The position numbers were made by a program, and so were the translations under genes. A stretch of 64,000 bases of DNA, taken from positions 673,890 through 737,889 of the forward strand of contig CP060231.1 of the NCBI GenBank assembly GCA_023898625.1, written 5' to 3'. Positions within the stretch are counted from its first letter, which is position 1. Each line of letters begins with the position of its first letter. The notes beneath the pieces were generated by a model that searched no databases, was not told the DNA's origin, and saw only the letters and a list, made by a program, of their open reading frames with translations. This document shows positions 1-64,000 of this stretch, piece by piece. This DNA is from Candidatus Nomurabacteria bacterium (lineage in GTDB: Bacteria > Patescibacteriota > Saccharimonadia > Saccharimonadales > JAGQNJ01).

Positions 1-22
1 AAAGCAACCATTTTATGAAGGA

Positions 23-2511
<2,489 letters not shown>

Positions 2512-2538
2512 CAACCATAAGCTGTATAACGATAGTAT

Positions 2539-2607
2539 TCGTGCGTATGCGCGACGTGTAAAATAAACAATAAAACAAAACTACCCGTCGCGGGTGGGCA
2601 CGCACGA
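2539..2607. other. GC-rich element with mutually exclusive helices in a convergent intergenic region
   Basis: cgtgcgt (2540-2546) pairs with acgcacg (2600-2606); cgcgacg (2550-2556) pairs with cgtcgcg (2586-2592); this competes with the local hairpin acccg-tcg-cgggt (2583-2595). Confidence 0.3.
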
Positions 2608-2608
2608 T

Positions 2609-2645
2609 AAATAAACAACTGAAATCTCGGTTGTTTATTTATTTG
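2609..2645. terminator. AU-rich hairpin, candidate terminator between convergent genes
   Basis: Perfect 11-bp stem aaataaacaac (2609-2619) / gttgtttattt (2630-2640), followed by atttg. Confidence 0.4.
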
Positions 2646-2687
2646 AATGCACTAATTCAGCCGATCTATGAGTTATGTAAGTAAGAT

Positions 2688-3710
2688 CTAATCTGTTTGG
2701 TTTAGTGCTTGATGGACTAAAGCGGTGTGCAAAAATATGTCATCACCCATGGCATGGTGTCCGCCCTCAATTGGCATTGATTGAAAACGTTGATCTCCGA
2801 ACGTTTTACCCAATCGAGATGATAGCGCCTTCATAATTCCATTGATTGACAATTCGCTTTCAGTCCCCCATATAAGAGTTGAGTTAGTTTCAGGACATCG
2901 ACGTATAACAGAAGTTAAGTTTTGTTCGAATTTTCCTGATGCAATACCCTTTGAAATAGCTACGTTACTTAACCGAAGTAGCCCTAAGGTGTAGCCGATT
3001 AATCCACCCTGTTTACGACTAGCTATTTTACGAGCATCTTCATATGCTGGCATTTCAGAAGCTTTTACATATCTTTTTAGCTCTGAGTTTGATGACAAGA
3101 AGTCACTACCTAGCTTTCCAAGTGATCTAGGAAGGACAGATGCAGGCTCTATAGGTATTAAGTTTGGAGTTTGAATATCGAAACCGTTGGCTAATGAGGC
3201 AGTGCTTACGGCCTTGTCGGCTCCATACGAATACCCTACTTGGTCTGCAGTATTGATCTTTTGAGTATGAGCATAGAATAGTATAGGTTCAATAGTATCT
3301 CTAAAAATGCCTTTCGATACACGGTCACGATCAGATTTATATAATTTTCCTCCTTTAGCAAGGGGGTGGGCAGGGTTGCTAGAGGCAATGATTCTTGTAT
3401 TTGGTAATGCTGTCGATAACGCCATGAGGCGAGCTTGCATATTCTCATCTATCGAATTACCCATCGGTAGGTGATAAATCATTGTAGATTCCGCCTCTAC
3501 GGGGATAATGTCTATAAGTTTAATCGGGAATCCGTACTGAGGAGATACGGTTGTTTCATGCATATGTGCGTGCGATCTGCTAGATTGAAAATCACTATAC
3601 ATTGAGTTCCAATCTGGGAATGATCGAAGTTTCTCTGCTGTTTCTGTAACTACGTCCAAGGTTGTATCGTCAAACTCGTAGTATTGACTAAGTCGTTCGG
3701 TATTTTGCAT
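2688..3710 (-). CDS. alpha/beta-hydrolase-fold protein (GYSYG nucleophile elbow)
   Basis: The track ORF runs 2688-3740, but its first 10 codons overlap the tRNA. The internal start MQNTERL at 3710 follows GGAGGA plus a 4-nt spacer. Motifs: GYSYGADK and GGHHAMGDD. Confidence 0.7.
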   Translation of the reverse strand: MQNTERLSQYYEFDDTTLDVVTETAEKLRSFPDWNSMYSDFQSSRSHAHMHETTVSPQYGFPIKLIDIIPVEAESTMIYHLPMGNSIDENMQARLMALSTALPNTRIIASSNPAHPLAKGGKLYKSDRDRVSKGIFRDTIEPILFYAHTQKINTADQVGYSYGADKAVSTASLANGFDIQTPNLIPIEPASVLPRSLGKLGSDFLSSNSELKRYVKASEMPAYEDARKIASRKQGGLIGYTLGLLRLSNVAISKGIASGKFEQNLTSVIRRCPETNSTLIWGTESELSINGIMKALSSRLGKTFGDQRFQSMPIEGGHHAMGDDIFLHTALVHQALNQTD

Positions 3711-3729
3711 AAAATCCTCCATATTAGTT

Positions 3730-3806
3730 TGGTGGAGCATAAGGGATTCGAACCCTTGACCTCATCCATGCCATGGATGCGCGCTAGCCAACTGCGCCAA
3801 TGCCCC
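3730..3806 (-). tRNA. tRNA-Ala (anticodon GGC), CCA encoded
   Basis: Hand-folded cloverleaf: acceptor GGGGCAT/ATGCTCC with the G3:U70 alanine identity pair, anticodon stem CATCC/GGATG with loop ATGGCAT, T arm AAGGG-TTCGAAT-CCCTT, 3-prime ACCA. Confidence 0.9.
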
Positions 3807-3883
3807 AACTTTTTGTAAATTGATTTTACAATATTTCGTACCGTATTGGTAGAGTAAAGCAAGACTGGTACAATACTTACATC

Positions 3884-4789
3884 ATGAAACATATCTCAAA
3901 AGAAGATCGTGAAACCTATATAAAGACGATATTAATAGTTGGTTCCGTGTTGTTAATTTTCTTGGTATGGCTGTGGTGGTCAAGAATATACACTAGTAAA
4001 AGTAATGTATTTAATGCAATGCTTTCCAATAATCTTTCAACAAGAGGGGTCACCAAAACTACCCAGCAAGATAATTCTAATGGAAAGCTAACTCAAACGT
4101 CACAAGCACAATTTGGGGCGCAGTATTTAGTTGAAACTAAAACTGACATTACTCAGCCATCGGATGGCGGTGATATTAAAGTTTCAACCCAGTCATTTTC
4201 AACACCAAACGAGGATTATGTTAGGTACGCCTCTATCGATATGCCTCAAGTAAAAAATCAACCAAAAAAAGATTTCTCGTCTCTAGTTTCTGTATGGGGC
4301 AAGACACTGAAAGCAGAAGGAGGGGGTGGAGCTTTTACGGAATCAATCTATGGCGTTATTCCGTTCGGGAATTTGCCATCAGAACAGCGCAATGAACTCC
4401 TGAATATAATACATAGTCAAGGTGTCTACAAAACAGACTTCTCAAAAACCGAGATTAAAAAAGAAGGTGGTCGAACGGTCTATATATATGATGTAAGTAT
4501 CAATCTAAAAAGTTACGCAACGTTCTTGAAAGCATATGATAAGATGTTGGGATTAAAGCAAATGGACTCCGTTAATCCAGCTGATTATGAAAAAGCAGAT
4601 CCAATCAAAGTAAAATTGACTGTTGATAAGCTAAGTAGGACATTATCTAAGATCGACTATCAAGATGAGAATAGTGACGAAACAATTGCTGGATATGGCA
4701 TAGCTAAATATGTGAAATTACCAGAAAATGCCATCAGTCGGCAAGAGTTAGAAGGTAAGCTTCAAAAGTTATTGCAAGCTATTCAGTAG
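3884..4789 (+). CDS. membrane-anchored protein, function unknown
   Basis: 301-aa ORF with one N-terminal TM helix (ILIVGSVLLIFLVWLWW); TGgTACAAT box 9 nt upstream of the ATG. Confidence 0.6.
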   Translation: MKHISKEDRETYIKTILIVGSVLLIFLVWLWWSRIYTSKSNVFNAMLSNNLSTRGVTKTTQQDNSNGKLTQTSQAQFGAQYLVETKTDITQPSDGGDIKVSTQSFSTPNEDYVRYASIDMPQVKNQPKKDFSSLVSVWGKTLKAEGGGGAFTESIYGVIPFGNLPSEQRNELLNIIHSQGVYKTDFSKTEIKKEGGRTVYIYDVSINLKSYATFLKAYDKMLGLKQMDSVNPADYEKADPIKVKLTVDKLSRTLSKIDYQDENSDETIAGYGIAKYVKLPENAISRQELEGKLQKLLQAIQ

Positions 4790-4823
4790 TCAAAGATATA
4801 TAGCTAAAGTATAATTATCTAGT

Positions 4824-5579
4824 ATGCAAGTAATTGTCAATTCCCTCTTGGTTAATTATAGGATTATTGGGAAAGAAAAAGAAACTATTACTATGCTTCA
4901 TGGTTGGGGTGATTCGTTAAGTACATTTGATCGTATCGCAACAACACTGAGTAATAAATACACAGTAATCTTGCTTGATCTGCCTGGTTTTGGTGGTACC
5001 CAGCCCCCGAGTCAACCATGGGGGCTGGATGAATATGCAAAATTTGTAGCTGATTTTTCGCAAAAAGTGGGGTGCCAGAACTTGAGGGCAGTTGTTGGCC
5101 ATTCCAACGGTGGCGCAATTGCACTACGGGGCCTCGGTAGCGGTGTGATACGTGCGGATAAACTTGTGCTTCTGGCATCTGCAGGAATTCGTAACCAGTA
5201 TAAGGGCCGAAAGAGGGGTCTGCGCCTGGCTGCCAAGACAGCAAAGCTGATGACGAAACCTCTACCCAAACAAATACAAGCAAGATTGAAGAAAAAGGCG
5301 TACGGGGCAATTGGCTCAGATTTATTTGTGGCTGAACATCTTCAAGACACTTTTAAGCGCATCATTACTGACGACACACAGGCTGATGCGGCAAAAGTTC
5401 GCATTCCTTGTCTGCTTATATATGGTTCAGAAGATACCGCAACACCTCCTGAATACGGAGAGATTTATCATAAGGCAATCGGTGGTAGTAATCTGCATAT
5501 TATTTCTGGCGCAGGTCATTTTCTGCACCACACCCATACTGAGCAGGTTTCTAAACTGGTAGAGGAGTTTCTAAAATGA
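4824..5579 (+). CDS. alpha/beta hydrolase
   Basis: 251-aa ORF; HGWGDS oxyanion region, GHSNGG nucleophile elbow, C-terminal GAGHF His motif. Confidence 0.8.
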   Translation: MQVIVNSLLVNYRIIGKEKETITMLHGWGDSLSTFDRIATTLSNKYTVILLDLPGFGGTQPPSQPWGLDEYAKFVADFSQKVGCQNLRAVVGHSNGGAIALRGLGSGVIRADKLVLLASAGIRNQYKGRKRGLRLAAKTAKLMTKPLPKQIQARLKKKAYGAIGSDLFVAEHLQDTFKRIITDDTQADAAKVRIPCLLIYGSEDTATPPEYGEIYHKAIGGSNLHIISGAGHFLHHTHTEQVSKLVEEFLK

Positions 5580-7012
5580 GAGGAACGCTGAGTATATTTA
5601 GCCCAAAATTTGCCAAAGTAATTGTCTATATGTTACAGAGTACTGAATACCAAGTGGCGCCATATTTGCGTTGGTTTTGGCGGACGGTTAATTTTGGCCA
5701 GGTGATGAAACGGCGTGAGCTAGAGTATACGAAGGTAGCTAGGTTGGTACTACTCGCTCTGCGCTGCGGTATTGCTGTACAGATTATTTTAGGATTGATG
5801 ATGCTGTGTCTGGGTCTTGCTCGTGGCGTTAATGGGGCTTGGCCTTTAGGAGCAGCTCTGATTATTTCCTATCCTGTTGTATGGGCGCACCTGATAGTTA
5901 TTCCGCTAGTTTTGGGTGATTGGTTGGTGATACGGCCAAAAAACCGCAAGCTTATCGAGCAGTCTAGACACATCTTTGCCAATCATCCAGGTATAAAGAT
6001 TGCTGTAGCTGGCAGCTATGGCAAGACGACTATGAAAGAGCTGTTGGGTACTGTTCTTGGCGAGGGGAAAAAGGTTGCCATCACGCCGGCCAACAAGAAT
6101 GTTGCTAGCTCACATGCTAGGTTTGCGATGGGGCTGGACGGAGATGAGGACGTGCTGGTGGTTGAGTTCGGCGAAGGACGGCCAGGTGATGTCGCTGGGT
6201 TTTCGAAGACGGTTCAGCCCAACGTAGGTGTGATTACAGGTATTGCGCCAGCGCATTTGGATCAGTATCCTTCTCTGGATGCGGCCGCACAAGATATATT
6301 CTCCCTTGCAGATTACCTGCACGACGACAATGTGTATGTAAACGCTGAATCTTCGACGGCCCAGAAGTTCCTAAAAGACACGCATATTCTGTACTCGCAT
6401 GGAGGGGTAGGTGAATGGAAAGTGTCTGACATCCATGTAGATTTTGCGGGTACTCGGTTTCGCATGACCAAGAAGGGGAAGAGTTTGCAGCTAAAAAGTG
6501 GGCTGCTTGGTAGGCACCAGGTTGGACCCTTGGCTGCGGTGGTCGCTATTGCTGACTCTGTTGGACTGAATGCAAAACAGATTGAGGAGGGTGTTGCCAA
6601 GACAAAGTCGTTTGAGCACCGAATGCATGCCCGAAGTCTGCGTGGTGCTTGGATAATCGACGACAGCTATAACGGTAATATTGACGGTATTCGGGCTGGT
6701 CTCGCGCTATTGAGTGAACTGCCAGCCAAACGCAAAATTTACGTCACTCCGGGGTTAGTCGATCAGGGTGTCGAGACTGAGCGTGTACATAGAGAGATGG
6801 GTGAACTGATTGCACGTACAAACCCAGACAAAGTTGTGCTAATGAAGAACTCGGTTACGGCACACATCCTTAGAGGGTTGGAAAGTAAGGGCTTCAAGAA
6901 AGAAGTTGTGATAGAGGATAATCCCTTGGAATACTACACCAATCTAGAGCACTTCATTGCGGCTGGCGATGTGGTGTTGATGCAAAACGACTGGACTGAC
7001 AACTACCAATAA
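5576..7012 (+). CDS. Mur ligase family protein (MurF-like) with a membrane-spanning N-terminal region
   Basis: 478 aa; P-loop AGSYGKTTMKE, then GPAHLD-like IAPAHLD and DDSYNGN motifs as in MurF; the first ~125 aa are hydrophobic helices rather than the usual N-domain; ATGA overlap with the upstream gene. Confidence 0.7.
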   Translation: MRGTLSIFSPKFAKVIVYMLQSTEYQVAPYLRWFWRTVNFGQVMKRRELEYTKVARLVLLALRCGIAVQIILGLMMLCLGLARGVNGAWPLGAALIISYPVVWAHLIVIPLVLGDWLVIRPKNRKLIEQSRHIFANHPGIKIAVAGSYGKTTMKELLGTVLGEGKKVAITPANKNVASSHARFAMGLDGDEDVLVVEFGEGRPGDVAGFSKTVQPNVGVITGIAPAHLDQYPSLDAAAQDIFSLADYLHDDNVYVNAESSTAQKFLKDTHILYSHGGVGEWKVSDIHVDFAGTRFRMTKKGKSLQLKSGLLGRHQVGPLAAVVAIADSVGLNAKQIEEGVAKTKSFEHRMHARSLRGAWIIDDSYNGNIDGIRAGLALLSELPAKRKIYVTPGLVDQGVETERVHREMGELIARTNPDKVVLMKNSVTAHILRGLESKGFKKEVVIEDNPLEYYTNLEHFIAAGDVVLMQNDWTDNYQ

Positions 7013-7051
7013 TTGCAATTGACGTATACAATTGTATGCTACAATTGCAGT

Positions 7052-8218
7052 ATGAAAACTATCGCGGTATTTTTTGGCGGACGTTCCACCGAGCACGATG
7101 TTTCGGTAGTGACGGCCCTCGCAAGTATCATTAAACCCCTAGAACTCAGCAAACAATACAAAGTAGAACCGGTGTATATCGCCAAGGACGGCGCTTGGTA
7201 TTGGGGCGAGAAGCTCAAAGACATTAACCTATTTAGTAGCGGTGAATTGAATGAATTTCTACACAAAGCTCAACCGGCCAGTGTGCAGTTTGATGGCAGT
7301 ATGACACTCGTCAAAGCCTCTGGTATTGCTGGTCGCAAGAAGCTACAAAAGATTGATATTGCATTTCCGGCGATGCATGGCACCTATGGTGAAGACGGCA
7401 GCTTGATGGGATTGTTTCGGATGGCGAATATTCCTTTTGTTGGTTGTGATATGGATGCTGCGGTGTTGTGCATGGACAAGGTTTTGGCCAAGCAAGTAGC
7501 CGAGACGAATGGAGTTCCAGTCGCTAAGTACGAGTATCTATACCGAGATACTTTTGCGAGAAAGACGAAAGACACGCTCGACGGCATCGAAAAATCTTTG
7601 CGCTATCCGATGTTTGTGAAGCCGGCACATCTTGGTTCGAGTATTGGCATATCTCGTGTGACAAATACCCAAGAGCTACAGAATGCCATAGAAGTGGCAT
7701 CACATTATGACGATAAGGTAATCGTTGAGGAAGAAGTACCAAACTTGATAGAAGTGACGTTGCCAATTATGGGCAATGAAGAACTACGGGTAGCATCGTT
7801 AGAGCGCCCGTTAACAAAGCCAGAGGACTTCTTTGACTTTGAAACAAAATATATGCAAGGCGGCAAAAAGGGCGGTAAAAAAGGTGGCGCCAAAGGGTCA
7901 CAGGGCTACAGTGAAGTGCCAGCCAAGTTGGACCAGAAGTTGTACGATAAGGCCGAAGAGCTTGGGCGACAAGTTTACAGATCGCTTGGTTGTCAGGGAA
8001 TTGCCCGTATCGATATGTTGATTGACGGTAAATCAGGAGTTGTCTACTTCAACGAGGCCAATCCACTACCTGGTGGACTGTATGAACATAACTGGCAAGC
8101 CTCTGGCGTGAGCAGTGTGGAACTTGTACTAACACTTGTACGCTTTGCCGAAGAGCGTTGGCAGCGCCAGCAACAATACGCCACCGTATTTAATACAAAT
8201 TATCTTAATCAGTTTTGA
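7052..8218 (+). CDS. ddl: D-alanine--D-alanine ligase
   Basis: Start refined to MKTIAVFFGGRSTEHDVS, the typical Ddl N-terminus; ATP-grasp length; TGcTACAAT box 6 nt upstream. Confidence 0.9.
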   Translation: MKTIAVFFGGRSTEHDVSVVTALASIIKPLELSKQYKVEPVYIAKDGAWYWGEKLKDINLFSSGELNEFLHKAQPASVQFDGSMTLVKASGIAGRKKLQKIDIAFPAMHGTYGEDGSLMGLFRMANIPFVGCDMDAAVLCMDKVLAKQVAETNGVPVAKYEYLYRDTFARKTKDTLDGIEKSLRYPMFVKPAHLGSSIGISRVTNTQELQNAIEVASHYDDKVIVEEEVPNLIEVTLPIMGNEELRVASLERPLTKPEDFFDFETKYMQGGKKGGKKGGAKGSQGYSEVPAKLDQKLYDKAEELGRQVYRSLGCQGIARIDMLIDGKSGVVYFNEANPLPGGLYEHNWQASGVSSVELVLTLVRFAEERWQRQQQYATVFNTNYLNQF

Positions 8219-8230
8219 TTATGCAACAAT

Positions 8231-9142
8231 ATGAATAACACTAAAGTTTTTTTCAGTAAAGACATTGTGGAATTTAACCAAGCAAGCTTGAGTATTGCTA
8301 GTTCGGCAGTGCTTTATGGGTTGAGTGTTTATACTGTCTTTCCGATAAATCTTACTTCAAAGGGATTGATGGCTTTTAGGTTGAAAGATCATTTTCGTAG
8401 ACTCCAAGAATCTTCTAAAATCATTGGAATTGATGACTTCTTGAAAGAATGGGATTATCCAAAATTTGAAGATGCCGTCAAGCAGTTAGCTAGTGCTAAT
8501 ATGATTGATGAGGATGTTTTTGTGCGCGCAACCGTACATGTTGTTGATGCGGTGCCAGGCACTAAGTCAAGAGGCCTAAAAACAATCCTAACTATGTTTA
8601 TTTATCCTGCGCACCCAATTTTGCCCCAAAAGAATGCTCGATTAAAGACCAGTGTTTGGCGACGCGTTCCGGACTTTGCCATTCCGGCTAGGGCAAAAGT
8701 GAACGGAGCATACATAAACTCAGTACTCGCTAAGCAAGATGCAATAGATAGCGGTTATGATGATTGTGTATTCTTGGATACACAAGGTCATGTCTGTGAA
8801 CTTTCGGCCGCTAATATTTTTCTAGTTAGAGAAGGGATTATAATTACCCCAAGCAGAACTAGTGATTTGCTTGAAGGAATAAATAGGCGTACCATCATTG
8901 AGTTAGCGGAAGCTCAGAGCATAAAAGTTGAACAACGAACTGTTGATCTAACGGAGCTGTATATTGCCGATGAGGTATTTGCGTGCGGAACCTCCGCATT
9001 TGTATCAAGTATATCTGAGGTAGACGCGCGCAAAATTGGAGATGGCAATACTGGCGCATTAACCACTAAGCTCGCACAGTTGCATTATGATCTCTTGCAT
9101 GGCAAGGGTGCATTGGCTACCAAATATTTAACTAAAGTTTAA
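8231..9142 (+). CDS. class IV aminotransferase (branched-chain or D-amino-acid aminotransferase)
   Basis: 303-aa ORF with fold-type IV features (RLQESS..., ELSAANIF, EGINRRT); a position after murF-like and ddl hints at D-Ala/D-Glu supply. Confidence 0.7.
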   Translation: MNNTKVFFSKDIVEFNQASLSIASSAVLYGLSVYTVFPINLTSKGLMAFRLKDHFRRLQESSKIIGIDDFLKEWDYPKFEDAVKQLASANMIDEDVFVRATVHVVDAVPGTKSRGLKTILTMFIYPAHPILPQKNARLKTSVWRRVPDFAIPARAKVNGAYINSVLAKQDAIDSGYDDCVFLDTQGHVCELSAANIFLVREGIIITPSRTSDLLEGINRRTIIELAEAQSIKVEQRTVDLTELYIADEVFACGTSAFVSSISEVDARKIGDGNTGALTTKLAQLHYDLLHGKGALATKYLTKV

Positions 9143-9185
9143 GATTTTCAGACTAACTAGTTAAGTCGTGATATAATTACCCCTG

Positions 9186-12002
9186 ATGCAACGCTATAAT
9201 CCAAAAGAAATTGAACCCAAGTGGCAAAAAATTTGGGATGATAAACAAATTTATAAAGCCGATCTTAATAGTAGCAAACATAAGTACATTGCTATGAGCA
9301 TGTTTAATTACCCCAGTGGGGCGGGTATTCACATTGGCCATGCCATGAATTACACGATTAGCGATGTTATGGCGCGGTATAAACGTCAGAAAGGTTATGA
9401 AAGCTATCATCCAGTTGGCTGGGATGCTTTTGGTTTGCCGGCCGAGAATTACGCCATCAAAACCGGTATTAGTCCACAGGAATCAATGAAGCAGATTATC
9501 CCAAGCTATCACAAGCAGTACAAAGCTATGGGCTGGAGTAACGACTGGAGTAAAGAGATTGCCACGCACGAGCCTACTTACTACAAGTGGACACAGTGGA
9601 TTTTTGCACAGATGTACAAAAACGACCTCGCTTATCAAGAAGCACGCATGCAATGGTGGTGTACCAAGTGCCAGACAGTCCTTGCTAACGAACAAGTGAT
9701 TGACGGAAAATGTTGGCGCCACGATGGAGCCGATGACCCGATTGTCGAGAAAAAGGAGGTCAAGCAGTGGTTCTTCAAGATTACCGACTATGCCGATGAA
9801 CTGCTTGAGGCAACCGATGCACTTGATTGGTCAGAAGTAGTAAAAACAGCTCAGAAAAACTGGATTGGCAAAAGTAAAGGTGCCGAGGTTGATTTCTTGC
9901 TACATAAGGTTTCTAACCCACATGCCCAAATGGCTCGAAGCTATATCATGGGTCAGCAAAATATCACCGAAGATGACATATTTGAGATTGGCGGTACAGT
10001 GGATAATCGAACAGAAGCAGGACATCTATGTGTTGAGTTTCCCGTGTCAAAAGCAGATGATTTTGAGCGTCTAATAACAGACAATATGGAGACGGGCTTC
10101 TGGAATGAGTATCTGACAAACGAAAAAGTCGTATTCATTTTCAAACATAAAGACGGTTATATCGAAAGATTTGAATTCAACGATAGTAACGCAAGTCAGA
10201 TTTGTGCGCTTGGCAATAAGTTCAATAACCTTCCAGAGCCAGCTCCCAATGAGACTCCATGGCAATGGTTAGCAAACAATAGTTGGTATAGCTCTATAGT
10301 GCCCAAAGTCAGGGTTTTCACAACTCGGCCGGATACAATCTTTGGGGCAACTTTCTTGGTTTTGGCACCAGAGCATGAGCTTGTAGAGCAACTTACTACA
10401 AAAGAGCAAAAAGTCAAAGTAGATGATTACATAAAACAGGCCACCAAAAAGACAGAAGTTGAACGCCAGGCCAGCAAGGAAAAAACAGGCGTCTTTACAG
10501 GTTCTTACGCTATTAATCCAGCAAGTGGCGAGAAGATCCCCGTTTGGGTGGCAGATTATGTGTTGGTTGGCTACGGCACTGGGGCAATTATGGCGGTTCC
10601 TGCCCACGACGAACGCGATAGAGAATTTGCCCAGGATCACGAACTTCCTCTTGTCCAGGTAGTAGACATCGGTGAAGTAGATGATGCTACGGCTGAGGGT
10701 GTGATGATTAACTCTGGTAAGTATGATGGGATGAGTTCTGCTGAGGCGCGGGAAAAGATTATTGCCGACCTAGAGAAGCAGGGTCTAGCAAAAGAAAAGA
10801 CAACCTTTAAAATTCGTGATTGGAGTGTCAGTCGTCAACGTTACTGGGGTGCACCGATACCGATTATCAATTGCGAGAAGTGTGGGCAAGTACTTGTCCC
10901 AGACGAAGATTTGCCAGTAGTTTTGCCGGAGCTCGATGACTATGCACCGAGCGGTGATGGTCGCAGTGCTCTGGCCAGGGCAACAGATTGGCTTGAAGTT
11001 GATTGTCCAAAATGTGGCGGAAAGGGCGAGCGGGAAACCGATACACTTGATACTTACATTTGTAGTAGCTGGTACTACTTACGATACTTTGATCCAGCGA
11101 ACAAAACCAAAGTCTTCGATAGCTCCATAGTTAATAAATGGATGCCGATTGATTTTTACAATGGTGGTGATCATGCTACCGCACATATGATCTATGCTCG
11201 TTTTATAACAAGATTTTTCCATAAAATTGGACTTTTAGATAATCCCGAACCATTCAAGAAGTTTTTGTTTAATGGTAAAGTCATGGCTAGTGATGGTCAA
11301 ATGTTTAGTAAGTCAAAGGGCAACGGAGTTGATCCCCTTGAAATTATTAACCAAGGTTATGGTGCAGATGCGCTTAGAACATACCTAATGTTTGCGGCGC
11401 CATTAGATCTTTGGATTCGCTGGGATCCACAAGGGGTGCCAGGCGCATACCGCTTTTTGAATAGGGTATGGAATCTTTCCCAAGAATTTATTGAGGCAAA
11501 AGAAGAGGGTGACCGAAATAATCGAGCTCTTAAAATTATTCACCCTGCAATCAAAAAGGTAACAGAAGATTTAGAAGATCAAAAGTACAATACTGCAATA
11601 GCTTCAATGATGAAAGCAACCAACCAGTTATATGAAGTGAAGGCAAAATATGGTGTAAAAAAGAACGGTGATTGGCAGATGGCAATTGAGTCTTTGGCGA
11701 TGCTTATCGCGCCTTTTGCCCCCCATACTGCTGATGAAATCTGGAATCAGTTAGGACATCAAGATAGTATTAATATTGATCATTGGCCGGAGTGGGACGA
11801 TAGCTTTATGGTCCAAGATGTAGTTGATGTAGTTGTCCAAGTAAACGGTAAATTACGTGGCAAGGTTCAGATAAGTTCAGGCAGTTCTCAGGATGAGGTT
11901 ATAACCTTAGTACATGCCGATAGTAAGCTTATGCAGTATATCGGTGCAGAGGTGAAAAAAGTTGTTTACGTGCCAGATAGGCTTGTTAATTTTGTAGTCT
12001 GA
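9186..12002 (+). CDS. leuS: leucyl-tRNA synthetase carrying a ~137-aa extra segment before the editing domain
   Basis: 938 aa; HIGH (HIGHAMNY), TTRPDT, AVPAHDERD and KMSKS-like (FSKSKG) motifs. Confidence 0.95.
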   Translation: MQRYNPKEIEPKWQKIWDDKQIYKADLNSSKHKYIAMSMFNYPSGAGIHIGHAMNYTISDVMARYKRQKGYESYHPVGWDAFGLPAENYAIKTGISPQESMKQIIPSYHKQYKAMGWSNDWSKEIATHEPTYYKWTQWIFAQMYKNDLAYQEARMQWWCTKCQTVLANEQVIDGKCWRHDGADDPIVEKKEVKQWFFKITDYADELLEATDALDWSEVVKTAQKNWIGKSKGAEVDFLLHKVSNPHAQMARSYIMGQQNITEDDIFEIGGTVDNRTEAGHLCVEFPVSKADDFERLITDNMETGFWNEYLTNEKVVFIFKHKDGYIERFEFNDSNASQICALGNKFNNLPEPAPNETPWQWLANNSWYSSIVPKVRVFTTRPDTIFGATFLVLAPEHELVEQLTTKEQKVKVDDYIKQATKKTEVERQASKEKTGVFTGSYAINPASGEKIPVWVADYVLVGYGTGAIMAVPAHDERDREFAQDHELPLVQVVDIGEVDDATAEGVMINSGKYDGMSSAEAREKIIADLEKQGLAKEKTTFKIRDWSVSRQRYWGAPIPIINCEKCGQVLVPDEDLPVVLPELDDYAPSGDGRSALARATDWLEVDCPKCGGKGERETDTLDTYICSSWYYLRYFDPANKTKVFDSSIVNKWMPIDFYNGGDHATAHMIYARFITRFFHKIGLLDNPEPFKKFLFNGKVMASDGQMFSKSKGNGVDPLEIINQGYGADALRTYLMFAAPLDLWIRWDPQGVPGAYRFLNRVWNLSQEFIEAKEEGDRNNRALKIIHPAIKKVTEDLEDQKYNTAIASMMKATNQLYEVKAKYGVKKNGDWQMAIESLAMLIAPFAPHTADEIWNQLGHQDSINIDHWPEWDDSFMVQDVVDVVVQVNGKLRGKVQISSGSSQDEVITLVHADSKLMQYIGAEVKKVVYVPDRLVNFVV

Positions 12003-12008
12003 GAGGGC

Positions 12009-12037
12009 TTGAGGGTTGAGTTGAAAGTTGCTATAAT
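12009..12037 (+). promoter_or_regulatory. sigma70-type promoter upstream of rpmF
   Basis: TTGAGG (12009-12014), 17-nt spacer, TATAAT (12032-12037). Confidence 0.5.
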
Positions 12038-12083
12038 ATCTTTTGATATTCAACATAATACGTTAAGGAGTAATTAACTTTAT

Positions 12084-12245
12084 ATGGGTAAGCCCAAAAA
12101 ACGAACTACACCACGTCGAACAGGCAACCGACGTAGCCATCTTGTCGTAAAGTTGGCACGTACAGTCAATGCCTCGTCGCCTGTTAAGGCATATACCACT
12201 CGGCGTGAATCAGGCAAAAATACTGCAAAATCTGTTAAAGCCTAG
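12084..12245 (+). CDS. rpmF: 50S ribosomal protein L32
   Basis: Absent from the ORF track (53 aa). Hand translation MGKPKKRTTPRRTGNRRSHLVVKL... matches the bL32 N-terminal signature; AAGGAG lies upstream. Confidence 0.85.
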   Translation: MGKPKKRTTPRRTGNRRSHLVVKLARTVNASSPVKAYTTRRESGKNTAKSVKA

Positions 12246-12289
12246 TAATTATAGGTTATAATAGTAGACATTAAAGGATTTTTAACAAT

Positions 12290-12742
12290 ATGGCTTCGAA
12301 CCGTCACCTTGGCCGAATAATCGCTCTGCAAACCCTATATGAACGGGATTTTCGCGCTGATTGTGGTGATAAGTCACTCAAATTGAGTGAAATACTAGAC
12401 AGGAATATCAATCGCTACAGCAGTACGGTTGACGACGTTGATTTTGTCAGGGTTTTGGTTAACGGCGTCGAAGAGCAAGGTCAGTATATAGACAGCCTGC
12501 TGCAACCAATTGCACCAGATTGGCCATTGGATCAGATTGCTCGTGTTGATCGAATAATCTTGCGTCTTGGCGCATACGAGTTACTGTTTCAGGAAGATGC
12601 TGTACCATCAAGGGTGTCGATAAACGAAGCTGTAGAACTTGCTAAATCCTTTGGAGGGGAGAACTCCTCAAAGTTCATCAATGGCGTATTAGGTACGCTC
12701 ATTAAACAAAAAGAAGCAGATACTTTACCCAAAAATAAGTAA
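12290..12742 (+). CDS. nusB: transcription antitermination factor NusB
   Basis: 150-aa ORF with a NusB-like N-terminus (RIIALQTLYERDF) and C-terminus (INEAVELAKSFGGE...FINGVL). Confidence 0.9.
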   Translation: MASNRHLGRIIALQTLYERDFRADCGDKSLKLSEILDRNINRYSSTVDDVDFVRVLVNGVEEQGQYIDSLLQPIAPDWPLDQIARVDRIILRLGAYELLFQEDAVPSRVSINEAVELAKSFGGENSSKFINGVLGTLIKQKEADTLPKNK

Positions 12743-12757
12743 CATTAAGGATACGAT

Positions 12758-13252
12758 ATGAAACGACCAAAGCCATTTGAAGGTTTTAAAAAATTTGTAC
12801 ATACACGCAGAAAACCGGTTATCAAAGAGGTTCTTAGGGAACCAACAGCCGGGGGTATTGTTTATCGTAAAGAATCCGGTAATGTAGAAATACTATTAAT
12901 ACAAGATGCCAAAGATCGTTGGACAATCCCTAAGGGACATATTGAAGAAGGTGAACAAGCTAAAGATACCGCCGAACGAGAAATTCAAGAAGAAACAGGG
13001 CTAAAGAAAGTACGAGTCCTTGATTGGTTAGGGAAGATAAACTTTAGGTATCGTCGCCAACAGAGTTTAGTATTGATGACTACCGATATATTTTTAGTTG
13101 AGGCTCAAGGTGATACAAACGCATTAAAGCCAGAAGATTGGATGAATGGTATTAAGTGGTTTTCAACACAAGAAGCATTGGATAAGATTGAGTATGAGGA
13201 TATTGAGAAAATAATTCTTTTAGGATTAAATAAAATCAGAAAGGCTACCTAA
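12758..13252 (+). CDS. NUDIX hydrolase
   Basis: Nudix box GHIEEGEQAKDTAEREIQEETG. Confidence 0.85.
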   Translation: MKRPKPFEGFKKFVHTRRKPVIKEVLREPTAGGIVYRKESGNVEILLIQDAKDRWTIPKGHIEEGEQAKDTAEREIQEETGLKKVRVLDWLGKINFRYRRQQSLVLMTTDIFLVEAQGDTNALKPEDWMNGIKWFSTQEALDKIEYEDIEKIILLGLNKIRKAT

Positions 13253-13255
13253 GAT

Positions 13256-13957
13256 ATGCAAGATACCGCCAAATTTGTTGATTTCGCTAAAAGTAAACTA
13301 AAAGTTGAGTTTAATGATATAGAGCTTCTGATTACGGCACTAACCCATAGGTCTTACGTAAATGAACATCGCAAAACGGCTAAAGTTCATAATGAACGTC
13401 TTGAATTTTTGGGTGATGCAGTATTGGAGTTGGTGGTAACCGAGTTTTTGTACAAAAATCATCAAGAACCCGAAGGTATATTAACAAATTGGCGAAGCGC
13501 TTTAGTTAGGACGGAGAGTATTAGCGAAGCTGCAAAAAATAATGATTTTGAACCCTTATTGAGGTTGAGTCGTGGCGAAAAGCATGGGACTGATCGTGCG
13601 CGAGCACAGATTTTAGCTAATTCATACGAGGCTGTGATTGGCGCAATCTATCTTGATCAAGGATATAATGTTGCAAAGGAATTTATAGACAGAACTTTAA
13701 TCGTAACATTCGATGATATTTTAAAATCAGGCTCATGGATGGATCCAAAATCACACTTTCAAGAAAAAGCTCAAAGTGAAGAAGCATTTACTCCAGTATA
13801 TAAAGTTCTTGAAGAGGATGGACCAGATCATGATAAAACCTTTGTTGTGGGAGTATTTGTTGGGGATGAACTGCGTGGCAAGGGAAAGGGGCCAAGCAAG
13901 CAGTCTGCTCAACAGCAAGCCGCTCAAAATGCCCTAAAGTATTACGAAAACAAGTAG
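13256..13957 (+). CDS. rnc: ribonuclease III
   Basis: Signature ERLEFLGDAVL plus a C-terminal dsRBD (SKQSAQQQAAQNAL). Confidence 0.95.
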   Translation: MQDTAKFVDFAKSKLKVEFNDIELLITALTHRSYVNEHRKTAKVHNERLEFLGDAVLELVVTEFLYKNHQEPEGILTNWRSALVRTESISEAAKNNDFEPLLRLSRGEKHGTDRARAQILANSYEAVIGAIYLDQGYNVAKEFIDRTLIVTFDDILKSGSWMDPKSHFQEKAQSEEAFTPVYKVLEEDGPDHDKTFVVGVFVGDELRGKGKGPSKQSAQQQAAQNALKYYENK

Positions 13958-14038
13958 TGAATTTTGCAGTATGATTGACAACAGAGGTGATTAACTGTAA
14001 AATAGGGTGGTTAATAATAAAGAAGGGATGAAGCAATA

Positions 14039-14446
14039 ATGCTCGTTATACGTTTACAGCGTACTGGCCGAAAAGGTCACGCACAATTCCGTGTGGTCGT
14101 TCAAGATTCACGCAGGACCCCAACAAGTGGACGCGTAGTAGCCAAGATTGGTCACTATGATCCACACACAAAACAAATAGTTATTAATAAAGAACAAGCG
14201 CAGTATTATCTGGATCATGGTGCTCAGCCAACAGATAGAGTTGCATTACTTCTAAAGAAAGAAGGGGTTAAGTTACCTAAGTGGGTAACTTTACCAGCCA
14301 AGCAAGAAGGCAAAATTCGTAATCCAGAAAAGTTGCGTAAAAATCAACCAAAAGAAGAGACTGCACCCGAACAACCTAAAGAGGATACAGAAGATGCCAC
14401 TGTATCTGATAGCGAGTCGACCGAATCCGAACAAGCTGAAGCATAA
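14039..14446 (+). CDS. rpsP: 30S ribosomal protein S16 with an acidic/lysine-rich C-terminal extension
   Basis: N-terminus MLVIRLQRTGRKGHAQFRVVV is typical of bS16. Confidence 0.95.
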   Translation: MLVIRLQRTGRKGHAQFRVVVQDSRRTPTSGRVVAKIGHYDPHTKQIVINKEQAQYYLDHGAQPTDRVALLLKKEGVKLPKWVTLPAKQEGKIRNPEKLRKNQPKEETAPEQPKEDTEDATVSDSESTESEQAEA

Positions 14447-14498
14447 AACAAAGTTTGCTATAATATAGAGGCATTAATATAAAGTATAGGAGATTCTG

Positions 14499-14891
14499 AT
14501 GAGTACCATCGACCAGCAATTTGTTGAATATATCGTAAAATCTGTGGTTGGAAACCCTGACGCAGTTGTAGTTGAGCGAACTGTGGATGAACGGGGGGTT
14601 TTATTGGAGCTTACTGTGGCACCCGAAGATTTGGGGCGCGTTATTGGCAAAAGGGGTTCTGGCGCACAGGCGCTTCGTACTTTGCTCAGAGCTTTAGGAA
14701 CAAAGAACGACGCTCGATACAATCTTAAGATTGTTGACGACGGACAATCAGCATCTGATGTAAAGTCTGGTGTTCAAGAATCCGAAGAGCCAACAAATAA
14801 CACTACTGATTCATCAGATACTGAAGAAGAAAACTCAAGGGTTGCACAGACTCGAAAAGAGCTCGAAGATCTTGACGACCTTGACATCTAA
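14499..14891 (+). CDS. KH-domain RNA-binding protein (KhpA/YlqC-like) with an acidic tail
   Basis: GRVIGKRGSGAQALRTLL KH motif; located after rpsP as in many bacteria. Confidence 0.85.
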   Translation: MSTIDQQFVEYIVKSVVGNPDAVVVERTVDERGVLLELTVAPEDLGRVIGKRGSGAQALRTLLRALGTKNDARYNLKIVDDGQSASDVKSGVQESEEPTNNTTDSSDTEEENSRVAQTRKELEDLDDLDI

Positions 14892-14948
14892 TCATATAGA
14901 AGATTGCAAAAAATATGACCAATATGTTATGTTTAAAGCATAACTATT

Positions 14949-16352
14949 ATGAGTCATAAAAAAACTAGCAGATTTTCAATATACACAAAACAAACTGTAA
15001 ACACACTTCGAAGAAACTCTAAGTTTGTCGTAATATTAATTTTGGCTGGTATAGGCACAGCAATATTAGTTGCTACTAAAGCGGGTACATTCTCTATTGC
15101 ATTACAGCCAGAGCTTGGCAGTACAAGTGGGTGTGCCGAAAAGATCACAGATAATTCTGCCACAGAACCTTCGAGCAATAATGCTGTTAGATTTGGTACT
15201 GGATCTGGATGTGTGGTGGTGCCACCCCCACCCCCACCATCTGACAATAATAAATTTACGTTTGCAGTTGTTCCAGATACACAAAATGAGATTGGATTCC
15301 CCGGGAATTATTATAATTTTACTAATAGGTGGAATTGGTTAATAAATAACCGACAGTCGCTTAATCTTAAATATATATTTCAGGTAGGTGATGTTAATAA
15401 CTGGACCGGCAAAATTTGCGAGACGTCTACAAAAAACCCCAATTGCTCAGGAATAACAAATTTTGATCAATCTAGTGAAGGCTTAAAGATACTAGAAAAT
15501 GCTGGTATGCCATACTTGATTACGCCCGGCAATCATGATACTGCTGCCGTAAGGGCCGACGGCAAGGCCTGTAGTGATACTTCTGGAGGCTATAGAGCCT
15601 CATGCCCTGGGTCTAATGCTTCAATTCAAGTTAGAAACATGAGCGCCTGGGAGAAAGCATATCCAAAATCAAGATTTCCGGGCATTGTGACGTTGTGTGA
15701 TGAGTTTAACGCTAATAGAGACAGGCTAATGACAAAGGGCGCACCTGCCGGAATGTCATCGTCAAGCCTTGATCACCCACAATGGATGAGTAACTATTGC
15801 GCGTCTCACAATAATACAGATAATGCTTATCGTACTTTTACTGCAGGGGGACTGAATTGGCTAGCAATTAATTATGAATTTTATCCTCGTCAGGTTGTTC
15901 AAGAATGGATGAGGATAGTAATAGAGAATCACCCGCATCACAACATTATTCTGGTTTCTCATATGTTCTTAAGTAGCAACTCTAAGACATTAAGTACCGG
16001 ATCATCTGGGTATACTGCAGTTGAAGGTACTCCAAAAAGAGTCTTCGATTACGTAATAAGTAAGTATCCAAATGTGAAGTTCACCTTTTCTGGACATACA
16101 ACCGGCAATAATGGATGCGCGAAGCTTACGGGCGTTAATGGAAATACTATCTATTCATATTTAAATGATCGACAAGATGGTTTAGGAAACGTGGTTAGGT
16201 TACTTGAAATCACCCCAGATGCGGGAAACGGCAAGGGTAAAGTAGATAGCAGGATGTACTCGCCAAAAAATGAGAAGAATAACTACCCCCCACAACTAGA
16301 TATGAGTGATTTTAAGAATTGCTCAACTACCGATATACAGTGGACTAGGTGA
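14949..16352 (+). CDS. secreted or membrane-anchored metallophosphoesterase-like protein
   Basis: N-terminal TM helix, poly-Pro linker, DTQNE / GNHD / SGHT motifs of the calcineurin-like phosphoesterase fold. Confidence 0.6.
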   Translation: MSHKKTSRFSIYTKQTVNTLRRNSKFVVILILAGIGTAILVATKAGTFSIALQPELGSTSGCAEKITDNSATEPSSNNAVRFGTGSGCVVVPPPPPPSDNNKFTFAVVPDTQNEIGFPGNYYNFTNRWNWLINNRQSLNLKYIFQVGDVNNWTGKICETSTKNPNCSGITNFDQSSEGLKILENAGMPYLITPGNHDTAAVRADGKACSDTSGGYRASCPGSNASIQVRNMSAWEKAYPKSRFPGIVTLCDEFNANRDRLMTKGAPAGMSSSSLDHPQWMSNYCASHNNTDNAYRTFTAGGLNWLAINYEFYPRQVVQEWMRIVIENHPHHNIILVSHMFLSSNSKTLSTGSSGYTAVEGTPKRVFDYVISKYPNVKFTFSGHTTGNNGCAKLTGVNGNTIYSYLNDRQDGLGNVVRLLEITPDAGNGKGKVDSRMYSPKNEKNNYPPQLDMSDFKNCSTTDIQWTR

Positions 16353-16394
16353 ATGGAGTAGGGTTATTTATTCGATTGCTGTATAATATATTCC

Positions 16395-17036
16395 GTGAAA
16401 ATACAAGTAATTACGCTATTCCCAAAGATGTTTGATGAGGTTTTTGGGTCTTCTATGTTATGGAAGGCGCAAAAAGAGGGAATAGTAGAATACCATACTA
16501 TTAATCTTCGAGATTTCGGATTAGGCCCTCGCCAGCAAGTTGACGACACACCGTATGGTGGAGGTGATGGGATGTTATTAATGGTCGAACCATTAATTAA
16601 AGCTATAAGACACGCCAAAAAACAAGACAAGTCCGCAAGAACATTACTTATGACCCCACGTGGTGAGATTTGGAGGCAATCCTTAGCAAAACGACATGCT
16701 GATGATAGTCGTGGATTGATAATTGTTTGTGGTCGCTATGAGGGATACGACGAAAGGGTTGTGTCGGTAGTTGATGAGCTTGTTTGTATCGGAAATTATG
16801 TTTTAACCGGTGGTGAGATACCAGCGATGGCGGTGATTGATAGTGTTGTTAGGCTAATTCCAGGAGTCTTAGGGGGTGAAACCTCTGCACAGATAGAGAG
16901 TTTTAGTGATGATAAGACCATTGAATATCCTCAGTATACTCGCCCGGAAGTATTTGAAGAAATGAGTGTTCCTAAGGTTTTGTTAAGTGGAAATCATGCC
17001 AAAATTAAAACATGGCGCTCAGAAAATTCTAAATAA
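16395..17036 (+). CDS. trmD: tRNA (guanine37-N1)-methyltransferase
   Basis: 213 aa, GTG start; TrmD-like VITLFPKMF, GGGDGM and RYEGYDERV motifs. Confidence 0.95.
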   Translation: MKIQVITLFPKMFDEVFGSSMLWKAQKEGIVEYHTINLRDFGLGPRQQVDDTPYGGGDGMLLMVEPLIKAIRHAKKQDKSARTLLMTPRGEIWRQSLAKRHADDSRGLIIVCGRYEGYDERVVSVVDELVCIGNYVLTGGEIPAMAVIDSVVRLIPGVLGGETSAQIESFSDDKTIEYPQYTRPEVFEEMSVPKVLLSGNHAKIKTWRSENSK

Positions 17037-17098
17037 TAAATGAGACTATTGCATCTAGCCGGAATACTTAAGCAGTAAGGTATAATAGGTATACAAAT

Positions 17099-18373
17099 AT
17101 GTCTCAATATTACTCAAGTAGTCGTTATTACTCGCAGCCAAGGAAGCAAAAAAATAAGCTTAGGAAAAACATTGGCACTAAGGTTATCTGTGTTAGTTTT
17201 GTGGCGCTAACCATCCTTGGTAGCTTACTGTATTTTTGGCCGGTTCCAAAAATTGAAGCACAACCTGCAATTGTAAATTATCAGATAGAGCAACCAGCTA
17301 CAATTAATTGGCCAAATGCAAAACAATCCGCAATAGGTATTGCTGATTATGGAATTGTGAAAGAATCAGACAACCAACAACCATTACCAACAGCAAGCAT
17401 GGCAAAAATATTCACAGCATTAATGGTAGTTAAGGCTAAACCTTTGAAGGTCGGAGAGGAAGGTCCAAAAATCGAAATCAATACCGCTGATGTTAATTTA
17501 ATGAATGAGTATATTAATAAGCTAGGTTCGTATTTTCCGGTTCATAATGGACAGGTTTTAACTGAAGAAGAGGCACTAAAAGCACTATTAATTGTGTCAG
17601 CCAATAATATCGCTGATAAATTAGCTATATGGGCGTATGGATCAAGCGAGGCTTATGTTCAACAAGCAAACGAATATTTTAAAGAACAAGGATTAACAGG
17701 CACACATATTTCCGATGCTAGCGGATTTTCTCCGCAGACTGTTAGTACTGCAAGTGATATGGTGTTAGCAACTCAAATGTTAATGAACGATCCCGTATTA
17801 TCTAGTATTGTCAGTATGAAAGATACCGTAATATCTGGTACAACAGTACATAACACCAATGGTTTGCTAGGTAGTGACGGTGTTGTCGGTGTGAAAACTG
17901 GTAATACTGATGAAGCTAAAGGTTGTTTTGTAATTGCTCGTAATGTTAAATTGGCAGAGGATAAAGAAGTTACATTGCTGGCAGTAGTTATGGGTGCAAA
18001 CACTGTGCCAGAGGCGATGTTGTCTGCCAAACAGCTAACAGTGCAGGCTCAAAGCAGTATAAAATATCGTAATATTCTTCCAAAAGGAACTATTGTTACC
18101 AAATACCAGACACCGTGGGGTGAGAGCGTAGATGTAGTAACCAGTCAAGATGTTGAGATGGTTGCATGGCCAGGAGCAGAAATAAAACCAAAGTTAAAGA
18201 TTAGATCGTTATCTGCAAATGAAACCGGGATGAAAGAGATAGGCGTTCTATATACAGCAATAGGAAATCAAAAGCACGAAACTCCTGTTCAGCTATCAAA
18301 AGAACTGAACAATCCCCCAGTAGGTTGGAGGCTCGCTGGAAGATATGCATCTAAGGTGTTCGGATCATCATAA
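17099..18373 (+). CDS. D-alanyl-D-alanine carboxypeptidase (serine type, PBP5-like)
   Basis: N-terminal TM helix; SMAK (SxxK), SAN (SxN) and KTG motifs. Confidence 0.85.
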   Translation: MSQYYSSSRYYSQPRKQKNKLRKNIGTKVICVSFVALTILGSLLYFWPVPKIEAQPAIVNYQIEQPATINWPNAKQSAIGIADYGIVKESDNQQPLPTASMAKIFTALMVVKAKPLKVGEEGPKIEINTADVNLMNEYINKLGSYFPVHNGQVLTEEEALKALLIVSANNIADKLAIWAYGSSEAYVQQANEYFKEQGLTGTHISDASGFSPQTVSTASDMVLATQMLMNDPVLSSIVSMKDTVISGTTVHNTNGLLGSDGVVGVKTGNTDEAKGCFVIARNVKLAEDKEVTLLAVVMGANTVPEAMLSAKQLTVQAQSSIKYRNILPKGTIVTKYQTPWGESVDVVTSQDVEMVAWPGAEIKPKLKIRSLSANETGMKEIGVLYTAIGNQKHETPVQLSKELNNPPVGWRLAGRYASKVFGSS

Positions 18374-18399
18374 ACAATCCTAATAGTATTCGATAGATT

Positions 18400-20079
18400 T
18401 TATGAGTCAAAATTTTTTCTGAAGTGTTGGGTCGTATATTGCCAAGTTGCATCGGTTTTCTTGTGGGGATTAAAGATGTTATCTGGATCAAAAATTGCTT
18501 TTAATTCTTTAAAGTAGCCTAAAACTTCCTTGCCGTACATCTGTTCTAACCATGGGCCTCGAATCAAGCCATCATTATGTTCTCCACTTAAAGATCCATG
18601 ATATTTCAGGACTAGCTGATTAACTTCTTCCATGGCTGGCAAAATTTTGTTACGGTCACTATCTTGTGCTATATCCATTAATGGGATGATATGAAAATTC
18701 CCATCACCCATATGTCCGGCAATAGTAGCGAATAGGCGATATTTTTTAATAATCTTACGCATCTGTGGCAAAAATTTGGCTAAGTATTCTGGTCTAACGA
18801 CTAAGTCATCTATAAATGGGGCAGTGTGCTTATCTTTAACCTTGCTTCGTAGGATCTGAAAACTGTATCTTCGCATAATCCAAAATTTTTCGCCCTGACG
18901 TTCGTAGGGTGCTTCTTCGAACCCACTGATTCCATAGTATTTGGCGTTTTGTTCAAGTTCTTTGCGTAGTGCATGGATCTTCTCTTTAATTTCTTCTGGA
19001 TCGTCACCCTTAATAGAAGCCATCAGTATAAGTCGTGGCACTCCCTTGATGAGTAGTAACGCGTCTGGTATTAAGCTGATTAACAGGTGAAGAAATTTTT
19101 TAACTCCCAAAAATTTAAGGAAGTATGGCATAAATCGTATAGATAAGATTAGTGTGTTATCATCGAAAGATTCAAATCTAGAAGGTTTTTTATCAACTAC
19201 GACTTTAATTAGTTCACCTAAACGACGTAAGTCCTTTACAAAGATAACCAATAATCCCTCATCGCTACGTGCGTGCGTTAACCTAAACTCAATATCAGTC
19301 ACAAAACCCAAAGTTCCTTGCCCACCAACTATAGCCTTAGTAAGGTCAAATATGCCTGTTTCGCGATCCCAAACATCCCATAAGCAGTAGCCAGTGGCAT
19401 TCTTGCTAACATTCGGTTTCGCTTGTTTGATTGAATCATAATGCCCATCAACTAATTTAAAAACTTTTCGGTATACTTCTCCCTCAAAATCCTTCTGTTT
19501 CATTTTAGCTTCAAGCTGTTTTTTGTTTAAGGGTTTAACCTCACGTTTGATGCCGTCTGCAAATACAAAATCAATCTTGTTAACAAAATTAGCAGTCTGC
19601 CCGAATTCAATAGATTTTTCTCCGCCAGAGTTGTTGTTAACCATACCGCCAACCGTACAAAGGTCTCTAGATGCGGGGTAAGTTGGCATTAAGACACCTT
19701 TTGCTTTGGCTTGGGCGTCAAAATCCTTGAACATTACGCCAGGTTGAAGACTAGCCGAATCTTTACCAATATCATGTATTTCTGTCAGATGTCTCTTAAA
19801 GTCAACAATAACTGAATCGTTAATAGCACCCCCAGACATATCAGTTCCGGAGCTCCTTGCTGTTAAAGATAAACCTTTTTGTTCTGATTTGAGGTGTTTC
19901 GTGGTCGTTACTATTCTCTCTACGTCCTTGGCGTGTTTTGGCGCAACGACTAACTCAGGGCGTACTTCGAGCATTGAAGCATCATGGCTATATTGATCAA
20001 GCAACTCAGTCGCGTCTTCAATCTCGCCCTCAAATCCAGTTTGTTTTAGTTGTTCTATGAATTTTTGTATATCAGACAT
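18400..20079 (-). CDS. FAD-linked oxidase (GlcD / D-lactate dehydrogenase family)
   Basis: 559 aa; FAD-binding PCMH-type N-domain (ARSSGTDMSGG) and C-terminal oxidase domain (GSLSGEHNDG). Confidence 0.8.
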   Translation of the reverse strand: MSDIQKFIEQLKQTGFEGEIEDATELLDQYSHDASMLEVRPELVVAPKHAKDVERIVTTTKHLKSEQKGLSLTARSSGTDMSGGAINDSVIVDFKRHLTEIHDIGKDSASLQPGVMFKDFDAQAKAKGVLMPTYPASRDLCTVGGMVNNNSGGEKSIEFGQTANFVNKIDFVFADGIKREVKPLNKKQLEAKMKQKDFEGEVYRKVFKLVDGHYDSIKQAKPNVSKNATGYCLWDVWDRETGIFDLTKAIVGGQGTLGFVTDIEFRLTHARSDEGLLVIFVKDLRRLGELIKVVVDKKPSRFESFDDNTLILSIRFMPYFLKFLGVKKFLHLLISLIPDALLLIKGVPRLILMASIKGDDPEEIKEKIHALRKELEQNAKYYGISGFEEAPYERQGEKFWIMRRYSFQILRSKVKDKHTAPFIDDLVVRPEYLAKFLPQMRKIIKKYRLFATIAGHMGDGNFHIIPLMDIAQDSDRNKILPAMEEVNQLVLKYHGSLSGEHNDGLIRGPWLEQMYGKEVLGYFKELKAIFDPDNIFNPHKKTDATWQYTTQHFRKNFDS

Positions 20080-20243
20080 TTTTGGCCTTTCCAGTAAATA
20101 CTATCATATTTTTGGGTAGATTGACATCGGATATTTATATTAAATATTGCAGAATCGGACAAATGTTAATTTTACATTAGTCAATTAATGTTGAATTGCC
20201 CGAATGGTATTGGGTGATTCAAGGGTAAATAAACTGTTTCGAA

Positions 20244-22541
20244 CTATAGCACTTCTGCTGTACAGAATATGAACGAACAACTTGTTTTTAAGCTTAATGA
20301 AGCAGGCCCTGAGACGTTTCCAGTAGCATCACTAGCAGTTACCGAGTAGTTGTAGACTCTTTCAGCTTCCAAAGCTCCTGAATCTGTGAAGACAGTGGCA
20401 GTTGTTTGACCTATTGGTGAAGCGTCTCTAAGAACTTGATAGGTAATTGCACTGTCATCATTATCTGAAGAAGCATCCCACATGACATTCATGACATATC
20501 TTAGCTTTGTCCAGTCGAACTGTAGATTTGTTCGTAGACTTGTCGGTACAGTAGGTACTTCTGTGTCTTTGACAGGCTCAATTGGTTGAGTAGGTTCAGC
20601 TTGATTTGTAACTTTAACATTGATTATTTTTTCAGTATAGACATTTCCTGGATCACCTTGTTTTCTTACTCTTGCAACTATCTTATGCGCGCCATTACTG
20701 AATTTGGTTGTATTCCATTCCCATAGAAATGGATCTGACTTATCAGTGGTCTGCCATTGATTGTCTATCCTAAATGATACTTCTTGGATAGGGAAGGTTG
20801 CAGTGACTTTTATTGTAGTATTGCCTGTTACTGTTGACCCTTCATTTGGTCCAGACACAGTTACGTTAGGTTCCGGTGTTGTTGGAGTGGTTGTGGGTGG
20901 AGTTGTGATAGGAGTCGTACAATTTTCGCCCGTATTTAATGGTACACAGGTTTCATTTGTTACTAATACCCGATCGATCTTAACACCATTCTCGATGCCT
21001 GTGATTGTAATTTTTCGTGTACCCGCGCTAAGAGTGACTGTAGCTTTGTTGTTTAAGTCACCGTTTTTGTAATCTACCCATGTCCATGTGTTAGCTTTCA
21101 AGCCACCATCACCCATTTTTATAGCCGTACCATTGTCAACTTGAGCTTGAATGGCGTTATTGACTGCATCTGGTGCGTTAAGTCGTACCCAGAGTTTATA
21201 GGTGCCATTTGCTGGTATTGTAATATCCTGTGTTAACGTACCAAATGACGACGAAGTTGTTGTGGTTGTTGTAGAGGGCTTATCTAGATCTTTAACGCGC
21301 ATTACTCTTTGATCTTCACCAAGTATTTTATCGAACCTTGCAAGCTGACCTTTTGCTAATGTCCAAGGTCCTTTACGGCTATTTAGACATGAATCAAAAT
21401 ATGTATAGGAGATAACATCTTTATGATTCGCGAAGCTCCAATCCCAAAACGCTTGCATGTTATCTGCGGCAACTTTCTCCTGGCTATCTGTAGTAGTTTT
21501 AAGAATCATATTTTCTGGCTTACAGTCTGAATTAGTCCATAGTTTTCCGTCAGGTACTTTCTTTTGCCAACTTCCACCTGATATTGTTCTAAGTCCCCAT
21601 TCTGCTGTACCGTATGGGATTTTTTTCTTATCTGCCCATGATGAAAAGTTTTTCCAGCCTGTGTCGGCCAACATACTCAGACCTTCTTTTTCAACATACG
21701 GATCAACTATATATGCATCCCAGATACCGTTTACCCACCAGTCGTTGTAATTACGTCCAGAAGCTGGATCCCATGTCCAGGTCATCAATACAGGCATAAA
21801 TGCAATATTTTTTGTACCTAATGCATTTATACGATCACGTACATGTTTTTGCATATTTCTCCAGCCAGCTGCTCCGGCGGGATCGTCTATTCCATTACTT
21901 CCACCACCACCTTCGGGTTCATGGTGTACAGTAAACCAAACAGGACCACCTAGAGAGTCAAGTTGCTTTAGCATATTATCTAGTTCAGCATCATGTTGTC
22001 CAGACGCCACAGAAGCCCATCCTGGAGTCTTGACAGAAACATGAGGTAATCGGTTTGCTACTAGGTCGCTTTTGGCTGTCGATATCATACTTGGGCTATT
22101 CCACCCCCAAAATGTTCGTCGAATTGCTAGTGATTTACCCGCTACATTTTCATGTTTTGACGGGTCACCATTGCCGTCTACTGCTGAACCCCAGTATGCC
22201 TTACCTGTAACTAGAGGGTTCGGATCCCCCGGAAAGCGCTGAATAGATGCAGGTTTTGTGATGGCAGTTTGTGTATTAAAAACAACATATTTACCGCCAG
22301 AAGCAGTAGCATCACTTGATACCGTTGCTCCACCTGATTTTTTTGCAACTTCAGCCTCAAAATTTGATGTTGCTGCGTGAGCACCAAATATCCAAATTGT
22401 ACCGATAAGAGCTATCGCGCCAACTACAATCAGTATCTTAATATTCCTCGGTATCCTAGAAATAAAACTACTATTATTTGAGGACCGCTTTTTTGCTATT
22501 GTCGACCGTTTAGTTTTTATTTTTCTCTTTTGTGTAGCCAT
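20244..22541 (-). CDS. secreted multidomain glycoside hydrolase (GH26-like clan GH-A core + CBM + Ig-like + FN3)
   Basis: 765 aa; N-terminal TM anchor; catalytic-like VWFTVHHEPEG; Thr/Pro linkers; CBM-like block (YKLWVRLNA...IDRVLV); C-terminal FN3-like block. Confidence 0.6.
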   Translation of the reverse strand: MATQKRKIKTKRSTIAKKRSSNNSSFISRIPRNIKILIVVGAIALIGTIWIFGAHAATSNFEAEVAKKSGGATVSSDATASGGKYVVFNTQTAITKPASIQRFPGDPNPLVTGKAYWGSAVDGNGDPSKHENVAGKSLAIRRTFWGWNSPSMISTAKSDLVANRLPHVSVKTPGWASVASGQHDAELDNMLKQLDSLGGPVWFTVHHEPEGGGGSNGIDDPAGAAGWRNMQKHVRDRINALGTKNIAFMPVLMTWTWDPASGRNYNDWWVNGIWDAYIVDPYVEKEGLSMLADTGWKNFSSWADKKKIPYGTAEWGLRTISGGSWQKKVPDGKLWTNSDCKPENMILKTTTDSQEKVAADNMQAFWDWSFANHKDVISYTYFDSCLNSRKGPWTLAKGQLARFDKILGEDQRVMRVKDLDKPSTTTTTTSSSFGTLTQDITIPANGTYKLWVRLNAPDAVNNAIQAQVDNGTAIKMGDGGLKANTWTWVDYKNGDLNNKATVTLSAGTRKITITGIENGVKIDRVLVTNETCVPLNTGENCTTPITTPPTTTPTTPEPNVTVSGPNEGSTVTGNTTIKVTATFPIQEVSFRIDNQWQTTDKSDPFLWEWNTTKFSNGAHKIVARVRKQGDPGNVYTEKIINVKVTNQAEPTQPIEPVKDTEVPTVPTSLRTNLQFDWTKLRYVMNVMWDASSDNDDSAITYQVLRDASPIGQTTATVFTDSGALEAERVYNYSVTASDATGNVSGPASLSLKTSCSFIFCTAEVL

Positions 22542-22910
22542 ATGACTTCCTTTTTATGTATATCTTTTGGTTTTTTATGTATTACATTTTAATATTAACA
22601 ATACAAAGAGTCTAAGTCAAAAGGATAGAATTGATATATACTTAAAGGACTATCTTGTATTTAGCTATGACAGCTATGTACTAGACGATCTATTAGCAGA
22701 ATCTATCAATTTTTCGTGGGCTTACAGACACTTATGGTAGAAACATGGTGTATGTCCTGAATTTAGGATTTGTAAACAGTGAGGGCAAGATTTCAACTAT
22801 ATTTATGACTTCTGATGCTAACTTATTGCAATAACAAACATATTTTGATGTGCGGTTAACGTAGTGTATATTTAAAGCATAAGAGGGTAATTTAGGAACG
22901 ATAACAATAC

Positions 22911-25070
22911 ATGAAGCGAATTAAGGAATTTAGATGGGGGAACCTAAAGAACTTGAGACAATCTAAGTATTTTGTCATTTTGGTAGTGGGCGTGATAGGG
23001 GTGGCTACGCTGCTGGTATCAAGTGCCTCGACATTCAGTATTGCACTAAATGTTGAGAATGGAGTTCTTTCTGGATGCGTGGAGCCTATTGCCGATAGTT
23101 CAGCTACGGGATCTGGCAATAATGTAGTACGTTTTGGTACTGGATCAAAGTGTACCACACCACCACAACCTCCGGTTAGTGGTGAATACGGAGCACAACT
23201 ACCGATTAATTATAACTTGTCATCATTAACCGGGTCGATTAAGTATGTTGCTCCAAATGGTAATGATAGTGGGAGTGGTAATGTCGATTCACCGTATTTA
23301 ACACTAGGTAAAGCGATTGGCGCGGTTAGTTCTGGCGGTACGGTTGTGATGCGAGGTGGGGTATATAGGGGTAACGTTAATGTCGGAGTATCAAAGACAG
23401 TAAAAATAATCGCCTATCCTGGTGAGATTCCAGAACTACGTGGTTCAGTCGCAGTACCTAGTTCGACTGCTAGCAACAGTGGCTGGAACACCGAAGGCAA
23501 CTACAAATGGCGTTCATATAACCCGCGACCAGTTACCGGTGGAAGTGGCTTTGATTTCCCAAATAGTAACATGGGCTTAGCTGGTGATTACTCTGCTCGA
23601 TATCCCGACCAGGCATGGATTGGCAATGACTCACTTGACCAAGTAACTAATAAAGGCGATCTGGGTGATGGGAAGTTCTGGGTTGACCGTTCAAATAAAA
23701 GGTTATATTTGACTGCAAATGATGCTAGTAAATCTAATATAGAGTCATCACGATCTGCGCCTAGCTCCGGTGATAGAGATAGAGCTATCCAAATAAAAAG
23801 CCCTAATGTTCGCGTAGAAGGCATAAAAGTAGCGCGTTATTCAAATACGGCTGACGATTATGGCGTTGTAATTGTAGACAGTGGCTCTCATGGTACTGTT
23901 TTGAAGAACATTGTAATAACCGATTCAGCATTACTAACACTGACAGTTAATATTGCGGATTCAGTTGTTGTTGAAAATGCCACCTTTACACGCTCAAACT
24001 GGATGGGGGTTAGTGCTGTACAAACAGATAATTTAACATTAAAATCAGTGAAAATTACTGATATGAACTACCTACGTGAGTTTACCGTAGATCCGCAAAC
24101 AGGGGGCATGAAAGCCTCAAAAACTAGAAGAACAAAGGTAGATAATAGTTACATTGCAAATAACTACTCACCAGGCTTGTGGTATGACGACAGCAATACC
24201 GATGCTGTAATTGCTAATTCTTATATTCTAGATAACGAAGGTAATGGTGTTTTTTGGGAGATTGCAGACGGACTGCTTATGGTAAATAATTTCATTCGAC
24301 AGAAGTCTAAAAAGGCAGCCTTTGCAGATGCCGGATCTTCGGGTGTAAAAATGATTAACAACACTATAATAGGCGGAACTAACCCAGTAGCAATTTATAC
24401 AGACGGCAGGTCAGCACCAAAATGCGCCAGCTCTCTATATCCATATTCAGCATGTGTTGGAGAAGTGTGGTCAAGCAATAGACTAAGTGAACTCAACCCA
24501 AATCCACCTCCAGAGTTACTAGCCAGAAAAGATGGCGGAGGTGCGACAAGATTTGGTCGCCGACAGTCATTAGACTGGATGCCAAGAATAGATATAATGA
24601 TCAATAACGTTATGGCCTACCCTAATACGTCAGGCGATAGTCCATATATTTGCGCCAAGACTCCTCTATGCTTCATGTTATCCCATAGTTCGGGTGCAAA
24701 AGCTCCTATTGAAACTATCCTACATAAGGCTAATAAGCCATGGAGTGGCATACCAGAAACAGTAATGAATGGTAACGTATACGCCACCAATGAATCTGGA
24801 AAAACCTTAATATACATCAGAGAAGGCACAAAATATACCGACCTCAGTGTCTTCCGTAACGCTATGGCCTCTGCGCCAGTTAGTATAGGTGGCATGGAAG
24901 CAAATGGTCTTCAGGGTACAGAATATGTTAATACAAACGGTTCACCAACTCAGAAATTGATTGATCGTTACTCCAATGCCGTCGCGGTTCCATCAGACAG
25001 CAGTATCAATCAGTATATATCCGCTGGAACCAAACGCTACGGCACATCATTAGATGTTTCAAAATACTAA
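22911..25070 (+). CDS. secreted right-handed beta-helix (pectate-lyase-fold) protein
   Basis: 719 aa; N-terminal TM anchor; DSPYLTLGKAIGAVSSGGTVVMRGGVYRG entry motif and repeated N-/G-rich beta-helix turns. Confidence 0.65.
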   Translation: MKRIKEFRWGNLKNLRQSKYFVILVVGVIGVATLLVSSASTFSIALNVENGVLSGCVEPIADSSATGSGNNVVRFGTGSKCTTPPQPPVSGEYGAQLPINYNLSSLTGSIKYVAPNGNDSGSGNVDSPYLTLGKAIGAVSSGGTVVMRGGVYRGNVNVGVSKTVKIIAYPGEIPELRGSVAVPSSTASNSGWNTEGNYKWRSYNPRPVTGGSGFDFPNSNMGLAGDYSARYPDQAWIGNDSLDQVTNKGDLGDGKFWVDRSNKRLYLTANDASKSNIESSRSAPSSGDRDRAIQIKSPNVRVEGIKVARYSNTADDYGVVIVDSGSHGTVLKNIVITDSALLTLTVNIADSVVVENATFTRSNWMGVSAVQTDNLTLKSVKITDMNYLREFTVDPQTGGMKASKTRRTKVDNSYIANNYSPGLWYDDSNTDAVIANSYILDNEGNGVFWEIADGLLMVNNFIRQKSKKAAFADAGSSGVKMINNTIIGGTNPVAIYTDGRSAPKCASSLYPYSACVGEVWSSNRLSELNPNPPPELLARKDGGGATRFGRRQSLDWMPRIDIMINNVMAYPNTSGDSPYICAKTPLCFMLSHSSGAKAPIETILHKANKPWSGIPETVMNGNVYATNESGKTLIYIREGTKYTDLSVFRNAMASAPVSIGGMEANGLQGTEYVNTNGSPTQKLIDRYSNAVAVPSDSSINQYISAGTKRYGTSLDVSKY

Positions 25071-25149
25071 AAAACAACGTTTTGAAAATTGTTATCAGTA
25101 TATTTGCATAAATATTCTAGTATGATTTGGTGTGATATACTGGCATAAA

Positions 25150-26061
25150 ATGCAATCAAATACCAGGCCATTAAACGTATTAAACGTATCTAAATTCTAC
25201 GGTTCAAGTAAAGGGATTGCAAATATTTCACTTGAGTTGAGCTCAGGTGAAATATTTGGTTTTTTAGGTCCAAACGGCGCCGGAAAAACTACAACAATTA
25301 GAACTATCATGAATTTTATTAAACCTACGAGTGGTTCAATTAAAATATTCGGTTTAGATAGTGTTAGCGATAGTGATCAAATAAAACAAATGGTGGGTTA
25401 TTTATCTGGCGAATTAGCACTTTATGATGATATGACTGGCCGTCAGTTACTTGAATATCTTGGTGCGCTTAATGCTGATACAGTTGACCAAGAGTACGTT
25501 AATTATATGAAGGAGATGTTCGATGCTAATCTTGATAAAAAATTACGAGAACTATCGAAGGGCAATCGACAGAAAATAGGTATCATTCAGGCTTTCATGC
25601 ATAAACCAAAATTATTAATTTTAGACGAGCCGACTTCTGGGTTGGATCCATTGATGCAAGAAAAATTTTTTGAGTTGTTAATTTCCGTAAAGAAGCAAGG
25701 TAGTACCGTATTTTTTTCTTCTCATAATATTGCTGAAGTGCAACGAGTTAGTGATAGGGTTGGGTTTATAAAAGACGGAGAACTCATAGGTATAGAAGAA
25801 GTTAGTAAGTTACGTGGGTTGGACGTTCACCAGCTAAAAGTCCGTTTTGGTGAGAAGGTTTCAAAAAAATCCTTTGAAAACATTGAAGGAATCGAACAAT
25901 TTAATCTTTCTGGTATTGAGGGATGGTTTGAAGTGCGAGGGAGTGTCGATCCCTTCATAAAGGAGCTTGCTAGGCATAATGTAGTTAGTATTGAGCGTCA
26001 AGAAACAGCGCTAGAAGATATCTTTATGAAGTATTATCAATCTACGAAAGGTGAATCATGA
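25150..26061 (+). CDS. ABC transporter ATP-binding protein
   Basis: Walker A GPNGAGKTT, signature LSKGNRQK, Walker B LLILDEP; start refined to the ATG 8 nt after TGaTATACT. Confidence 0.9.
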   Translation: MQSNTRPLNVLNVSKFYGSSKGIANISLELSSGEIFGFLGPNGAGKTTTIRTIMNFIKPTSGSIKIFGLDSVSDSDQIKQMVGYLSGELALYDDMTGRQLLEYLGALNADTVDQEYVNYMKEMFDANLDKKLRELSKGNRQKIGIIQAFMHKPKLLILDEPTSGLDPLMQEKFFELLISVKKQGSTVFFSSHNIAEVQRVSDRVGFIKDGELIGIEEVSKLRGLDVHQLKVRFGEKVSKKSFENIEGIEQFNLSGIEGWFEVRGSVDPFIKELARHNVVSIERQETALEDIFMKYYQSTKGES

Positions 26062-26861
26062 AAATATCTTCAATATTTCGCAAGACATTATTTGATCATA
26101 GAAAAGCGATAATTTTTTGGGCAACCGGAATTATTTTGATAGGTTTAATGTATGCTAAGATCTATCCTTCAGTAGGAGGTAACGCAAATTTCACAAAGGC
26201 GTTTAGTAGTGCTCCAGAAGGCTTCCAGGCATTCATAGGTAGCGCAGAGTTTTTTGCGACTCCGAACGGTTTTATTCACGCCGAATTCTTTGCTTTAACA
26301 ATGCCAGTAATATTTTGTATTCTAGCGATTGTGGTAGGAAGTAGCTTGATTTCCAAAGAGGAGGAATCCAAAACAATTGAATTGATTCTGTCACGACCAA
26401 TCAATAAAAGTAGAATAGTTTACGGAAAAACTCTGGGAATGATAACTTTGATCGGATGGTTGGGCATATGCATATTATTCGGCTTAATTATTGGAAGATA
26501 CCTAGTTTCTGAGTTCTCCATTAATTTAGTACAAGTAGGGTTATCGGCCTTAAATTTGGTTCTCTTGTCGTTAGTATTCGGTATGTTGGCATTAATGTTC
26601 AGTTGTGTATTTGGTGGTAGAGGTATTTCTGCAGGATTAGCAGGAGTCTATTTTATATTGAGCTATATGATTGGTACTTTTGGAGACATTATTAATTGGC
26701 TGAAGCCACTCAAACCAGCTTCGTTATTTACGTATTATGATACACAAAGCATTTTGCAAGGCACAATTCATTGGTGGCATCTTTTAGTTTTATTAAGTCT
26801 AATTATTAGTATGTACGGATTATCGATTGTTTGGTTTACCAGACGAGACATAAGGTACTAG
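26058..26861 (+). CDS. ABC-2 type permease
   Basis: 267 aa, six hydrophobic segments, ATGA overlap with the ATPase gene. Confidence 0.8.
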   Translation: MKISSIFRKTLFDHRKAIIFWATGIILIGLMYAKIYPSVGGNANFTKAFSSAPEGFQAFIGSAEFFATPNGFIHAEFFALTMPVIFCILAIVVGSSLISKEEESKTIELILSRPINKSRIVYGKTLGMITLIGWLGICILFGLIIGRYLVSEFSINLVQVGLSALNLVLLSLVFGMLALMFSCVFGGRGISAGLAGVYFILSYMIGTFGDIINWLKPLKPASLFTYYDTQSILQGTIHWWHLLVLLSLIISMYGLSIVWFTRRDIRY

Positions 26862-26979
26862 TCTATAGTCAATATAAGAGTGTATTGCGCTAAGTGTTTG
26901 AGAGTAGCTATGCATGACTATATAAAAATTGCATAATATCATAAAGTATGGAATAATACTCGAATTACGGAGAAAAAGT

Positions 26980-27774
26980 ATGATACATCCAGTTTTCAAT
27001 CAGTTACACGACATAAATACGGCTGAGGTTTGTAGTGAAATATTCAAAGAGCGCGAATATATATTTGTAACTAACGAAGAATCCAACCGGAAGTATGATT
27101 GCGATAGTTTTCCGCCAACTCCAGCATATTTTGGTTCAGTGATTTTTGCTTATATTGACAAACTAAACACTGGTATGATGGGGATTCGTCAACAAATGAT
27201 AATGTTAGGTTCTGGTATGGTTACTACCGATGAAATTGCAGATATGTACTCAAAAAATGTTGGAGAGGTAAGTAATCTGTCTGGTATTCTAGATGGAATA
27301 GACTATGGAGTTGATGAACATACAGGTGAGTCTATAACCTATAAGGAGTGGTATGTACGAAAGACGTTACAGAAGGGGAATAAGTTGTTGGCTGCTCATA
27401 TTATTGCCAGGACTGTAAGTGAGGGTGAACTAATAGGAGCTACTGTATTGCCCAGGATTGTTTCAGAAGATTTACCACTTTTGGCTCGCGATACAGTTAT
27501 AGCTATGCGTTCCGATATTAATGAACTTAAGAAGAGTGGCTTCTCAAGATTAAGCGATTATCAAATTGATGAAATGCTGAAGTTATTTTCTACTAACGAT
27601 CCGATATTAAAGGGTCTTGGCCACGTTGCCGCATGTTCTCTTTTGCCAGATGCAGGGTTGATCTCTTCACGACTTGGGGATACTCAAGAGATTAGTGGCT
27701 CTCATTCGTCATCTACGAATCCTAATAGAGCAGCCCGACGTGCCAATAAGCACAATAAGAGACGATTGAAATAG
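26980..27774 (+). CDS. hypothetical protein with a basic C-terminal tail
   Basis: Start chosen at MIHPVF after GGAG; no recognisable motif; the C-terminus is NRAARRANKHNKRRLK. Confidence 0.5.
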   Translation: MIHPVFNQLHDINTAEVCSEIFKEREYIFVTNEESNRKYDCDSFPPTPAYFGSVIFAYIDKLNTGMMGIRQQMIMLGSGMVTTDEIADMYSKNVGEVSNLSGILDGIDYGVDEHTGESITYKEWYVRKTLQKGNKLLAAHIIARTVSEGELIGATVLPRIVSEDLPLLARDTVIAMRSDINELKKSGFSRLSDYQIDEMLKLFSTNDPILKGLGHVAACSLLPDAGLISSRLGDTQEISGSHSSSTNPNRAARRANKHNKRRLK

Positions 27775-27921
27775 TGGTTACCACGATTGTTGCATATTTT
27801 GTATGTAGTTTTATGTATCTCGGATACATTAGCTTTATGCACTACTCTATACCAAAATAGTCGAATCTTAAACAACTCATTTTTTTGAGGTCGACAGAAA
27901 GTATGGATTAAAATTTAATGG

Positions 27922-28224
27922 TCAGTCTTTATTTCGTTTTTCTATTCTACGATTTAGTGCGCTACGTAGTAAGAAGTTTGCCACTCCTGCGAGCATACCG
28001 ATTCCAATAAGTACATAGAAGATGGTGAATATTTTGCCGGCGTCAGTTTTTGGAGTAATATCTCCATAACCTACGGTTGTCAGGGTAATCACGCTAAAAT
28101 AGATCGCGTCAAGCCATTTTAATTGCTCTATGTGATGATAAAAGACCGTTCCGGTGCCCAGAGCTACAACTCCAGTTATTAAAACTGGCAACACGTTCTT
28201 TGTATTATTTGATTTTTGTTCCAC
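27922..28224 (-). CDS. minimal two-TM potassium channel
   Basis: 100 aa: TM1, pore helix, selectivity filter TTVGYGD, TM2, and no cytoplasmic gating domain. Confidence 0.85.
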   Translation of the reverse strand: MEQKSNNTKNVLPVLITGVVALGTGTVFYHHIEQLKWLDAIYFSVITLTTVGYGDITPKTDAGKIFTIFYVLIGIGMLAGVANFLLRSALNRRIEKRNKD

Positions 28225-28297
28225 ACCTAAATTTTAGAGCATAAATTATGAATTTCATAATAGAAATACCACATAGGTTTTCGTATAATTTAAAAAG

Positions 28298-28816
28298 ATG
28301 TTAAAACGAACAGCCATAGTAAAGGCAGAGCCATCAACAAAGGAAAATCTAAAATTAGCTGGAATATTTATATTCTTAATTATCTCAGCTACTTTAATGG
28401 GGGCTATGGGTAACGTTAATGCCATTGAGTGGATTCGTTGGTTTATGGGTGGATTGCTGATTATTTTTGGAGGTATGAAATTACTCGGCATAGAAGTTTT
28501 TGTTAAGGTATTTCCATTGTATGATTTGATTGCTAAACGAATCAAGCCGTATAAGTATGTGTATCCCTTAATGCAAGTATTTTTGGGATTACTGTTTTTG
28601 GCTGGATTAATGTCGGTATTTAGAAATCTTCTTGTAATTGTTATGGGGCTTTCAGGTTTAATAGGGATGATTAGAATAGTTTCACAAAGGGGTCCGATAA
28701 GACTATCGTATTTGGGGTCAATTTTAAGGTTAAGGTATTCAACCGTATCAATTATAGAAAACACATTAATGGTCTGTTTATCATTTGTAATGTTGATTGC
28801 AGAATTACTGGCATAG
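28298..28816 (+). CDS. integral membrane protein (MauE/DoxX-like)
   Basis: 172 aa with four to five hydrophobic helices; preferred over the antisense ORF 28255-28764. Confidence 0.6.
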   Translation: MLKRTAIVKAEPSTKENLKLAGIFIFLIISATLMGAMGNVNAIEWIRWFMGGLLIIFGGMKLLGIEVFVKVFPLYDLIAKRIKPYKYVYPLMQVFLGLLFLAGLMSVFRNLLVIVMGLSGLIGMIRIVSQRGPIRLSYLGSILRLRYSTVSIIENTLMVCLSFVMLIAELLA

Positions 28817-28896
28817 TGCGAATGTGATATTAATCATATTGCAAATATTGAAATCCAGGCTTATGCTTGATATTAGGAAGTGTGAGGCTTCCCACA

Positions 28897-28930
28897 GACC
28901 CTGACAAGACTGTCGGGGTCCATGTTTTTT
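28897..28930 (+). terminator. candidate intrinsic terminator
   Basis: 9-bp stem gaccctgac (28897-28905) / gtcggggtc (28912-28920, one G-U pair), then catgTTTTTT. Confidence 0.5.
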
Positions 28931-28977
28931 ATACTTGGTCTGCAATATCTATCGGCTTCTGATAAAATATAGTAAAT

Positions 28978-29745
28978 ATGAATACGTTATCGTATATAGT
29001 TATCTTTTCTATTATTGGCAGTATTGTTTCGTTAATTGGTGGTGTCTTATTATTGAGTAATCAAAAATCTGCCCATAAGCTAGCATTATATGCCACACCT
29101 TTTGCAGGTGGCGCGTTATTAGCAGCGGTTTTTGTTGATTTGCTCCCTGAGGGGATTGAGTATGAGTCGGCATCAACCGTATTGATAGCTACAATGACCG
29201 GAATGATAATCTTTTTCTTAGCAGAAGGGGGGCTAAGATGGTTTCATCATCATCACGAACATGAGCATGGCCACGGACGACAGTCATCGCCAGGCTTGAT
29301 AGTTGTCGGCGATACAGTTCATAACGCCTTAGATGGTGTAGCTATTGCGGCCAGCTTTATGATTAGTATACCCACCGGTGTTGTGACTACCTTGGCGGTT
29401 GCAGCACACGAAATTCCTCAGGAGATTGGTGACTTTGGTCTACTGTTAGCAAAAGGCTATTCCCGCAAGAAAGTTTTATTGGCAAATTTGTTAAGCGCAT
29501 TTGCAACACTCGTGGGAGCAATACTAACATATGTTTTGGGCTCTAGTGATGCTTTGCCAGTTGGTGCATTGCTGGGTCTTAGTGCGGGATTTTTATTATA
29601 TATATCTGCCAGCGATGTTATTCCTACTATTCACGAATCAAAAGGCAGTCACAATTCTTTCCTTAACCAAGCATTATTATTCTTAGGGGGTGTTGTTTTA
29701 GTATCGGTGTTTACAGTTTTAGCGCACAATATCGCTTCTGTATGA
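28978..29745 (+). CDS. zupT: ZIP-family metal (zinc) transporter
   Basis: His-rich loop HHHHEHEHGHG and HEIPQEIGDF motif; TGaTAAAAT box 9 nt upstream. Confidence 0.8.
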   Translation: MNTLSYIVIFSIIGSIVSLIGGVLLLSNQKSAHKLALYATPFAGGALLAAVFVDLLPEGIEYESASTVLIATMTGMIIFFLAEGGLRWFHHHHEHEHGHGRQSSPGLIVVGDTVHNALDGVAIAASFMISIPTGVVTTLAVAAHEIPQEIGDFGLLLAKGYSRKKVLLANLLSAFATLVGAILTYVLGSSDALPVGALLGLSAGFLLYISASDVIPTIHESKGSHNSFLNQALLFLGGVVLVSVFTVLAHNIASV

Positions 29746-29796
29746 TTGCATAAGTAAGTTCACACAATATAGGAAAATATAGATATCCATTATACA

Positions 29797-30870
29797 ATGT
29801 CATTAATGGGAATAGCGTACATGGTGGTGATTTTGTTGCTGATCGTGGGATTTGGTTTAGTTATTTATGTCATGAATTTAAAGATTAAGGAGCTTAAACA
29901 AGAATCAACCACACAACTACTTAAACAAGATATTACAAATCTTAACAATTCAGTACAACAGATTAATGATGGGTTAAAATCCCACTTAACTTCTAGGTTA
30001 GATAGAAGCCAAGATCAAATCACCAAACAATATGAGGCCAGTAACAAAATAATTAGAGACGTTACTCAGAAACTAGAAAAATTAGAAAACACCAATCGTA
30101 ATGTAGGTGAAATCGCTACAGAGTTAAAGACTCTACAAAATGTGCTACAAAACCCAAAACAACGTGGTGTTTTAGGAGAATACTATCTTGCACAGATACT
30201 AGAGAATGTTTTGCCTTCCGGGGCATTTGAACTACAGTACAAAATTGCTGAGGGGTTGGTGGTCGATGCGGTAATAAAAATGGATAACAAGTTGTTGCCG
30301 ATTGATAGTAAATTTCCTCTTGAAAATTACAACAGAATGATCGAGGCTGATGCGAGCAAACAAGAATCTCTGAGCCGAGCCTTCAAAGAAGATGTAAAAA
30401 AACGCATTGATGAAACTTCAAAATACATAAAACCCACCAAGCATACCCTAGATCAAGCTTTAATGTTTATCCCAAGCGAGGCCATATATTATGATTTATT
30501 AGCAAACAAGATTGGTGCCGGTGGTGTTAGTAGCAGAAATATGATGCAATATGCGTTAGAAAAGAAAGTTACTATCGTCGGTCCAAGTACTCTTTCTGCA
30601 ATGCTTCAGACAATAGGCCAGGGATTAAGAAATATCGAAATTCATAAAGATACTGAAAAAATTCGTCAAAATATTGAGCAACTGCAAAAACATCTAATGG
30701 CTTATAATGCATACTATGTTAAGCTGGGTAATTCTCTGGGTGCAACAGTTAGCCATTATAATAACGCTAGCAAAGAACTAGGGAAGATTGATAAGGATAT
30801 TGTTAAAATTGGTGGTGGCGAGGAAGTGATTGAAGTAGAACTGTTAGACAAGCCAAAAGAAATAGAATAA
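29797..30870 (+). CDS. rmuC: DNA recombination protein RmuC
   Basis: N-terminal TM helix, long coiled coil and a C-terminal RmuC nuclease-like region (MFIPSEAIY). The alternative start at 29806 lies 7 nt after TACAAT. Confidence 0.8.
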   Translation: MSLMGIAYMVVILLLIVGFGLVIYVMNLKIKELKQESTTQLLKQDITNLNNSVQQINDGLKSHLTSRLDRSQDQITKQYEASNKIIRDVTQKLEKLENTNRNVGEIATELKTLQNVLQNPKQRGVLGEYYLAQILENVLPSGAFELQYKIAEGLVVDAVIKMDNKLLPIDSKFPLENYNRMIEADASKQESLSRAFKEDVKKRIDETSKYIKPTKHTLDQALMFIPSEAIYYDLLANKIGAGGVSSRNMMQYALEKKVTIVGPSTLSAMLQTIGQGLRNIEIHKDTEKIRQNIEQLQKHLMAYNAYYVKLGNSLGATVSHYNNASKELGKIDKDIVKIGGGEEVIEVELLDKPKEIE

Positions 30871-30915
30871 TTGTCCTATTGATTAGCGGTAGTCATTCTG
30901 CGATAATCACTTGCT

Positions 30916-31113
30916 ATGAAAGATATATTTGAAGTGCCAGAATCTGAATTTGACCCGTATCTGGATAAACTAGTCATGACTACCGCAATTGGCTGTTTGT
31001 CAACGTCACTTAGTATGTATAACGATGCTATTAGGAATGGGTTATCCCCTGAGGAGGCTTACTCTTTGGCTTTATCGCCAATGGAGTCATATCGCGAGCT
31101 AGCAAATCAATAG
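30916..31113 (+). CDS. small hypothetical protein
   Basis: 65-aa ORF; its 3-prime end overlaps the convergent hydrolase gene by 83 nt, so one of the two ends is uncertain. Confidence 0.35.
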   Translation: MKDIFEVPESEFDPYLDKLVMTTAIGCLSTSLSMYNDAIRNGLSPEEAYSLALSPMESYRELANQ

Positions 31114-32407
31114 TAAGCGAAGCTGTCCACGAAAAATTCTTAGCACCAGCCGAATCGCCATTTATTGGTGAAAAATATTCGTTGATTCCAGATTTCGCCA
31201 CTAAATCAATTGTCTTTGATTGCAAATTGTTTGCTTCTGCCTGGTAGCCGTAGCGTCTCAGTCCATCTATAATTAACCAATTGGTATTGATCCATGTAGG
31301 ACCCTGCCAATAGGTTTTTTCTTTAAACCAAGATGAATTTACTGGAACCGATGGCACGGGATAGTCGGTATTGAATAGGTGCTTAGAGCCTAGTAGCTTG
31401 ACGAGTTCTTTGGCGCGCTCTTTAGAAATCACACCAGAATAAAGCGATAGCACTGAACCGATAGTGCTGATTTTTATCAGTTGGTTAGAAATTGTGTCTT
31501 TGCTGTAGTATTGTCCGGTATATGGATCCCATAGTTGCTCAAGTGAATTTTCTGTATTTTGCATTTTGCCTAGGAGTTTTTCTGGTAGGGGCTTATTTAT
31601 AGTCTTGGCTATTTCGCGGAGTAGCCCATTAGCCCTAATAAACATACTATTAAAGCTAATATCGGCAATGGCAATGCCGGTAGGATTTTTTTTGCTAGTA
31701 ACTTTATAATGGTGGCGACGAAGTTTTCTCTGCAAAGAATATAGCAACAATCCATCAATTGTACTTAGTCGTTCGCCTGGTAAGGCTAACTTGCGGTCAG
31801 ATCTTAGGTGCGTAAGAATAGTATCTGATTTTGTTAACCGCACAAGCTTAATCCATAGTGGCATACCATGGGCATGTATTTCTGACATCCAAGGCGGAGT
31901 ATTGTCTAATCCAGACTCCCATGGATGCACAAGACTAATCAGGCCAGACCCATCAAAATCACGTTCGCTGTAAAGCCATTTGTGAAAAGCAAGTAGACCA
32001 GGGAACATCTTTTTATACCACAATTGACGTTCATTTTTTGATAGCATTTCACCAACCCTAACAACTGCTTCTGCAAGCATCGGCGGTTGAGTTATTCCGC
32101 TAGTTGCATAATCATCAGGAGATTGTGGCGATAGATCACTTTGCCAGAAACTAGCGCTTTGCTTTCCGACGAAATCACGAGATAAAATCATGTTTGGGAT
32201 CATTCCATTGTGCCATTGGCCTCGCAGAAGACTAAGCAGTTCTTGTTGTGCACGAGCTACGTCGTAATGACGCTGGCCAATAGCAATAAAGCAACTATCC
32301 CAAAGCCATTGATGGGGATACAACCCGGGCGCAGGTATGGTATGGCTTCCACGATCGTTGTCAACAAGAACATCTATGCATTGTTGATACAGTTCATCAT
32401 TTGACAT
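31031..32407 (-). CDS. (alpha/alpha)6-barrel glycoside hydrolase (GH63/GH15-like, glucosylglycerate-hydrolase or debranching type)
   Basis: 458 aa; YPHQWLWDSCF, VHPWESGLDN and YWQGPTWINTNW motifs typical of this fold. Confidence 0.65.
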   Translation of the reverse strand: MSNDELYQQCIDVLVDNDRGSHTIPAPGLYPHQWLWDSCFIAIGQRHYDVARAQQELLSLLRGQWHNGMIPNMILSRDFVGKQSASFWQSDLSPQSPDDYATSGITQPPMLAEAVVRVGEMLSKNERQLWYKKMFPGLLAFHKWLYSERDFDGSGLISLVHPWESGLDNTPPWMSEIHAHGMPLWIKLVRLTKSDTILTHLRSDRKLALPGERLSTIDGLLLYSLQRKLRRHHYKVTSKKNPTGIAIADISFNSMFIRANGLLREIAKTINKPLPEKLLGKMQNTENSLEQLWDPYTGQYYSKDTISNQLIKISTIGSVLSLYSGVISKERAKELVKLLGSKHLFNTDYPVPSVPVNSSWFKEKTYWQGPTWINTNWLIIDGLRRYGYQAEANNLQSKTIDLVAKSGINEYFSPINGDSAGAKNFSWTASLTIDLLARDMTPLAIKPKSKPPQGITHS

Positions 32408-32438
32408 TATATTACTAGTATAACCTGCTTATGATTTA

Positions 32439-32972
32439 TTAGTAACAGTATTGCCACCCAGGCTTCCACTGTCCTTTAGGACGCCAATTTTCTTTAATTA
32501 CTTGATCCCACGATTTTCTGTTGATGATAACTTCCATTGCTAGCTGTGTTGCTTCGTGGCCAATAATTGCTATGTAGTCATCTTTATGAAAATATTGCAT
32601 ATCTTGCAAAAAAGACTTAATGCGTTCTTCTACCTCTTTGTATGATTCTCCGTTTGGATACGGCGTATCTATGAATTTATGCATTTCCTTTTTGAATTTC
32701 TTGTCTTGGCCATCAAATTTACCATAGTTTGCCTCGCGTAGACGCCAATCGTATCGCAGTGGATGAGTGTCACTAAAGCCAATTTTGGCTGATTCAATAG
32801 CTCGTTGCAGGTCAGAGCAATAGACGACACTAAATGACTGATCATCGATTAACTTTGGCAGTGCTTTGGCTTGATTGATTCCTTCAGGTGATAATTTTCC
32901 CGGAAGCCAGCCAGTAGCCCGATGTTCTTTATTGTCAATTGTAGTACTGTGAGCAAAAAATACTATTTTCAT
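32439..32972 (-). CDS. histidine phosphatase (phosphoglycerate mutase) family protein
   Basis: Start refined to MKIVFFAHS, directly after the yajQ stop; second His motif IIGHEAT; the N-terminal motif is AHS rather than RHG. Confidence 0.6.
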   Translation of the reverse strand: MKIVFFAHSTTIDNKEHRATGWLPGKLSPEGINQAKALPKLIDDQSFSVVYCSDLQRAIESAKIGFSDTHPLRYDWRLREANYGKFDGQDKKFKKEMHKFIDTPYPNGESYKEVEERIKSFLQDMQYFHKDDYIAIIGHEATQLAMEVIINRKSWDQVIKENWRPKGQWKPGWQYCY

Positions 32973-32973
32973 A

Positions 32974-33468
32974 CTACTTGAAGTTTGTAAAATTAATTGG
33001 GAAAGGTAAATCTTTGGATCTGATTGTTTGCATTGCTGTTTGGAGCTCATCTTTCTTTGAGCTCATAACTCGTACTGTTTCACCTTGAACCTGAGCTTTT
33101 ACTTTAGGGATCTCATCTCGTAACAGTTTAGTTATCTGCTTTGCTTTCTCTTGATTCAGACCCTGGACAAAAGGAAAGTTTTTAGTTGATTTTAAATTGG
33201 CAACTATAGGTTCTTGGCTAGCATCTAATACTTTTTGATCAATATTACGACTGGCAAGTTTTTTGCGAACTATATCAATTATAGCCTCTAGCTGATAGTC
33301 ACTATTGCCAGTAATTTTGAACCCAGTTTTATTAGTATCTAACCACTCAATTCTCGCTGGAGTGCCCTTAAAGTCATACCGATTAGAAATTTCTCTTTGA
33401 ACCTGATCAAGTACATTGTTCATCTCTGCTTTATCGAATTCACTAACCACATCAAAGCTAAATTGTGC
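32974..33468 (-). CDS. yajQ: YajQ-family nucleotide-binding protein
   Basis: Start refined to MAQFSFDVVSEFD...RYDFKG, the typical YajQ/UPF0234 N-terminus. Confidence 0.85.
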   Translation of the reverse strand, partial: AQFSFDVVSEFDKAEMNNVLDQVQREISNRYDFKGTPARIEWLDTNKTGFKITGNSDYQLEAIIDIVRKKLASRNIDQKVLDASQEPIVANLKSTKNFPFVQGLNQEKAKQITKLLRDEIPKVKAQVQGETVRVMSSKKDELQTAMQTIRSKDLPFPINFTNFK

Positions 33469-33572
33469 CATTGGTTCCAACCTTTCTTTATATAAAACTA
33501 TCAAAAAGTGTTAAGGGTATTCAAATTATAAGTCTTATATAGGGTAGTTAGCAATGATATAATAGTTTGCAA

Positions 33573-34556
33573 ATGACCTATCAAAACAAGCAGATTGCAG
33601 ATGTAGCTCAAAAACTTCAAAAAGAATTTGAAGAGCTTGATGATAAATCAAAAATTTTAAAGTCAAACCAACTTAAAGCCTTGTATACTCAGATACCTCT
33701 ACTTGACCCCAGCGAAAGATCAACCTTTGGTAAGGAACTGAATCAACTTAAGGGTCAATTGCAAGCGCAGGTAGAAAAAACAACTCAGCACAATGTTGTG
33801 ATTGAACCAATAGATGTTACTGCGCCATTTGCCGAGAACACACCGGTAAATTTGCGCCCAAGACTACTTACTCAAGATAAAGGCAGTAAACACCCTTTAA
33901 CAGTTGAAACAGAACACATTATAGATATATTTACCCGAATGGGATTCGAAGCCGTCGAATCACGTCAATTAGATGACGAGTTTCATATGTTCAGTAGTTT
34001 GAACTTTCCAGAAGGACACCCAGCACGAGATGATTACGACACATTCATCACAACCGATGGTTTAATTGCCCCAGCACACACTAGTACTATGCAAAATCGG
34101 GTATTAAGAAGTAAAACCCCACCAATAAGATATGTAATTCCGGGGCGTGTTTTTCGTAACGAAGACCTTGATGCAACACACGAACATACCTTCTATCAGC
34201 TTGAAGGAGTTTACGTTGATAAGGACATTAATGTCGGGCATCTAATCGCTACATTAAAAACCTTTTTAGAAGAATACTTTCAAGAAGAAATCGAAGTCCG
34301 AACTCAACCTTTCTATTTTCCGTTTACGGAACCCAGTTTTGAATATGCGATAAAGAGGCCAGGCAAAGATTGGTTGGAAATTTTAGGTTGTGGTTTGATT
34401 CACCCCAATGTACTGACTCAAGGTGGTATTGACCCAAAGAAATATAGTGGCTTTGCCTGGGGTTTTGGGATCGACAGACTAGTGATGATGAAATATGGGA
34501 TTGAAGACGTTCGTCACTTCGAATCGGCAAAATTGGATTTTTTGAGGCAGTTTTGA
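33573..34556 (+). CDS. pheS: phenylalanyl-tRNA synthetase alpha subunit
   Basis: Class II motifs (FRNEDLDATHEHTFYQLEG, GFAWGFGIDRL); ATG 9 nt after TGaTATAAT. Confidence 0.95.
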   Translation: MTYQNKQIADVAQKLQKEFEELDDKSKILKSNQLKALYTQIPLLDPSERSTFGKELNQLKGQLQAQVEKTTQHNVVIEPIDVTAPFAENTPVNLRPRLLTQDKGSKHPLTVETEHIIDIFTRMGFEAVESRQLDDEFHMFSSLNFPEGHPARDDYDTFITTDGLIAPAHTSTMQNRVLRSKTPPIRYVIPGRVFRNEDLDATHEHTFYQLEGVYVDKDINVGHLIATLKTFLEEYFQEEIEVRTQPFYFPFTEPSFEYAIKRPGKDWLEILGCGLIHPNVLTQGGIDPKKYSGFAWGFGIDRLVMMKYGIEDVRHFESAKLDFLRQF

Positions 34557-34894
34557 TGAAGATAGTTAAAAAGATATCAATATCAGAATTAAAAACTATG
34601 GCAGAAAAAATGGACGGAAACTTAGTTAAAGCAGATGTTGACGTTGCCAAACAGATTGTAATAGTAGATATGCCTATGCACTTTGAGGGAGAGCAAGAGT
34701 TACTTGAGAAGGGCTCTAGGCAAAAAGATCTTTGGGGTATCAATTTGTTTCCAAAAAAGTTTGGCACTGATGAATTTATAGCTTTTGAATCAATGATAAA
34801 TATCAAACCACGTAGTAATCAGAGTATGACCATACAATCAGAAGAAATATGCAATCAAATCATAGACATTATCGAGGGGGTTGTCTATGAGTAA
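34556..34894 (+). CDS. small conserved hypothetical protein
   Basis: ATG overlaps the pheS stop (TGATG); about 112 aa; no catalytic motif recognised. Confidence 0.55.
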   Translation: MKIVKKISISELKTMAEKMDGNLVKADVDVAKQIVIVDMPMHFEGEQELLEKGSRQKDLWGINLFPKKFGTDEFIAFESMINIKPRSNQSMTIQSEEICNQIIDIIEGVVYE

Positions 34895-35201
34895 TTATCA
34901 TACGGATGCTTTAAAAAATGCTGATATTTTTACGGTTATGGGATCAATTTATGCAGAAGTAGCACGATATGACTCGGCTATTGCGTCTAATAAGATTGAT
35001 CAAGCAAAACAGGCTATCGTTCGAGCTAACGAGCTTATCGAATATTCACAACAATTAGAGCAAATCAATAGGGCGCAAAAGCTTGAGATACAAAAGTTTT
35101 ATGATGTGTTTTTACTGCGTGCACAAAAGTTTAAAATGAGTAATTTAGATAATTATTTATTGCCATTTGCTTTGGCTTCACGAAGGAGGTTGGTTGTATG
35201 A
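34887..35201 (+). CDS. small helical hypothetical protein
   Basis: ATG 6 nt after GAGGGGG; overlaps the upstream stop by 8 nt. Confidence 0.5.
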   Translation: MSNYHTDALKNADIFTVMGSIYAEVARYDSAIASNKIDQAKQAIVRANELIEYSQQLEQINRAQKLEIQKFYDVFLLRAQKFKMSNLDNYLLPFALASRRRLVV

Positions 35202-35626
35202 ATCTGCAGACAGTTAGTGAGTTTTTAGATACTCAAGAAACATGTGTCTTATCGACTGTTAGTAGTGAAGGCTGGCCAATGTCGGCGACAGTTGGATTTT
35301 CTCATGATAGTGAATTTGCGATATTAATTGGCACTGATAATACAACTCGCAAGTACAAAAATTTAATTAGCAACTCAAAAGTGTCTATTGTGGTGGGTGT
35401 AACTTCGCCAAAGACCGTCCAGATTCAAGGTGTTGCTAAAGAGGTCAATGCTGATGATATAGCCAATAGACTGGAGCTACATTTTAATAAATTGCCTTCT
35501 GCAAAAACTTTCTATGACACACCAGGTCAACGATATTTTATCATCACTCCTACCTGGTTAAGGATGACGGATTATTCACAAAAGCCATCAATTTTTGAAG
35601 CAGAGGAGTTTAATTATGAAGATTAG
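35198..35626 (+). CDS. pyridoxamine 5-prime-phosphate oxidase-like FMN-binding split-barrel protein
   Basis: 142 aa; ETCVLSTVSSEGWPMSATV... resembles the PNPOx/general-stress-26 family; ATGA overlap and GAAGGAGG upstream. Confidence 0.65.
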   Translation: MNLQTVSEFLDTQETCVLSTVSSEGWPMSATVGFSHDSEFAILIGTDNTTRKYKNLISNSKVSIVVGVTSPKTVQIQGVAKEVNADDIANRLELHFNKLPSAKTFYDTPGQRYFIITPTWLRMTDYSQKPSIFEAEEFNYED

Positions 35627-38105
35627 TGTTAACTGGATCAAAGAATTTACCGACATTAAGTTATCCGTAGATGAACTGGTCGCTAAGATTGGCTCTCAGC
35701 TCGGTGAAGTGGAGGAAGTAATCAATCTGGGTGAGCGATACCAAGGGATTATCGTAGCAAAAGTTGTTGCTTGCGAAAAACACCCAAATGCCGATAGGCT
35801 TAACGTTTGTTTGTTGGATGATGGAGGGGTAACTAAGGGTGTCAAAAGAAACAAGGATGGATTTGTTCAGGTTGTATGCGGTGCGCCTAATGTCAGAAAA
35901 GGTATTTCTGTGGCTTGGTTGCCTCCAGGCGTAATAGTGCCTAGTTCGTATACCAATGAACAGTTTAGACTCGAAGCTCGGGAACTGCGAGGTGTGCTTA
36001 GTAACGGCATGATTGCAAGTGGTCAAGAGTTGGCGATTAATAACGATCATTCCGGAATACTTATACTCGATAAACCCGCAAAACCAGGTGAACTATTTGC
36101 TGATATATATCAATTAAATGACTATATAATTGATGTTGAAAATAAGATGTTTACTCATCGACCAGATTGTTTTGGTCAACTTGGCATAGCCCGTGAAATA
36201 GCTGGAATATCTGGAATAAAGTTTATTAGCCCTGATTGGTACCTGAGCGAGATGGATAGCTTAAAGCCAGAATCTTCTGCAAATCTACAGGTTAGTATTG
36301 ATAACAAATTACCAGATACAGTACCCCGTTTTATGCTTTTGCCTATGAGTGATGTTAAGGTTAATCAGGCGCCGATAATGATTCAGAGCTTTTTGAGTCG
36401 TGTTGGCATTAATCCAGTTAATAATATAGTTGATATCACAAATTTTGTGATGGCCCTAACAGCACAGCCGATGCATGCCTATGATTTCGATAAATTAACT
36501 GCACTAGATAATGCAAAAGTTGCAAATTTTGTAATCAGAAAGTCAAAAAAGGGCGAAAAGATCGCTTTACTAAACGGCAAAACTGTCGAACCTACAGAAG
36601 ATTCAATTATGATTGCCACAAAAAGTTCTTCAATTGGTATTGGGGGTGTAATGGGTGGGTCTTCAACAGAGGTTGATTATAATACAAAGAATATTGTACT
36701 CGAATGCGCTAGCTTTGATATGTATGCCATAAGACGTTCTAGTATGTCAAACGGCTTGTTTACTGATGCAGTTACCAGATTTAGTAAAGGTCAGAGCCAA
36801 AGACAAAATGATCGAATTATGGCATATGCAACAGCGTGGGTTAAAAAATTAGCTGGAGGAAAGGTTGCCGGCAAACTCCAAGACGATTTAGAAAACTTTG
36901 GCAAAATCAAACCAGTCACAGTTAGTGTAGAATTTATAAACCAGAGACTAGGATCCACGTTTTCTGCTAAGCAAATTATTAAACTGCTTAGTAATGTCGA
37001 ATTTCTAGTTGAAGAAAAGGGTGGCAATTTGTATGTCACAGTACCGTTTTGGCGAACAGATATTGAAATTGCCGAAGATATTGTTGAGGAAGTTGGACGA
37101 CTGCACGGATATGACAACCTACCAAAGAACCTACCTTATAGGGATATTACGCCCGCTAGTAATAATTCAATACTTCAAATTAAGTCTAAAGCTAGGAACA
37201 TATTATCCTCTGCTGGTGCGAATGAAGTATTAACATATAGTTTTGTTCACGGAAGATTACTGGATGCGGTGGGGCAGGATAAAAATATTGCTTATAAAAT
37301 AAACAATGCATTAAGCCCTCAACTACAATATTATCGATTGAGTTTATTGCCGAGTTTACTTGAAAAGGTCCATCCAAATATTAAGTCTGGCCATAGTGAA
37401 TTTGCGATGTTCGAAATAAACAAAACTCACGATAAATCTAATATACATGAAGATGGTTTACCGATTGAAGAGGAACGTTTAGCGTTGGTTTTTGTAGCAG
37501 ACACTAAAACCGCCAAAGAATATCAAGGGAGTGCCTTTTATCAGGCTAAGATATATTTACAGTCATTACTTAAATCTTTCGGCTTTGAGGATTTGGTTTT
37601 TCAGCCTGCGTCATCACACAAGCCTAAAACAGAAACGGGCAAGCAAATTCTAGCACCATTTGAGCTGACTCGTACGGCATATTGTAAAACGAAAGATGGC
37701 GTACTGCTAGGGGTTATTGGAGAGATTAACCACAAAGTTAAAGCTAATATGAAGTTACCAGAATTCATAGCTGGTTTTGAAGTAAATCTAAAAATGCTAG
37801 ATGCATACAAGGGGTCTTTGGCCTACAAACCATTGCCGAGGTTCCCTAAGACTCAACAAGATATCACCCTTAAGGTGTCGCTTGATATTCCGCATGCAAC
37901 TATTGAACAAAGTTTATTAACAGAGCTATCAAAAATATCAAAAGAGCACGGTTATGTGACAGAAATATCTACCATTGATATTTATAAGAAAGATAATAGC
38001 AAGAATGTAACTTTTAGGATTCAACTACACCATCCAGAACGTACTTTGACTACACAAGAGGTTAATAAAGTTATAGATACCGTGGCGGGTTTGGGTCAAA
38101 AATAG
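35616..38105 (+). CDS. pheT: phenylalanyl-tRNA synthetase beta subunit
   Basis: Start refined to MKISVNWIKEF, the typical PheT N-terminus, after GGAG; tRNA-binding, B3/4, B5 and FDX-ACB length. Confidence 0.95.
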   Translation: MKISVNWIKEFTDIKLSVDELVAKIGSQLGEVEEVINLGERYQGIIVAKVVACEKHPNADRLNVCLLDDGGVTKGVKRNKDGFVQVVCGAPNVRKGISVAWLPPGVIVPSSYTNEQFRLEARELRGVLSNGMIASGQELAINNDHSGILILDKPAKPGELFADIYQLNDYIIDVENKMFTHRPDCFGQLGIAREIAGISGIKFISPDWYLSEMDSLKPESSANLQVSIDNKLPDTVPRFMLLPMSDVKVNQAPIMIQSFLSRVGINPVNNIVDITNFVMALTAQPMHAYDFDKLTALDNAKVANFVIRKSKKGEKIALLNGKTVEPTEDSIMIATKSSSIGIGGVMGGSSTEVDYNTKNIVLECASFDMYAIRRSSMSNGLFTDAVTRFSKGQSQRQNDRIMAYATAWVKKLAGGKVAGKLQDDLENFGKIKPVTVSVEFINQRLGSTFSAKQIIKLLSNVEFLVEEKGGNLYVTVPFWRTDIEIAEDIVEEVGRLHGYDNLPKNLPYRDITPASNNSILQIKSKARNILSSAGANEVLTYSFVHGRLLDAVGQDKNIAYKINNALSPQLQYYRLSLLPSLLEKVHPNIKSGHSEFAMFEINKTHDKSNIHEDGLPIEEERLALVFVADTKTAKEYQGSAFYQAKIYLQSLLKSFGFEDLVFQPASSHKPKTETGKQILAPFELTRTAYCKTKDGVLLGVIGEINHKVKANMKLPEFIAGFEVNLKMLDAYKGSLAYKPLPRFPKTQQDITLKVSLDIPHATIEQSLLTELSKISKEHGYVTEISTIDIYKKDNSKNVTFRIQLHHPERTLTTQEVNKVIDTVAGLGQK

Positions 38106-38276
38106 TTTTTTTGGATCGCAAAATGTAATTTATATATAAATGACTACATGTTGGTGCTGAATTTTTTAGTTGAAGTCGCTCTGCTGACATGCTTTTCATT
38201 GACCTCTCCTAAATCGGCATGCTAACATAAAGCTAATACTTAATTCTAAGAGGGCTCATCAATATAGTAATTACTT

Positions 38277-39404
38277 ATGGCAAGGTTACCAATACCAGGA
38301 CAAGATAGAGGTGTATGGGGTGATATCCTTAACGAGTATTTATCTGTATCCCATGAATCAGACGGTACGTTAAAATCGAGCGCAATACCTCCAGGATCAG
38401 GTGCAACTGGAGCTACTGGCCCCATTGGTTCCGTGGGCGCCACAGGATCAACTGGACTTCAGGGTGCAACTGGAGCAACAGGCCCTGGCTCTATTGGCGC
38501 AACAGGTCCAATGGGTTCAACGGGTCCAATTGGGGTAGCTGGCGCAACAGGACCAACGGGTCCAGGTGTTATAACTGGTGGTACTACTGGACAAGTTCTG
38601 GCTAAAGCTTCAAATGCAGACAATGACACTACCTGGGTGAACATTGCAGACAATGCCGTCACTTCAGTTAATGGTGATACTGGCCCAATCGTTAACTTAA
38701 ATGCAACAGATGTAGGAGCAGCTCCAACTTCACATTCTCATGATGCCACAGACATCACTTCAGGGACAGTGGCTACAACTCGGCTCGGGTCAGGTACGGC
38801 GGACTCGACGAAGTTCCTGCGTGGCGACCAGACGTGGGCGGCACCGATGATGCGGGAACTGCCCCTCTCGTCGGGGTATCTCATCGCTCTCCCCGCTGGT
38901 GGCGTTGGCTCCTTCGGATTGTCAGCGTCGGCTGGTCGGTTCTGGTTGATCCCGATGTGGTTGCCCGCTGGAACCTAGGACCGTGTCGGTGTCGCCACCA
39001 CCGGAGCGGGGACCACCACATGGCGACTCGGTGCCTACAAGGCCAACCCGTCGACGCTCATGCCCGACGGCACGGCGCTGATACAAGAGTTCGGCACCAT
39101 CGACCTGAGCGTCACGCCCGGAGAGTTGTCTGTGTCCACATCGTTCACGGTGCCCACCTCTGGGCTCTACTGGATGGCCGTGCTGGTCGATTCGTACACG
39201 TCGGCCCCATCGGCGGTGGGATGGCAAGGTCAATACACGGTCCCGCCGGTCCCGTGGATGCCTGTGACCGTGCACCAGATCGCTCTTGGGCGATCGTTGT
39301 GGCTTCGGATGGCCTACTCGGTCCCGACGGGTGCGGTTCCGGCGACGTGTCCGACCACAGCGTGGAGCGATCTGGGACCCCAGGTCAGATTGAGGGTGGC
39401 GTGA
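38277..39404 (+). pseudogene. phage tail-fibre-like protein with collagen-like repeats; single frame interrupted by an in-frame TAG at 38976-38978
   Basis: N-terminus [36 protein letters not shown] repeats and the [18 protein letters not shown] motif resemble actinophage minor tail or fibre proteins. The same frame, with the same G/C third-position bias, continues after the TAG to a TGA at 39402-39404. Confidence 0.7.
38400..38567 (+). repeat. collagen-like G-X-Y triplet repeat (about 17 triplets, one register shift at GPGSIG)
   Basis: [56 protein letters not shown] read directly from the translation. Confidence 0.9.
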
Positions 39405-39545
39405 TGAACGAGTCCATCTTCTCGAACGGTCGCCTCGTCGAGCAGACCGTCGACAACGGCGACGGCACCGGCACCCGCACCACCTTCGACGCCGACGGCA
39501 ACGTCGACACGGTCGAACAACTCACCGGGCTACCCATCCCCGAAC
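38780..39545 (+). other. high-GC patch (about 65-68% G+C) embedded in frame in low-GC genes
   Basis: 41/60 G+C at 38821-38880 against 25/60 at 38641-38700; codons are dominated by tcg/acg/ccg/gtc/ggc; AT-rich sequence resumes after about 39545. Confidence 0.85.
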
Positions 39546-39631
39546 CAGTTCCACCTACACAAGCAGAACAGATAGCAGAGTTACAGGCTACCGTTGCCAA
39601 GCTTAAGGACGCTTTGAAAAAACGTGACTAA
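39404..39631 (+). CDS. small protein translationally coupled to the fibre gene (candidate fibre assembly or partner protein)
   Basis: GTGATGA junction: the stop at 39402-39404 overlaps the ATG at 39404. 75 aa, MNESIFSNGRLVEQTVDNGDGTGTRTTFDADGNVDTVEQL... with a C-terminal coiled-coil-like AEQIAELQATVAKLKDALKK. Confidence 0.6.
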   Translation: MNESIFSNGRLVEQTVDNGDGTGTRTTFDADGNVDTVEQLTGLPIPEPVPPTQAEQIAELQATVAKLKDALKKRD

Positions 39632-39674
39632 TATCTAGGCTTACTAACAGAGATGCGAATCATAAAGTATGCTA

Positions 39675-39703
39675 TTGACATTTCGGTAAGTAGTTATTAT
39701 AAT
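39675..39703 (+). promoter_or_regulatory. perfect consensus sigma70 promoter
   Basis: TTGACA (39675-39680), exactly 17-nt spacer, TATAAT (39698-39703); no plausible ORF follows. Confidence 0.7.
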
Positions 39704-39834
39704 CAACTTAGTTTGGTTGAGTCTTATGGATTCCCAGGCAGGACTTTGACAGATGTATATAGGTAGGCAACAGTATTAGTGCATAACTATTTTTGTGTAT
39801 TATTACTGTTGTCTAAATAATAGACTAATTTCGT

Positions 39835-40100
39835 GTCGGCGCCAGGATGGGGATGGCACCGGCCTGCAGAGAAGGTGAGTTGAGCGAGAAATCGTTCCTC
39901 CTGCCACCACAAGGGGCAAGGCAGTATCATGCAAACCTGGGCGGGTTTCGTGATGCCTTCTCCACACCCTACGCCTTCTTGGCTTATCCCAGTAGGTCGA
40001 GGAGGTTACCCGGACCTTCGTTGTGTGCTAAGCATCGCTTCGCATGGCGGAGGTCCGGGACCAATTGGTCTATTAGTAGTGTCGAGCACTAAGGTTGAGT
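39835..40100 (+). ncRNA. unclassified GC-rich structured RNA candidate
   Basis: 36/60 G+C at 39841-39900 against 25/60 in the flank. Four-way junction closed by GAGAAGG (39869-75) / CCTTCTC (39956-62), with hairpins at 39883-96 (GAAA tetraloop), 39901-24 and 39926-54. 12-bp helix 40009-20 / 40048-59. The strand is inferred from the GNRA loop and the upstream promoter. Confidence 0.45.
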
Positions 40101-40269
40101 TTATTAGAGCATTTTTGCTCCTCACTTCTTCGCTCCATTAATTACTAATATACATCTGTCCTTTCATCAGAGCATGTATTTATATACATTCTGTGATGAG
40201 AGAATAAGTCATAAAATGTCCTACAATCAATGTCGTATATTTAGGCTTTTGCATGTAAACTACTAACTG

Positions 40270-42039
40270 ATGAAACATCTAATTAAAATTCTAAAGTATA
40301 CATCTAGCCTTAGATGGTATTACATAATTATCAGTATACTTAGTGTTCTTTTTGCGGTAACCGGCTTAATTACTCCTTTGCTTTCAGGTAAAGCGATAGA
40401 CTTGCTAAAATCTGGATCTACAGATACTAGAGCATTACTTTTAATTGTTGTGGCTATTTTTGTTTTAGATGTATTTTCTACGATAATATCTAACATTTCT
40501 GGATATATGGGTGACGTAATGTCAACCAAGCTACAACGAATATTAAGCACGCGTTACTACGAGCATTTGCTAGAGTTACCACAAAGTTACTATGACAAAG
40601 AGCTTTCTGGCAAGATTATAAATCGTTTAAATCGTTCCATTGCCCAAATTAGCAACTTTATGCAGATGTGGAGCAACAACTTTTTGCAGTTTGTATTCAG
40701 TACAGTGTTGGCTTTGGCGATTATTGCATATTTTAGTTGGCCAATAGCGTTATTGTTAGCCAGCCTGTATCCGATTTATATATTCATGACAATTAAAACA
40801 AGTGGAAAGTGGCTGAAATACCAAGCAAAGCTTAATAAAAATTGGGACATTGCAACTGGTAGGTTTGCAGAAAGCATTGGACAAATTAAGGTTGTTAAAA
40901 GTTTTGTCAGGGAGGACGGCGAACTTTCTTATTTTGATAAATATTACAAAAAAATAGTCAATATTGTATATCCGCAATCAAGGCATTGGCACGTGAGAGA
41001 TGTACAAAGAAGACTTATCTTAAATGTGATATTTTTCTGCGTTTACGCTTTGATATTTTATCAAGCTGTTAATGGCCAATTTACGCCTGGGCAAGCAGTT
41101 ACGCTAATTTTATATGCTATGCAAATCAGAATTCCGATATTTACGGTGAGTTTCTTAGTGGACAGCACTCAAAAAGCTGTTGCTGATAGCAAGGATTATT
41201 TTGAAGTTATGAACGTAACGCCTGACATAAAAGACTTATCAACAGCAAAAGACCTGGTGGTGAGCAAGGGTGAAATAAGCTTTAGCAATGTAACTTTCGC
41301 CTATGACGAAAAACCAGTAATTAAAAATGTGACTTTTGATGTGCTTCCGGATACTAAAATTGCTTTGGTGGGCGAAAGTGGAGAAGGTAAAACCACCATC
41401 ACAAATTTATTGATGAGATTATACGAAACAAATAAAGGAGAGATATTGATTGATGGTCAAAATATCGCAGACGTAAAGCAGGCCAGTCTACGTAAACAAA
41501 TTGGCGCGGTGTTTCAAGAACCAGCCCTGTTTAGTGGAACAATTAAAGAGAACATTGCTTATGCGAATCCAAAAGCCAGCATTAAAGATATAATAAACGC
41601 TTCTAAAGACGCAAATGCACATGATTTTATTTCAAAACTTGAACATGGCTATGATAGCGAAATTGGCGAGCGAGGCCTTAAGTTATCGGGTGGCCAGAAA
41701 CAGCGGATCGCTATAGCCAGAGCCTTGCTAAAAAATGCTCCAATATTAATACTTGACGAGGCTACCAGTAGTCTAGATAGCAAAAGTGAACAAATGGTTC
41801 AAGAAGCATTAAAGCGCTTAATGAAAGGTAGGACAACCCTGATTGTGGCGCATAGATTGAGTACTATTCAGCACGTTGATACTATAATTACATTAAAGAA
41901 CGGCAAGATAGATGAAATTGGCTCTCCAGAAAAGCTGGCAATTTCAGGCGGAATCTATTCCCAGCTTCTAAACTTACAAAATACTGCCGTGGAGTCCTCG
42001 CGAAAAGAACGCTTAAGCAAGTTTGATATCGCAAGCTAG
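40270..42039 (+). CDS. ABC exporter, fused permease/ATPase (MsbA-like)
   Basis: 589 aa; six N-terminal TM helices, Walker A GESGEGKTT, signature LSGGQKQR, Walker B ILILDEATS. Confidence 0.9.
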   Translation: MKHLIKILKYTSSLRWYYIIISILSVLFAVTGLITPLLSGKAIDLLKSGSTDTRALLLIVVAIFVLDVFSTIISNISGYMGDVMSTKLQRILSTRYYEHLLELPQSYYDKELSGKIINRLNRSIAQISNFMQMWSNNFLQFVFSTVLALAIIAYFSWPIALLLASLYPIYIFMTIKTSGKWLKYQAKLNKNWDIATGRFAESIGQIKVVKSFVREDGELSYFDKYYKKIVNIVYPQSRHWHVRDVQRRLILNVIFFCVYALIFYQAVNGQFTPGQAVTLILYAMQIRIPIFTVSFLVDSTQKAVADSKDYFEVMNVTPDIKDLSTAKDLVVSKGEISFSNVTFAYDEKPVIKNVTFDVLPDTKIALVGESGEGKTTITNLLMRLYETNKGEILIDGQNIADVKQASLRKQIGAVFQEPALFSGTIKENIAYANPKASIKDIINASKDANAHDFISKLEHGYDSEIGERGLKLSGGQKQRIAIARALLKNAPILILDEATSSLDSKSEQMVQEALKRLMKGRTTLIVAHRLSTIQHVDTIITLKNGKIDEIGSPEKLAISGGIYSQLLNLQNTAVESSRKERLSKFDIAS

Positions 42040-42084
42040 CGTGGAAAATTTTCTACGTACAATTATTTAATATATACTGTCTTT

Positions 42085-42540
42085 ATGAGTAGAAAATCGG
42101 TGCGCGCAATAGTCATTAAAGATAATAAATTATTAGTCATGTTTCGTAATAAATTTGGAGTGAAGTACGTGACTTTAATTGGAGGATCGGTTGAAATGGG
42201 CGAATCTCTTGAGCAAGCAGTTGTTCGTGAGCTTCAAGAAGAAACCTCCTTGCGTGTTGCTAATCCAAGGCTGGTAATGATTGATCACGCAGATTTTTAT
42301 GGTGATCAGTACGTGTTTTACTGTGATTATGTATCTGGTGAGCCACAGCTAACACCAGATTCACCAGAAGCATCGATTCATAAGCTTGGCAAAAACTTAT
42401 ACGAACCAGGCTGGTTGCCTTTGAGTGAGTTACCTAAGGTGCCTTTTCTATCCAAAGAACTTCAGGAAGCGATCATTAGCGCAACAACTTCAGGCTGGGC
42501 AAACGAAGTCGTCGAGTTTTCTAGTCAAAGAAATGTCTAG
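42085..42540 (+). CDS. NUDIX hydrolase
   Basis: Nudix box GGSVEMGESLEQAVVRELQEETS. Confidence 0.85.
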   Translation: MSRKSVRAIVIKDNKLLVMFRNKFGVKYVTLIGGSVEMGESLEQAVVRELQEETSLRVANPRLVMIDHADFYGDQYVFYCDYVSGEPQLTPDSPEASIHKLGKNLYEPGWLPLSELPKVPFLSKELQEAIISATTSGWANEVVEFSSQRNV

Positions 42541-42630
42541 TATTGTAAATGTTACGTTATTTTGTTGAGTTAGTATTTTGATTTCATATAATATTTTGCG
42601 TATACTTGAAAAGACAAAAAGGAGGTACCA

Positions 42631-43170
42631 GTGGGGCAAACAACACAACGAGCTTTCGCGCTTAGCCTAGCAATTTTATTCTTAATAACTACTATAGGTT
42701 TTAGTGCGTATGTAATGTGGGAAATGTTTAATCAAAAGGACACAACAAACACAGCAAATCAGCAACAGCAACAACAATCAACTAATACATCACAGGAGCC
42801 GAAAGATTATATGCAAGGATTTGAACCAATGGGTGATACTCGAGTCACCGAACTTAAGACCACAGACATTAAAGTAGGTACAGGAACCGAAGCTGTTGAA
42901 ACATCAACTGTTAAGGTTGAATATACTGGGGCGTTAACCAAAGATGGGTCAATCTTTGATTCTACTGATAAGCGTGGTGGTGAGCCTGCAGAATTTGCTT
43001 TGAGTGGAGTTGTGCCTGGATTTAGACAAGGTATTGTGGGTATGAAAGTTGGTGGCGAGCGTCAGATATTGATACCAGCAAGTCTTGGTTATGGAGCTGA
43101 GGGAAATCCACCAGCTATCCCAGCTGATTCTGACCTTGTATTCAATGTGAAGCTTGTAGAAGTAAAATAG
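42631..43170 (+). CDS. FKBP-type peptidyl-prolyl isomerase, membrane anchored
   Basis: GTG start after AAAGGAGG; N-terminal TM helix; C-terminal FKBP domain (VPGFRQGIVGMKVGGERQILIPASLGYG). Confidence 0.85.
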   Translation: MGQTTQRAFALSLAILFLITTIGFSAYVMWEMFNQKDTTNTANQQQQQQSTNTSQEPKDYMQGFEPMGDTRVTELKTTDIKVGTGTEAVETSTVKVEYTGALTKDGSIFDSTDKRGGEPAEFALSGVVPGFRQGIVGMKVGGERQILIPASLGYGAEGNPPAIPADSDLVFNVKLVEVK

Positions 43171-43340
43171 CAAAAAACACAACATATAGCGTCTTGACGT
43201 TAACCATAGGCACTATATATAATACTGTTTGTACCATAAAAACGAACTTTAAATAAAAACTAAACATGACATAATCGCCGTATGGGAGCCTTCTTTGAGA
43301 GCAGAAGGGGTGGTTTTGTCACCTAACTAGGAGGGTCATC

Positions 43341-43589
43341 ATGGCTAAAAATATTACAATCTATACAACTAATACATGCGGTTATTGCTCAATGGTTAAG
43401 AAATTCTTAACCGCCAAAGGCCAAACCTACGAAGAAGTAAATCTTGATCAAGATCCAGCTCGTCAACAAGAGGCCTTAGCTTTGAGTGGAGCATTGACTG
43501 TGCCTGTAACAGTTGTTACGAAAGAAGATGATTCTAAAGAAGTAGTTGTTGGCTACAATCTGTCAAAATTGGCACCAGCATTAACATAA
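43341..43589 (+). CDS. glutaredoxin-like protein (NrdH type)
   Basis: 82 aa with a CGYC redox motif; AGGAGG RBS. Confidence 0.8.
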   Translation: MAKNITIYTTNTCGYCSMVKKFLTAKGQTYEEVNLDQDPARQQEALALSGALTVPVTVVTKEDDSKEVVVGYNLSKLAPALT

Positions 43590-43643
43590 ATAAAACATTT
43601 AGTATGTATAAATTAGGTGACTGAAAGCTAGGGAGTTATTGAT

Positions 43644-44570
43644 ATGGCAAATGATGTAATAGACGTAGTAATGATTGGGGCTGGCCCAGCCTCCTTGAGT
43701 GCATCAATTTACACCACACGTGAGGATATTAAGACGGTTCTTTACGAGAAGGGCGTAATTGGTGGATTGGCGGCGATTACCGATTGGGTGGATAATTATC
43801 CTGGGTTTCCTAAGGGTTTAGCAGGGTTGGACTTAGCTGAAGATTTGCGCAAGCAGGCAGAACGATTTGGGGCAGATATTCGACTAGGAGAAGTATCAAA
43901 AATTATCCTTAACGAGGACGGTACAAAAACACTAACCACGACAGATGGTGATATTAAAGCAAAAGCTGTTTTGATTGGCACAGGCAGTGATTATAAAAAA
44001 CTTGGAATACCAGGAGAGCAAGAATTCTACGGACGAGGTGTTCATTACTGTGCAACTTGTGATGGGGCATTTTATCGCGACAAGCATTTAGTAGTTGTTG
44101 GGGGCGGAAATTCAGCCGTACAAGAAGCGCTGTTCTTAACAAAGTTTGCCAGCAAGATTGATATGTTGGTGCGAAGTGATTTGCGAGCATCAGATGTGCT
44201 TATAAAAGAGCTAGAGGCAAATGACAAAATTACAATTCATAAAGACACAACTACCGATGAAATTGTCGGACAAGACAATAAAGTCGTTAAAGTGATTGGC
44301 ACTAGGGATGGTCAGAAAGTTGAGTTCCCTACCGATGGAGTCTTTGTGTTTATTGGCTTGCTACCAAACACAGGCTTTTTGAAAGACTCTTCGATAGATT
44401 TAGATGAAGTAAGATTAGTCAAAACCGATCAACATCTTCAGACAAACATGAAGGGGGTTTTTGCTGCCGGTGATGTTAGAAGTGGGGCAACAATGCAGAT
44501 TGCATCGGCGGTTGGCGAGGGTGCAACGGCAGCTCTTAGAATTCGTGAATATCTAGACGATAAATTGTAG
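43644..44570 (+). CDS. trxB: thioredoxin reductase
   Basis: GAGPAS FAD motif, CATCDG redox centre, GGGNSAVQEA NADPH motif. Confidence 0.9.
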   Translation: MANDVIDVVMIGAGPASLSASIYTTREDIKTVLYEKGVIGGLAAITDWVDNYPGFPKGLAGLDLAEDLRKQAERFGADIRLGEVSKIILNEDGTKTLTTTDGDIKAKAVLIGTGSDYKKLGIPGEQEFYGRGVHYCATCDGAFYRDKHLVVVGGGNSAVQEALFLTKFASKIDMLVRSDLRASDVLIKELEANDKITIHKDTTTDEIVGQDNKVVKVIGTRDGQKVEFPTDGVFVFIGLLPNTGFLKDSSIDLDEVRLVKTDQHLQTNMKGVFAAGDVRSGATMQIASAVGEGATAALRIREYLDDKL

Positions 44571-45239
44571 TTAGTATCCGTCAAAAATATCTGTAACAAC
44601 CTGATTACTGTTTAAGCCAGACTCTTTTAGTATGCTATTGATTTGTTCAATAAATGTTGGTGAGCCGGATATGTATACTAGGCAATTTGGCTTTTCTCTA
44701 ATTAGTGCCAACATCCTTGTTTGTAGCTCATTTAACTTTGATTTCCCGACAAAGTATTCCGTATGAAATTTATCAAAGAGTTGCTTGTCAATGATTTCGT
44801 TTTTTGATCTTACTGCTTGTAGTATAGAGATATCACGTTTTTGGTTTGTGTCAGACAACCATTTGATAATACTACGCACCGGAGTGTAGCCTATGCCACT
44901 ACTCACAAAAATAACCGACTTTAGTTTGTTGATCGGCAGAACAAAGTCACCTATTGGTTGACTATAGTTGATTACGTCGTCTAGTTTTATGTTAAGTAAG
45001 GCGCGCTTAAATGTAGAGCAATGGACATCCCTGATTCGTATTGTAATTGCTAGATTATCTTCTGTTGGTGATGAAAAGATTGTAAATTTGCGATGTTCAC
45101 CACGGTCATCTGGCTGGCTATGTGGTAGGTATATTTCAGTGTATTGCCCCGGGACATTGTCTACTGGTTTTTGGGCTGAAAACCAGTAGGTATATATATC
45201 ATCAGCTGTTTTGTTGGTTTTTAATAACTTGGCTCTCAT
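44571..45239 (-). CDS. ferredoxin-NADP reductase-like FAD/NAD(P)-binding oxidoreductase
   Basis: RKFTIFS (RxYS-like) FAD motif and SGIGYTP NAD motif; start refined to MRAKLL, which forms an ATGA overlap with the upstream gene. Confidence 0.7.
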   Translation of the reverse strand: MRAKLLKTNKTADDIYTYWFSAQKPVDNVPGQYTEIYLPHSQPDDRGEHRKFTIFSSPTEDNLAITIRIRDVHCSTFKRALLNIKLDDVINYSQPIGDFVLPINKLKSVIFVSSGIGYTPVRSIIKWLSDTNQKRDISILQAVRSKNEIIDKQLFDKFHTEYFVGKSKLNELQTRMLALIREKPNCLVYISGSPTFIEQINSILKESGLNSNQVVTDIFDGY

Positions 45240-45913
45240 TTCGTTTTGAGGTGTCTGAGTTTGTTTGGATAGTCTGTGCAAACAGCAACATCACGATATA
45301 CAAATTTGAACAATTGAGCAATCCACGATTTGTTTAGTGTATAGGTGTAGATTTCGAGCTTTTTGTATTTTGCCAATAAGAACGTTGCGGGGTTCATTAT
45401 TCCATAATGTAGCCCAACACCACTTGCATTCATCTTGCTCGCTATGTTTAAAATCTCGAATGGACTATGATGTTCTAGAACATAGCAGAAACTTTCTTGA
45501 TTGTAATTCTTTATTGCCCGAATTGCACGATGATCAAACGAAGCAAATCTAATATCAATATCAGAATATTTACTAATAATTGAAAAAATCTTTTTTGGAT
45601 CAATATATTCTTTTAGCTCAATTATTACACCTTTACCAGTCAATAACCGCAATGCATCGTCTAGAGTCGGCAGTTTTGGGCATTGTTCTTGCAGTTCCTC
45701 TAGTGTTGAACTTTTAATTTTTAAGTCAACACCGTAGGTGCGCAGTAGGTCTGCGTCATGACACAACACAATTTTGCCGTTATGGGTTTGACGAATATCA
45801 AATTCAATAAAGTCAGCGCCAGAATTTAGGCCTTTTTTAATACTTTCTAATGTGTTCTCAAGCGCAAGGCCGGCAGCCCCACGATGACCGATAATTTTCA
45901 TCTTACCAATCAT
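45236..45913 (-). CDS. glycerophosphodiester phosphodiesterase
   Basis: IGHRGAAGLALENT and EFDIRQT motifs; start uncertain (45913 or 45901). Confidence 0.8.
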   Translation of the reverse strand: MIGKMKIIGHRGAAGLALENTLESIKKGLNSGADFIEFDIRQTHNGKIVLCHDADLLRTYGVDLKIKSSTLEELQEQCPKLPTLDDALRLLTGKGVIIELKEYIDPKKIFSIISKYSDIDIRFASFDHRAIRAIKNYNQESFCYVLEHHSPFEILNIASKMNASGVGLHYGIMNPATFLLAKYKKLEIYTYTLNKSWIAQLFKFVYRDVAVCTDYPNKLRHLKTK

Positions 45914-46002
45914 TGTACTATAATACCTACTATGACTAAACAGGTTGCAGGTTAGGGTGTAGATCTCTAGACACGTGGCCACAAAATGAACAAGGAGGAA
46001 TA

Positions 46003-46533
46003 ATGGCAGATTTTAACAAGATATTAGATGCTGGCGATGTAGATGGCGGAGTAATTAATACGGTGATCGAGATCCCAAAGTGGTCTACGCTCAAGATTGA
46101 GTGGAACCGCAAGTTGGCTATCTTTGAACTTGATCGTGTGGAGCCAAGTATTTTTGCTAAGCCTGTGAACTATGGGTTTATTCCACAAACTCTAGACGAA
46201 GATGGTGACGAGCTTGATACTTTGGTACTGACCAACGATCCAATTCCGACAGGTGTTTTCCTAAAAGCCAGAGTAGTTGCCGTACTGCGTTTTGTGGATG
46301 ATGGCGAGGTGGACGACAAGATTATTTGTGTGCCAGAGGACGACCGCAACACCGACAATGCCATTACCTCACTAGATGACTTGCACCAGCAGTGGCGCAA
46401 GAAGATTGAACACCACTTCAACCATTACAAAGATCTCAAAAAGCCTGGCTCTACAGTGGTAAAGAGTTGGGGCGACGCTGAAGAAGCCAAGCAGATAATC
46501 AAAGAATGCCAAACCCGCTGGGGCGGGCAGTAG
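46003..46533 (+). CDS. ppa: inorganic pyrophosphatase (family I)
   Basis: YGFIPQTLDEDGDELDTLVL motif; AAGGAGG RBS. Confidence 0.9.
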   Translation: MADFNKILDAGDVDGGVINTVIEIPKWSTLKIEWNRKLAIFELDRVEPSIFAKPVNYGFIPQTLDEDGDELDTLVLTNDPIPTGVFLKARVVAVLRFVDDGEVDDKIICVPEDDRNTDNAITSLDDLHQQWRKKIEHHFNHYKDLKKPGSTVVKSWGDAEEAKQIIKECQTRWGGQ

Positions 46534-47469
46534 ATGAAGGCATTTATTTTTGATCCCCTTTGGAAAACATTGATAACTGAAACATTATCAAAAAGTTTAT
46601 TAGATAATGACGTAGAAGTCGTGGTTGTTAGTGATCTCACCCCGATTCAGCAGAATAAAGCGTTGTATGAAGGTGACGAGGATAGGATATTGTGCGTTAA
46701 CCCTGACTATGTTAAATGGAATCTTACTGTTGATGACTACAAGAACATACCAAATCTGAAGGCGATATTAGGAGCAGCTACATCTTTTTCTTGGATTAAT
46801 ACAAGCTTCGCAGATCAAAACAATATTCCTATCGTAAACATTCGTAATTTCTCCACACAGGCGGTCGCTGAATGGGCAATTACAATGATGTTTAATGTTG
46901 CAAGAAAGATACCGTTACTGATTAAAAATGGCTTTCCTCTGGATTTTGATAAGGACTTCATGAAATACAAAGGACAAGAATTAAATGGTAGAACGGCTGC
47001 CATTATTGGCTTGGGACACAATGGTCTTGCGATTGCTGAAAGGTTAACTGGTCTAGGGATGAATGTAGTTTATTGGTCGAAGCACTCCAGGGACTCTAGG
47101 TATGAATATCTAGAGCTTGATGAACTGTTTAAACGAGCGGATGTGATTTTCCCTACATTTGCGCATAATCAAGAATCGGATAATTTGATTACTGATGAAT
47201 TACTGGATCTGATGAAGAAAAATGCTATTGTAGTTGACATAATTAAACTTACGAATAGAAACAAAATCCTTCACCTGGTAGAAAATGATACAATTTTTGG
47301 ATATGCATTCGAGGCAGAGCCAAGAACATTCACTAAATATGTCGGTAATGTTTGGGCTGCTCCTGAATACGCCTGGGTTACAGAAGGATCATTCAATAAT
47401 GTAATGACTAAATGGGTGGAAAATATGATAAATGCTTCTAAGAACGAATTTCCAAATAGGGTAAATTGA
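46534..47469 (+). CDS. D-isomer-specific 2-hydroxyacid dehydrogenase family protein
   Basis: NAD-binding GLGHNGLAIAERL motif, 311 aa. Confidence 0.7.
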   Translation: MKAFIFDPLWKTLITETLSKSLLDNDVEVVVVSDLTPIQQNKALYEGDEDRILCVNPDYVKWNLTVDDYKNIPNLKAILGAATSFSWINTSFADQNNIPIVNIRNFSTQAVAEWAITMMFNVARKIPLLIKNGFPLDFDKDFMKYKGQELNGRTAAIIGLGHNGLAIAERLTGLGMNVVYWSKHSRDSRYEYLELDELFKRADVIFPTFAHNQESDNLITDELLDLMKKNAIVVDIIKLTNRNKILHLVENDTIFGYAFEAEPRTFTKYVGNVWAAPEYAWVTEGSFNNVMTKWVENMINASKNEFPNRVN

Positions 47470-47505
47470 TTCTAGTGACATGGTAATTTTAAGGAGAGTG
47501 ACAAT

Positions 47506-47787
47506 ATGCAAGTTGTAATCATAGGACTAGATGGGACTGACAAAGACGCGCTTGCCCGCAGGCAGGCAGCTCGGCAAGACCACATTAAGATGGGTGATGA
47601 GCTCTTGGCGTCCGGCAACTTATGGTACGGAGCGGCACTACTGCACGATGATGGTTCAATGAAAGGTTCTATGTATGTAATGAACTTTAACTCAGAAGAT
47701 GAGTTACAGAAATATCTCAAGAAAGAGCCCTATATTGTTGGGGATGTATGGCGAGAAGTTACCCATTCACAAATCAAATACCCGTGA
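47506..47787 (+). CDS. YciI-like protein
   Basis: 93 aa; RQAARQDHI...G.LWYGAALL pattern of the YciI family. Confidence 0.6.
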   Translation: MQVVIIGLDGTDKDALARRQAARQDHIKMGDELLASGNLWYGAALLHDDGSMKGSMYVMNFNSEDELQKYLKKEPYIVGDVWREVTHSQIKYP

Positions 47788-47839
47788 TCCCTGGCAGTTC
47801 AATAGGCCACAGCAGTGGTTCGAGAAAAGGAGTTAAGGT

Positions 47840-48220
47840 GTGTTTCAAGACAAACTCTTTTGGCTTGGCCTCATTGCAGATGTGATTTACTTTCACGGTG
47901 GCGACGAACACCTACTGAACTTTTGGATGAATCAATTTGATATTTCAGCTATCTTTGAAGGAAAGGTGGTGGCGACAAACTCTGCAAGTTCTGATATGCT
48001 AAGTGTTGCCTTCTGGACTTGTGATTGGCGTGAAGTTCACGAAGGCTTCGGTATCCTGCCTATCAAGTTCATACCGCATTATCAATCGAATTTTGGCGAT
48101 GACGACCCTCGTGGACCGATTGATTGGCAGAAAGCCTATGATCAACTAGCTAACTATGGCGACGCTAACTTGCCTATACTTGCTCTAAGAGAGGGTGAAT
48201 TCAAGGTATTTGATAGATAA
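47840..48220 (+). CDS. hypothetical protein resembling the C-terminal half of an S51 (dipeptidase E-like) peptidase
   Basis: GTG start after AAAGGAG; 126 aa; weak GG...SAS motif resemblance only. Confidence 0.35.
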   Translation: MFQDKLFWLGLIADVIYFHGGDEHLLNFWMNQFDISAIFEGKVVATNSASSDMLSVAFWTCDWREVHEGFGILPIKFIPHYQSNFGDDDPRGPIDWQKAYDQLANYGDANLPILALREGEFKVFDR

Positions 48221-48293
48221 AGATAGACTTTTGATAGGATATTGCTTGTGGTAAAATATCAGTAATGTTAGATATTAAAAGTGGGGGTAAATG

Positions 48294-49304
48294 ATGAAGA
48301 TTAAAGTAGCGATTAACGGTTTTGGGCGTATAGGCCGGAATGCCTTTAAGATAGCCTTTGATAGGTCGGATATAGACATCGTTGCGATCAATGATTTGAC
48401 TAAAACTGAAACTTTAGCATACCTGCTTAAACATGACACAAACTATGGAGCCTATGAACGAAATGTATCTTTTGATGAACACAATTTAATAGTTGATGGT
48501 TATAAGATACCGGTTACCGCAGAGAAAGACCCAAAGGCTTTGCCTTGGAAGGAGCTTGAGGTTGATGTGGTTATTGAATCAACCGGAAGGTTTACCAAAA
48601 GCGAAGACGCCAAGATGCACATTACTGCTGGGGCAAAAAAAGTCGTAATTTCTGGCCCAACTAAAAGTGGTGATATTGACACAATTGTTTTGGGTGCAAA
48701 CGATGAAAAACTTTCCAAAAGCACAGACATCATTAGTAATGCTAGCTGTACTACAAATTCACTCGCTGCAATTATGTCAATCATGGATGAGATCTTCGGG
48801 GTTGAAAAGGCCATGCTAACAACAGTTCATAGTTATACAGCAAGCCAGGTTTTACAAGATGGACCCGCTAAAGATCTGCGGGAATCTCGTGCTGCAGCCG
48901 AAAATATTGTACCAACAACAACAGGTGCTGCAATTGCTACTACCTTAGCTGTACCTGAGCTGAAGGGTAAGTTTGACGGGATGAGTGTGCGAGTTCCAAC
49001 ATCAGTAGTTTCATTAAGTGATGTAACAATGGTTCTAAAAAAGAACTCAACAAAAGAACAGATCAACGAAGCACTAAAAAATGCAATTAAAGAGCCATTT
49101 TATCAGGGTATATTGGATGTTAGTGATGAGCCGTTAGTAAGTAGCGACTATATTGGTAATAGTCATTCTGGCATTGTTGACCTTCAGCTAACGAACGTAG
49201 TTGGAGGAAACTTAGCTAAGGTGGTAATTTGGTACGACAACGAATGGGGTTATAGCAATCGCTTAGTAGAGGTTGTAGCTGACGTCGGCAAGCAATTACA
49301 CTAA
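48294..49304 (+). CDS. gap: glyceraldehyde-3-phosphate dehydrogenase
   Basis: NGFGRIGR and active-site SCTTNS motifs. Confidence 0.95.
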   Translation: MKIKVAINGFGRIGRNAFKIAFDRSDIDIVAINDLTKTETLAYLLKHDTNYGAYERNVSFDEHNLIVDGYKIPVTAEKDPKALPWKELEVDVVIESTGRFTKSEDAKMHITAGAKKVVISGPTKSGDIDTIVLGANDEKLSKSTDIISNASCTTNSLAAIMSIMDEIFGVEKAMLTTVHSYTASQVLQDGPAKDLRESRAAAENIVPTTTGAAIATTLAVPELKGKFDGMSVRVPTSVVSLSDVTMVLKKNSTKEQINEALKNAIKEPFYQGILDVSDEPLVSSDYIGNSHSGIVDLQLTNVVGGNLAKVVIWYDNEWGYSNRLVEVVADVGKQLH

Positions 49305-49314
49305 AAAGGATAGT

Positions 49315-49980
49315 ATGGGTATCAGTAATACGCAACTAACTTCTAAATATCCAAAAAATGTTTCTAATAATGCTGACAACAACAATCAACAGGCTCCTCC
49401 TAGTCCATCTATCGAAAAATCAGAGGGGCCAAATATATCACCAGTTTCGTTAGATAATAAACAAACACCATCTGTGGACATTAAAAATATAAATAGGGCA
49501 AAGAACCAATTTTGTATTGTTTTGATAATATGGATGTTGTCACTCCCGGTTACAATAGTTTTAAACATACTATCTCGAATTATCTTTCAGAATACACCAG
49601 ATTTAATACTTGTTTTCATTAATATTGTTACATTAATTTTGAGATTCATTTTGTTGCTAGGGTGGATAGCTGTGATTATTTTAGGCGTAAAATGGAATAA
49701 TCTTAGAAAAAATATGAAGGACTTCAAAGATCCTTCTGTCTCAGATCGAAGCACATTCAATCTATGGTTTCTTTTGAGTCTTGTTGCGTGGTTATTTTCA
49801 TGGCCAATTATGTTGTTGATTGCTATGTTTACTTTAGTGTTACCAGGTAATTCTGGTCATTCAATAGGACTTCAATTTAAATTGTTATTTACTCTAGAGC
49901 TTGTCTTATTTATATATGGATTATTTGGTTGGTTGATACCACTATTTGTATGGATGTATAATGGAAAGAAGAAAATATGA
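49315..49980 (+). CDS. membrane protein, function unknown
   Basis: 221 aa; low-complexity N-terminus then four hydrophobic helices; ATGA overlap with rpiB. Confidence 0.55.
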   Translation: MGISNTQLTSKYPKNVSNNADNNNQQAPPSPSIEKSEGPNISPVSLDNKQTPSVDIKNINRAKNQFCIVLIIWMLSLPVTIVLNILSRIIFQNTPDLILVFINIVTLILRFILLLGWIAVIILGVKWNNLRKNMKDFKDPSVSDRSTFNLWFLLSLVAWLFSWPIMLLIAMFTLVLPGNSGHSIGLQFKLLFTLELVLFIYGLFGWLIPLFVWMYNGKKKI

Positions 49981-50420
49981 AGATATTTGTTGGGGCAGAT
50001 CATAACGGGTTTAGGCTTAAGGAACATATTGAGCATTATTTACGTAGTTTAAATTACGATGTAAAGGATGTTAGTGGTAATAAGTTTGACCAAGACGATG
50101 ACTACCCTATTCACTCCGCAAAGGTTGCGTCTAGTGTTTTAGCTACACCTGATAGTGTAGGAATACTACTTTGTGGTAGCGGACAAGGTGTTTGTATGAG
50201 CGCAAATCGTTTTAAGGGCATCAGGGCTAGTTTAGTTTGGAATGAAGCAGAGGCGAGATCGTCTCGTAACGATGATGATGCCAATATATTATGTTTGCCA
50301 GCGCGTGAATTTTCAAGGCTAGACGATGCGAAACAAATAGTCGATATTTGGCTTAACACTCCATTTGGTGGCGCGGTTCGATATACTAGGAGAATAAAGC
50401 AAATGGATCAACTAACATAA
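49977..50420 (+). CDS. rpiB: ribose-5-phosphate isomerase B
   Basis: MKIFVGADHNGFRLKE and CGSGQGVCMSANR motifs. Confidence 0.9.
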   Translation: MKIFVGADHNGFRLKEHIEHYLRSLNYDVKDVSGNKFDQDDDYPIHSAKVASSVLATPDSVGILLCGSGQGVCMSANRFKGIRASLVWNEAEARSSRNDDDANILCLPAREFSRLDDAKQIVDIWLNTPFGGAVRYTRRIKQMDQLT

Positions 50421-50431
50421 AGGAACGTTCT

Positions 50432-51061
50432 ATGCCGATTATATGTCCAACAGTTCTAGCAAGTGATGCACATGATTACCAGACACAAATCAATAAAGTT
50501 TCCTCTTTTGCATCGCGTATTCAAATTGACTTAACGGACGGTGTATTCGCTAAGTCGCCAACCATCGCACTAGAGCAAGTTTGGGTGCCAGAAGGTTTGA
50601 AGGCCGATCTTCACCTAATGTATAAAACTCCAGCAGATTTCTTAGATGAAGCCATAAAGTTGAAGCCACATATGATAATAGTGCATGCTGAAGCGGATGG
50701 TAATTTTATAAAAATTGCTGATAAAATTCATAACGCAGGAATCAAGGTAGGCGTGGCAATTTTGCCAAAGACATCAACACATACCATAAAGCCATCTTTA
50801 TCTGTAATAGATCATGTGTTGATATTTAGCGGAGATTTAGGCAAGTTTGGAGGGGTTGCAGACTTAGATTTATTAAAGAAAATTGTTCAGCTAAAAGAAT
50901 GGAAAGAAGATTTAGAATTCGGCTGGGATGGTGGTATTAATGAATCTAATGCTAAGCAATTGGTAATTGGCGGTGTTAGGGTATTGAATGTTGGTGGATA
51001 CATACAAAATTCTCCTACACCAAAGCAAAACTATGATAAACTGGTCAACCTTACAGCTTAA
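50432..51061 (+). CDS. rpe: ribulose-phosphate 3-epimerase-like protein
   Basis: 209 aa; ribulose-phosphate-binding-barrel pattern (IQIDLTDG, DLHLM, VHAE); pentose-phosphate context. Confidence 0.7.
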   Translation: MPIICPTVLASDAHDYQTQINKVSSFASRIQIDLTDGVFAKSPTIALEQVWVPEGLKADLHLMYKTPADFLDEAIKLKPHMIIVHAEADGNFIKIADKIHNAGIKVGVAILPKTSTHTIKPSLSVIDHVLIFSGDLGKFGGVADLDLLKKIVQLKEWKEDLEFGWDGGINESNAKQLVIGGVRVLNVGGYIQNSPTPKQNYDKLVNLTA

Positions 51062-51082
51062 GCATGTTACAATATCAAATAT

Positions 51083-51961
51083 ATGGGTGGCCAACAAACA
51101 TACTCAATCCAACAACTGAACCAAATCTCTAACTCAATCCGAGAAGATATTATCAGAATGCTTGAGCATGCAGGTAGTGGACACAGCGCTGGGCCACTTG
51201 ACCTTGCAGATATATTTACGGCATTGTATTTTGATATTTTAAAGCATAATCCTAAAAAACCAGATTGGGACGAACGTGATATCTTATTGTTGAGTAATGG
51301 GCATTGTGTTCCGGTGCAATACGCAACGATGGCACACGCCGGTTATTTTGAAAAGAAGGAACTGCTAACACTAAGACAATTTGGGTCAAGACTGCAGGGA
51401 CATCCCGAAAGAACTAGATTACCAGGACTAGAGAACACTAGTGGACCACTAGGTTGTGGTTTGAGCCAGGCTTGTGGTATGTCTTTGGCTATGCAGATGG
51501 ATCATGACACTCATCGTTGGATATATGTGGTGATGGGTGACGGAGAGCTCAATGAAGGTAATATTTGGGAAGCTGGCATGCTAGCAAGTAAGTATAACTT
51601 ACATAATATTATTGGCATTATTGATCGCAACAATATCCAAATTGATGGACCAACCGAAGATGTCATGCCTTTAGAAGACTTACGGGCTAAATGGGAAAGT
51701 TTTGGCTGGCATGTGCAAGAAATAGATGGGCATAATATCGAGGCAGTCATTGACGCTTGTTCGATGGCACGTGCAATAACCGAAAAACCGAGTATCATCA
51801 TTGCCCATACTATTCCTGGCAAAGGAGTTGATTTTATGGAGTATAACTTTAAATGGCATGGTGGTGCCCCAGGACAAGGTGTGCCGAATAAAGAACAAGC
51901 AAAAGAGGCACTTAAAGAATTACGCTCATTGGGCGGAAAGATTACAGGGGAACATCAATGA
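51083..51961 (+). CDS. transketolase, N-terminal subunit
   Basis: GSGHSAGPLDLADIFTALYF and GDGELNEGNIWEA (TPP-binding) motifs. Confidence 0.9.
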   Translation: MGGQQTYSIQQLNQISNSIREDIIRMLEHAGSGHSAGPLDLADIFTALYFDILKHNPKKPDWDERDILLLSNGHCVPVQYATMAHAGYFEKKELLTLRQFGSRLQGHPERTRLPGLENTSGPLGCGLSQACGMSLAMQMDHDTHRWIYVVMGDGELNEGNIWEAGMLASKYNLHNIIGIIDRNNIQIDGPTEDVMPLEDLRAKWESFGWHVQEIDGHNIEAVIDACSMARAITEKPSIIIAHTIPGKGVDFMEYNFKWHGGAPGQGVPNKEQAKEALKELRSLGGKITGEHQ

Positions 51962-52950
51962 GCACACTAGACTATCATCTTGTTCATAAAAACTGGATCA
52001 AGTCAAAGGTTGAGTTTGAGCCAAACCGTAAAGGCTTTGGGCGTGGATTACTTGAAGCTGGCAAGCACCACGATGATGTAGTGGCTTGCTGTGCAGATCT
52101 AACAGAATCAACACAAATGCATCTATTTAAAGAGGCGTTTCCTGAACGCTTTGTTGAAATTGGGGTAGCAGAGCAAAATCTAGTAACCGTTGGTTCTGGT
52201 TTGGCGTCTATGGGTAAGATTCCTTACGTTAGCAGTTATGCTACCTTTAGCCCAGGGAGAAATTGGGAACAAATAAGAACAACAATTTGCCTTAACGATC
52301 AACCAGTGCGCATTATTGGTTCTCATGCTGGGGTTAGTGTTGGTCCTGATGGTGCGACTCACCAGATGCTTGAAGATATTGCGATTATGCGAGCTTTGCC
52401 AAATATGACAGTGATTGCGCCAAGTGACAGTATAGAAGCTGAAAAGGCCACGATTGCTCTGGCTAAATACAAAAAACCAGCTTATATGCGATTAGCACGA
52501 GAAGCTGTACCAATAATATCTACCAAAGATACGCCATTTGAGATTGGCAAAGCTTATGTGTACGACGAGGGTGCAGACATTACAATTATTGCTACCGGAA
52601 CAATGACGTATCATGCATTAGTTGCGTCAGAGATACTCTACAAAGAAGGTATCGAAGCGGAGGTAATCCATTGCCCAACAGTTAAGCCGTTAGACGCTAT
52701 AACTATCATTAAGAGTGTCAAAAAGACAAGATGTGCTATCACTGTTGAGGAGCATCAAATAACCGGAGGCCTAGGTGGTGCAGTAGCCGAATTTTTATCA
52801 GAACATCTGCCTGTTCCACTCAGAAGAGTTGGTGTACATGATAGATTTGGCGAGTCTGGTAAACCAGATGAATTATTCGAACATCTTGGATTAACCGCAA
52901 AACATATTGCACTAGTCGCTCATCAAACATATCAAAGCAGGAGGAAATAA
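51958..52950 (+). CDS. transketolase, C-terminal subunit
   Basis: GVAEQNLVTVGSGLA and GPDGATHQ motifs; ATGA overlap with the N-terminal subunit. Confidence 0.9.
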   Translation: MSTLDYHLVHKNWIKSKVEFEPNRKGFGRGLLEAGKHHDDVVACCADLTESTQMHLFKEAFPERFVEIGVAEQNLVTVGSGLASMGKIPYVSSYATFSPGRNWEQIRTTICLNDQPVRIIGSHAGVSVGPDGATHQMLEDIAIMRALPNMTVIAPSDSIEAEKATIALAKYKKPAYMRLAREAVPIISTKDTPFEIGKAYVYDEGADITIIATGTMTYHALVASEILYKEGIEAEVIHCPTVKPLDAITIIKSVKKTRCAITVEEHQITGGLGGAVAEFLSEHLPVPLRRVGVHDRFGESGKPDELFEHLGLTAKHIALVAHQTYQSRRK

Positions 52951-52952
52951 TA

Positions 52953-53864
52953 GTGTCATTAACTTTAAGACAAATGCGACAAAATTGTGCTGAAGCACGG
53001 GATTTGATGGAGAGGTCACGGAGTAAAAAGTTTGCCGTAGGTGCCTTTAACCTTGATAACCAAGAAACGCTGATTGCGGTAGCAAGAGCAGCAAAAAAAA
53101 TGAAAGCGCCGGTATTGGTAGAAGTTAGCAAGGGTGAGGTTGATGCCTTGGGGCTAGACAACGTGCGCGATATGGTAGATAACTACAAGGCGGAATATAA
53201 CATTGAGATGTATATTAATCTTGATCATAGTCCAAGTGTCGAAGATGCTCTCGACGGAATAGAGGCGGGGTTTGAATTTATCCATATTGATGTATCACAG
53301 GCAAACCATGACGCTAGTGATGAAGAAATTATCAGCGCTACAAAAGAGGTTGTTAATTACGCTAGACTAACTGGTGCTTTAGTCGAGAGTGAACCTCATT
53401 ATTTTGGGGGTAGTTCGAATTTGCATACCGAAAAGATTGATTATGCGGAAATAAAAAAGACTTTTAGTACACCCCTTGGAGCAAGATCATTTGTTAACGC
53501 AACCGGAATCGATACTTTTGCCGTAGCGATAGGCAATCTTCACGGCAAGTATCCAGTACCTAAAAAGTTAGACCTCGAGTTATTAAAGCAAATTCGTAAA
53601 GAACTTGAATGTAATATCAGCTTACATGGTGGAAGTGGAACGCCCGGACACTATTTTGAAGACGCATCACGAATCGGTGTTAGCAAAATAAACATAAACT
53701 CGGATATGCGCGTAGCCTATCGGAATACACTAGAAAGAGTCTTGGCAGAAAACAAAGACGAGTATGCCGTAGTTAAGTTAATGGGCAAGGTTATTGGTGC
53801 AGTACAAAAAGTCGTTGAATCGAAGATTGAGGTATTCGGGTCGGCTGGGAAGGCAAGGGTATAG
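52953..53864 (+). CDS. fba: class II fructose-bisphosphate aldolase
   Basis: GTG start; NLDHS, LHGGSGT and NINSD motifs. Confidence 0.85.
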   Translation: MSLTLRQMRQNCAEARDLMERSRSKKFAVGAFNLDNQETLIAVARAAKKMKAPVLVEVSKGEVDALGLDNVRDMVDNYKAEYNIEMYINLDHSPSVEDALDGIEAGFEFIHIDVSQANHDASDEEIISATKEVVNYARLTGALVESEPHYFGGSSNLHTEKIDYAEIKKTFSTPLGARSFVNATGIDTFAVAIGNLHGKYPVPKKLDLELLKQIRKELECNISLHGGSGTPGHYFEDASRIGVSKININSDMRVAYRNTLERVLAENKDEYAVVKLMGKVIGAVQKVVESKIEVFGSAGKARV

Positions 53865-53872
53865 GTAGTAAT

Positions 53873-54838
53873 TTGAAGAAAGTACACATTGTATCGATTG
53901 GTGCAGCTGTTCAAGATGTTTTTTTGCAAGGCAAGATATTCAAGCCAGTTAAAGAAGAAGACGGAGATTTGGTCAATGAATTTGATCTTGGAACAAAAAA
54001 TGAGATTGAGGGAGTAGTTCATAGCGTTGGTGGTGGTGCAACCAATGCTAGCGTGACATTTTCTCGGCTAGGATTAAATAGCTGGTATATGGGTAGAGTA
54101 GGAGACGATATAGCCGGTCGAGTGGTGCTAGAAACCTTGGCGCATGATCACGTAAACACAAGCCTTGTATGGTTTGCTAAGGACACTGGTACTGGTTATT
54201 CAACATTACTGCTGGCTCCATCTGGGGAGCGGACCATCTTAACTTATCGTGGCGCTTCATCGGAGTATAACTTGACTTCTACTCGATTTAAATCGGTAAA
54301 GCCAGATTGGTTTTATGTTAGCTCGTTATCAGGTGATATGGATGCATTGGAAGGAATAGTGAATTATGCTAAAAAAAAGAAAATAAAAATTGCTATTAAT
54401 CCTGGCAAGGGAGAGCTGAAGCAACATGCTCGATTTAAAAAAATGCTACCTTTCTTTGAAATATTGAGTGTTAACAAGGAAGAAATGGAGCAATTATTTG
54501 GTACTGCAGATTTATTTACATTAATGAAACGAGCCAATAAAGACGTACCGATAGTTGTAGTTACTGATGGGGCAAAAGGTTCGTACGTAATACACGACTC
54601 TAAAATATACAAGGCTGGAATGTATAAAGATGTCAAAGTGATTGATAGAACAGGTGCTGGCGATGCGTTCTGTAGTGGTTTTGTGGCCATGGTGGCTATG
54701 AACCAGACAATAGAGACGGCTATTACATACGGAAGCGCAAATTCAACTAGTGTAGTTGGACATATCGGAGCAAAAGCCGGTATCTTGAAGTCTAATAAAT
54801 ACTTAGATGAAATGAAAATTCAAATCATTGCAGTTTAG
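53873..54838 (+). CDS. PfkB-family carbohydrate kinase
   Basis: GGGATNA and DRTGAGDAFCSGF motifs; TTG start. Confidence 0.8.
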   Translation: MKKVHIVSIGAAVQDVFLQGKIFKPVKEEDGDLVNEFDLGTKNEIEGVVHSVGGGATNASVTFSRLGLNSWYMGRVGDDIAGRVVLETLAHDHVNTSLVWFAKDTGTGYSTLLLAPSGERTILTYRGASSEYNLTSTRFKSVKPDWFYVSSLSGDMDALEGIVNYAKKKKIKIAINPGKGELKQHARFKKMLPFFEILSVNKEEMEQLFGTADLFTLMKRANKDVPIVVVTDGAKGSYVIHDSKIYKAGMYKDVKVIDRTGAGDAFCSGFVAMVAMNQTIETAITYGSANSTSVVGHIGAKAGILKSNKYLDEMKIQIIAV

Positions 54839-54885
54839 ATTTTCGTTTTTGCGGACTTAACTTGCTTATGGTAATCTAGTTACAG

Positions 54886-56124
54886 ATGTCCAAAATGCTA
54901 TCACAACTATTAGGCGCGAAAGAGCCAATGTTTACAATGAGCCTTAGGCAACTTGAACAAGCAAGCGGAAATCCTAGCGCTGATGTTCGATTAACTGCTG
55001 AAATTATTGGTAGCATTCGCATGAAGACTTCAGAGCTTGGTCTTGACCCAGATGATACATCGCCTCGTGAGCTACACTCTGCGTTATTAGCTAAGATTGA
55101 TGACCACAATAAGAGGTTAGTAAGAAGAATTGGTGGCGATGATCCAAATGATGCGGTTAAACTAATGCCATTAATGCGACGAGCATGGGAAAAGGTAGAT
55201 GTTGACAAAACATGTTGGGTACTTAAAAAGTCAGTAGCTAAAGCAATGCTCAAGAAAACTCCACCAACCCAAATAATGAAACATCTTGGGTATCGATCAA
55301 TAGACAGCATGATCAAACACGAAAATCTTGGTGAGGTATATGGCGCTTTGCGGTTTGCTGAGACTCCAGAATGGTTGAATAAGTTCAACGAACAATACAA
55401 GACACTAAAACCAACAGATTTTGAATCTCGAAAGATTGAAGTTATCGAAATGGACATTGAACGCTGGGGCGACATCGCGGCGCCGTTTATTCACAAAAAA
55501 CGCCACAACATTACTCATCTTAAAGAACTAGGCGTAATATTAATGCTTCCGATTACAGCTAAAGCTAACCTGAGAGGTATAGCTATATTTACCTTGCCTC
55601 TTCTTTTTCATTATTTACAAGAAATCCGATTATATTCGGCTTTCTTTAAATTAAAGCAAGTTGAACCAAATTTTGGCAAAGTGATTGTTGATACGTTGAT
55701 CGCTGATCCAAGCAGTGGTGCAATTATGAGTGGCAATAAAATACACTGGCGAGTTATACAACGATATTTTGGTAAGCTCGAAAAGGAAAAACATCCTGAA
55801 ATATTTGAGCCACATGTTCAGCCGGAGGATTTACATTGGCGCCGTGCCGAGGATATGTTATATGATCTTGATCCAGACTTGGGTTTTTGGCGTGATATGG
55901 ATTATGTGGGTATTCTAGATACAGATAAACGACCAGTAACCTTAAATATGTTGGATGTAGCGGCCAGTTACGTGAATGATTCACCGTATTCCAAGAGAGC
56001 AATTTATCACTTTAGAGAATCTTTATGGAATGAAATATTTATACGGTACATGGGCCAGAAGAACCTTGAAGAACAGGTTTTAGCTCAGCTTGACAATGAC
56101 GTAATTAAGCCGGAAGCCTTATGA
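54886..56124 (+). CDS. hypothetical protein (412 aa), no recognisable family
   Basis: Long clean ORF; own promoter-like TTGCGG-17-TGgTAATCT with the ATG 8 nt downstream; ATGA-coupled to the next gene. Confidence 0.6.
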   Translation: MSKMLSQLLGAKEPMFTMSLRQLEQASGNPSADVRLTAEIIGSIRMKTSELGLDPDDTSPRELHSALLAKIDDHNKRLVRRIGGDDPNDAVKLMPLMRRAWEKVDVDKTCWVLKKSVAKAMLKKTPPTQIMKHLGYRSIDSMIKHENLGEVYGALRFAETPEWLNKFNEQYKTLKPTDFESRKIEVIEMDIERWGDIAAPFIHKKRHNITHLKELGVILMLPITAKANLRGIAIFTLPLLFHYLQEIRLYSAFFKLKQVEPNFGKVIVDTLIADPSSGAIMSGNKIHWRVIQRYFGKLEKEKHPEIFEPHVQPEDLHWRRAEDMLYDLDPDLGFWRDMDYVGILDTDKRPVTLNMLDVAASYVNDSPYSKRAIYHFRESLWNEIFIRYMGQKNLEEQVLAQLDNDVIKPEAL

Positions 56125-56786
56125 GCTACTTATTTAGACCAGATCCACATCCTTCTGTAAAGACTACGGATGACGGAAGCCACCTGAGTTTTACGATTTG
56201 TGTATCTGGCGCAGCTGATGGCGATACGGTAGATCAGTCTGCTGATCTCGCAGAATTGTTGGGAAAATCTATTGCTAAACATGGTCATATTCTGACAACC
56301 GGCGCAACAGTAGGCTTGCCATCTTATGCCGCCAAAGGTGCTAAATTAGCAGGAGGCATGAGCATCGGCTTTTCGCCTGCCTCATCACTAAGAGAACATC
56401 TGAAAAAATATAGGTTACCTTTTGAATATTTTGATTTTATAAATTTTACAGGTATGCAGTATGTTGGGAGGGATTTATATTTAGTTCAATCTAGCGACGC
56501 TTTAATTACCGTTGGTGGCCGTTTTGGAAGTTTGCACGAATTTATTTCTGGTCTTGAAGCAGGCAAACCGTGTGGGGTGCTGATGGGTAGTGGTGGCGCA
56601 GCTGATATCATTCCGGAACTTATGAAATCACTCTCTCCACCTAAAAAGAGTTTGGTAATATTTGATACAGATCCGAATTCTTTAGTAGGCAAAATAGAAG
56701 ACGTACTTGAAGAGCAGTACAGCGATATTTATGAGGCATATAATAAGAACATAAGTTTCGGTAGAAGTAAACAGGCAGGTGGTTAG
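56121..56786 (+). CDS. TIGR00725 / LOG-SLOG-like Rossmann protein
   Basis: ICVSGAA..., ILTTGATVGL, AKGAKLAGGMSIGFSP and VGGRFGSLHEF (variant of GGxGTxxE) motifs. Confidence 0.65.
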   Translation: MSYLFRPDPHPSVKTTDDGSHLSFTICVSGAADGDTVDQSADLAELLGKSIAKHGHILTTGATVGLPSYAAKGAKLAGGMSIGFSPASSLREHLKKYRLPFEYFDFINFTGMQYVGRDLYLVQSSDALITVGGRFGSLHEFISGLEAGKPCGVLMGSGGAADIIPELMKSLSPPKKSLVIFDTDPNSLVGKIEDVLEEQYSDIYEAYNKNISFGRSKQAGG

Positions 56787-56804
56787 CTGTTATAATGGTT
56801 TGTA

Positions 56805-58763
56805 GTGAATAAATTTAAACTATCGTCAAGCTATAAACCAACCGGAGATCAACCAGAAGCCATCAAGAAACTAGTAAAGGGCTTGAATAATGGCATAAAA
56901 GAGCAAGTCCTTCTTGGAGTGACTGGTTCCGGGAAGACTTTTACGATGGCTAATGTAGTGGAGCAGTTACAAAGACCAACACTTGTATTAAGTCATAACA
57001 AAACCCTTGCAGCTCAGCTTTATAATGAGTTTAAGAACTTCTTTCCTGATAATGCAGTTCATTATTTTGTTAGCTATTTTGATTATTATCAACCAGAGGC
57101 GTACATTGCTCGTAGTGATACCTATATCGAGAAAGACAGCCAGATAAATGAAGAAATTGATCGTTTGCGACACGCTGCTACCGACTCTTTACTGTCTCGC
57201 AACGATGTTTTGATTGTAGCAAGTGTCAGTTGTATTTACGGTATTGGATCGGTAGATGATTATGGGGGATTATCTCAGGTGGTTAAAGTGGGAGAAAGAC
57301 GTGTTCGCGACAAGCTCATCAGGCAATTAACTGATATACAGTATCAACGCAATGATATTGATTTCCATAGAGGGACGTTTAGGGTGAGAGGGGATGTAGT
57401 AGATATCTTTCCTGCTAGTGAAGAAGTTGCTTACCGTATTGATTTTTTTGGAGATGAGGTCGAGTCAATTCATAAGTTGGATCCACTGACAGGCGACATT
57501 TTGGCTAAACCACAGAAAGTAGCTATATATCCAAGCTCTCATTATGTTACATCTAAAGATAAGCTCAAAGTAGCCTTAGGTAAAATTCGTAATGAATTAG
57601 ATGAACGGCTAAGATATTTTAAGAGCAATGGCCAGCTACTGGAGGCTCAACGGCTTGAGCAACGAACGAATTTTGATTTAGAGATGCTTGAAGAAACTGG
57701 TTTTGTGAAAGGCATTGAGAACTATAGTAGATATTTAACAAACCGTGAATCGGGGGAACAACCGGCAACGTTATTAGATTACTTTCCGGATGATTTTCTG
57801 ATGTTGGTTGACGAATCTCATATGACCTTACCTCAGGTTCGGGGGATGTACAATGGCGATCGTGCTCGCAAAGAGGTATTGGTAGAACATGGATTTAGGT
57901 TACCCAGTGCCCTTGATAATAGACCCTTAACTTTCATAGAATTTGAAAGGCATATCAACCAAGTTATTTATGTTAGCGCCACCCCGGCAGATTACGAACT
58001 TGAGCGAAGCGAAAAACCTATCGAGCAAGTTATTCGTCCAACTGGATTACTAGATCCAAAAGTAGAGGTTCGTCCGGTGGCTGGGCAAGTTGATGATTTG
58101 ATTGCGGAAATTCGTGATACGATTACTAACGGACATAGAGTGTTAGTAACAACCCTAACCAAACGAATGGCAGAAGATCTAACAGATTACTTGCAAGAAA
58201 TAAATATTAAAGTAACATATCTGCATAGCGAAGTCGATACTCTTGAAAGAACAGACATATTGCGCGATTTAAGGCTTGGCGTTTATGATGTTTTGATTGG
58301 GATAAATCTACTCCGTGAAGGTATTGACTTGCCAGAAGTAAGTCTTGTAGCAATTCTCGATGCCGATAAAGAAGGATTCTTAAGAAGTGAACCGGCTTTG
58401 GTGCAAACTATTGGTCGTGCGGCTCGTCATCAAGAAGGGCGAGTTATTATGTATGCAGATGTTGTAACTAGGAGCATGAAGTTGGCACTTGACGAAACTA
58501 ATCGTCGGCGTCAAATTCAAGAAAGATACAATAAAGCTCACAATATTACCCCAAAAAGTGTATCTAAAGCGATTGATGAGCGTATTTCACAAGAAGAAAA
58601 GTCTCAAAAGCCAAAACTTGATCTGAAAAAGATTCCAAAAGACGAGTATGCTCAATTGATTCGCGAACTAACAGGTCAAATGGATATCGCCTCGGCTAAC
58701 CTGGAATTCGAAAAGGCGGCCGACCTTCGTGATCTAATTGCGGAGATTAAAGCTAAACTCTAG
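56805..58763 (+). CDS. uvrB: excinuclease ABC subunit B
   Basis: Walker [14 protein letters not shown] box, helicase C motifs and a C-terminal UVR domain; GTG start 8 nt after TGtTATAAT. Confidence 0.95.
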
Positions 58764-59707
58764 GCTACAAGTGGGCGCTCGGTTATATCTGAAGATTCTC
58801 TTAATAAGTCTGCGTATTCACGAGCAATTAGTGAAGGGTGAGTGATTGGCGAGGCATGACCAACATCGTCAACAACCCTAAAGTTGTCAGTGCTATTGGC
58901 GACCTGTGAAACGACTTCTTTGAGATCAAAAAGTTCATCATTTCTTGCCTGTAATATTGCCAATTTGACAGAAGGGTCTAGTTGGCTAATGATATTGCGG
59001 ATATCGCATTTACCGACGATTATCATCTCGCCCAAGGTAAGTATTGGATTTCTAACAATATGTTTTAAGCAGTGTAGGGCATCACCCGGCGATGGCTTAA
59101 ACTCGTCTAGCTCAAGAATATCAGAAGCTAGACGCCCTAACAATTTTGGAACTCCAGGCGCTAGCGTTCTTGGCGAATGCTCAATCAATCCAGCCGAACT
59201 AAATAGTGTTAAGCGTTCAACTAATTGCGGTTTGTGGTGAGCGATGTGTGTACCAATATATCCACCCATTGAATGACCGAAAAGATTTACCTTCTCATCC
59301 AAGCCATGATCAGGCAATGCGCCGATGGCGCCTCTAACAATTTTGGACGATAATGCCATAGGGTTGAATAGATGCGATGGATGCAATGAAGCTCCTATTT
59401 TTTGAGTGCGTGAAGGTTTACATCTTAAAGTAATCAATCCTTGTTGTTCAGCCATGGCTTTAGCTAATCCTCTGTAGGCTGGCTCGGAGCCCGCAAAGCC
59501 GTAGACGATTACATTAACCGTATCATCAACAGGGTTATCCGGTATTTCAAGAATATATCGACTATCAGTGCCAGCAATTGGAACTTCACCTTCAATAGTC
59601 TGAGAACTAAAAACACCCTCTTGTAGTAGAGGGTGTAAATCCAATTCAGGGTTTGGTTGATAGTAATCTGATGTTATTTGTCTTTCATCTATCGCTAACA
59701 TAAGCAC
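58760..59707 (-). CDS. alpha/beta hydrolase
   Basis: GHSMGG nucleophile elbow; its stop shares the CTAG tetranucleotide with the uvrB stop. Confidence 0.75.
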
Positions 59708-59791
59708 TTCCTGGTAGCTTATGCTTTTATCTTAGACCTATAATTTGATATTGACAAGAACTTTTTATCGATTTTTGTTATACTTTAGTAA

Positions 59792-60085
59792 ATGGCAGAG
59801 ATAACAGTTGATGATGTATTAAAATTGGCAAGGCTTTCAAAAATCCAACTTACCACCGAAGAGCTGAATGAATTTAGTAAAGAACTCCAACAAATTATTA
59901 AGTATGTCGAACAATTGTCTAGTGTGGATATAGACGGATTAGAGCCAACTTCACAGGTTACCGGATTGACTAATGTAACAAGAGAAGACGAACTTATTGA
60001 TTACGGAGTTTCAGTTGATGATTTATTAAAGAATGTACCTAACCTAGAGAATAATCAAATTAAAGTGAAGCGAGTGATTGAATAG
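59792..60085 (+). CDS. gatC: Asp/Glu-tRNA amidotransferase subunit C
   Basis: 97 aa; VLKLARLSKIQLTTEEL pattern; precedes gatA. Confidence 0.9.
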   Translation: MAEITVDDVLKLARLSKIQLTTEELNEFSKELQQIIKYVEQLSSVDIDGLEPTSQVTGLTNVTREDELIDYGVSVDDLLKNVPNLENNQIKVKRVIE

Positions 60086-60088
60086 ATT

Positions 60089-61513
60089 ATGAGCAAACAA
60101 TGGTTGTCTATTGCTGAAATTGCTAAGCGAGTTCAGTCTCAGGAATTGAGTGCACTTGAATTAGTTGAGGATTCATTAAAGCGCATAGATAGAGCTAAAG
60201 AATATCAAACAATCGTAGCGCCTATAGTATCTCGGTCAAAAAAACGAGCTAAAGAAATTGATAATGCCATAAAAAAGGGGGAAAAAGTCGGTAGATTAGC
60301 GGGTGTACCCTTTATTGCAAAGGATAATTTCTTAGTTTTTGGTGCTAAAACTACTGCATCAAGCAATATGCTAAAAAACTTTGATGCTCCTTATCAATCG
60401 ACTGCAATTGAGAAGCTTGAGGCGGAAGGAGCGATCTGTGTTGCTAAAGCTAATCTTGACGCCTTTGCTCATGGGTCTAGTACTGAAAACAGCGATTTTT
60501 TTACGACAAAAAATCCTCATGATAAACAACGAGTTCCTGGAGGTTCTTCAGGGGGATCTGCTTCGGCTGTGGCGCTAGACCTAGCGCCCTTTGCTTTGGG
60601 AACAGATACAGGGGGTTCGATTCGTTTGCCAGCTAGTTTTTGTGGAGTTGTAGGCTATAAACCAACATATGGTTTGGTTTCCCGTAGTGGGGTGATTGCG
60701 ATGGCTAGTAGTACCGATGTCATTGGTCCAATTACTAGAACGGTTGAAGATTCAGCATTAGTGCTAGATGTTATGGCTGGCAAAGATAATCTAGATAGCA
60801 CAACCATTGAACGTGATAAAAATTCATATGCTGACCTAGTTAAACAAGAAAAACTTCGAATAGGAGTGGTTAAGGAGTTTTTTGAAGATGGTCTAGATGA
60901 GAAAATCAAGAAGAATATCAAAGAGGCTATTTTAAAGATCGAGAAGCAGGGTCACAAGATAGTCGAGGTCAGCTTGCCTTCAATATCATTATCACTAGCT
61001 TGTTACTATATTTTATGCCCAGCCGAAGTATCAAGTAATTTGAGTCGTTATGATGGTTTGCGCTTTGGTCATCATGCTGAAGGGGCAAAATCATTAAACG
61101 AAAGTTACGAGTTGTCTCGTTCTCAAGGATTTGGAAAAGAAGCAAAAAGAAGAATTATGATAGGAACATATGTTCTAAGTAGCGGATACTATGATGCATA
61201 CTATAAAAAGGCGCAGACTGTACGTACTAAGTTGATTGGTGAATTCAATAGTGCATTAAAAGAGGTTGATGTATTGGTTGGCCCAACTGCGCCTAGGGTG
61301 GCCTTTAAGATTGGCGAGAATATTGATGATCCGTTGGCGATGTATCTGACAGATATAATGACAGTAAGTGCTAACCTTGTAGGTGTTCCAGCAATTAGCT
61401 TGCCATCGGGGAGTGTTGATGGTTTACCAGTAGGACTCCAGGTTATGTCTGCACAGAATACCGATCGTCAATTATTATCTTTTGCAAATCAAATAGAAGG
61501 AGTAATTAAATAA
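60089..61513 (+). CDS. gatA: Asp/Glu-tRNA amidotransferase subunit A
   Basis: Amidase signature GGSSGGSASAVA...GTDTGGSIRLPA. Confidence 0.95.
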   Translation: MSKQWLSIAEIAKRVQSQELSALELVEDSLKRIDRAKEYQTIVAPIVSRSKKRAKEIDNAIKKGEKVGRLAGVPFIAKDNFLVFGAKTTASSNMLKNFDAPYQSTAIEKLEAEGAICVAKANLDAFAHGSSTENSDFFTTKNPHDKQRVPGGSSGGSASAVALDLAPFALGTDTGGSIRLPASFCGVVGYKPTYGLVSRSGVIAMASSTDVIGPITRTVEDSALVLDVMAGKDNLDSTTIERDKNSYADLVKQEKLRIGVVKEFFEDGLDEKIKKNIKEAILKIEKQGHKIVEVSLPSISLSLACYYILCPAEVSSNLSRYDGLRFGHHAEGAKSLNESYELSRSQGFGKEAKRRIMIGTYVLSSGYYDAYYKKAQTVRTKLIGEFNSALKEVDVLVGPTAPRVAFKIGENIDDPLAMYLTDIMTVSANLVGVPAISLPSGSVDGLPVGLQVMSAQNTDRQLLSFANQIEGVIK

Positions 61514-61921
61514 ATGAGTTTTGAAATGCTGGTAGCGGTGTTGATTGGTGTATTCGTGGTGCTTGTAATAGCCTTTTTGGTAGTTAAGTTTGCGCCAAAA
61601 CGGACCAAAAAATCTAATTTCCAGACAAAATGGAAGAACATTATCAAATACTGTGCCCATAAAGAAACTTGGCCTTCAGCACTTTCCCATGCTGATGAAC
61701 TACTCGAGGAAGCATTATCCAGACGCCGATACAAGGGTAAAAATATGGGCGAGAAACTAGTATCTGCTCAAAAAAAGTTTTCAGATAATGATGGGGTGTG
61801 GGCTGCTCATAAGTTGGCAGTTAAAGCAAGTGCGCATCCGAAGATGAGGTTGAAGGAAAAAGATGTCAAGGTGGCGCTAGCAAGCATTAGACAAGCATTG
61901 AAAGATCTCGAGGTTTTATGA
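61514..61921 (+). CDS. membrane-anchored hypothetical protein inserted in the gatCAB operon
   Basis: 135 aa; one N-terminal TM helix plus a helical basic domain; starts right after the gatA stop; ATGA overlap with gatB. Confidence 0.6.
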   Translation: MSFEMLVAVLIGVFVVLVIAFLVVKFAPKRTKKSNFQTKWKNIIKYCAHKETWPSALSHADELLEEALSRRRYKGKNMGEKLVSAQKKFSDNDGVWAAHKLAVKASAHPKMRLKEKDVKVALASIRQALKDLEVL

Positions 61922-63378
61922 ATTCTGTCTTACAACCTTACCTAATTAAAGGGTATCTACCAACAATTGGTATTGAGTGCCACGTTCAACTAAAGACTAA
62001 AACCAAGCTTTTTGCGGGCGTTAGCAATGATGCACGAGACGCCCAACCAAATACACTTATTAGCCATATTTGCTTAGGCATGCCAGGTGCCTTGCCGGTT
62101 TTGAATAAGTCTGCTGTTGATTTGGCTATGAGGGCGGGTTTCGCCTTGAATACTATCCCTCAATCGTTTAGTAAGTTTGATCGCAAGCACTATTTTTACC
62201 CAGATTTGCCCAAAGGGTACCAAATTACTCAATTTGATCAACCAATCATTTTAGGTGGCCACGTTGATATAGAAGTAGACAGTAGGAAGCATATAATCGG
62301 TATCACTCGGGCGCATCTCGAGGAGGATGCTGGGAAGAACTCTCATCCTGAAGGCAAGGATTATTCTTTGGTTGATTTAAATAGAGCAGGAACTCCATTA
62401 CTGGAGATTGTATCTGAGCCAGAAATTCATTCAGCAACAGAAGCAAAAGCTTACGTTAAAGAGCTTCATTTAGCAATGAGGTATGCAGATGTTTCAGATG
62501 CCGATTTATATCAAGGCAATATGCGCTTTGATGTTAATGTTTCAGTTAGTAAAGATGACACATTGGGCACTCGTACTGAAACAAAAAACCTAAACTCCTT
62601 TAAGAGTGTTTATAAAGCTGTGGAGTATGAGATAAATAGACAGATCGAGATTCTCGAAAAAGGTGACGTGGTTATTCAGGAAACCAGGGGATGGAATGAT
62701 GCTAAGCAAAAAACATATTCTCAACGCTCTAAGGAAGAGGCTTATGACTATAGGTATTTCCCAGAACCAGATTTGCCACCAGTAGTACTAACAAAAGAAC
62801 AGATTGAGTCTGTAAAACAAGGTATGAATTTTACTCCAAACCAACTAAGGCAAAGGCTTAAGAAACTAAATTTATCTGGCTCAACAAGTGAAACTATTGT
62901 TGATAATCTTGTTCCTGGCAGGTTCATGTATCAAATTATGGATATGGCAAATTTAGAACAGGCCAAAAAAATCGCCAATTGGCTAGCATCTGATGTTCAG
63001 GCTATGGTTGTCGCTGGGACCATTACCTGGGAGGATATTAAGCTTGACGAACAGTCATTTATTGCGCTGTGTACTTTGGTTGAGTCAAATCAGATAAGTT
63101 CAACTAGTGCGAAGGTAATTATTGAGGATCTTGTAAAAAATGGTGGTGATCCATTGAAAATTGCTAAGGATAGAGATTTGCTACAGGTTTCTGATGAAGA
63201 TGAGTTAGTGGAGCTTGTAAAAACGGTACTGGATAAGAATACTAAGGCCGTACAAGATTTAAAGTCTGGGCAGGATAAAGTTATGGGATTTCTAGTCGGA
63301 CAGGTAATGAAAGAATCAAGAGGCAAAGCGAATCCTGGTCTTGCAAAGCAACTTATTTCAAAGGAGCTAGAACAATGA
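61918..63378 (+). CDS. gatB: Asp/Glu-tRNA amidotransferase subunit B
   Basis: 486 aa; IGIECHVQL, HLEEDAGK and RSKEEAYDYRYFPEPDLPP motifs. Confidence 0.95.
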   Translation: MNSVLQPYLIKGYLPTIGIECHVQLKTKTKLFAGVSNDARDAQPNTLISHICLGMPGALPVLNKSAVDLAMRAGFALNTIPQSFSKFDRKHYFYPDLPKGYQITQFDQPIILGGHVDIEVDSRKHIIGITRAHLEEDAGKNSHPEGKDYSLVDLNRAGTPLLEIVSEPEIHSATEAKAYVKELHLAMRYADVSDADLYQGNMRFDVNVSVSKDDTLGTRTETKNLNSFKSVYKAVEYEINRQIEILEKGDVVIQETRGWNDAKQKTYSQRSKEEAYDYRYFPEPDLPPVVLTKEQIESVKQGMNFTPNQLRQRLKKLNLSGSTSETIVDNLVPGRFMYQIMDMANLEQAKKIANWLASDVQAMVVAGTITWEDIKLDEQSFIALCTLVESNQISSTSAKVIIEDLVKNGGDPLKIAKDRDLLQVSDEDELVELVKTVLDKNTKAVQDLKSGQDKVMGFLVGQVMKESRGKANPGLAKQLISKELEQ

Positions 63379-64000
63379 CCCATAACCAACCAGTAAAAAA
63401 AGCGGTCATCGCGGCTGCCGGTTTTGGTACAAGGTTCTTACCGCAAACAAAAGCCATGCCCAAAGAAATGCTCCCAATTATCGATAAGCCGGTTATTCAG
63501 ATGATTGTAGAGGAGGCTGTCCAGGCTGGAGTTACTGAAATTATTATTGTAACCGGAAGCACAAAGCGAGCTATTGAAGATCATTTTGATCGAGCCGTTG
63601 AACTAGAAGACGAACTGATCGCTAAGGGTAAAACTAAGGAAGCAGAGCAGATAAAGCAAATAGCAGAAATGGCTAACTTTGTGTATATACGACAAAAAGG
63701 AGAGCCACGCGGAAATGCTCGACCAGTACTAAATGCCTCCCGCCTGCTTGGCGACGAACCATTCTTTGTATTTTTTGCAGACGATTTCTTTAGATCAGAG
63801 GTGCCTCGTGCTGTTCAGCTCCTAAAAACCTATCAAAAAACAGGAAAATCCGTGATTTCAGTGATTGAGGTTGACAGAACAGACGCCGATAAATACGGCA
63901 TGGTTAGGCTGGGATCAAAGATCGATGAGTCTACATATGAAGTTGAGCAGTTAGTCGAAAAACCTGGTATTGATAATACACCGTCAAATATTGCTTCTGT
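63375..64000 (+). CDS. galU: UTP--glucose-1-phosphate uridylyltransferase (3-prime partial at the window edge)
   Basis: Hand translation MTHNQPVKKAVIAAAGFGTRFLPQTKAMPKEMLPIIDKP...; ATGA overlap with gatB; runs off the window. Confidence 0.85.
   Translation, partial: MTHNQPVKKAVIAAAGFGTRFLPQTKAMPKEMLPIIDKPVIQMIVEEAVQAGVTEIIIVTGSTKRAIEDHFDRAVELEDELIAKGKTKEAEQIKQIAEMANFVYIRQKGEPRGNARPVLNASRLLGDEPFFVFFADDFFRSEVPRAVQLLKTYQKTGKSVISVIEVDRTDADKYGMVRLGSKIDESTYEVEQLVEKPGIDNTPSNIAS

Follow-up and report, generated by a model that had tools for sequence, protein, structure and literature searches.

The fibre mosaics of phages P2, Mu, T4 and lambda are the classical cases of the kind of module exchange considered here. 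In Alteromonas phages, the host-recognition module, which comprises the distal part of the fibre and its cognate chaperone, is exchanged horizontally between unrelated phages (PMC10579305). Recombination in fibre genes has also been described for phage-derived machines kept in chromosomes, such as the tailocins (PMC13195805) and the extracellular contractile injection systems (eCIS; PMC12923769). Cultured Saccharibacteria, for their part, are epibionts on Actinobacteria, and there are phages targeted by CRISPR spacers of both Saccharibacteria and their actinobacterial hosts (PMC10746230), while the arginine deiminase system acquired by Saccharibacteria offers an example of gene flow (PMC8764695). 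In this regard, host-cell recognition by these and other ultra-small epibionts is largely an open question.

Here we describe a fibre-like locus in a 64,000-nucleotide stretch of DNA (the window; contig CP060231.1), whose genome is Saccharibacteria-like, as the earlier note on this sequence had guessed. The swapping of tail-fibre modules is a known type of event; the setting in which it is found here is unusual.

A high-GC patch within two coupled genes

The locus consists of a collagen-like fibre gene (ORF1) and a small coupled gene (ORF2), in a neighbourhood of pheS, pheT, ABC exporter, NUDIX, FKBP and similar genes. No phage gene occurs within 10 kb, so that the pair is not part of a tail module. 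The following features, all on the forward strand, are referred to below:

38199..38228, +, promoter-like site upstream of the fibre gene (consensus scan: TTGACC, 18 nt, TAACAT plus a TG extension)
38277..38978, +, ORF1, truncated collagen-like fibre gene of 233 aa ending at an in-frame TAG
38277..38399, +, N-terminal 'MARLP' head domain, residues 1-41, with native low GC3
38400..38567, +, collagen-like Gly-X-Y shaft, residues 42-97 (Pfam, PHROG)
38781..39545, +, high-GC patch, GC3 0.78-0.89, homologous to an actinophage-type pair of fibre tip and small gene (blastn)
38781..38837, +, conserved fibre motif RLGSGTA...FLRGDxTW, the 5′ crossover zone (codon alignment)
38840..39520, +, segment specific to the allele of this window, or allele A (megablast and mismatch maps against L178-L182)
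38976..38978, +, in-frame TAG, where the relatives have TAT (Tyr), reading WLPAGTYDRVGVATT
38979..39404, +, severed rest of the tip domain, 141 codons in the frame of ORF1 followed by TGA at 39402-39404
39404..39631, +, ORF2, small gene of 75 aa, whose start overlaps the TGA (TGATG), with GAGG 8 nt upstream
39546..39631, +, native low-GC tail of ORF2, VPPTQAEQIAELQATVAKLKDALKKRD, GC3 0.36

The patch reaches 65.2% G+C against 40.3% for the whole window. In 150-bp windows, the mean G+C is 0.403 (sd 0.058), with a peak of 0.667 in the patch and a maximum of 0.573 anywhere outside the three G+C-rich stretches of this locus. The earlier note, which had counted 25/60 at 38641-38700 and 41/60 at 38821-38880, was exact in these figures, and the discontinuity in GC3 that it expected is indeed found: the values are 0.26 for 38277-38780, 0.78 for 38781-39401, 0.89 for 39404-39544 and 0.36 for 39545-39628, with 0.32 and 0.35 for the flanking pheT and ABC exporter genes. 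The step is one of codon usage and not of amino-acid content. Codon by codon, the 5′ switch falls between ACA ACT and CGG CTC GGG (38780/38781), where the fibre motif begins, and the 3′ switch between CCC GAA and CCA GTT CCA (39545/39546), within ...LTGLPIPEP/VPPTQ..., so that both junctions lie where they had been placed before. Compositional drift in situ was rejected because the step lies in GC3 and matches the homology boundaries. The motif at the 5′ junction, already pointed out as a conserved fibre motif, is seen in viral fibre genes of all GC contents: it is present in IMG/VR contigs with a GC of 0.32-0.71, and the form RLGSGTA...FLRGDQTW was confirmed in at least 207 IMG/VR stretches.

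Upstream of the patch, the promoter is conserved in L010 together with an identical 24-nt leader (TGCTAACATAAAGCTAATACTTA); pheT there shows only 75% identity. Heads related to MARLP occur in short chromosomal proteins of Saccharimonadales and other Patescibacteria, and the head shows 50-58% identity to Streptomyces phage proteins (58% over 38 aa for the collagen-repeat protein of phage BRock) and 62% over 37 aa to L176. The shaft is G+C-rich only at codon positions 1 and 2, with a GC3 of 0.2-0.35. Its match to Pfam Collagen (23.5 bits, E 4.7e-5) stays below the 27.2 cut-off, and it matches the PHROG tail-fibre families 5073 and 6320 with E values of 1e-10 to 1e-11. ORF1, which appears in NCBI as a 'collagen-like protein' (USN95382.1 / MFO0886825.1), thereby combines a collagen-like shaft with a head and motif that resemble those of virion fibre proteins. 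Neither a signal peptide or anchor is visible in its sequence, nor a Pfam adhesin domain.

ORF2 belongs to a family of more than 500 members of 72-95 aa; in all cases where the contig was read, the member directly follows a fibre gene on a phage-like contig. The coupled arrangement recurs in L007, L008 and L062-L065. The patch takes in its first 47 codons, and the last 28 are native. The low-GC tail is homologous to that of P0184 (PQPPEPSDAEKIAELQATVDALLDALTGGAP) and differs from the same region of the other allele described below by 5 mismatches over 39521-39631; it stems from the gene of this family that the recipient already had. A search with the degenerate pattern IAELQATV for a low-GC homologue of ORF2 returned unrelated coiled coils only. 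Directly 3′ of the fibre gene, translationally coupled to it and co-transferred with the tip, ORF2 occupies the place expected of a chaperone; it gives no Pfam match above noise and no PHROG match and belongs to no described chaperone family, and one of its relatives is labelled 'YD repeat-containing protein' by one source.

Relatives of the patch and a second allele in the same species

By blastn, the patch matches L007, L008 and L062 with 80-81% identity over window 38751-39546 and nowhere else. A metagenome scan added one further relative, L175 (76%). The nearest relatives are the same gene pair in siphophage-like contigs of 62-70% GC; four of them (L007, L008, L062 and L175; GC 0.67-0.69, 80-81% nucleotide and 74-79% amino acid identity) are uninterrupted and carry a Tyr at the position of the TAG. 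In the donor-type contigs L007, L062 and L063, the fibre pair sits in the tail-morphogenesis module. The tape-measure gene of L007 matches 519 INPHARED records, mostly from Arthrobacter, Microbacterium and Gordonia phages, and L063 contains SPP1_Dit and a capsid that shares 49% identity with the Arthrobacter phage Kitkat capsid. The relatives of the patch are all high-GC. Among isolated phages, blastn and tblastn of the patch against 50,697 records gave no match, and the tip is found in no cultured phage.

Since no donor above 81% nucleotide identity was found, neither the identity of the donor nor the date of the event can be fixed, and the claim that the event was recent is not datable from donors whose best representatives are only 80-81% identical. 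Between the window and its high-GC relatives, S-to-W changes (49) outnumber W-to-S changes (33), a count that gives no direction to the amelioration because the four relatives form one tight clade (94.6-97% mutual identity), all equidistant from the window. It is plausible that the donor was a phage of the host itself.

The tip family comprises 149 cluster representatives and is always found at the extreme C-terminus of fibre-like proteins of 134-1484 aa. For an intact relative (P0001), the AlphaFold model has a mean pLDDT of 52.6, reaching 64-83 only within a beta-sandwich; because the model is poor, the weak similarity of fold to lectin/CBM domains and to mycobacteriophage tail-tip proteins in PDB is only suggestive. 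A profile search of PDB sequences and a tip-only scan of IMG/VR gave no match, and a scan of IMG/VR with the family alignment picked up the ubiquitous motif only, not the tip.

The swap proposed in the earlier note is directly visible in a second allele (allele B), which in the same species differs from that of the window only in this module. Allele B is found on at least 19 contigs, with flanks 96.5-99.6% identical to the window allele. In place of 38840-39520 it has a 636-bp segment for a low-GC tip from the same family (GC3 0.39), and it moves to GC-rich codons about 24 nt earlier than the window allele, near 38757. Its frame is interrupted by a -1 offset at a run of six G (GAC GGG GGG TGA), which in L178 lies at 8589-8594; one extra G would give ...SLDGGGVIPSGGVW..., colinear with the uninterrupted relatives P0412 and P0384. 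No SNPs were seen among the allele B contigs, and the allele A contigs show a single SNP in the allele-specific segment (38988) and another at the 5′ junction (38759).

The pheT to ABC exporter interval of related genomes, a comparison that the earlier note had proposed, was also informative. A sister species (L009) lacks the whole locus. At this position of the chromosome, L010 shares the head gene and its promoter and has other distal genes, and a second in-frame fusion of low- and high-GC sequence is seen there. Moreover, a large contig with no phage genes on either side (L176) contains an intact cassette with native codon usage (GC3 0.39-0.43).

Altogether, composition, homology and the comparison of alleles show that a high-GC tract has overwritten this part of the locus, with crossovers in conserved stretches. 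The claim of a foreign, high-GC origin is supported for the patch, which spans a C-terminal fibre domain and the initial two-thirds of the coupled small gene.

A premature stop and the present state of the locus

The fibre frame of 376 codons that the earlier note had taken as fused is not open. The TAG at 38976-38978, found in every sampled copy of the window allele, lies 46 codons past the fibre motif, so that the called product of 233 aa lacks about 140 of the roughly 190 tip residues, and the tip no longer has the uninterrupted frame of a phage tail fibre. Preservation of the frames therefore stands for the homologous genes at both junctions but not for the fibre as a working gene. Between 38979 and 39401 there is no other stop and no frameshift; amino acid identity to P0001 and P0002 is 74-76% across the stop, and dN/dS is 0.37 downstream of the TAG, equal to the value upstream. 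No intact allele of type A was found among 5.8 billion protein clusters. With 141 codons open after the TAG, a dN/dS of 0.37 and a small ORF preceded by a good Shine-Dalgarno sequence, the stop should be either very young or tolerated. A reassignment of TAG to a sense codon was rejected: TAG is the commonest genuine stop here, terminating 17 of the 45 ORFs of at least 200 aa in the window, and housekeeping ORFs are uninterrupted.

We think it probable that tip modules are exchanged at conserved motifs of this fibre locus in the chromosome, and that one allele, now probably inactive, came from the actinophage gene pool. Between pheT and the ABC exporter, a Saccharibacteria-type species would carry a phage-derived 'fibre cassette' of two genes. 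In the first, a MARLP head and a collagen-like shaft are followed by the RLGSGTA...FLRGDxTW motif and, at the C-terminus, by a beta-sandwich tip that presumably contacts a receptor; the second is small and translationally coupled. The promoter, the head, the shaft and the final 28 codons of the small gene are native in codon usage. In the window allele, a tract of 0.68-0.77 kb has overwritten the tip together with the small gene's initial 47 codons. It came from a homologous cassette of 65-70% GC, of the type that siphophages akin to those of Arthrobacter, Microbacterium and Gordonia have in their tail modules, and the crossovers took place where conservation is highest, in the fibre motif and in ...EQLTGLPIPEP. 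Later, a single change of TAT to TAG would have cut the fibre within the acquired part; that the stop is younger than the swap we infer from the equal dN/dS on both of its sides. What the locus now encodes is a head-and-shaft protein of 233 aa without most of the tip, plus an intact small ORF. The other allele, with its low-GC tip, is also interrupted, at the G6 run, and its small gene is decayed; tips at this locus are apparently exchanged as in phage host-range loci. In our reading, the species currently either makes no full-length fibre or has no need of one, and the allele of the window is most likely a gene that lost its function recently, not a working adhesin.

An indirect route, in which the cassette arrived through a mosaic phage of low or intermediate GC and the chromosomal copy is a leftover of that phage DNA, seems unlikely to us. 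The same mosaicism across GC contents does exist in viral genomes, since six IMG/VR contigs (L146, L149, L152, L154, L155 and L157) with an overall GC of 0.43-0.53 carry a patch of the same-family fibre and small gene at 0.65-0.70. None of them, however, has a MARLP head or a close copy of the window tip, and the lysin of L155 has no match among isolated phages. Moreover, the absence of further phage genes around the locus and the head gene and promoter shared with L010 at the same chromosomal site do not fit a leftover of phage DNA.

We regard as distinctly unlikely that the locus encodes a working host-attachment adhesin, with a tip taken from a phage of the actinobacterial host and a full-length fibre produced by read-through or as two pieces. 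Several observations would agree with it: the constant C-terminal position of the tip family in fibre-like proteins, the intact native-codon cassette of L176, the polymorphism of the tip within the species, as diversifying selection would give, the second fusion in L010, the conserved promoter, the dN/dS that stays at 0.37 past the stop, and the putative Saccharibacteria phages that are also targeted by spacers of Actinobacteria (PMC10746230). Against this stand a TAG present in all sampled copies that is the commonest genuine stop here and removes most of the tip, the interruption of the second allele too, the lack of a visible signal peptide, anchor or Pfam adhesin domain, and a sister species that does without the entire locus. 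A broader proposition, by which Saccharibacteria keep a fibre cassette (conserved promoter, MARLP head and shaft) whose tips are repeatedly replaced, some of them from phages of the host Actinobacteria, while the fibre, obtained by slippage, by read-through or intact as in L176, recognises the host cell, we likewise hold to be quite improbable.

It is very unlikely that the interruptions are regulatory, with a G6 slippage or a -1 frameshift in allele B working as a switch through which shaft and tip are joined at a low rate, and a leaky TAG in allele A. The frame change of allele B falls exactly at GAC GGG GGG TGA, where an extra G restores the fusion, and its second ORF stays open for 185 low-GC codons from a GTG start overlapping the upstream TGA, a point that also tells against our main reading, as this ORF may belong to a working two-part or frameshift-expressed gene and not to a decayed one. 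The run is nevertheless invariant, with six G in 5/5 contigs from different samples, and the TAG of the window allele has neither a homopolymer nor a known read-through context, with no suppressor tRNA in the window.

An assembly chimera, listed by the earlier note as a refuting case, or the fusion of contaminant high-GC reads within two frames is effectively refuted: two contigs (L004 and L005) do end inside the patch, at window 39464-39467, where assemblers sometimes break, but four independent contigs span both junctions with 99.8-99.9% identity (GCA_046350715.1 of 939,581 bp, two from ENA and one from Logan), L001, L002, L003 and L006, which come from different sources, contain both junctions, at least 23 contigs from separate samples (31 blocks) carry the exact 233-aa product, with loci 99.2-100% identical across both junctions, and homologous genes are kept in frame at each of them.

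Comparison with described systems

The locus offers a clean sub-genic case of DNA from the actinophage pool recombined in frame into the chromosome of an epibiont; the recipient gene is built like a receptor-binding fibre, and it is in precisely this module that the species is polymorphic. If the broader proposition of a host-recognising fibre is true, this polymorphism would be to the epibiont what host-range switching is to a phage; should the alleles merely be in decay, we would be looking at ordinary, well-documented tail-fibre mosaicism and gene loss. Even with dead alleles, the gene pools of actinophages and epibionts meet physically here, the RLGSG...FLRGDxTW motif acts as a crossover point across a gap of 25 points in G+C, and a protein family, including the intact copy of L176, is defined for work on host binding.

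As in the host-recognition swaps of phages, the C-terminal tip is exchanged together with the downstream small gene, the crossover lies in a conserved motif at the boundary between shaft and tip, and the frames are kept at both junctions. Unlike in those swaps, the DNA was received by a gene pair that stands alone in a cellular chromosome without phage genes nearby, the G+C contents of donor and recipient lie about 25 points apart, the small gene has no match among known chaperone families, and the product is truncated. With the collagen-like minor tail proteins of actinophages, such as that of Streptomyces phage BRock and those in PHROG families, the gene shares the N-terminal head, the Gly-X-Y shaft and the RLGSG...FLRGDxTW motif, and a BFVD fold search returned actinophage collagen-like minor tail or tail-fibre proteins first; the window gene, however, lies outside a virion module, has Saccharibacteria-type codon usage and is interrupted. 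Tailocins and eCIS offer a parallel in that a chromosomal locus is polymorphic within a species, through homologous recombination, for the target-binding part of a fibre, although here the fibre pair is alone, with no sheath, tube or baseplate genes. Finally, as in the gene flow between Saccharibacteria and Actinobacteria, the sequence comes from a high-GC pool, and the nearest isolated relatives of the source phages infect Actinobacteria, but what was transferred is a sub-genic, in-frame replacement within a fibre gene and not a whole gene or operon.

Composition and reading frames of the fibre locus

The fibre tip and the start of the small ORF behind it, between pheT and an ABC exporter, form a tract (38781-39545, the patch) with 65.2% G+C against 40.3% for the whole window. 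The highest 150-bp window in the patch reaches 0.667 G+C, against a mean of 0.403 (sd 0.058) for all such windows, and no segment of the window outside the fibre locus exceeds 0.573. The jump is one of synonymous positions: GC3 is 0.26 upstream and 0.78 in the large frame, and within the small ORF it is 0.89 for codons 1-47 and 0.36 for the remaining 28; the neighbouring pheT and ABC exporter stand at 0.32-0.35. Read codon by codon, usage switches at 38780/38781 (ACA ACT / CGG CTC GGG) and again at 39545/39546 (CCC GAA / CCA GTT), which is where an earlier, sequence-only note had placed its junctions; the composition jump that it claimed is likewise real, and its G+C counts (25/60 and 41/60) were correct on recount. 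Another G+C-rich stretch, 38340-38610, differs in kind from the patch: it encodes collagen-like Gly-X-Y repeats, and its G+C excess lies in codon positions 1 and 2, GC3 being 0.2-0.35.

A chimeric assembly is ruled out, as the exact 233-aa product of the locus (indexed in 31 blocks; GenBank USN95382.1, 'collagen-like protein') stands on 23 contigs that were read, among them one of 939,581 bp from NCBI (GCA_046350715.1) and others from independent ENA and Logan assemblies; both junctions are covered in four of the contigs, at 99.8-99.9% identity. The 'fused frame' of 376 codons described in the earlier note is not open, since that reading had missed a TAG at 38976-38978:

38277-38978, ORF1, 233 aa, ending at the in-frame TAG
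39404-39631, ORF2 (the small ORF), 75 aa, starting at a TGATG overlap with GAGG 8 nt upstream

The stop severs 141 further codons of ORF1's frame, lying between the two ORFs. Uninterrupted relatives read WLPAGTYDRVGVATT, with TAT at the codon where the window has TAG, so that a single T-to-G change created the stop; TAG is an ordinary terminator in this genome (17 of 45 long ORFs).

An intact counterpart was found in L176, part of a 486,810-bp contig (context tatC ... hrcA-grpE-dnaK), whose uninterrupted 323-aa protein combines an N-terminal MARLP head that is 62% identical with a tip of the same family (35% identity over 170 aa, the alignment running straight over the window's TAG position). 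A 91-aa homologue of the small gene comes next, and GC3 is native (0.39-0.43) throughout the cassette. At least one lineage, then, maintains this combination of head, tip and small gene as a true cellular gene pair. The products of the three genes that follow (L176 9325-11485; 198, 313 and 210 aa) have N-termini resembling signal peptides as well as repeats rich in Thr and Ser, and the genes may form a cluster for the cell surface. Short MARLP-head proteins (160-220 aa, C-termini often ...DVWLK or ...DLWIDTS) also occur in non-phage chromosomal contexts, their genes directly preceding a large variable gene for a 635-aa PKD-domain or a 678-aa PhoD-like protein (L158 8001-10415; L160 3237-5831).

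Donor gene pool and recipient locus

The tip family is a rare one, with 149 representatives among 1.84 billion, and always occupies the extreme C-terminus, in proteins of 134-1484 aa. It matched nothing in Pfam or among PDB sequences; a low-confidence model predicts a beta-sandwich, whose fold matches are viral collagen-like fibre proteins first and then, weakly, lectin/CBM domains and mycobacteriophage tail-tip proteins. The RLGSG...FLRGDxTW motif at the shaft-tip boundary is present in viral contigs of 0.32-0.71 G+C.

When the C-terminal module was searched with its stop masked, the full-length proteins P0001 and P0002 matched 100% of its length at 74-76% identity. Their contigs (67-69% G+C) are 80-81% identical in DNA to the window over 38751-39546, that is, the patch, and nowhere else. 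In each high-GC relative contig a small gene directly follows the fibre gene, starting MNESIFSNGRLIEQTVDNGDGTGTRT...EQLTGLPI and then diverging. More than 500 proteins of 72-95 aa belong to this small-gene family; for those whose contigs were read (62-70% G+C) the gene follows a fibre gene, among genes for major capsid protein, SPP1_Dit and very long tape-measure proteins. The tape-measure protein of L007, one such relative, matched 519 isolated-phage records (Arthrobacter 199, Microbacterium 172, Gordonia 93), and the capsid of contig L063, aligned over 99% of its length, shares 49% identity with that of Arthrobacter phage Kitkat. Judged by this tail-module context and these matches, the donor gene pool is actinophage-like, which agrees with the high-GC donor type proposed earlier. 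No close donor was found in the data searched: the four best relatives are 94.6-97% identical among themselves and each 80-81% to the window, and a metagenome scan added just one of these four. Moreover, several IMG/VR contigs of 0.43-0.53 G+C hold the same fibre and small-gene patch at 0.65-0.70 G+C, indicating that cross-GC movement of the cassette is recurrent. Such contigs include L146 (6500-10300), L155 (2350-3900), L149, L152, L154 and L157; in L155 the fibre gene begins with ~60 low-GC codons, which are fused to a high-GC body.

On the recipient side, all pheT relatives (best 92%) are labelled Saccharibacteria or Saccharimonadales, and the order pheT to ABC exporter is kept in ~30 genomes so labelled. 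The NCBI record reads 'Candidatus Nomurabacteria bacterium', a label that may be wrong given that of every close pheT relative. The closest species (L009) lacks the fibre pair and has a 715-bp spacer alone at this position. At this position a related species with a 75%-identical pheT (L010) shares the window's promoter and leader (24 nucleotides identical); a MARLP-collagen gene of 63% identity comes next, and the genes after it differ from the window's. One of them, a 433-aa DUF285/BspA-LRR ORF (9530-10831), has a GC3 of 0.2-0.45 in its first ~35 codons and 0.7-0.9 in the rest, so that the locus shows a second low/high-GC fusion in frame, independent of the first. Since the small ORF of the window ends in a low-GC tail homologous to those of the phage small-gene family, the recipient already had a cassette of its own, and what took place was a replacement rather than an insertion.

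The pheS-pheT interval (window 34558-35616; L004, L178-L181) differs between strains in the genes it contains; L004 and the strains with the second allele (B) have an adh_short gene that the window lacks, and the window's own allele (A) is found in both backgrounds. Just 3' of the fibre locus, 39672-40165 (+) holds a conserved, apparently structured non-coding RNA, which accounts for a second G+C-rich island (39840-40090). Its promoter (39675-39703) is a perfect TTGACA-17-TATAAT, a closing helix pairs GACAGATGTAT (from 39748) with ATACATCTGTC (to 40160) over a long range, and the element is found in the interval from pheT to the ABC exporter of the window, L001, L009, L010, L011, L012 and L038. 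RNAalifold on six sequences predicts 98 pairs, 47 with compensatory double changes; Rfam 15 gave no match, even at E of 10 or less. At ~39962 the window strain is without a 61-nt hairpin (GGAGACCCAACC...GGTTGGGTCTCC) that is present in 99.9%-identical strains (L001-L003, L006) and in species L009 (homologous insert of 65 nt); short TCTC repeats flank the deletion.

Two interrupted alleles in one species

Clustered at 90% identity, the 233-aa protein is joined by 195-aa and 198-aa forms, allele B, found on at least 19 contigs (L178-L182) with the window's neighbours and flanks 96.5-99.6% identical to it. The alleles differ only over window 38840-39520, where allele B has 636 bp in place of 681. 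The tip encoded there belongs to the same family, shows native codon usage (GC3 0.39) and is read in the -1 frame with respect to the shaft. The switch of frame comes at GAC GGG GGG TGA (L178 8589-8597), where one added G would fuse the shaft and tip ORFs (...SLDGGGVIPSGGVW...), colinear with the uninterrupted P0412 and P0384. This G6 run, identical in five allele B contigs and with a G7 run 12 nt beyond G6-TGA, could serve for slippage or -1 frameshifting, or could be a plain frameshift mutation. The small gene of allele B is a decayed remnant without a start. Both alleles share 30 identical high-GC nucleotides in the motif, and GC-rich codons begin ~24 nt earlier in B, near 38757; the two tracts thus do not end at the same point, a difference to be expected if recombination takes place within a conserved motif.

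A comparison of the window with L007 gives a dN/dS of 0.37 on either side of the stop and 0.42 for the small ORF, so most divergence arose with the whole domain under selection and the stop is comparatively young. Allele A contigs show only two SNPs in or beside the patch, one of them Gly-to-Cys four codons past the stop, and a 5.8-billion-cluster collection contains no intact A-type allele. Regulated expression, through G6 slippage in allele B or a leaky TAG in allele A, is possible. As the stop is young, both alleles are interrupted by different lesions and the sister species is without the locus, we read the window allele as probably recently inactivated. From the earlier interpretation the swap and the donor type stand, whereas the intact frame, recent date and adhesin role fail or cannot be shown; any export or host binding of the fibre would be putative.

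Relation to known fibre exchanges

The event is of a known kind, a tail-fibre module exchange involving the tip and its downstream accessory gene, well known among phages (PMC10579305) and also in chromosomal phage-derived machines (PMC13195805, PMC12923769). Liu et al. reported that seven of nine co-targeted putative Saccharibacteria phages were also hit by Actinobacteria CRISPR spacers (PMC10746230), and such shared targeting offers a plausible setting for contact between the actinophage and Saccharibacteria gene pools. The present case is unusual in that the recipient is a lone gene pair in a Saccharibacteria-type chromosome, the G+C gap is 25 points, and the tip is polymorphic within one species.

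Follow-up and report, generated by a model that had tools for sequence, protein, structure and literature searches.

In this study, we examined an in-frame amber codon in the chromosome of an ultra-small bacterium. With a probability of roughly 80%, this TAG reflects a true nonsense mutation, a point change at a conserved Tyr position of a mosaic, phage-derived fibre gene, carried by every sampled copy of the allele, and not a recoding event. The window, i.e., the whole stretch of DNA that was analysed, comprises 64,000 nt of Candidatus Nomurabacteria bacterium (GCA_023898625.1, CP060231.1, positions 673,890-737,889, forward strand). GTDB places the organism in the lineage Patescibacteriota; Saccharimonadia; Saccharimonadales; JAGQNJ01, within the CPR, and its chromosome has a size of ~0.9 Mb. 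The two genomes with the gene are named Candidatus Nomurabacteria bacterium and Candidatus Saccharimonadales bacterium at NCBI. In the reading that we prefer, the proximal 165 codons (conserved head and collagen-like stalk) would be native to the small-genome Saccharimonadales, and a cassette at ~38772-39545, coding for a putative beta-sandwich (jelly-roll-like) head of ~185 residues, would have been imported recently from the tail module of a high-GC siphovirus. Recombination may have taken place within a fibre motif on the left and within the small gene that trails such fibres on the right. A single T-to-G (from TAT) or C-to-G (from TAC) exchange would then have created the TAG and cut the gene after 233 codons, which would leave the following 141 codons as an untranslated, otherwise undamaged relic. 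The first-pass annotation, made from the sequence of the window, described one continuous, codon-biased frame split by a stop. It missed the foreign ~775-bp patch behind this codon bias, and, with it, the mosaic nature of the gene, whose low-GC stalk is native and whose head derives from a phage.

The truncated gene encodes a collagen-like, fibre-like protein of 233 aa (38277..38978, + strand) and was taken from the ORF list; its product was recovered from at least 23 contigs and matches tail-fibre PHROGs. NCBI names the product 'collagen-like protein' (USN95382.1, MFO0886825.1). In the frame of the ATG at 38277, the sequence around the stop is ...CCCGCTGGAACC TAG GACCGTGTC..., with the codons TGG TTG CCC GCT GGA ACC TAG GAC CGT GTC. 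The nonsense codon (38976..38978, + strand) stands in place of a Tyr, encoded by TAT in homologues, and is present in every strain variant that covers the site (L001-L007 and L072). The 233-aa ORF that was first reported does end at this TAG, and a search for ATG, GTG and TTG after the stop confirmed that no in-frame start precedes the ATG at 39060. The frame also remains open as far as the TGA at 39402; the 142 codons counted before, however, include this TGA (39402-39404), and 141 of them are sense codons (38979-39401). The shared G/C bias at third codon positions proved correct for the codons close to the stop (GC3 0.67-0.87 on either side) but not for codons 1-165, where GC3 is 0.07-0.40. 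The 141 intact codons and their TGA (38979..39404, + strand) represent the remainder of a head domain with 74-79% protein identity to phage homologues and contain no other stop or frameshift. Presumably, these codons are not translated.

In DNA of this composition, an open frame has to be interpreted with caution. The +2 frame of the high-GC patch (38772-39545) contains zero stops over 774 nt, while the other frames contain 3-6. Because the +2 frame is wholly open, openness alone is no proof of an interrupted coding frame; it is homology, and not the openness of the frame, that shows that one coding frame is interrupted here. A long ORF in the +2 frame (38834..39631, 265 aa) was rejected as a gene and regarded as a by-product of the high GC content that runs into the small downstream ORF. 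Gene callers turn this ORF into differing products of 203 aa or 136 aa across assemblies. Re-initiation at the ATG at 39060 was rejected as well, since no Shine-Dalgarno-like sequence precedes this codon and the product would be without the first strands of the domain.

Five homologous proteins (P0001-P0005) span the stop and cover 99-100% of a query composed of the C-terminal 220 residues of the fused frame (E 2e-99 to 7e-49, identity 76-49%). In these alignments the stop is paired with a Tyr in the block LPAG(T/S)-Y-DR(V/I)GV, e.g., LPAGT-Y-DRVGV. The residue opposite the TAG is thus a conserved Tyr, and the homologues do not end at this position. At the DNA level, five phage homologues were read (L008, L061, L062, L063 and L064), and each of them has TAT as this codon. 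In an alignment of 86 sequences, the column holds Tyr in 61/86 and I/L/F/V in 22/86. For the 141 residues past the stop, a search of 1.84 billion proteins gave matches to 149 representative clusters (best E=4.7e-63); in almost every case, the matched segment forms the extreme C-terminal end of a protein of 134-1484 aa. The earlier claim that the stop lies within one domain is therefore well founded, as the column belongs to the most conserved block of a single beta-sandwich domain.

The structure was predicted by AF2 for P0375, a 79%-identical homologue, with 86 sequences; a run with 21 sequences gave a pLDDT of 47 and was not used. In this model, residues ~205-390 form a beta-sandwich (pLDDT 90-98), and Tyr247 of P0375 is situated in the second strand (245-256). 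Because the stop falls at the start of this second strand, the translated 233-aa product would comprise the stalk but, of the head, no more than the first strand, and is therefore predicted to be a headless stalk. Foldseek matched the fold to a virion chain of cyanophage A4 (E=3.8e-9) and a tail-tip chain of mycobacteriophage Bxb1 (E=3e-4), followed by lower matches to TNF-like, C1q/BclA-like and CBM-like jelly rolls. Comparison of the family profile with the PDB gave no sequence relative, and the C-terminal domain had no match in Pfam and NCBIfam. In the collection of isolated phages, neither the head domain (tblastn) nor the 1.5-kb locus (blastn) was matched. Together with the PHROG matches and the homologues in tail modules, the Foldseek hits relate the protein to fibres and receptor-binding proteins in both sequence and fold.

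The N-terminal part of the protein belongs to a different context. Its first 33-38 residues (38277..38381, + strand) form the conserved N-terminal head of a Saccharibacteria/Patescibacteria family with variable C-termini, which we found at 52 loci in GTDB genomes. These loci match residues 1-33 or more with 57-81% identity, and are mostly from Saccharibacteria, often with several per genome. ORFs headed by the conserved N-terminus range from 119 to 1588 aa and have unrelated C-termini; for the N-terminal head itself no Pfam or NCBIfam family was found. It is followed by a collagen-like Gly-X-Y stalk (residues 40-98; 38394..38570, + strand), the length of which varies between strains. Pfam Collagen matches residues 42-95 with E=4.7e-5, below its gathering score, and the NCBIfam models of collagen-like adhesins match partially over the Gly-X-Y region, with 47 bits against a cut-off of 500. 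The stalk region is also matched by PHROG profiles, both for tail fibres and for 'collagen like minor tail'; the tail-fibre matches are to families 5073, 6320 and 30509 (E 1e-10 to 1e-7). Two relatives, L013 and L023, are lone chromosomal genes, one adjoining recA and genes that, judged from their sequence, appear to be type IV pilus genes, and the other adjoining a P-type ATPase gene. Likewise, the fibre-like gene of the window stands alone between pheT and an ABC transporter gene, outside any phage or prophage tail module. A promoter-like site upstream (38199..38228, + strand; TTGACC-18-TAACAT with TG) was obtained from a consensus scan with 9/12 matches, although the number of such sites is not above shuffled expectation. 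No Rfam match was found near the locus, either at the gathering score or at E<=1, and a search of the literature returned nothing relevant on these assemblies or on Saccharibacteria with tail fibre or collagen.

The head lies in a horizontally acquired patch of 64.7% GC (38772..39545, + strand), delimited by the GC profile, by GC3 bins and by DNA identity to phage-type contigs. In comparison, the window has 40% GC overall and the flanking genes ~36%, against ~65% in the patch. GC3 steps at ~38772 (0.33 to 0.67 between 38771 and 38772) and again at ~39545. Over 755-795 nt, the patch aligns with 80-82% DNA identity to L008, L061, L063 and L064, which are metagenomic contigs of 67-68% GC. Thus, a sharp break in composition coincides with identifiable donor-like DNA, as expected of horizontal transfer. 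The left recombination junction was mapped to ~38759-38785, inside the motif 'SGTxATxRLGSGT..FLRGDxTW', and DNA identity to L008 starts at 38751. This conserved fibre motif (38751..38846, + strand) is invariant in alignment A1 and is shared with >100 unrelated fibre proteins at 80-94% identity. The right breakpoint lies within the next gene, a mosaic ORF of 75 aa (39404..39631, + strand) that is identical to H6793_03590, has a GAGG upstream and overlaps the stop of the fibre frame by one base (TGATG). More than 500 relatives of 73-95 aa were found for this small protein, and in the phage contigs examined its gene is placed after the fibre gene. Its first ~47 codons are donor-like (GC3 0.8-1.0), whereas the last ~28 codons, from ~39546, are low in GC and resident; GC3 drops from 1.0 to 0.2 at ~39540-39555. 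The low-GC tail is nevertheless homologous to tails of the same small-protein family (AEQIAELQATVAKLKDAL vs AEKIAELQATVDALLDAL in P0238), which suggests that an older resident copy of the cassette was partly overwritten.

The homologous gene is situated downstream of the tape-measure gene in L008 and L062. L062 additionally encodes a tail tube protein and a holin, and L061 a tail terminator protein. Among isolated phages, the tail tube protein of a 39-kb contig matches only those of Propionibacterium, Streptomyces and Thermobifida, and from these actinophage matches we infer an actinobacterial host for the donor phage. The donor was probably the tail module of a high-GC siphovirus, and this siphovirus probably an actinobacterial phage; the direction and the route of the transfer are likewise those that the comparison suggests. 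Among polarised substitutions, GC-to-AT changes are in excess on the lineage of the window (26 vs 9, compared with 8 vs 9 for the phages; Fisher p=0.07), which may hint at beginning amelioration of the imported DNA.

A second allele occurs at the same locus. The 90% cluster of the 233-aa protein also includes members of 195-198 aa, and the contigs of the second allele (L066-L071; at least 19 contigs in all) have the same neighbours as the window. Their agreement with the window extends to 38839 and resumes at 39507, so that the segment 38840..39506 (+ strand) differs between the two alleles as an exchangeable cassette. In between, the second allele carries an unrelated cassette of ~620 bp with ~48% GC. 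Its stalk gene ends in ...FLRGDSTWATTLQPSLDGG*, and an ORF of 185 aa follows in another frame, starting from a GTG that overlaps the stop of the stalk gene (GTGA; GACGGGGGGTGATCCCCTCAGGGGGGG). This ORF represents a head domain that is 37% identical to the head of the window and has a Phe at the stop column. The change of frame between stalk and head in L066-L071 takes place at GACGGGGGGTGA, a G6 run, and one added G would fuse both ORFs. The G6 and G7 tracts at the stalk/head junction had identical lengths in 6/6 contigs, which are consensus assemblies and as such blind to minority variants; differences in tract length between samples, the mark of a phase-variable contingency locus, were not seen in these six consensus contigs. 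The 5' half of the small gene is absent from the second allele, and its low-GC tail is left as a remnant. A scan of IMG/VR for the head of the second allele found nothing. Both alleles thus carry foreign heads, each uncoupled from the stalk. The separation of head and stalk in the second allele could, however, mean a functional separation rather than decay.

The TAG was reproduced in a large number of assemblies. An identical 233-aa product turned up in 31 index blocks; it is encoded by at least 23 contigs, among them an NCBI contig of 939,581 bp (GCA_046350715.1) as well as Logan and ENA assemblies of separate runs. Over the locus, the contigs are 97.5-100% identical to the window. In the strain variants L004, L006 and L007 the TAG is kept despite differences at other sites, and in the Logan contig L072 it is preceded by a C4 run that has lost 1 nt. 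No protein of ~375 aa with this N-terminus was found among 5.8 billion proteins. A pattern scan of JGI metagenomes with a free third codon base recovered one more contig of the donor type, L064, in which the codon is TAT, but no copy of the mosaic gene with a sense codon, and a scan of IMG/VR for the DNA pattern of the junction found nothing. In principle, an error of consensus or assembly, or a chimeric join of two organisms, could have produced the stop or the high-GC patch, as the window is derived from a metagenome-assembled genome and some contigs stop inside the patch (L005 at 39478 and L006 at 39467, in window positions). Such an artefact is hardly credible. The same TAG and the same two junctions are shared by contigs of no fewer than seven separate runs or assemblies (NCBI, Logan, ENA), identically in L001-L007 and L072; several contigs cross the entire patch and reach pheT and the ABC transporter gene on its two sides; and the contig ends are better accounted for by the co-occurring second allele. 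The recurrence of the stop in many independent assemblies also speaks against the sense codon that reads might have revealed according to the first-pass annotation.

The first-pass annotation had offered three explanations for the stop, and the homologues discriminate between them. A recent nonsense mutation within one domain is supported by TAG standing against TAT/Tyr in the five phage homologues and against Tyr in most of the alignment. A difference in the genetic code, in which the donor phage or the host would read TAG as sense (e.g., Tyr or Gln) and the gene would be intact in its proper code, has nothing in its favour apart from the intact downstream frame, and its likelihood is close to nil. 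All donor-type contigs have TAT at this site together with normal long ORFs and an ordinary gene structure, which refutes a donor that reads TAG as sense. As claimed before, TAG is also a genuine stop elsewhere in the window: the 45 ORFs of at least 200 codons end in TAG (17), TAA (15) or TGA (13). TAG terminates both flanking genes, pheT (38103-38105) and the ABC transporter gene (42037-42039), which have full domain complements, as well as a pyrophosphatase gene and 14 other long ORFs. A scan of the 64-kb window for stops between long open stretches revealed no other gene interrupted by TAG; two other TAG cases turned out to be boundaries between unrelated neighbouring genes. Leaky or programmed readthrough, the remaining explanation, would turn the locus into a regulated two-product gene, in which low-level readthrough or suppression at UAG gives a minority of full-length protein beside the headless stalk. 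It could account for the 141 intact downstream codons that are still similar to phage homologues, for a stop that is unchanged in all strains of this allele, and for the separation of stalk and head in the other allele. We nevertheless regard it as distinctly improbable. All 86 aligned homologues (149 representative clusters were detected) lack a stop at this column, so that the TAG does not qualify as a conserved programmed feature, and downstream of it there is no re-start signal. Since TAG is the most used stop in the window, efficient suppression would be costly. Moreover, the 64-kb window contains no suppressor tRNA; its tRNA content is one Ala-GGC, and a search for the GGQ motif found no release-factor gene in it. 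Finally, intact downstream codons are expected anyway if the mutation is young, and the GC content of the patch is still 65%, with just 2 SNPs between the strain variants compared.

The nonsense mutation itself may have been neutral or selected. Compared with the phage homologues, dN/dS is 0.22-0.31 before the stop and 0.37 after it; most of this divergence probably predates the transfer and arose in phages. Replacements at sites conserved in the outgroup number 11 on the window lineage vs 5 on the phage lineage after the stop (p=0.21) and 4 vs 1 before it, neither of which is significant. Over the 141 codons past the stop, we found no sign of relaxed constraint (more stops, frameshifts or dN/dS near 1) and no positive evidence of neutral evolution. 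Because no other lesion is present downstream, either the truncation is of young age or the stalk-only product is the one being maintained. Among strains, codons 47-161 upstream of the stop differ by 12 synonymous changes, two replacements and one in-frame 9-nt deletion (L007); this prevalence of synonymous changes in the native stalk indicates that the upstream part is still constrained. In the patch only two strain differences occur, both non-synonymous, a pattern that would fit a recent import and a young stop. The data are alike compatible with neutral decay and with a tolerated or favoured loss of the head, and cannot separate them. If loss of the foreign head was advantageous, or if the headless stalk is the functional unit, the stop would have been fixed by selection and not by drift, although the molecular event would be the same. 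This version of the truncation draws on the two alleles, which both uncouple the head just after the FLRGDxTW motif (by the TAG here and by the frame change in L066-L071), on natural family members as short as 119-139 aa, on the mostly synonymous changes in the stalk and on the fact that no intact allele was sampled. Still, two events are a small number, and separate translation of the head, conceivable in the second allele, where its ORF overlaps the stalk stop (GTGA), is impossible in the allele of the window. We consider selection for head loss unlikely.

It is tempting to speculate further that the locus is a site of cassette exchange. An epibiotic member of the Saccharimonadales would repeatedly take receptor-binding heads from phages of its host, presumably an actinobacterium, and graft them onto its resident stalk of the collagen-like kind, and thereby borrow the specificity of the phage for the host surface. 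Potentially, the head is gated by a stop codon or by a frame change at a G tract, which would give a low-level or switchable full-length protein. Three observations bear on this idea: two different foreign heads are present at the same site in co-circulating strains, both heads are intact apart from one uncoupling lesion, and the family is large and multi-copy with a hypervariable C-terminus. As a whole, the scenario must be considered a long shot.

With the nonsense mutation as the preferred reading, the stop codon is an everyday event that needs no new mechanism, and the site therefore leaves any list of candidate recoding or readthrough sites. Since the head is presumably not expressed in this allele, the practical outcome is a corrected annotation with three parts: the truncated gene, the relic and the small ORF of mosaic origin. 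What is worth recording is the phage-to-CPR mosaic and the two-allele cassette locus, whereas the stop itself is ordinary. The patch represents a clean and datable case of gene flow from phage to CPR, ~775 bp of 65% GC with mapped breakpoints in a genome of ~40% GC or less. The recipient belongs to a large, uncharacterised family of fibre-like proteins of Saccharibacteria, and two head cassettes segregate at one of its loci. If it is true that these proteins attach the epibiont to its host, this locus would be a natural experiment in the swapping of specificity.

The locus resembles several known systems in part. The collagen-like tail fibres and minor tail proteins of Actinobacteria siphoviruses (e.g., the Bxb1 tail-tip chain 9d93_Pa) share with it the Gly-X-Y stalk, the SGT..RLG..FLRGDxTW motif, the beta-sandwich head and the overlapping small gene, and its head and small gene are ~80% identical at the DNA level to cassettes in the tail modules of phage contigs with 67-69% GC. 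In contrast to the siphovirus fibres, it is a lone gene in a CPR chromosome, its N-terminus is of the Saccharibacteria family and not that of the phage homologues, and a stop deprives it of its head. The bacterial surface proteins BclA of Bacillus, Scl1/Scl2 of Streptococcus and Lcl of Legionella likewise have a collagen-like triple-helix region and the layout of a stalk with a jelly-roll (C1q/TNF-like) head; however, the scores are far under the cut-offs (47 vs 500 bits), neither an LPXTG motif nor any other anchor was seen, and no sequence relationship extends outside the repeats. Like ordinary transferred genes with a nonsense mutation, the gene has one disabling substitution at a conserved codon, an atypical composition and no intact allele. 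Unlike such decaying genes, it has not undergone further decay yet, and its sister allele was disrupted independently at almost the same place. The import also has a parallel in the exchange of tail-fibre cassettes between phages, where breakpoints likewise fall in the conserved motif ahead of the head and in the small gene behind it; L008, L061 and L063, for instance, are phage contigs that carry a near-identical head (0 synonymous differences) on different N-terminal parts. What sets the present case apart from exchange between phages is its recipient, a CPR chromosome with a GC content ~30 points below that of the donor.

The head domain encoded by the high-GC patch is also found in phages, where three phage-type contigs carry copies of it that are nearly identical to one another (L008 6577-7137, L061 6204-6764 and L063 768-1328). 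Over 141 codons, these copies differ by 0 synonymous and 2-5 non-synonymous substitutions, and the N-terminal parts to which they are joined clearly differ. Thus, the head moves as a cassette between phages too.

In the second allele, in which another head cassette replaces window positions 38840-39506, G6 and G7 homopolymer runs lie precisely where the stalk ORF gives way to the head ORF (4556-4620 in contig L066), and one additional G would fuse the two ORFs. No length variation of these runs was seen among the six consensus contigs. Two contigs with the window allele, L005 and L006, stop inside the patch (window 39478 and 39467, respectively), near the point at which the two alleles diverge, which suggests that both alleles are present together in these samples. 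Another contig with the window allele, L072, has additionally lost 1 nt from a C4 run that precedes the TAG (L072 1841, corresponding to window ~38862).

The +2 frame of the high-GC patch contains a 265-codon ORF that extends into the small gene (38834-39631), and in some assemblies gene callers derived products of 203 aa or 136 aa from it. This is the wrong frame of the patch, and these products are likely mis-annotations. The small gene itself (39404-39631, 75 aa) has more than 500 relatives of 73-95 aa, which together form a family that is absent from Pfam. Its members consist of a conserved N-terminal half, a Pro-rich linker and a short helix at the C-terminus. In the phage contigs that were inspected (L008, L061 and L063-L065), the small gene is located directly 3' of the fibre gene.

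Downstream of a perfect sigma-70-type promoter (TTGACA-17-TATAAT, 39675-39703), the region 39675-40121 contains a GC-rich non-coding stretch (~39830-40075, 53-58% GC). The + strand of this stretch folds with -129 kcal/mol, far more stably than shuffled sequences (z=-4.8), and no Rfam match was obtained at E<=1. The stretch may encode a structured RNA that has not been annotated, or it may be a leader of the ABC transporter gene. In strains L001-L003 (including NCBI GCA_046350715.1), the element contains a 65-nt insertion (site 39958/39959; L001 4687-4751), which itself forms a hairpin (GGAGACCCAACC...GGTTGGGTCTCC).

The N-terminal head of ~35 residues, beginning MARLP(I/Q/V) (38277-38381, and at the match positions of the GTDB loci L009-L060), marks a large, multi-copy and uncurated family of Saccharibacteria/Patescibacteria. 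A few members come from bins labelled Galbitalea, Salinibacterium, Herpetosiphon and Mucilaginibacter. The C-termini in this family range from 119 to 1588 aa and include collagen-like, pectate-lyase-like and other domains.

Follow-up and report, generated by a model that had tools for sequence, protein, structure and literature searches.

In bacteria, large structured RNAs without a known function are a rarity, and to our knowledge every known class of large structured RNA has proved to do something unexpected. Several described classes are relevant as points of comparison. A tmRNA needs a tRNA-like acceptor and T-arm domain plus a frame for the tag peptide. Bacterial RNase P RNA has the regions CR-I to CR-V in order, together with the P4 pseudoknot, and is present in every genome. 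The 6S RNA, of about 150–200 nt, has a large central bubble between a closing stem and a terminal stem; in Escherichia coli, it makes up the 5′ portion of a transcript that runs on into ygfA. Riboswitches are defined by a highly conserved sensing core that is directly coupled to a terminator/antiterminator or to sequestration of the ribosome-binding site, and by a constant place just ahead of the gene that they regulate. The small RNAs with C-rich loops, such as 6C in Actinobacteria and RsaE/RoxS in Firmicutes, are 60–120 nt long and have strict C-run loops. We know of no large structured RNA described from the ultrasmall, host-dependent Saccharibacteria, the reduced genomes of which leave little room for idle sequence.

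Long non-coding transcripts such as rRNA and CRISPR arrays are known to carry a boxA element (PMC7665894, PMC5725501). The gamma-proteobacterial consensus of boxA is GYTCTTTAANA (PMC5725501), and this consensus drifts between phyla (PMC7665894).

The locus described here lies in a 64-kb window, which is the whole stretch of DNA that was analyzed (64,000 nt from a genome of the Saccharimonadales). A sequence-only reading of the window had proposed a new structured RNA behind a strong promoter, and this is supported by homologues, by covariation and by the absence of any Rfam match. Our main reading, which we consider an even call, is that the locus encodes a large, heavily structured non-coding RNA belonging to an undescribed family and expressed through an rRNA-like frame, by the mechanism laid out below.

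Promoter and Extent of the RNA

The RNA is preceded by a sigma-70 promoter at 39675–39703 on the + strand, made up of TTGACA, a 17-nt spacer and TATAAT. A pattern scan of the 64 kb agrees with the sequence-only reading that this is the sole perfect consensus match in the window; the second-best result is one other site, with one mismatch. The promoter is kept in all ten homologues, with TTGAC at −35, a spacer of 16–18 nt and TAnnnT at −10, and its distance to the long-range stem P1 is 43–48 nt in all ten. As judged from sequence comparison, the + strand is the one transcribed, and the RNA has a conserved, near-consensus promoter to itself. The transcript start at ~39710, the end of the RNA and any processing are inferred, as there are no expression data.

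The structured RNA spans ~39710–40202 (+), or ~490 nt (about 493) in this copy, and is 500–700 nt long in relatives. The end originally placed at 40140 is ~60 nt too short, since it leaves out the 3′ strand of P1 (40148–40160) and a conserved 3′ hairpin (40161–40202); the element extends to ~40202. The region 39835–40100, for which 58–60% G+C had been given, measures 54–59% against 27–36% in the flanks, and the GC-rich island is thus borne out. The full-length energy fold on the + strand is −215 kcal/mol with z = −11.2 (z = −5.7 on the − strand), and the folding first recognized by hand thus exceeds chance.

Downstream, at 40270–42039 (+), is the gene for an ABC exporter with ABC_membrane and ABC_tran domains. 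Neither a promoter nor a terminator is predicted on the + strand between 40203 and 40269, and the exporter gene is probably co-transcribed with the RNA.

Homologues and Covariation

Ten distinct homologues were found, all in one Saccharimonadales clade and all upstream of an orthologous ABC exporter. Since every one of them was found by anchoring on the exporter, this linkage is partly an ascertainment effect. In the alignment of the periphery (10 sequences), 96.4% of the cells are paired, compared to 38–42% when the partners are slid; double changes are seen at 21 of the 47 pairs, and none of 500 shuffles reaches any of these measures. In the core alignment (7 sequences), 93.6% of the cells are paired versus 40–45% when slid, and 24 of 59 pairs have double changes. 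Over the whole RNA, double compensatory changes are found in 45 of 106 pairs, with 94–96% pairing against about 40% when slid. G-U pairs constitute 11–12% of the paired cells, and pairing of the opposite strand would fall to 82–85%. The RNA is assigned to the + strand because of these G-U pairs, one of which is invariant in all ten homologues.

Across the lineages compared, the periphery (promoter, P0, P1, P2, the 3′ hairpin and P7) stays the same, while entire hairpins of the core come and go. The RNA itself is missing at the exporter site in about ten interleaved relatives, and is thus either dispensable or has moved.

Of two exact-pattern scans of a metagenome collection with the conserved 5′ box, one gave no match and the other 51, all attributable to chance and none with the 3′ partner, while the same pattern gave only two chance matches in viral contigs. 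A blastn search of the RNA against phage and plasmid collections gave no match. The covariance models R1 (5′ module) and R2 (P0 plus the box) found no new copies, only the known ones and a second unit in the loci L005, L139 and L140. The RNA occurs once in the 64-kb window, a count that does not rise when search filters are switched off, and nowhere else in 46 loci. So far as these searches reached, the family appears to be confined to one Saccharimonadales clade.

Architecture of the RNA

All of the following features are on the + strand. The RNA begins with P0, a 5′-terminal hairpin (GUUUGG-UU-GAGUC / GAUUC-CCAGGC) at 39711–39739 that starts at the inferred first transcribed bases. P0 has 12 pairs, six of them with double changes and one an invariant G-U pair, is 99% paired in the alignment and is scored at 116 and 70 bits by R1 and R2, respectively. 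It is followed at 39743–39760 by an invariant box, ACUUUGACAGAUGUA, and the 5′ strand of P1 (39748–39760). The 3′ strand of P1, AUAUACAUCUGUC, is located at 40148–40160, and the resulting 13-bp stem joins the 5′ and 3′ ends of the RNA around the GC-rich core. The 10-bp core of P1 is invariant in 10 sequences, and an extension of 3–4 bp covaries.

P2 is an AT-rich hairpin, UAGGCAACAGUA.../...UACUGUUGUCUA, at 39764–39815, supported by covariation and the energy fold. Double changes at 11 of its 18 pairs establish as genuine the leader hairpin caacagta/tactgttg that had been picked out earlier. Another hairpin proposed for the leader, gtcta/tagac, is disfavored because GUCUA is already paired within the AT-rich hairpin; a 13-bp long-range helix explains it better. 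The 5′ strand of this second long-range helix, UAAUAGACUAAUU (39818–39830), and its 3′ strand, AAUUGGUCUAUUA (40064–40076), are supported by the energy fold and the alignment; three of its six core pairs have double changes. Between these strands, a hairpin with a G-rich loop, AGGAUGGGGAU, is found at 39833–39863; it has aligned-helix support, and GAUGGGGAUGGCAC is identical in four sequences.

The P3 domain (39866–39962) is supported by both the energy fold and covariation and consists of a closing helix, GCAGAGAAGG / CCUUCUC, around three hairpins at 39882–39897 (with a GAAA loop at 39888–39891), 39898–39925 and 39927–39954. The energy fold reproduces the 7-bp helix (39869–39875/39956–39962) that the sequence-only reading had drawn around three hairpins, one of them with GAAA. 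The closing helix covaries, with double changes in 7 of 12 pairs, and is 11–12 bp long in relatives. Immediately after it, at 39962–39963, the window copy has lost the P4 hairpin between two TCTC repeats. This 65-nt hairpin (CGUGGAGACCCAACC, loop CCUUCCCUUCCUCUCC, GGUUGGGUCUCCACA) is present in L001, L149, L004, L006, L132, L134 and L141 and has 15 pairs, five with double changes.

A hairpin with the conserved motif CUGGCUUAUCCC at 39973–40006 is indicated by the energy fold and by sequence conservation, and its pairing register varies among relatives. It is followed by a long GC-rich hairpin at 40009–40059, predicted to have 19 bp and a short apical stem. The 12-bp helix (40009–40020/40048–40059) noted earlier is reproduced by the fold and conserved in five of seven aligned relatives. 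A strand-swapped version occurs in L005 and L139, and the helix is absent from L132 and L141 and is not among the helices listed for L137.

The conserved junction at 40080–40096 contains GUCGAGCA, in which GTCGAG is invariant in the first five sequences aligned. The 8-mer GGTTGAGT, which had attracted attention as a repeat, is not conserved, and its 3′ copy reads GTTTGAGT in the two closest strains. The 3′ hairpin, GAG-UUUAUUA-GAGC / GCUC-CUC, a covariation helix, and the pyrimidine tract behind it occupy 40097–40136; the tract is CUCACUUCUUCGCUCC in the window copy and CCUCCUUU and CUCCGC in relatives. Directly after P1 is the P7 hairpin, CUUUCAUCAGAGCAUGUAU / AUACAUUCUGUGAUGAGAG, at 40161–40202. 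P7 has no U tract after it and is not scored as an intrinsic terminator by terminator prediction. A hairpin directly after P1 (a few bases later in L137) is found in nine of the ten homologues, with differing sequences.

Two other candidates were rejected. A hammerhead-like CUGUGAUGAG in P7 is not conserved and lacks Rfam support, and the pairings through which the G-rich and P4 loops might kiss, looked for by eye, do not covary consistently.

Known RNA Families and Coding Potential

With Rfam 15 (4227 models), the only match in the whole window at the gathering threshold is a tRNA at 3733–3806. There is none on the island, where the best matches reach 13–16 bits (E 2.8–9.9) against thresholds of 50–98, and nothing is found on eight homologous loci at E up to 1. 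The set included RNase P, tmRNA, 6S, SRP, OLE, ROOL, GOLLD, raiA, HEARO, riboswitches, ribozymes and group I/II introns. The "unknown class" of the sequence-only reading thus stands on the island and the eight homologous loci alike. ARAGORN finds no tmRNA in 39500–40400. Literature searches, both those directed at Saccharibacteria/Patescibacteria and wider ones, returned no description of such an RNA.

The island does contain open reading frames (ORFs) of 81 and 70 amino acids, and the earlier statement that it has no credible ORF holds only in part. The ORFs exist, but neither has a Pfam match, and strains of the same species differ by 1-, 2- and 65-nt indels that break them. Because of the missing Pfam matches and these non-triplet indels, the island is judged not to be protein-coding.

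Alternative Explanations

The most serious alternative is that the RNA has no function of its own and is a cis-acting 5′ leader of the exporter operon, such as a riboswitch-like sensor, an attenuator or a processive antitermination element, the folding of which would set the transcription or translation that reaches the exporter gene. All ten copies precede the exporter in the same orientation, neither a promoter nor a terminator is predicted from P7 to the start codon, no canonical terminator separates RNA and gene, and the distance from P1 to the ATG is just 47–62 nt in L004, L006, L134 and L141. Furthermore, the exporter abuts pheT in relatives without the RNA, so the insertion supplies the nearest promoter to the exporter. 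However, a variable core within a constant periphery is the reverse of a ligand-binding aptamer, and whole domains (P4, the 12-bp helix) appear and disappear. The exporter has no Shine-Dalgarno sequence to sequester, there is no terminator/antiterminator pair, no cis-regulatory family in Rfam matches, and 500–700 nt far exceeds known leaders of this type. In this exporter-anchored and hence biased sample, eight of the ten copies are 47–223 nt from the exporter start codon and the other two, in L005 and L139, have a separate transcription unit in between, with its own promoter, small gene and hairpin, about 480–500 nt in all. We consider this explanation unlikely, yet a leader role for the ABC exporter is neither shown nor excluded; if the RNA were a leader and nothing more, no leader known for a transporter gene would be as large or as modular.

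A strong promoter, a stem that joins the two ends and a GC-rich fold within an AT-rich genome are usual in stable RNAs and would also suit a diverged housekeeping RNA (RNase P, tmRNA, 6S, SRP or an rRNA fragment) that the Rfam models miss in this phylum. By eye, GGAGGUCCGGG resembles CR-I and GGCUUAUC resembles CR-V of RNase P, and a hairpin followed by CCUCCUUU recalls the 3′ end of 16S rRNA. These likenesses were rejected as scattered, not colinear and missing in relatives: the CR-I- and CR-V-like strings are in reversed order in the window and are missing from L132, L137 and L141. Rfam is blank for such an RNA even at E = 10 on the island or E = 1 on the eight loci, tmRNA is not found by ARAGORN, and a 6S RNA would be two to three times smaller than this one (493–700 nt), which has a multi-branched fold without a central bubble. 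The RNA is also missing at the site in close relatives, and the core is too variable for an essential ribozyme, all of which leaves the idea very improbable. Hardly credible is a miniature transposon or invertible segment, in which the inverted repeats GACAGATGTA...TACATCTGTC would be terminal repeats for a recombinase and the RNA structure incidental. The perfect 13–14 bp inverted repeats do surround a variable cargo, L005 and L139 have two tandem units that differ in cargo, relatives with and without the element alternate at one site, and both arms are flanked by CTTT in the window. As a target-site duplication, the CTTT was rejected, since it is not kept in the other homologues. Conservation continues beyond the repeats, into the promoter and P0 on one side and P7 on the other; all copies have one orientation; there is a single copy in the 64-kb window, none elsewhere in the 46 loci and none in phage, plasmid and viral collections; and there is no recombinase gene nearby. 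In addition, dozens of internal helices covary with G-U pairs, which are meaningless in double-stranded DNA. Finally, a fibre-like gene of 66% G+C lies 200 nt upstream, and the 81- and 70-residue ORFs can be drawn in the island, as might be expected of a decayed coding remnant of GC-rich foreign DNA that arrived with the fibre cassette, or of an RNA belonging to the cassette. However, the cassette, to which the sequence-only reading had thought the RNA might be tied, is missing from L001, which is of the same species, and from eight further homologous loci, all of which keep the RNA; pheT is directly upstream of the RNA in the five homologous loci with gene calls or upstream sequence read. The fibre cassette is a strain-specific insertion unrelated to the RNA. 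The ORFs are not kept between strains, and substitutions track base pairing rather than codons. This explanation retains next to no probability and is, for practical purposes, refuted.

Expression Frame and Possible Mode of Action

Under our main reading, that of an undescribed non-coding RNA in an rRNA-like frame, the periphery is the part that calls for explanation. In L005 and L139, the second unit consists of a promoter, a hairpin resembling P0, the same box and a Zn-ribbon ORF enclosed by a perfect end stem of 14 nt; in these two relatives, the same leader and stem frame thus brackets a small protein gene. This hints at a general means of expression and processing for highly transcribed cassettes in these bacteria. 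The box, as GGACTTTGACA, matches the boxA consensus at 7 of the 10 specified positions and is invariant in the ten homologues. The putative boxA likeness is a lead only, and there is no rRNA operon in the loci examined.

The frame would work in the way that the leader and the processing stalk do in an rRNA operon. P0 would protect the 5′ end, and the boxA-like box, CUUUGACAG, would let RNA polymerase read through a long, untranslated and structured template. P1 may be a cut site for a double-strand-specific nuclease of the RNase III type; RNase III cleavage is untested. Such cleavage would free the core as a stable RNA, and the message of the ABC exporter would then start with P7. The core is envisaged to act in trans through exposed pyrimidine-rich single strands, namely the P4 loop, CCUUCCUCUCC, and the 3′ tract, CCUCCUUU/CUCCGC, which would either hold a protein or base-pair with purine-rich RNA. 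The copy in the window, without P4, may be a weakened allele.

The conserved pyrimidine loop of P4 is 11–18 nt long and is predicted to be 60–100% unpaired in five relatives; the window copy lacks the loop-bearing hairpin entirely. CUCC occurs 4–8 times per RNA, compared to 1–3 times for GGAG. The complement of the loop is not enriched in the window (13 matches versus 9.7 expected), and a Shine-Dalgarno-like sequence is present at only 24 of 56 window genes. Since Shine-Dalgarno usage is only moderate, the idea of an anti-Shine-Dalgarno function is still speculation.

The ten covarying sequences, the defined promoter and the natural variants that lack a single domain suffice for building a search model and for designing experiments.

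Comparison with Known Systems

As in 6C and RsaE/RoxS, there are predicted C/U-rich loops in the RNA that could pair with purine-rich ribosome-binding sites without a chaperone. However, its loop belongs to a single module of a 500-nt RNA, the window copy does not have it, and no enrichment of targets was found. It resembles a riboswitch or structured leader in that a transporter gene follows it in the same orientation with no intervening terminator, but differs in having neither a conserved core like a ligand pocket nor an expression platform, in its extreme length and in the intervening transcription unit of two relatives. As with 6S RNA and ygfA, a stable non-coding RNA would be formed by the 5′ part of a transcript that enters a protein gene, and a closing stem pairs the two ends of the RNA; unlike 6S, it is 2–3 times larger, lacks the central bubble and a match to the Rfam 6S model, and is missing in close relatives.

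The RNA shares with OLE, ROOL, GOLLD and raiA a length of several hundred nt, a G+C content that is high relative to the genome, many covarying helices, an unknown biochemical function and a narrow phylogenetic range. Like OLE, it is placed in a run of co-oriented genes beside a gene for a membrane protein. However, none of the Rfam models for these four matches the Saccharibacteria RNA, which comes from a different phylum, has a far more variable core and is not linked to a gene for a dedicated partner protein.

The frame resembles that of an rRNA operon: a near-consensus promoter, a hairpin, a conserved U-rich box with ACA at its end and a long stem flanking the cargo follow each other in the same order; the cargo is untranslated and highly structured; and the CCUCCUUU tract is just 5′ of the 3′ strand of P1, as at the 3′ end of 16S rRNA. 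The differences are that the cargo is not rRNA, as no rRNA model matches, that the box agrees with boxA at only 7 of 10 specified positions, and that the cargo of this frame is a protein gene in two relatives. We tentatively suggest, as a possibility that falls somewhat short of even, that Saccharibacteria have a new class of large, ornate non-coding RNA of their own, expressed in an rRNA-like frame that can also be wrapped around a protein gene. Its hairpins would be modules that come and go even inside one species, and its released GC-rich core would serve as a stable ribonucleoprotein or scaffold, as OLE, ROOL and GOLLD do in other phyla.

A conserved structured RNA upstream of the exporter

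The GC-rich island upstream of the ABC exporter gene specifies a conserved, strand-specific, multi-helix RNA (39710-40202, + strand) that has a strong promoter of its own and whose ends are clamped. The perfect consensus that a sequence-only reading had picked out, TTGACA-17-TATAAT at 39675-39703, is the sole exact one in the 64 kb, and the island itself, placed by that reading at 39835-40100, is 54–59% G+C versus 27–36% on either side. Energy folding of the full-length + strand gave -215 kcal/mol (z = -11.2), compared with z = -5.7 for the opposite strand, and recovered the helices previously drawn by hand: 39869-75/39956-62, closing three hairpins and a GAAA loop, 40009-20/40048-59, and the caacagta/tactgttg hairpin. 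The repeated 8-mer also noted by eye is a single-base accident of the window strain.

Homologues were found by fetching loci that encode exporter relatives, which yielded four homologous intergenic regions (L001, L004, L005 and L006), and then further exporter homologues through exact-sequence look-up, which added L132, L134, L137, L139, L141 and the near-identical strain L149. The ten distinct homologous sequences are 500–700 nt long and all lie on the exporter's strand. All ten have the promoter, 43–48 nt upstream of the long-range stem P1, and most have a TG-extended -10 element.

The 5' and 3' modules, or periphery, could be aligned in all ten sequences and comprise four helices with 47 pairs, of which 96.4% are paired, versus 38–42% with slid partners. 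Both sides change in 21 of the 47 pairs, and none of 500 shuffles matches any measure. At the extreme 5' end is the hairpin P0 (39711-39739), in which one G-U pair is invariant. P1 (39748-60 with 40148-60) joins the two ends through an invariant 10-bp core and a covarying extension of 3–4 bp (UAU/AUA, UGAU/AUCA, AGAU/AUCU or AAAA/UUUU). The AT-rich hairpin P2 (39764-39815) has double changes in 11 of 18 pairs, and a 3' hairpin (40097-40123) completes the periphery. The core, alignable in seven sequences, has 59 pairs, 93.6% paired versus 40–45% when slid, with double changes in 24. In it, 39818-30 and 40064-76 form a further long-range helix; it also contains a hairpin whose loop is rich in G, the closing helix of the sequence-only reading, which is 11–12 bp long in relatives, the 15-bp hairpin P4 and a GC helix of 12–13 bp. 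G-U makes up 11–12% of paired cells, and the + strand is therefore the functional one. P1 is followed by another hairpin, P7 (40161-40202), in 10/10 sequences, directly in nine and a few bases later in L137, with differing sequences.

The window copy lacks P4 through a 65-nt deletion at 39962/39963, between two TCTC repeats. L149, whose exporter is 99% identical and whose downstream sequence is the same, retains it. Two independent contigs of this near-identical strain group end inside the RNA (L149 1-70; L131 1-175), which suggests population heterogeneity or co-existing alleles. In relatives, the P4 pyrimidine loop of 11–18 nt (CCUUCCUCUCC) is predicted to be unpaired.

Other promoters in the window

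TTGACA-17-TAAAAT at 13975-14003, with one mismatch, is the only other near-consensus promoter and sits just upstream of an ORF starting at 14039. TATAAT-like hexamers occur 5–15 nt before many start codons (e.g., 4824, 9186, 16395, 17099, 33567 and 56805), and a Shine-Dalgarno-like sequence precedes only 24 of 56 window genes. Messages with no leader, or a very short one, seem to be common in this genome.

A reusable frame and a possible mechanism

In L005 and L139, a second transcription unit separates the RNA from the exporter (L005 1040-1450; L139 2080-2460; also found at L140 1-390). It consists, in order, of a separate promoter, a P0-like hairpin, the box ACAUUGACAAGUGUAGAU as in the RNA, a strong ribosome-binding site (AGGGGGUGAU), an ORF for a 37–42-aa zinc-ribbon protein with CxxCxGxG twice, and a stretch of 14 nt perfectly complementary to the box. 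Since the same leader and end stem surround the zinc-ribbon ORF, the frame can hold either a structured RNA or a small gene. With filters off, the rest of the window gave no further copies, and neither did 46 loci.

By analogy, the frame is inferred to resemble the leader and processing stalk of an rRNA operon. P0 would act as a 5' stabiliser, and the invariant box CUUUGACAG may be a boxA-like site; it matches seven of the ten specified positions of the boxA consensus, GYTCTTTAANA (PMC5725501). Long non-coding CRISPR transcripts also use boxA (PMC7665894). Cutting of P1 by an RNase III-type enzyme would free the stable core and leave the exporter message to begin at P7. CUCC is in excess over GGAG in the core, and it can only be suggested that this excess and the exposed pyrimidine loop serve in pairing with purine-rich RNA or in protein capture. 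No target enrichment was found in the window for pairing by the loop.

Genomic neighbourhood

The chromosome belongs to the Saccharibacteria (TM7), with a G+C content of ~39%. Around the RNA, pheS is followed by three small genes and pheT (35595-38105), then by a collagen-like fibre gene and the island, beyond which lie the genes for the ABC exporter (40270-42039), a NUDIX protein and an FKBP. In the five relatives with gene calls or sequence inspected upstream (L001, L132, L134, L139 and L141), pheT is directly upstream of the RNA, so the fibre cassette (38106-39650) that separates pheT from the RNA promoter in the window is an insertion specific to this strain. Its absence from L001, of the same species, gives it the appearance of a recent acquisition, and it looks to have come from a high-GC source, an actinobacterial host or phage. 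The fibre frame (38277-39404) has collagen Gly-X-Y repeats followed by a C-terminal part of 66% G+C; one in-frame TGA (38976-78) interrupts it. A 75-aa coiled-coil-like ORF (39404-39631) overlaps and follows it. In tblastn, the cassette weakly matches tail proteins from phages of Corynebacterium and Streptomyces.

The best relatives of the exporter are all in metagenome-assembled Saccharibacteria/Saccharimonadales genomes. Outside that group, the closest are from Corynebacterium (L031 and L036), at 46–47% identity versus ~33–38% for the remaining loci listed; these identities are compatible with gene exchange between epibionts and actinobacterial hosts. In the exporter tree, every carrier of the RNA falls in one clade, shared with ~10 non-carriers, and interleaved relatives without the RNA have a pheT–exporter gap of 0–68 nt.

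Alternative explanations and novelty

That the RNA is a leader of the exporter remains possible but doubtful: neither a terminator nor a promoter is predicted between them, and the distance is short in four relatives, but the core is variable, there is no expression platform, and the second unit intervenes in two relatives. A diverged form of a known RNA is very unlikely, given that Rfam at relaxed thresholds had no match on nine loci, that the motif order is wrong and that close relatives lack the RNA. Hardly tenable either is a DNA-level repeat element, against which stand conservation beyond the repeats, a single copy in a single orientation, and G-U covariation. The indels between strains of one species are 1, 2 and 65 nt and the island's ORFs have no family match, and the island is therefore not coding; a coding or fibre-linked remnant is effectively refuted.

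The Rfam scan proposed by the sequence-only reading leaves its "unknown class" standing. Rfam 15 gave nothing on the island, only chance-level matches there at E up to 10, and ARAGORN found nothing at the island. The sole Rfam match in the window is a tRNA (3733-3806, - strand, 62.8 bits), which overlaps the start of a 350-aa ORF (2688-3740, - strand) without a Pfam match. Phage, plasmid and viral collections held no match to the RNA, and a literature search found no description of such an RNA. It is rated as a new class of narrow known range and unknown function. While it has no sequence or fold in common with the few known large orphan bacterial RNAs, it is similar to them in size and complexity.
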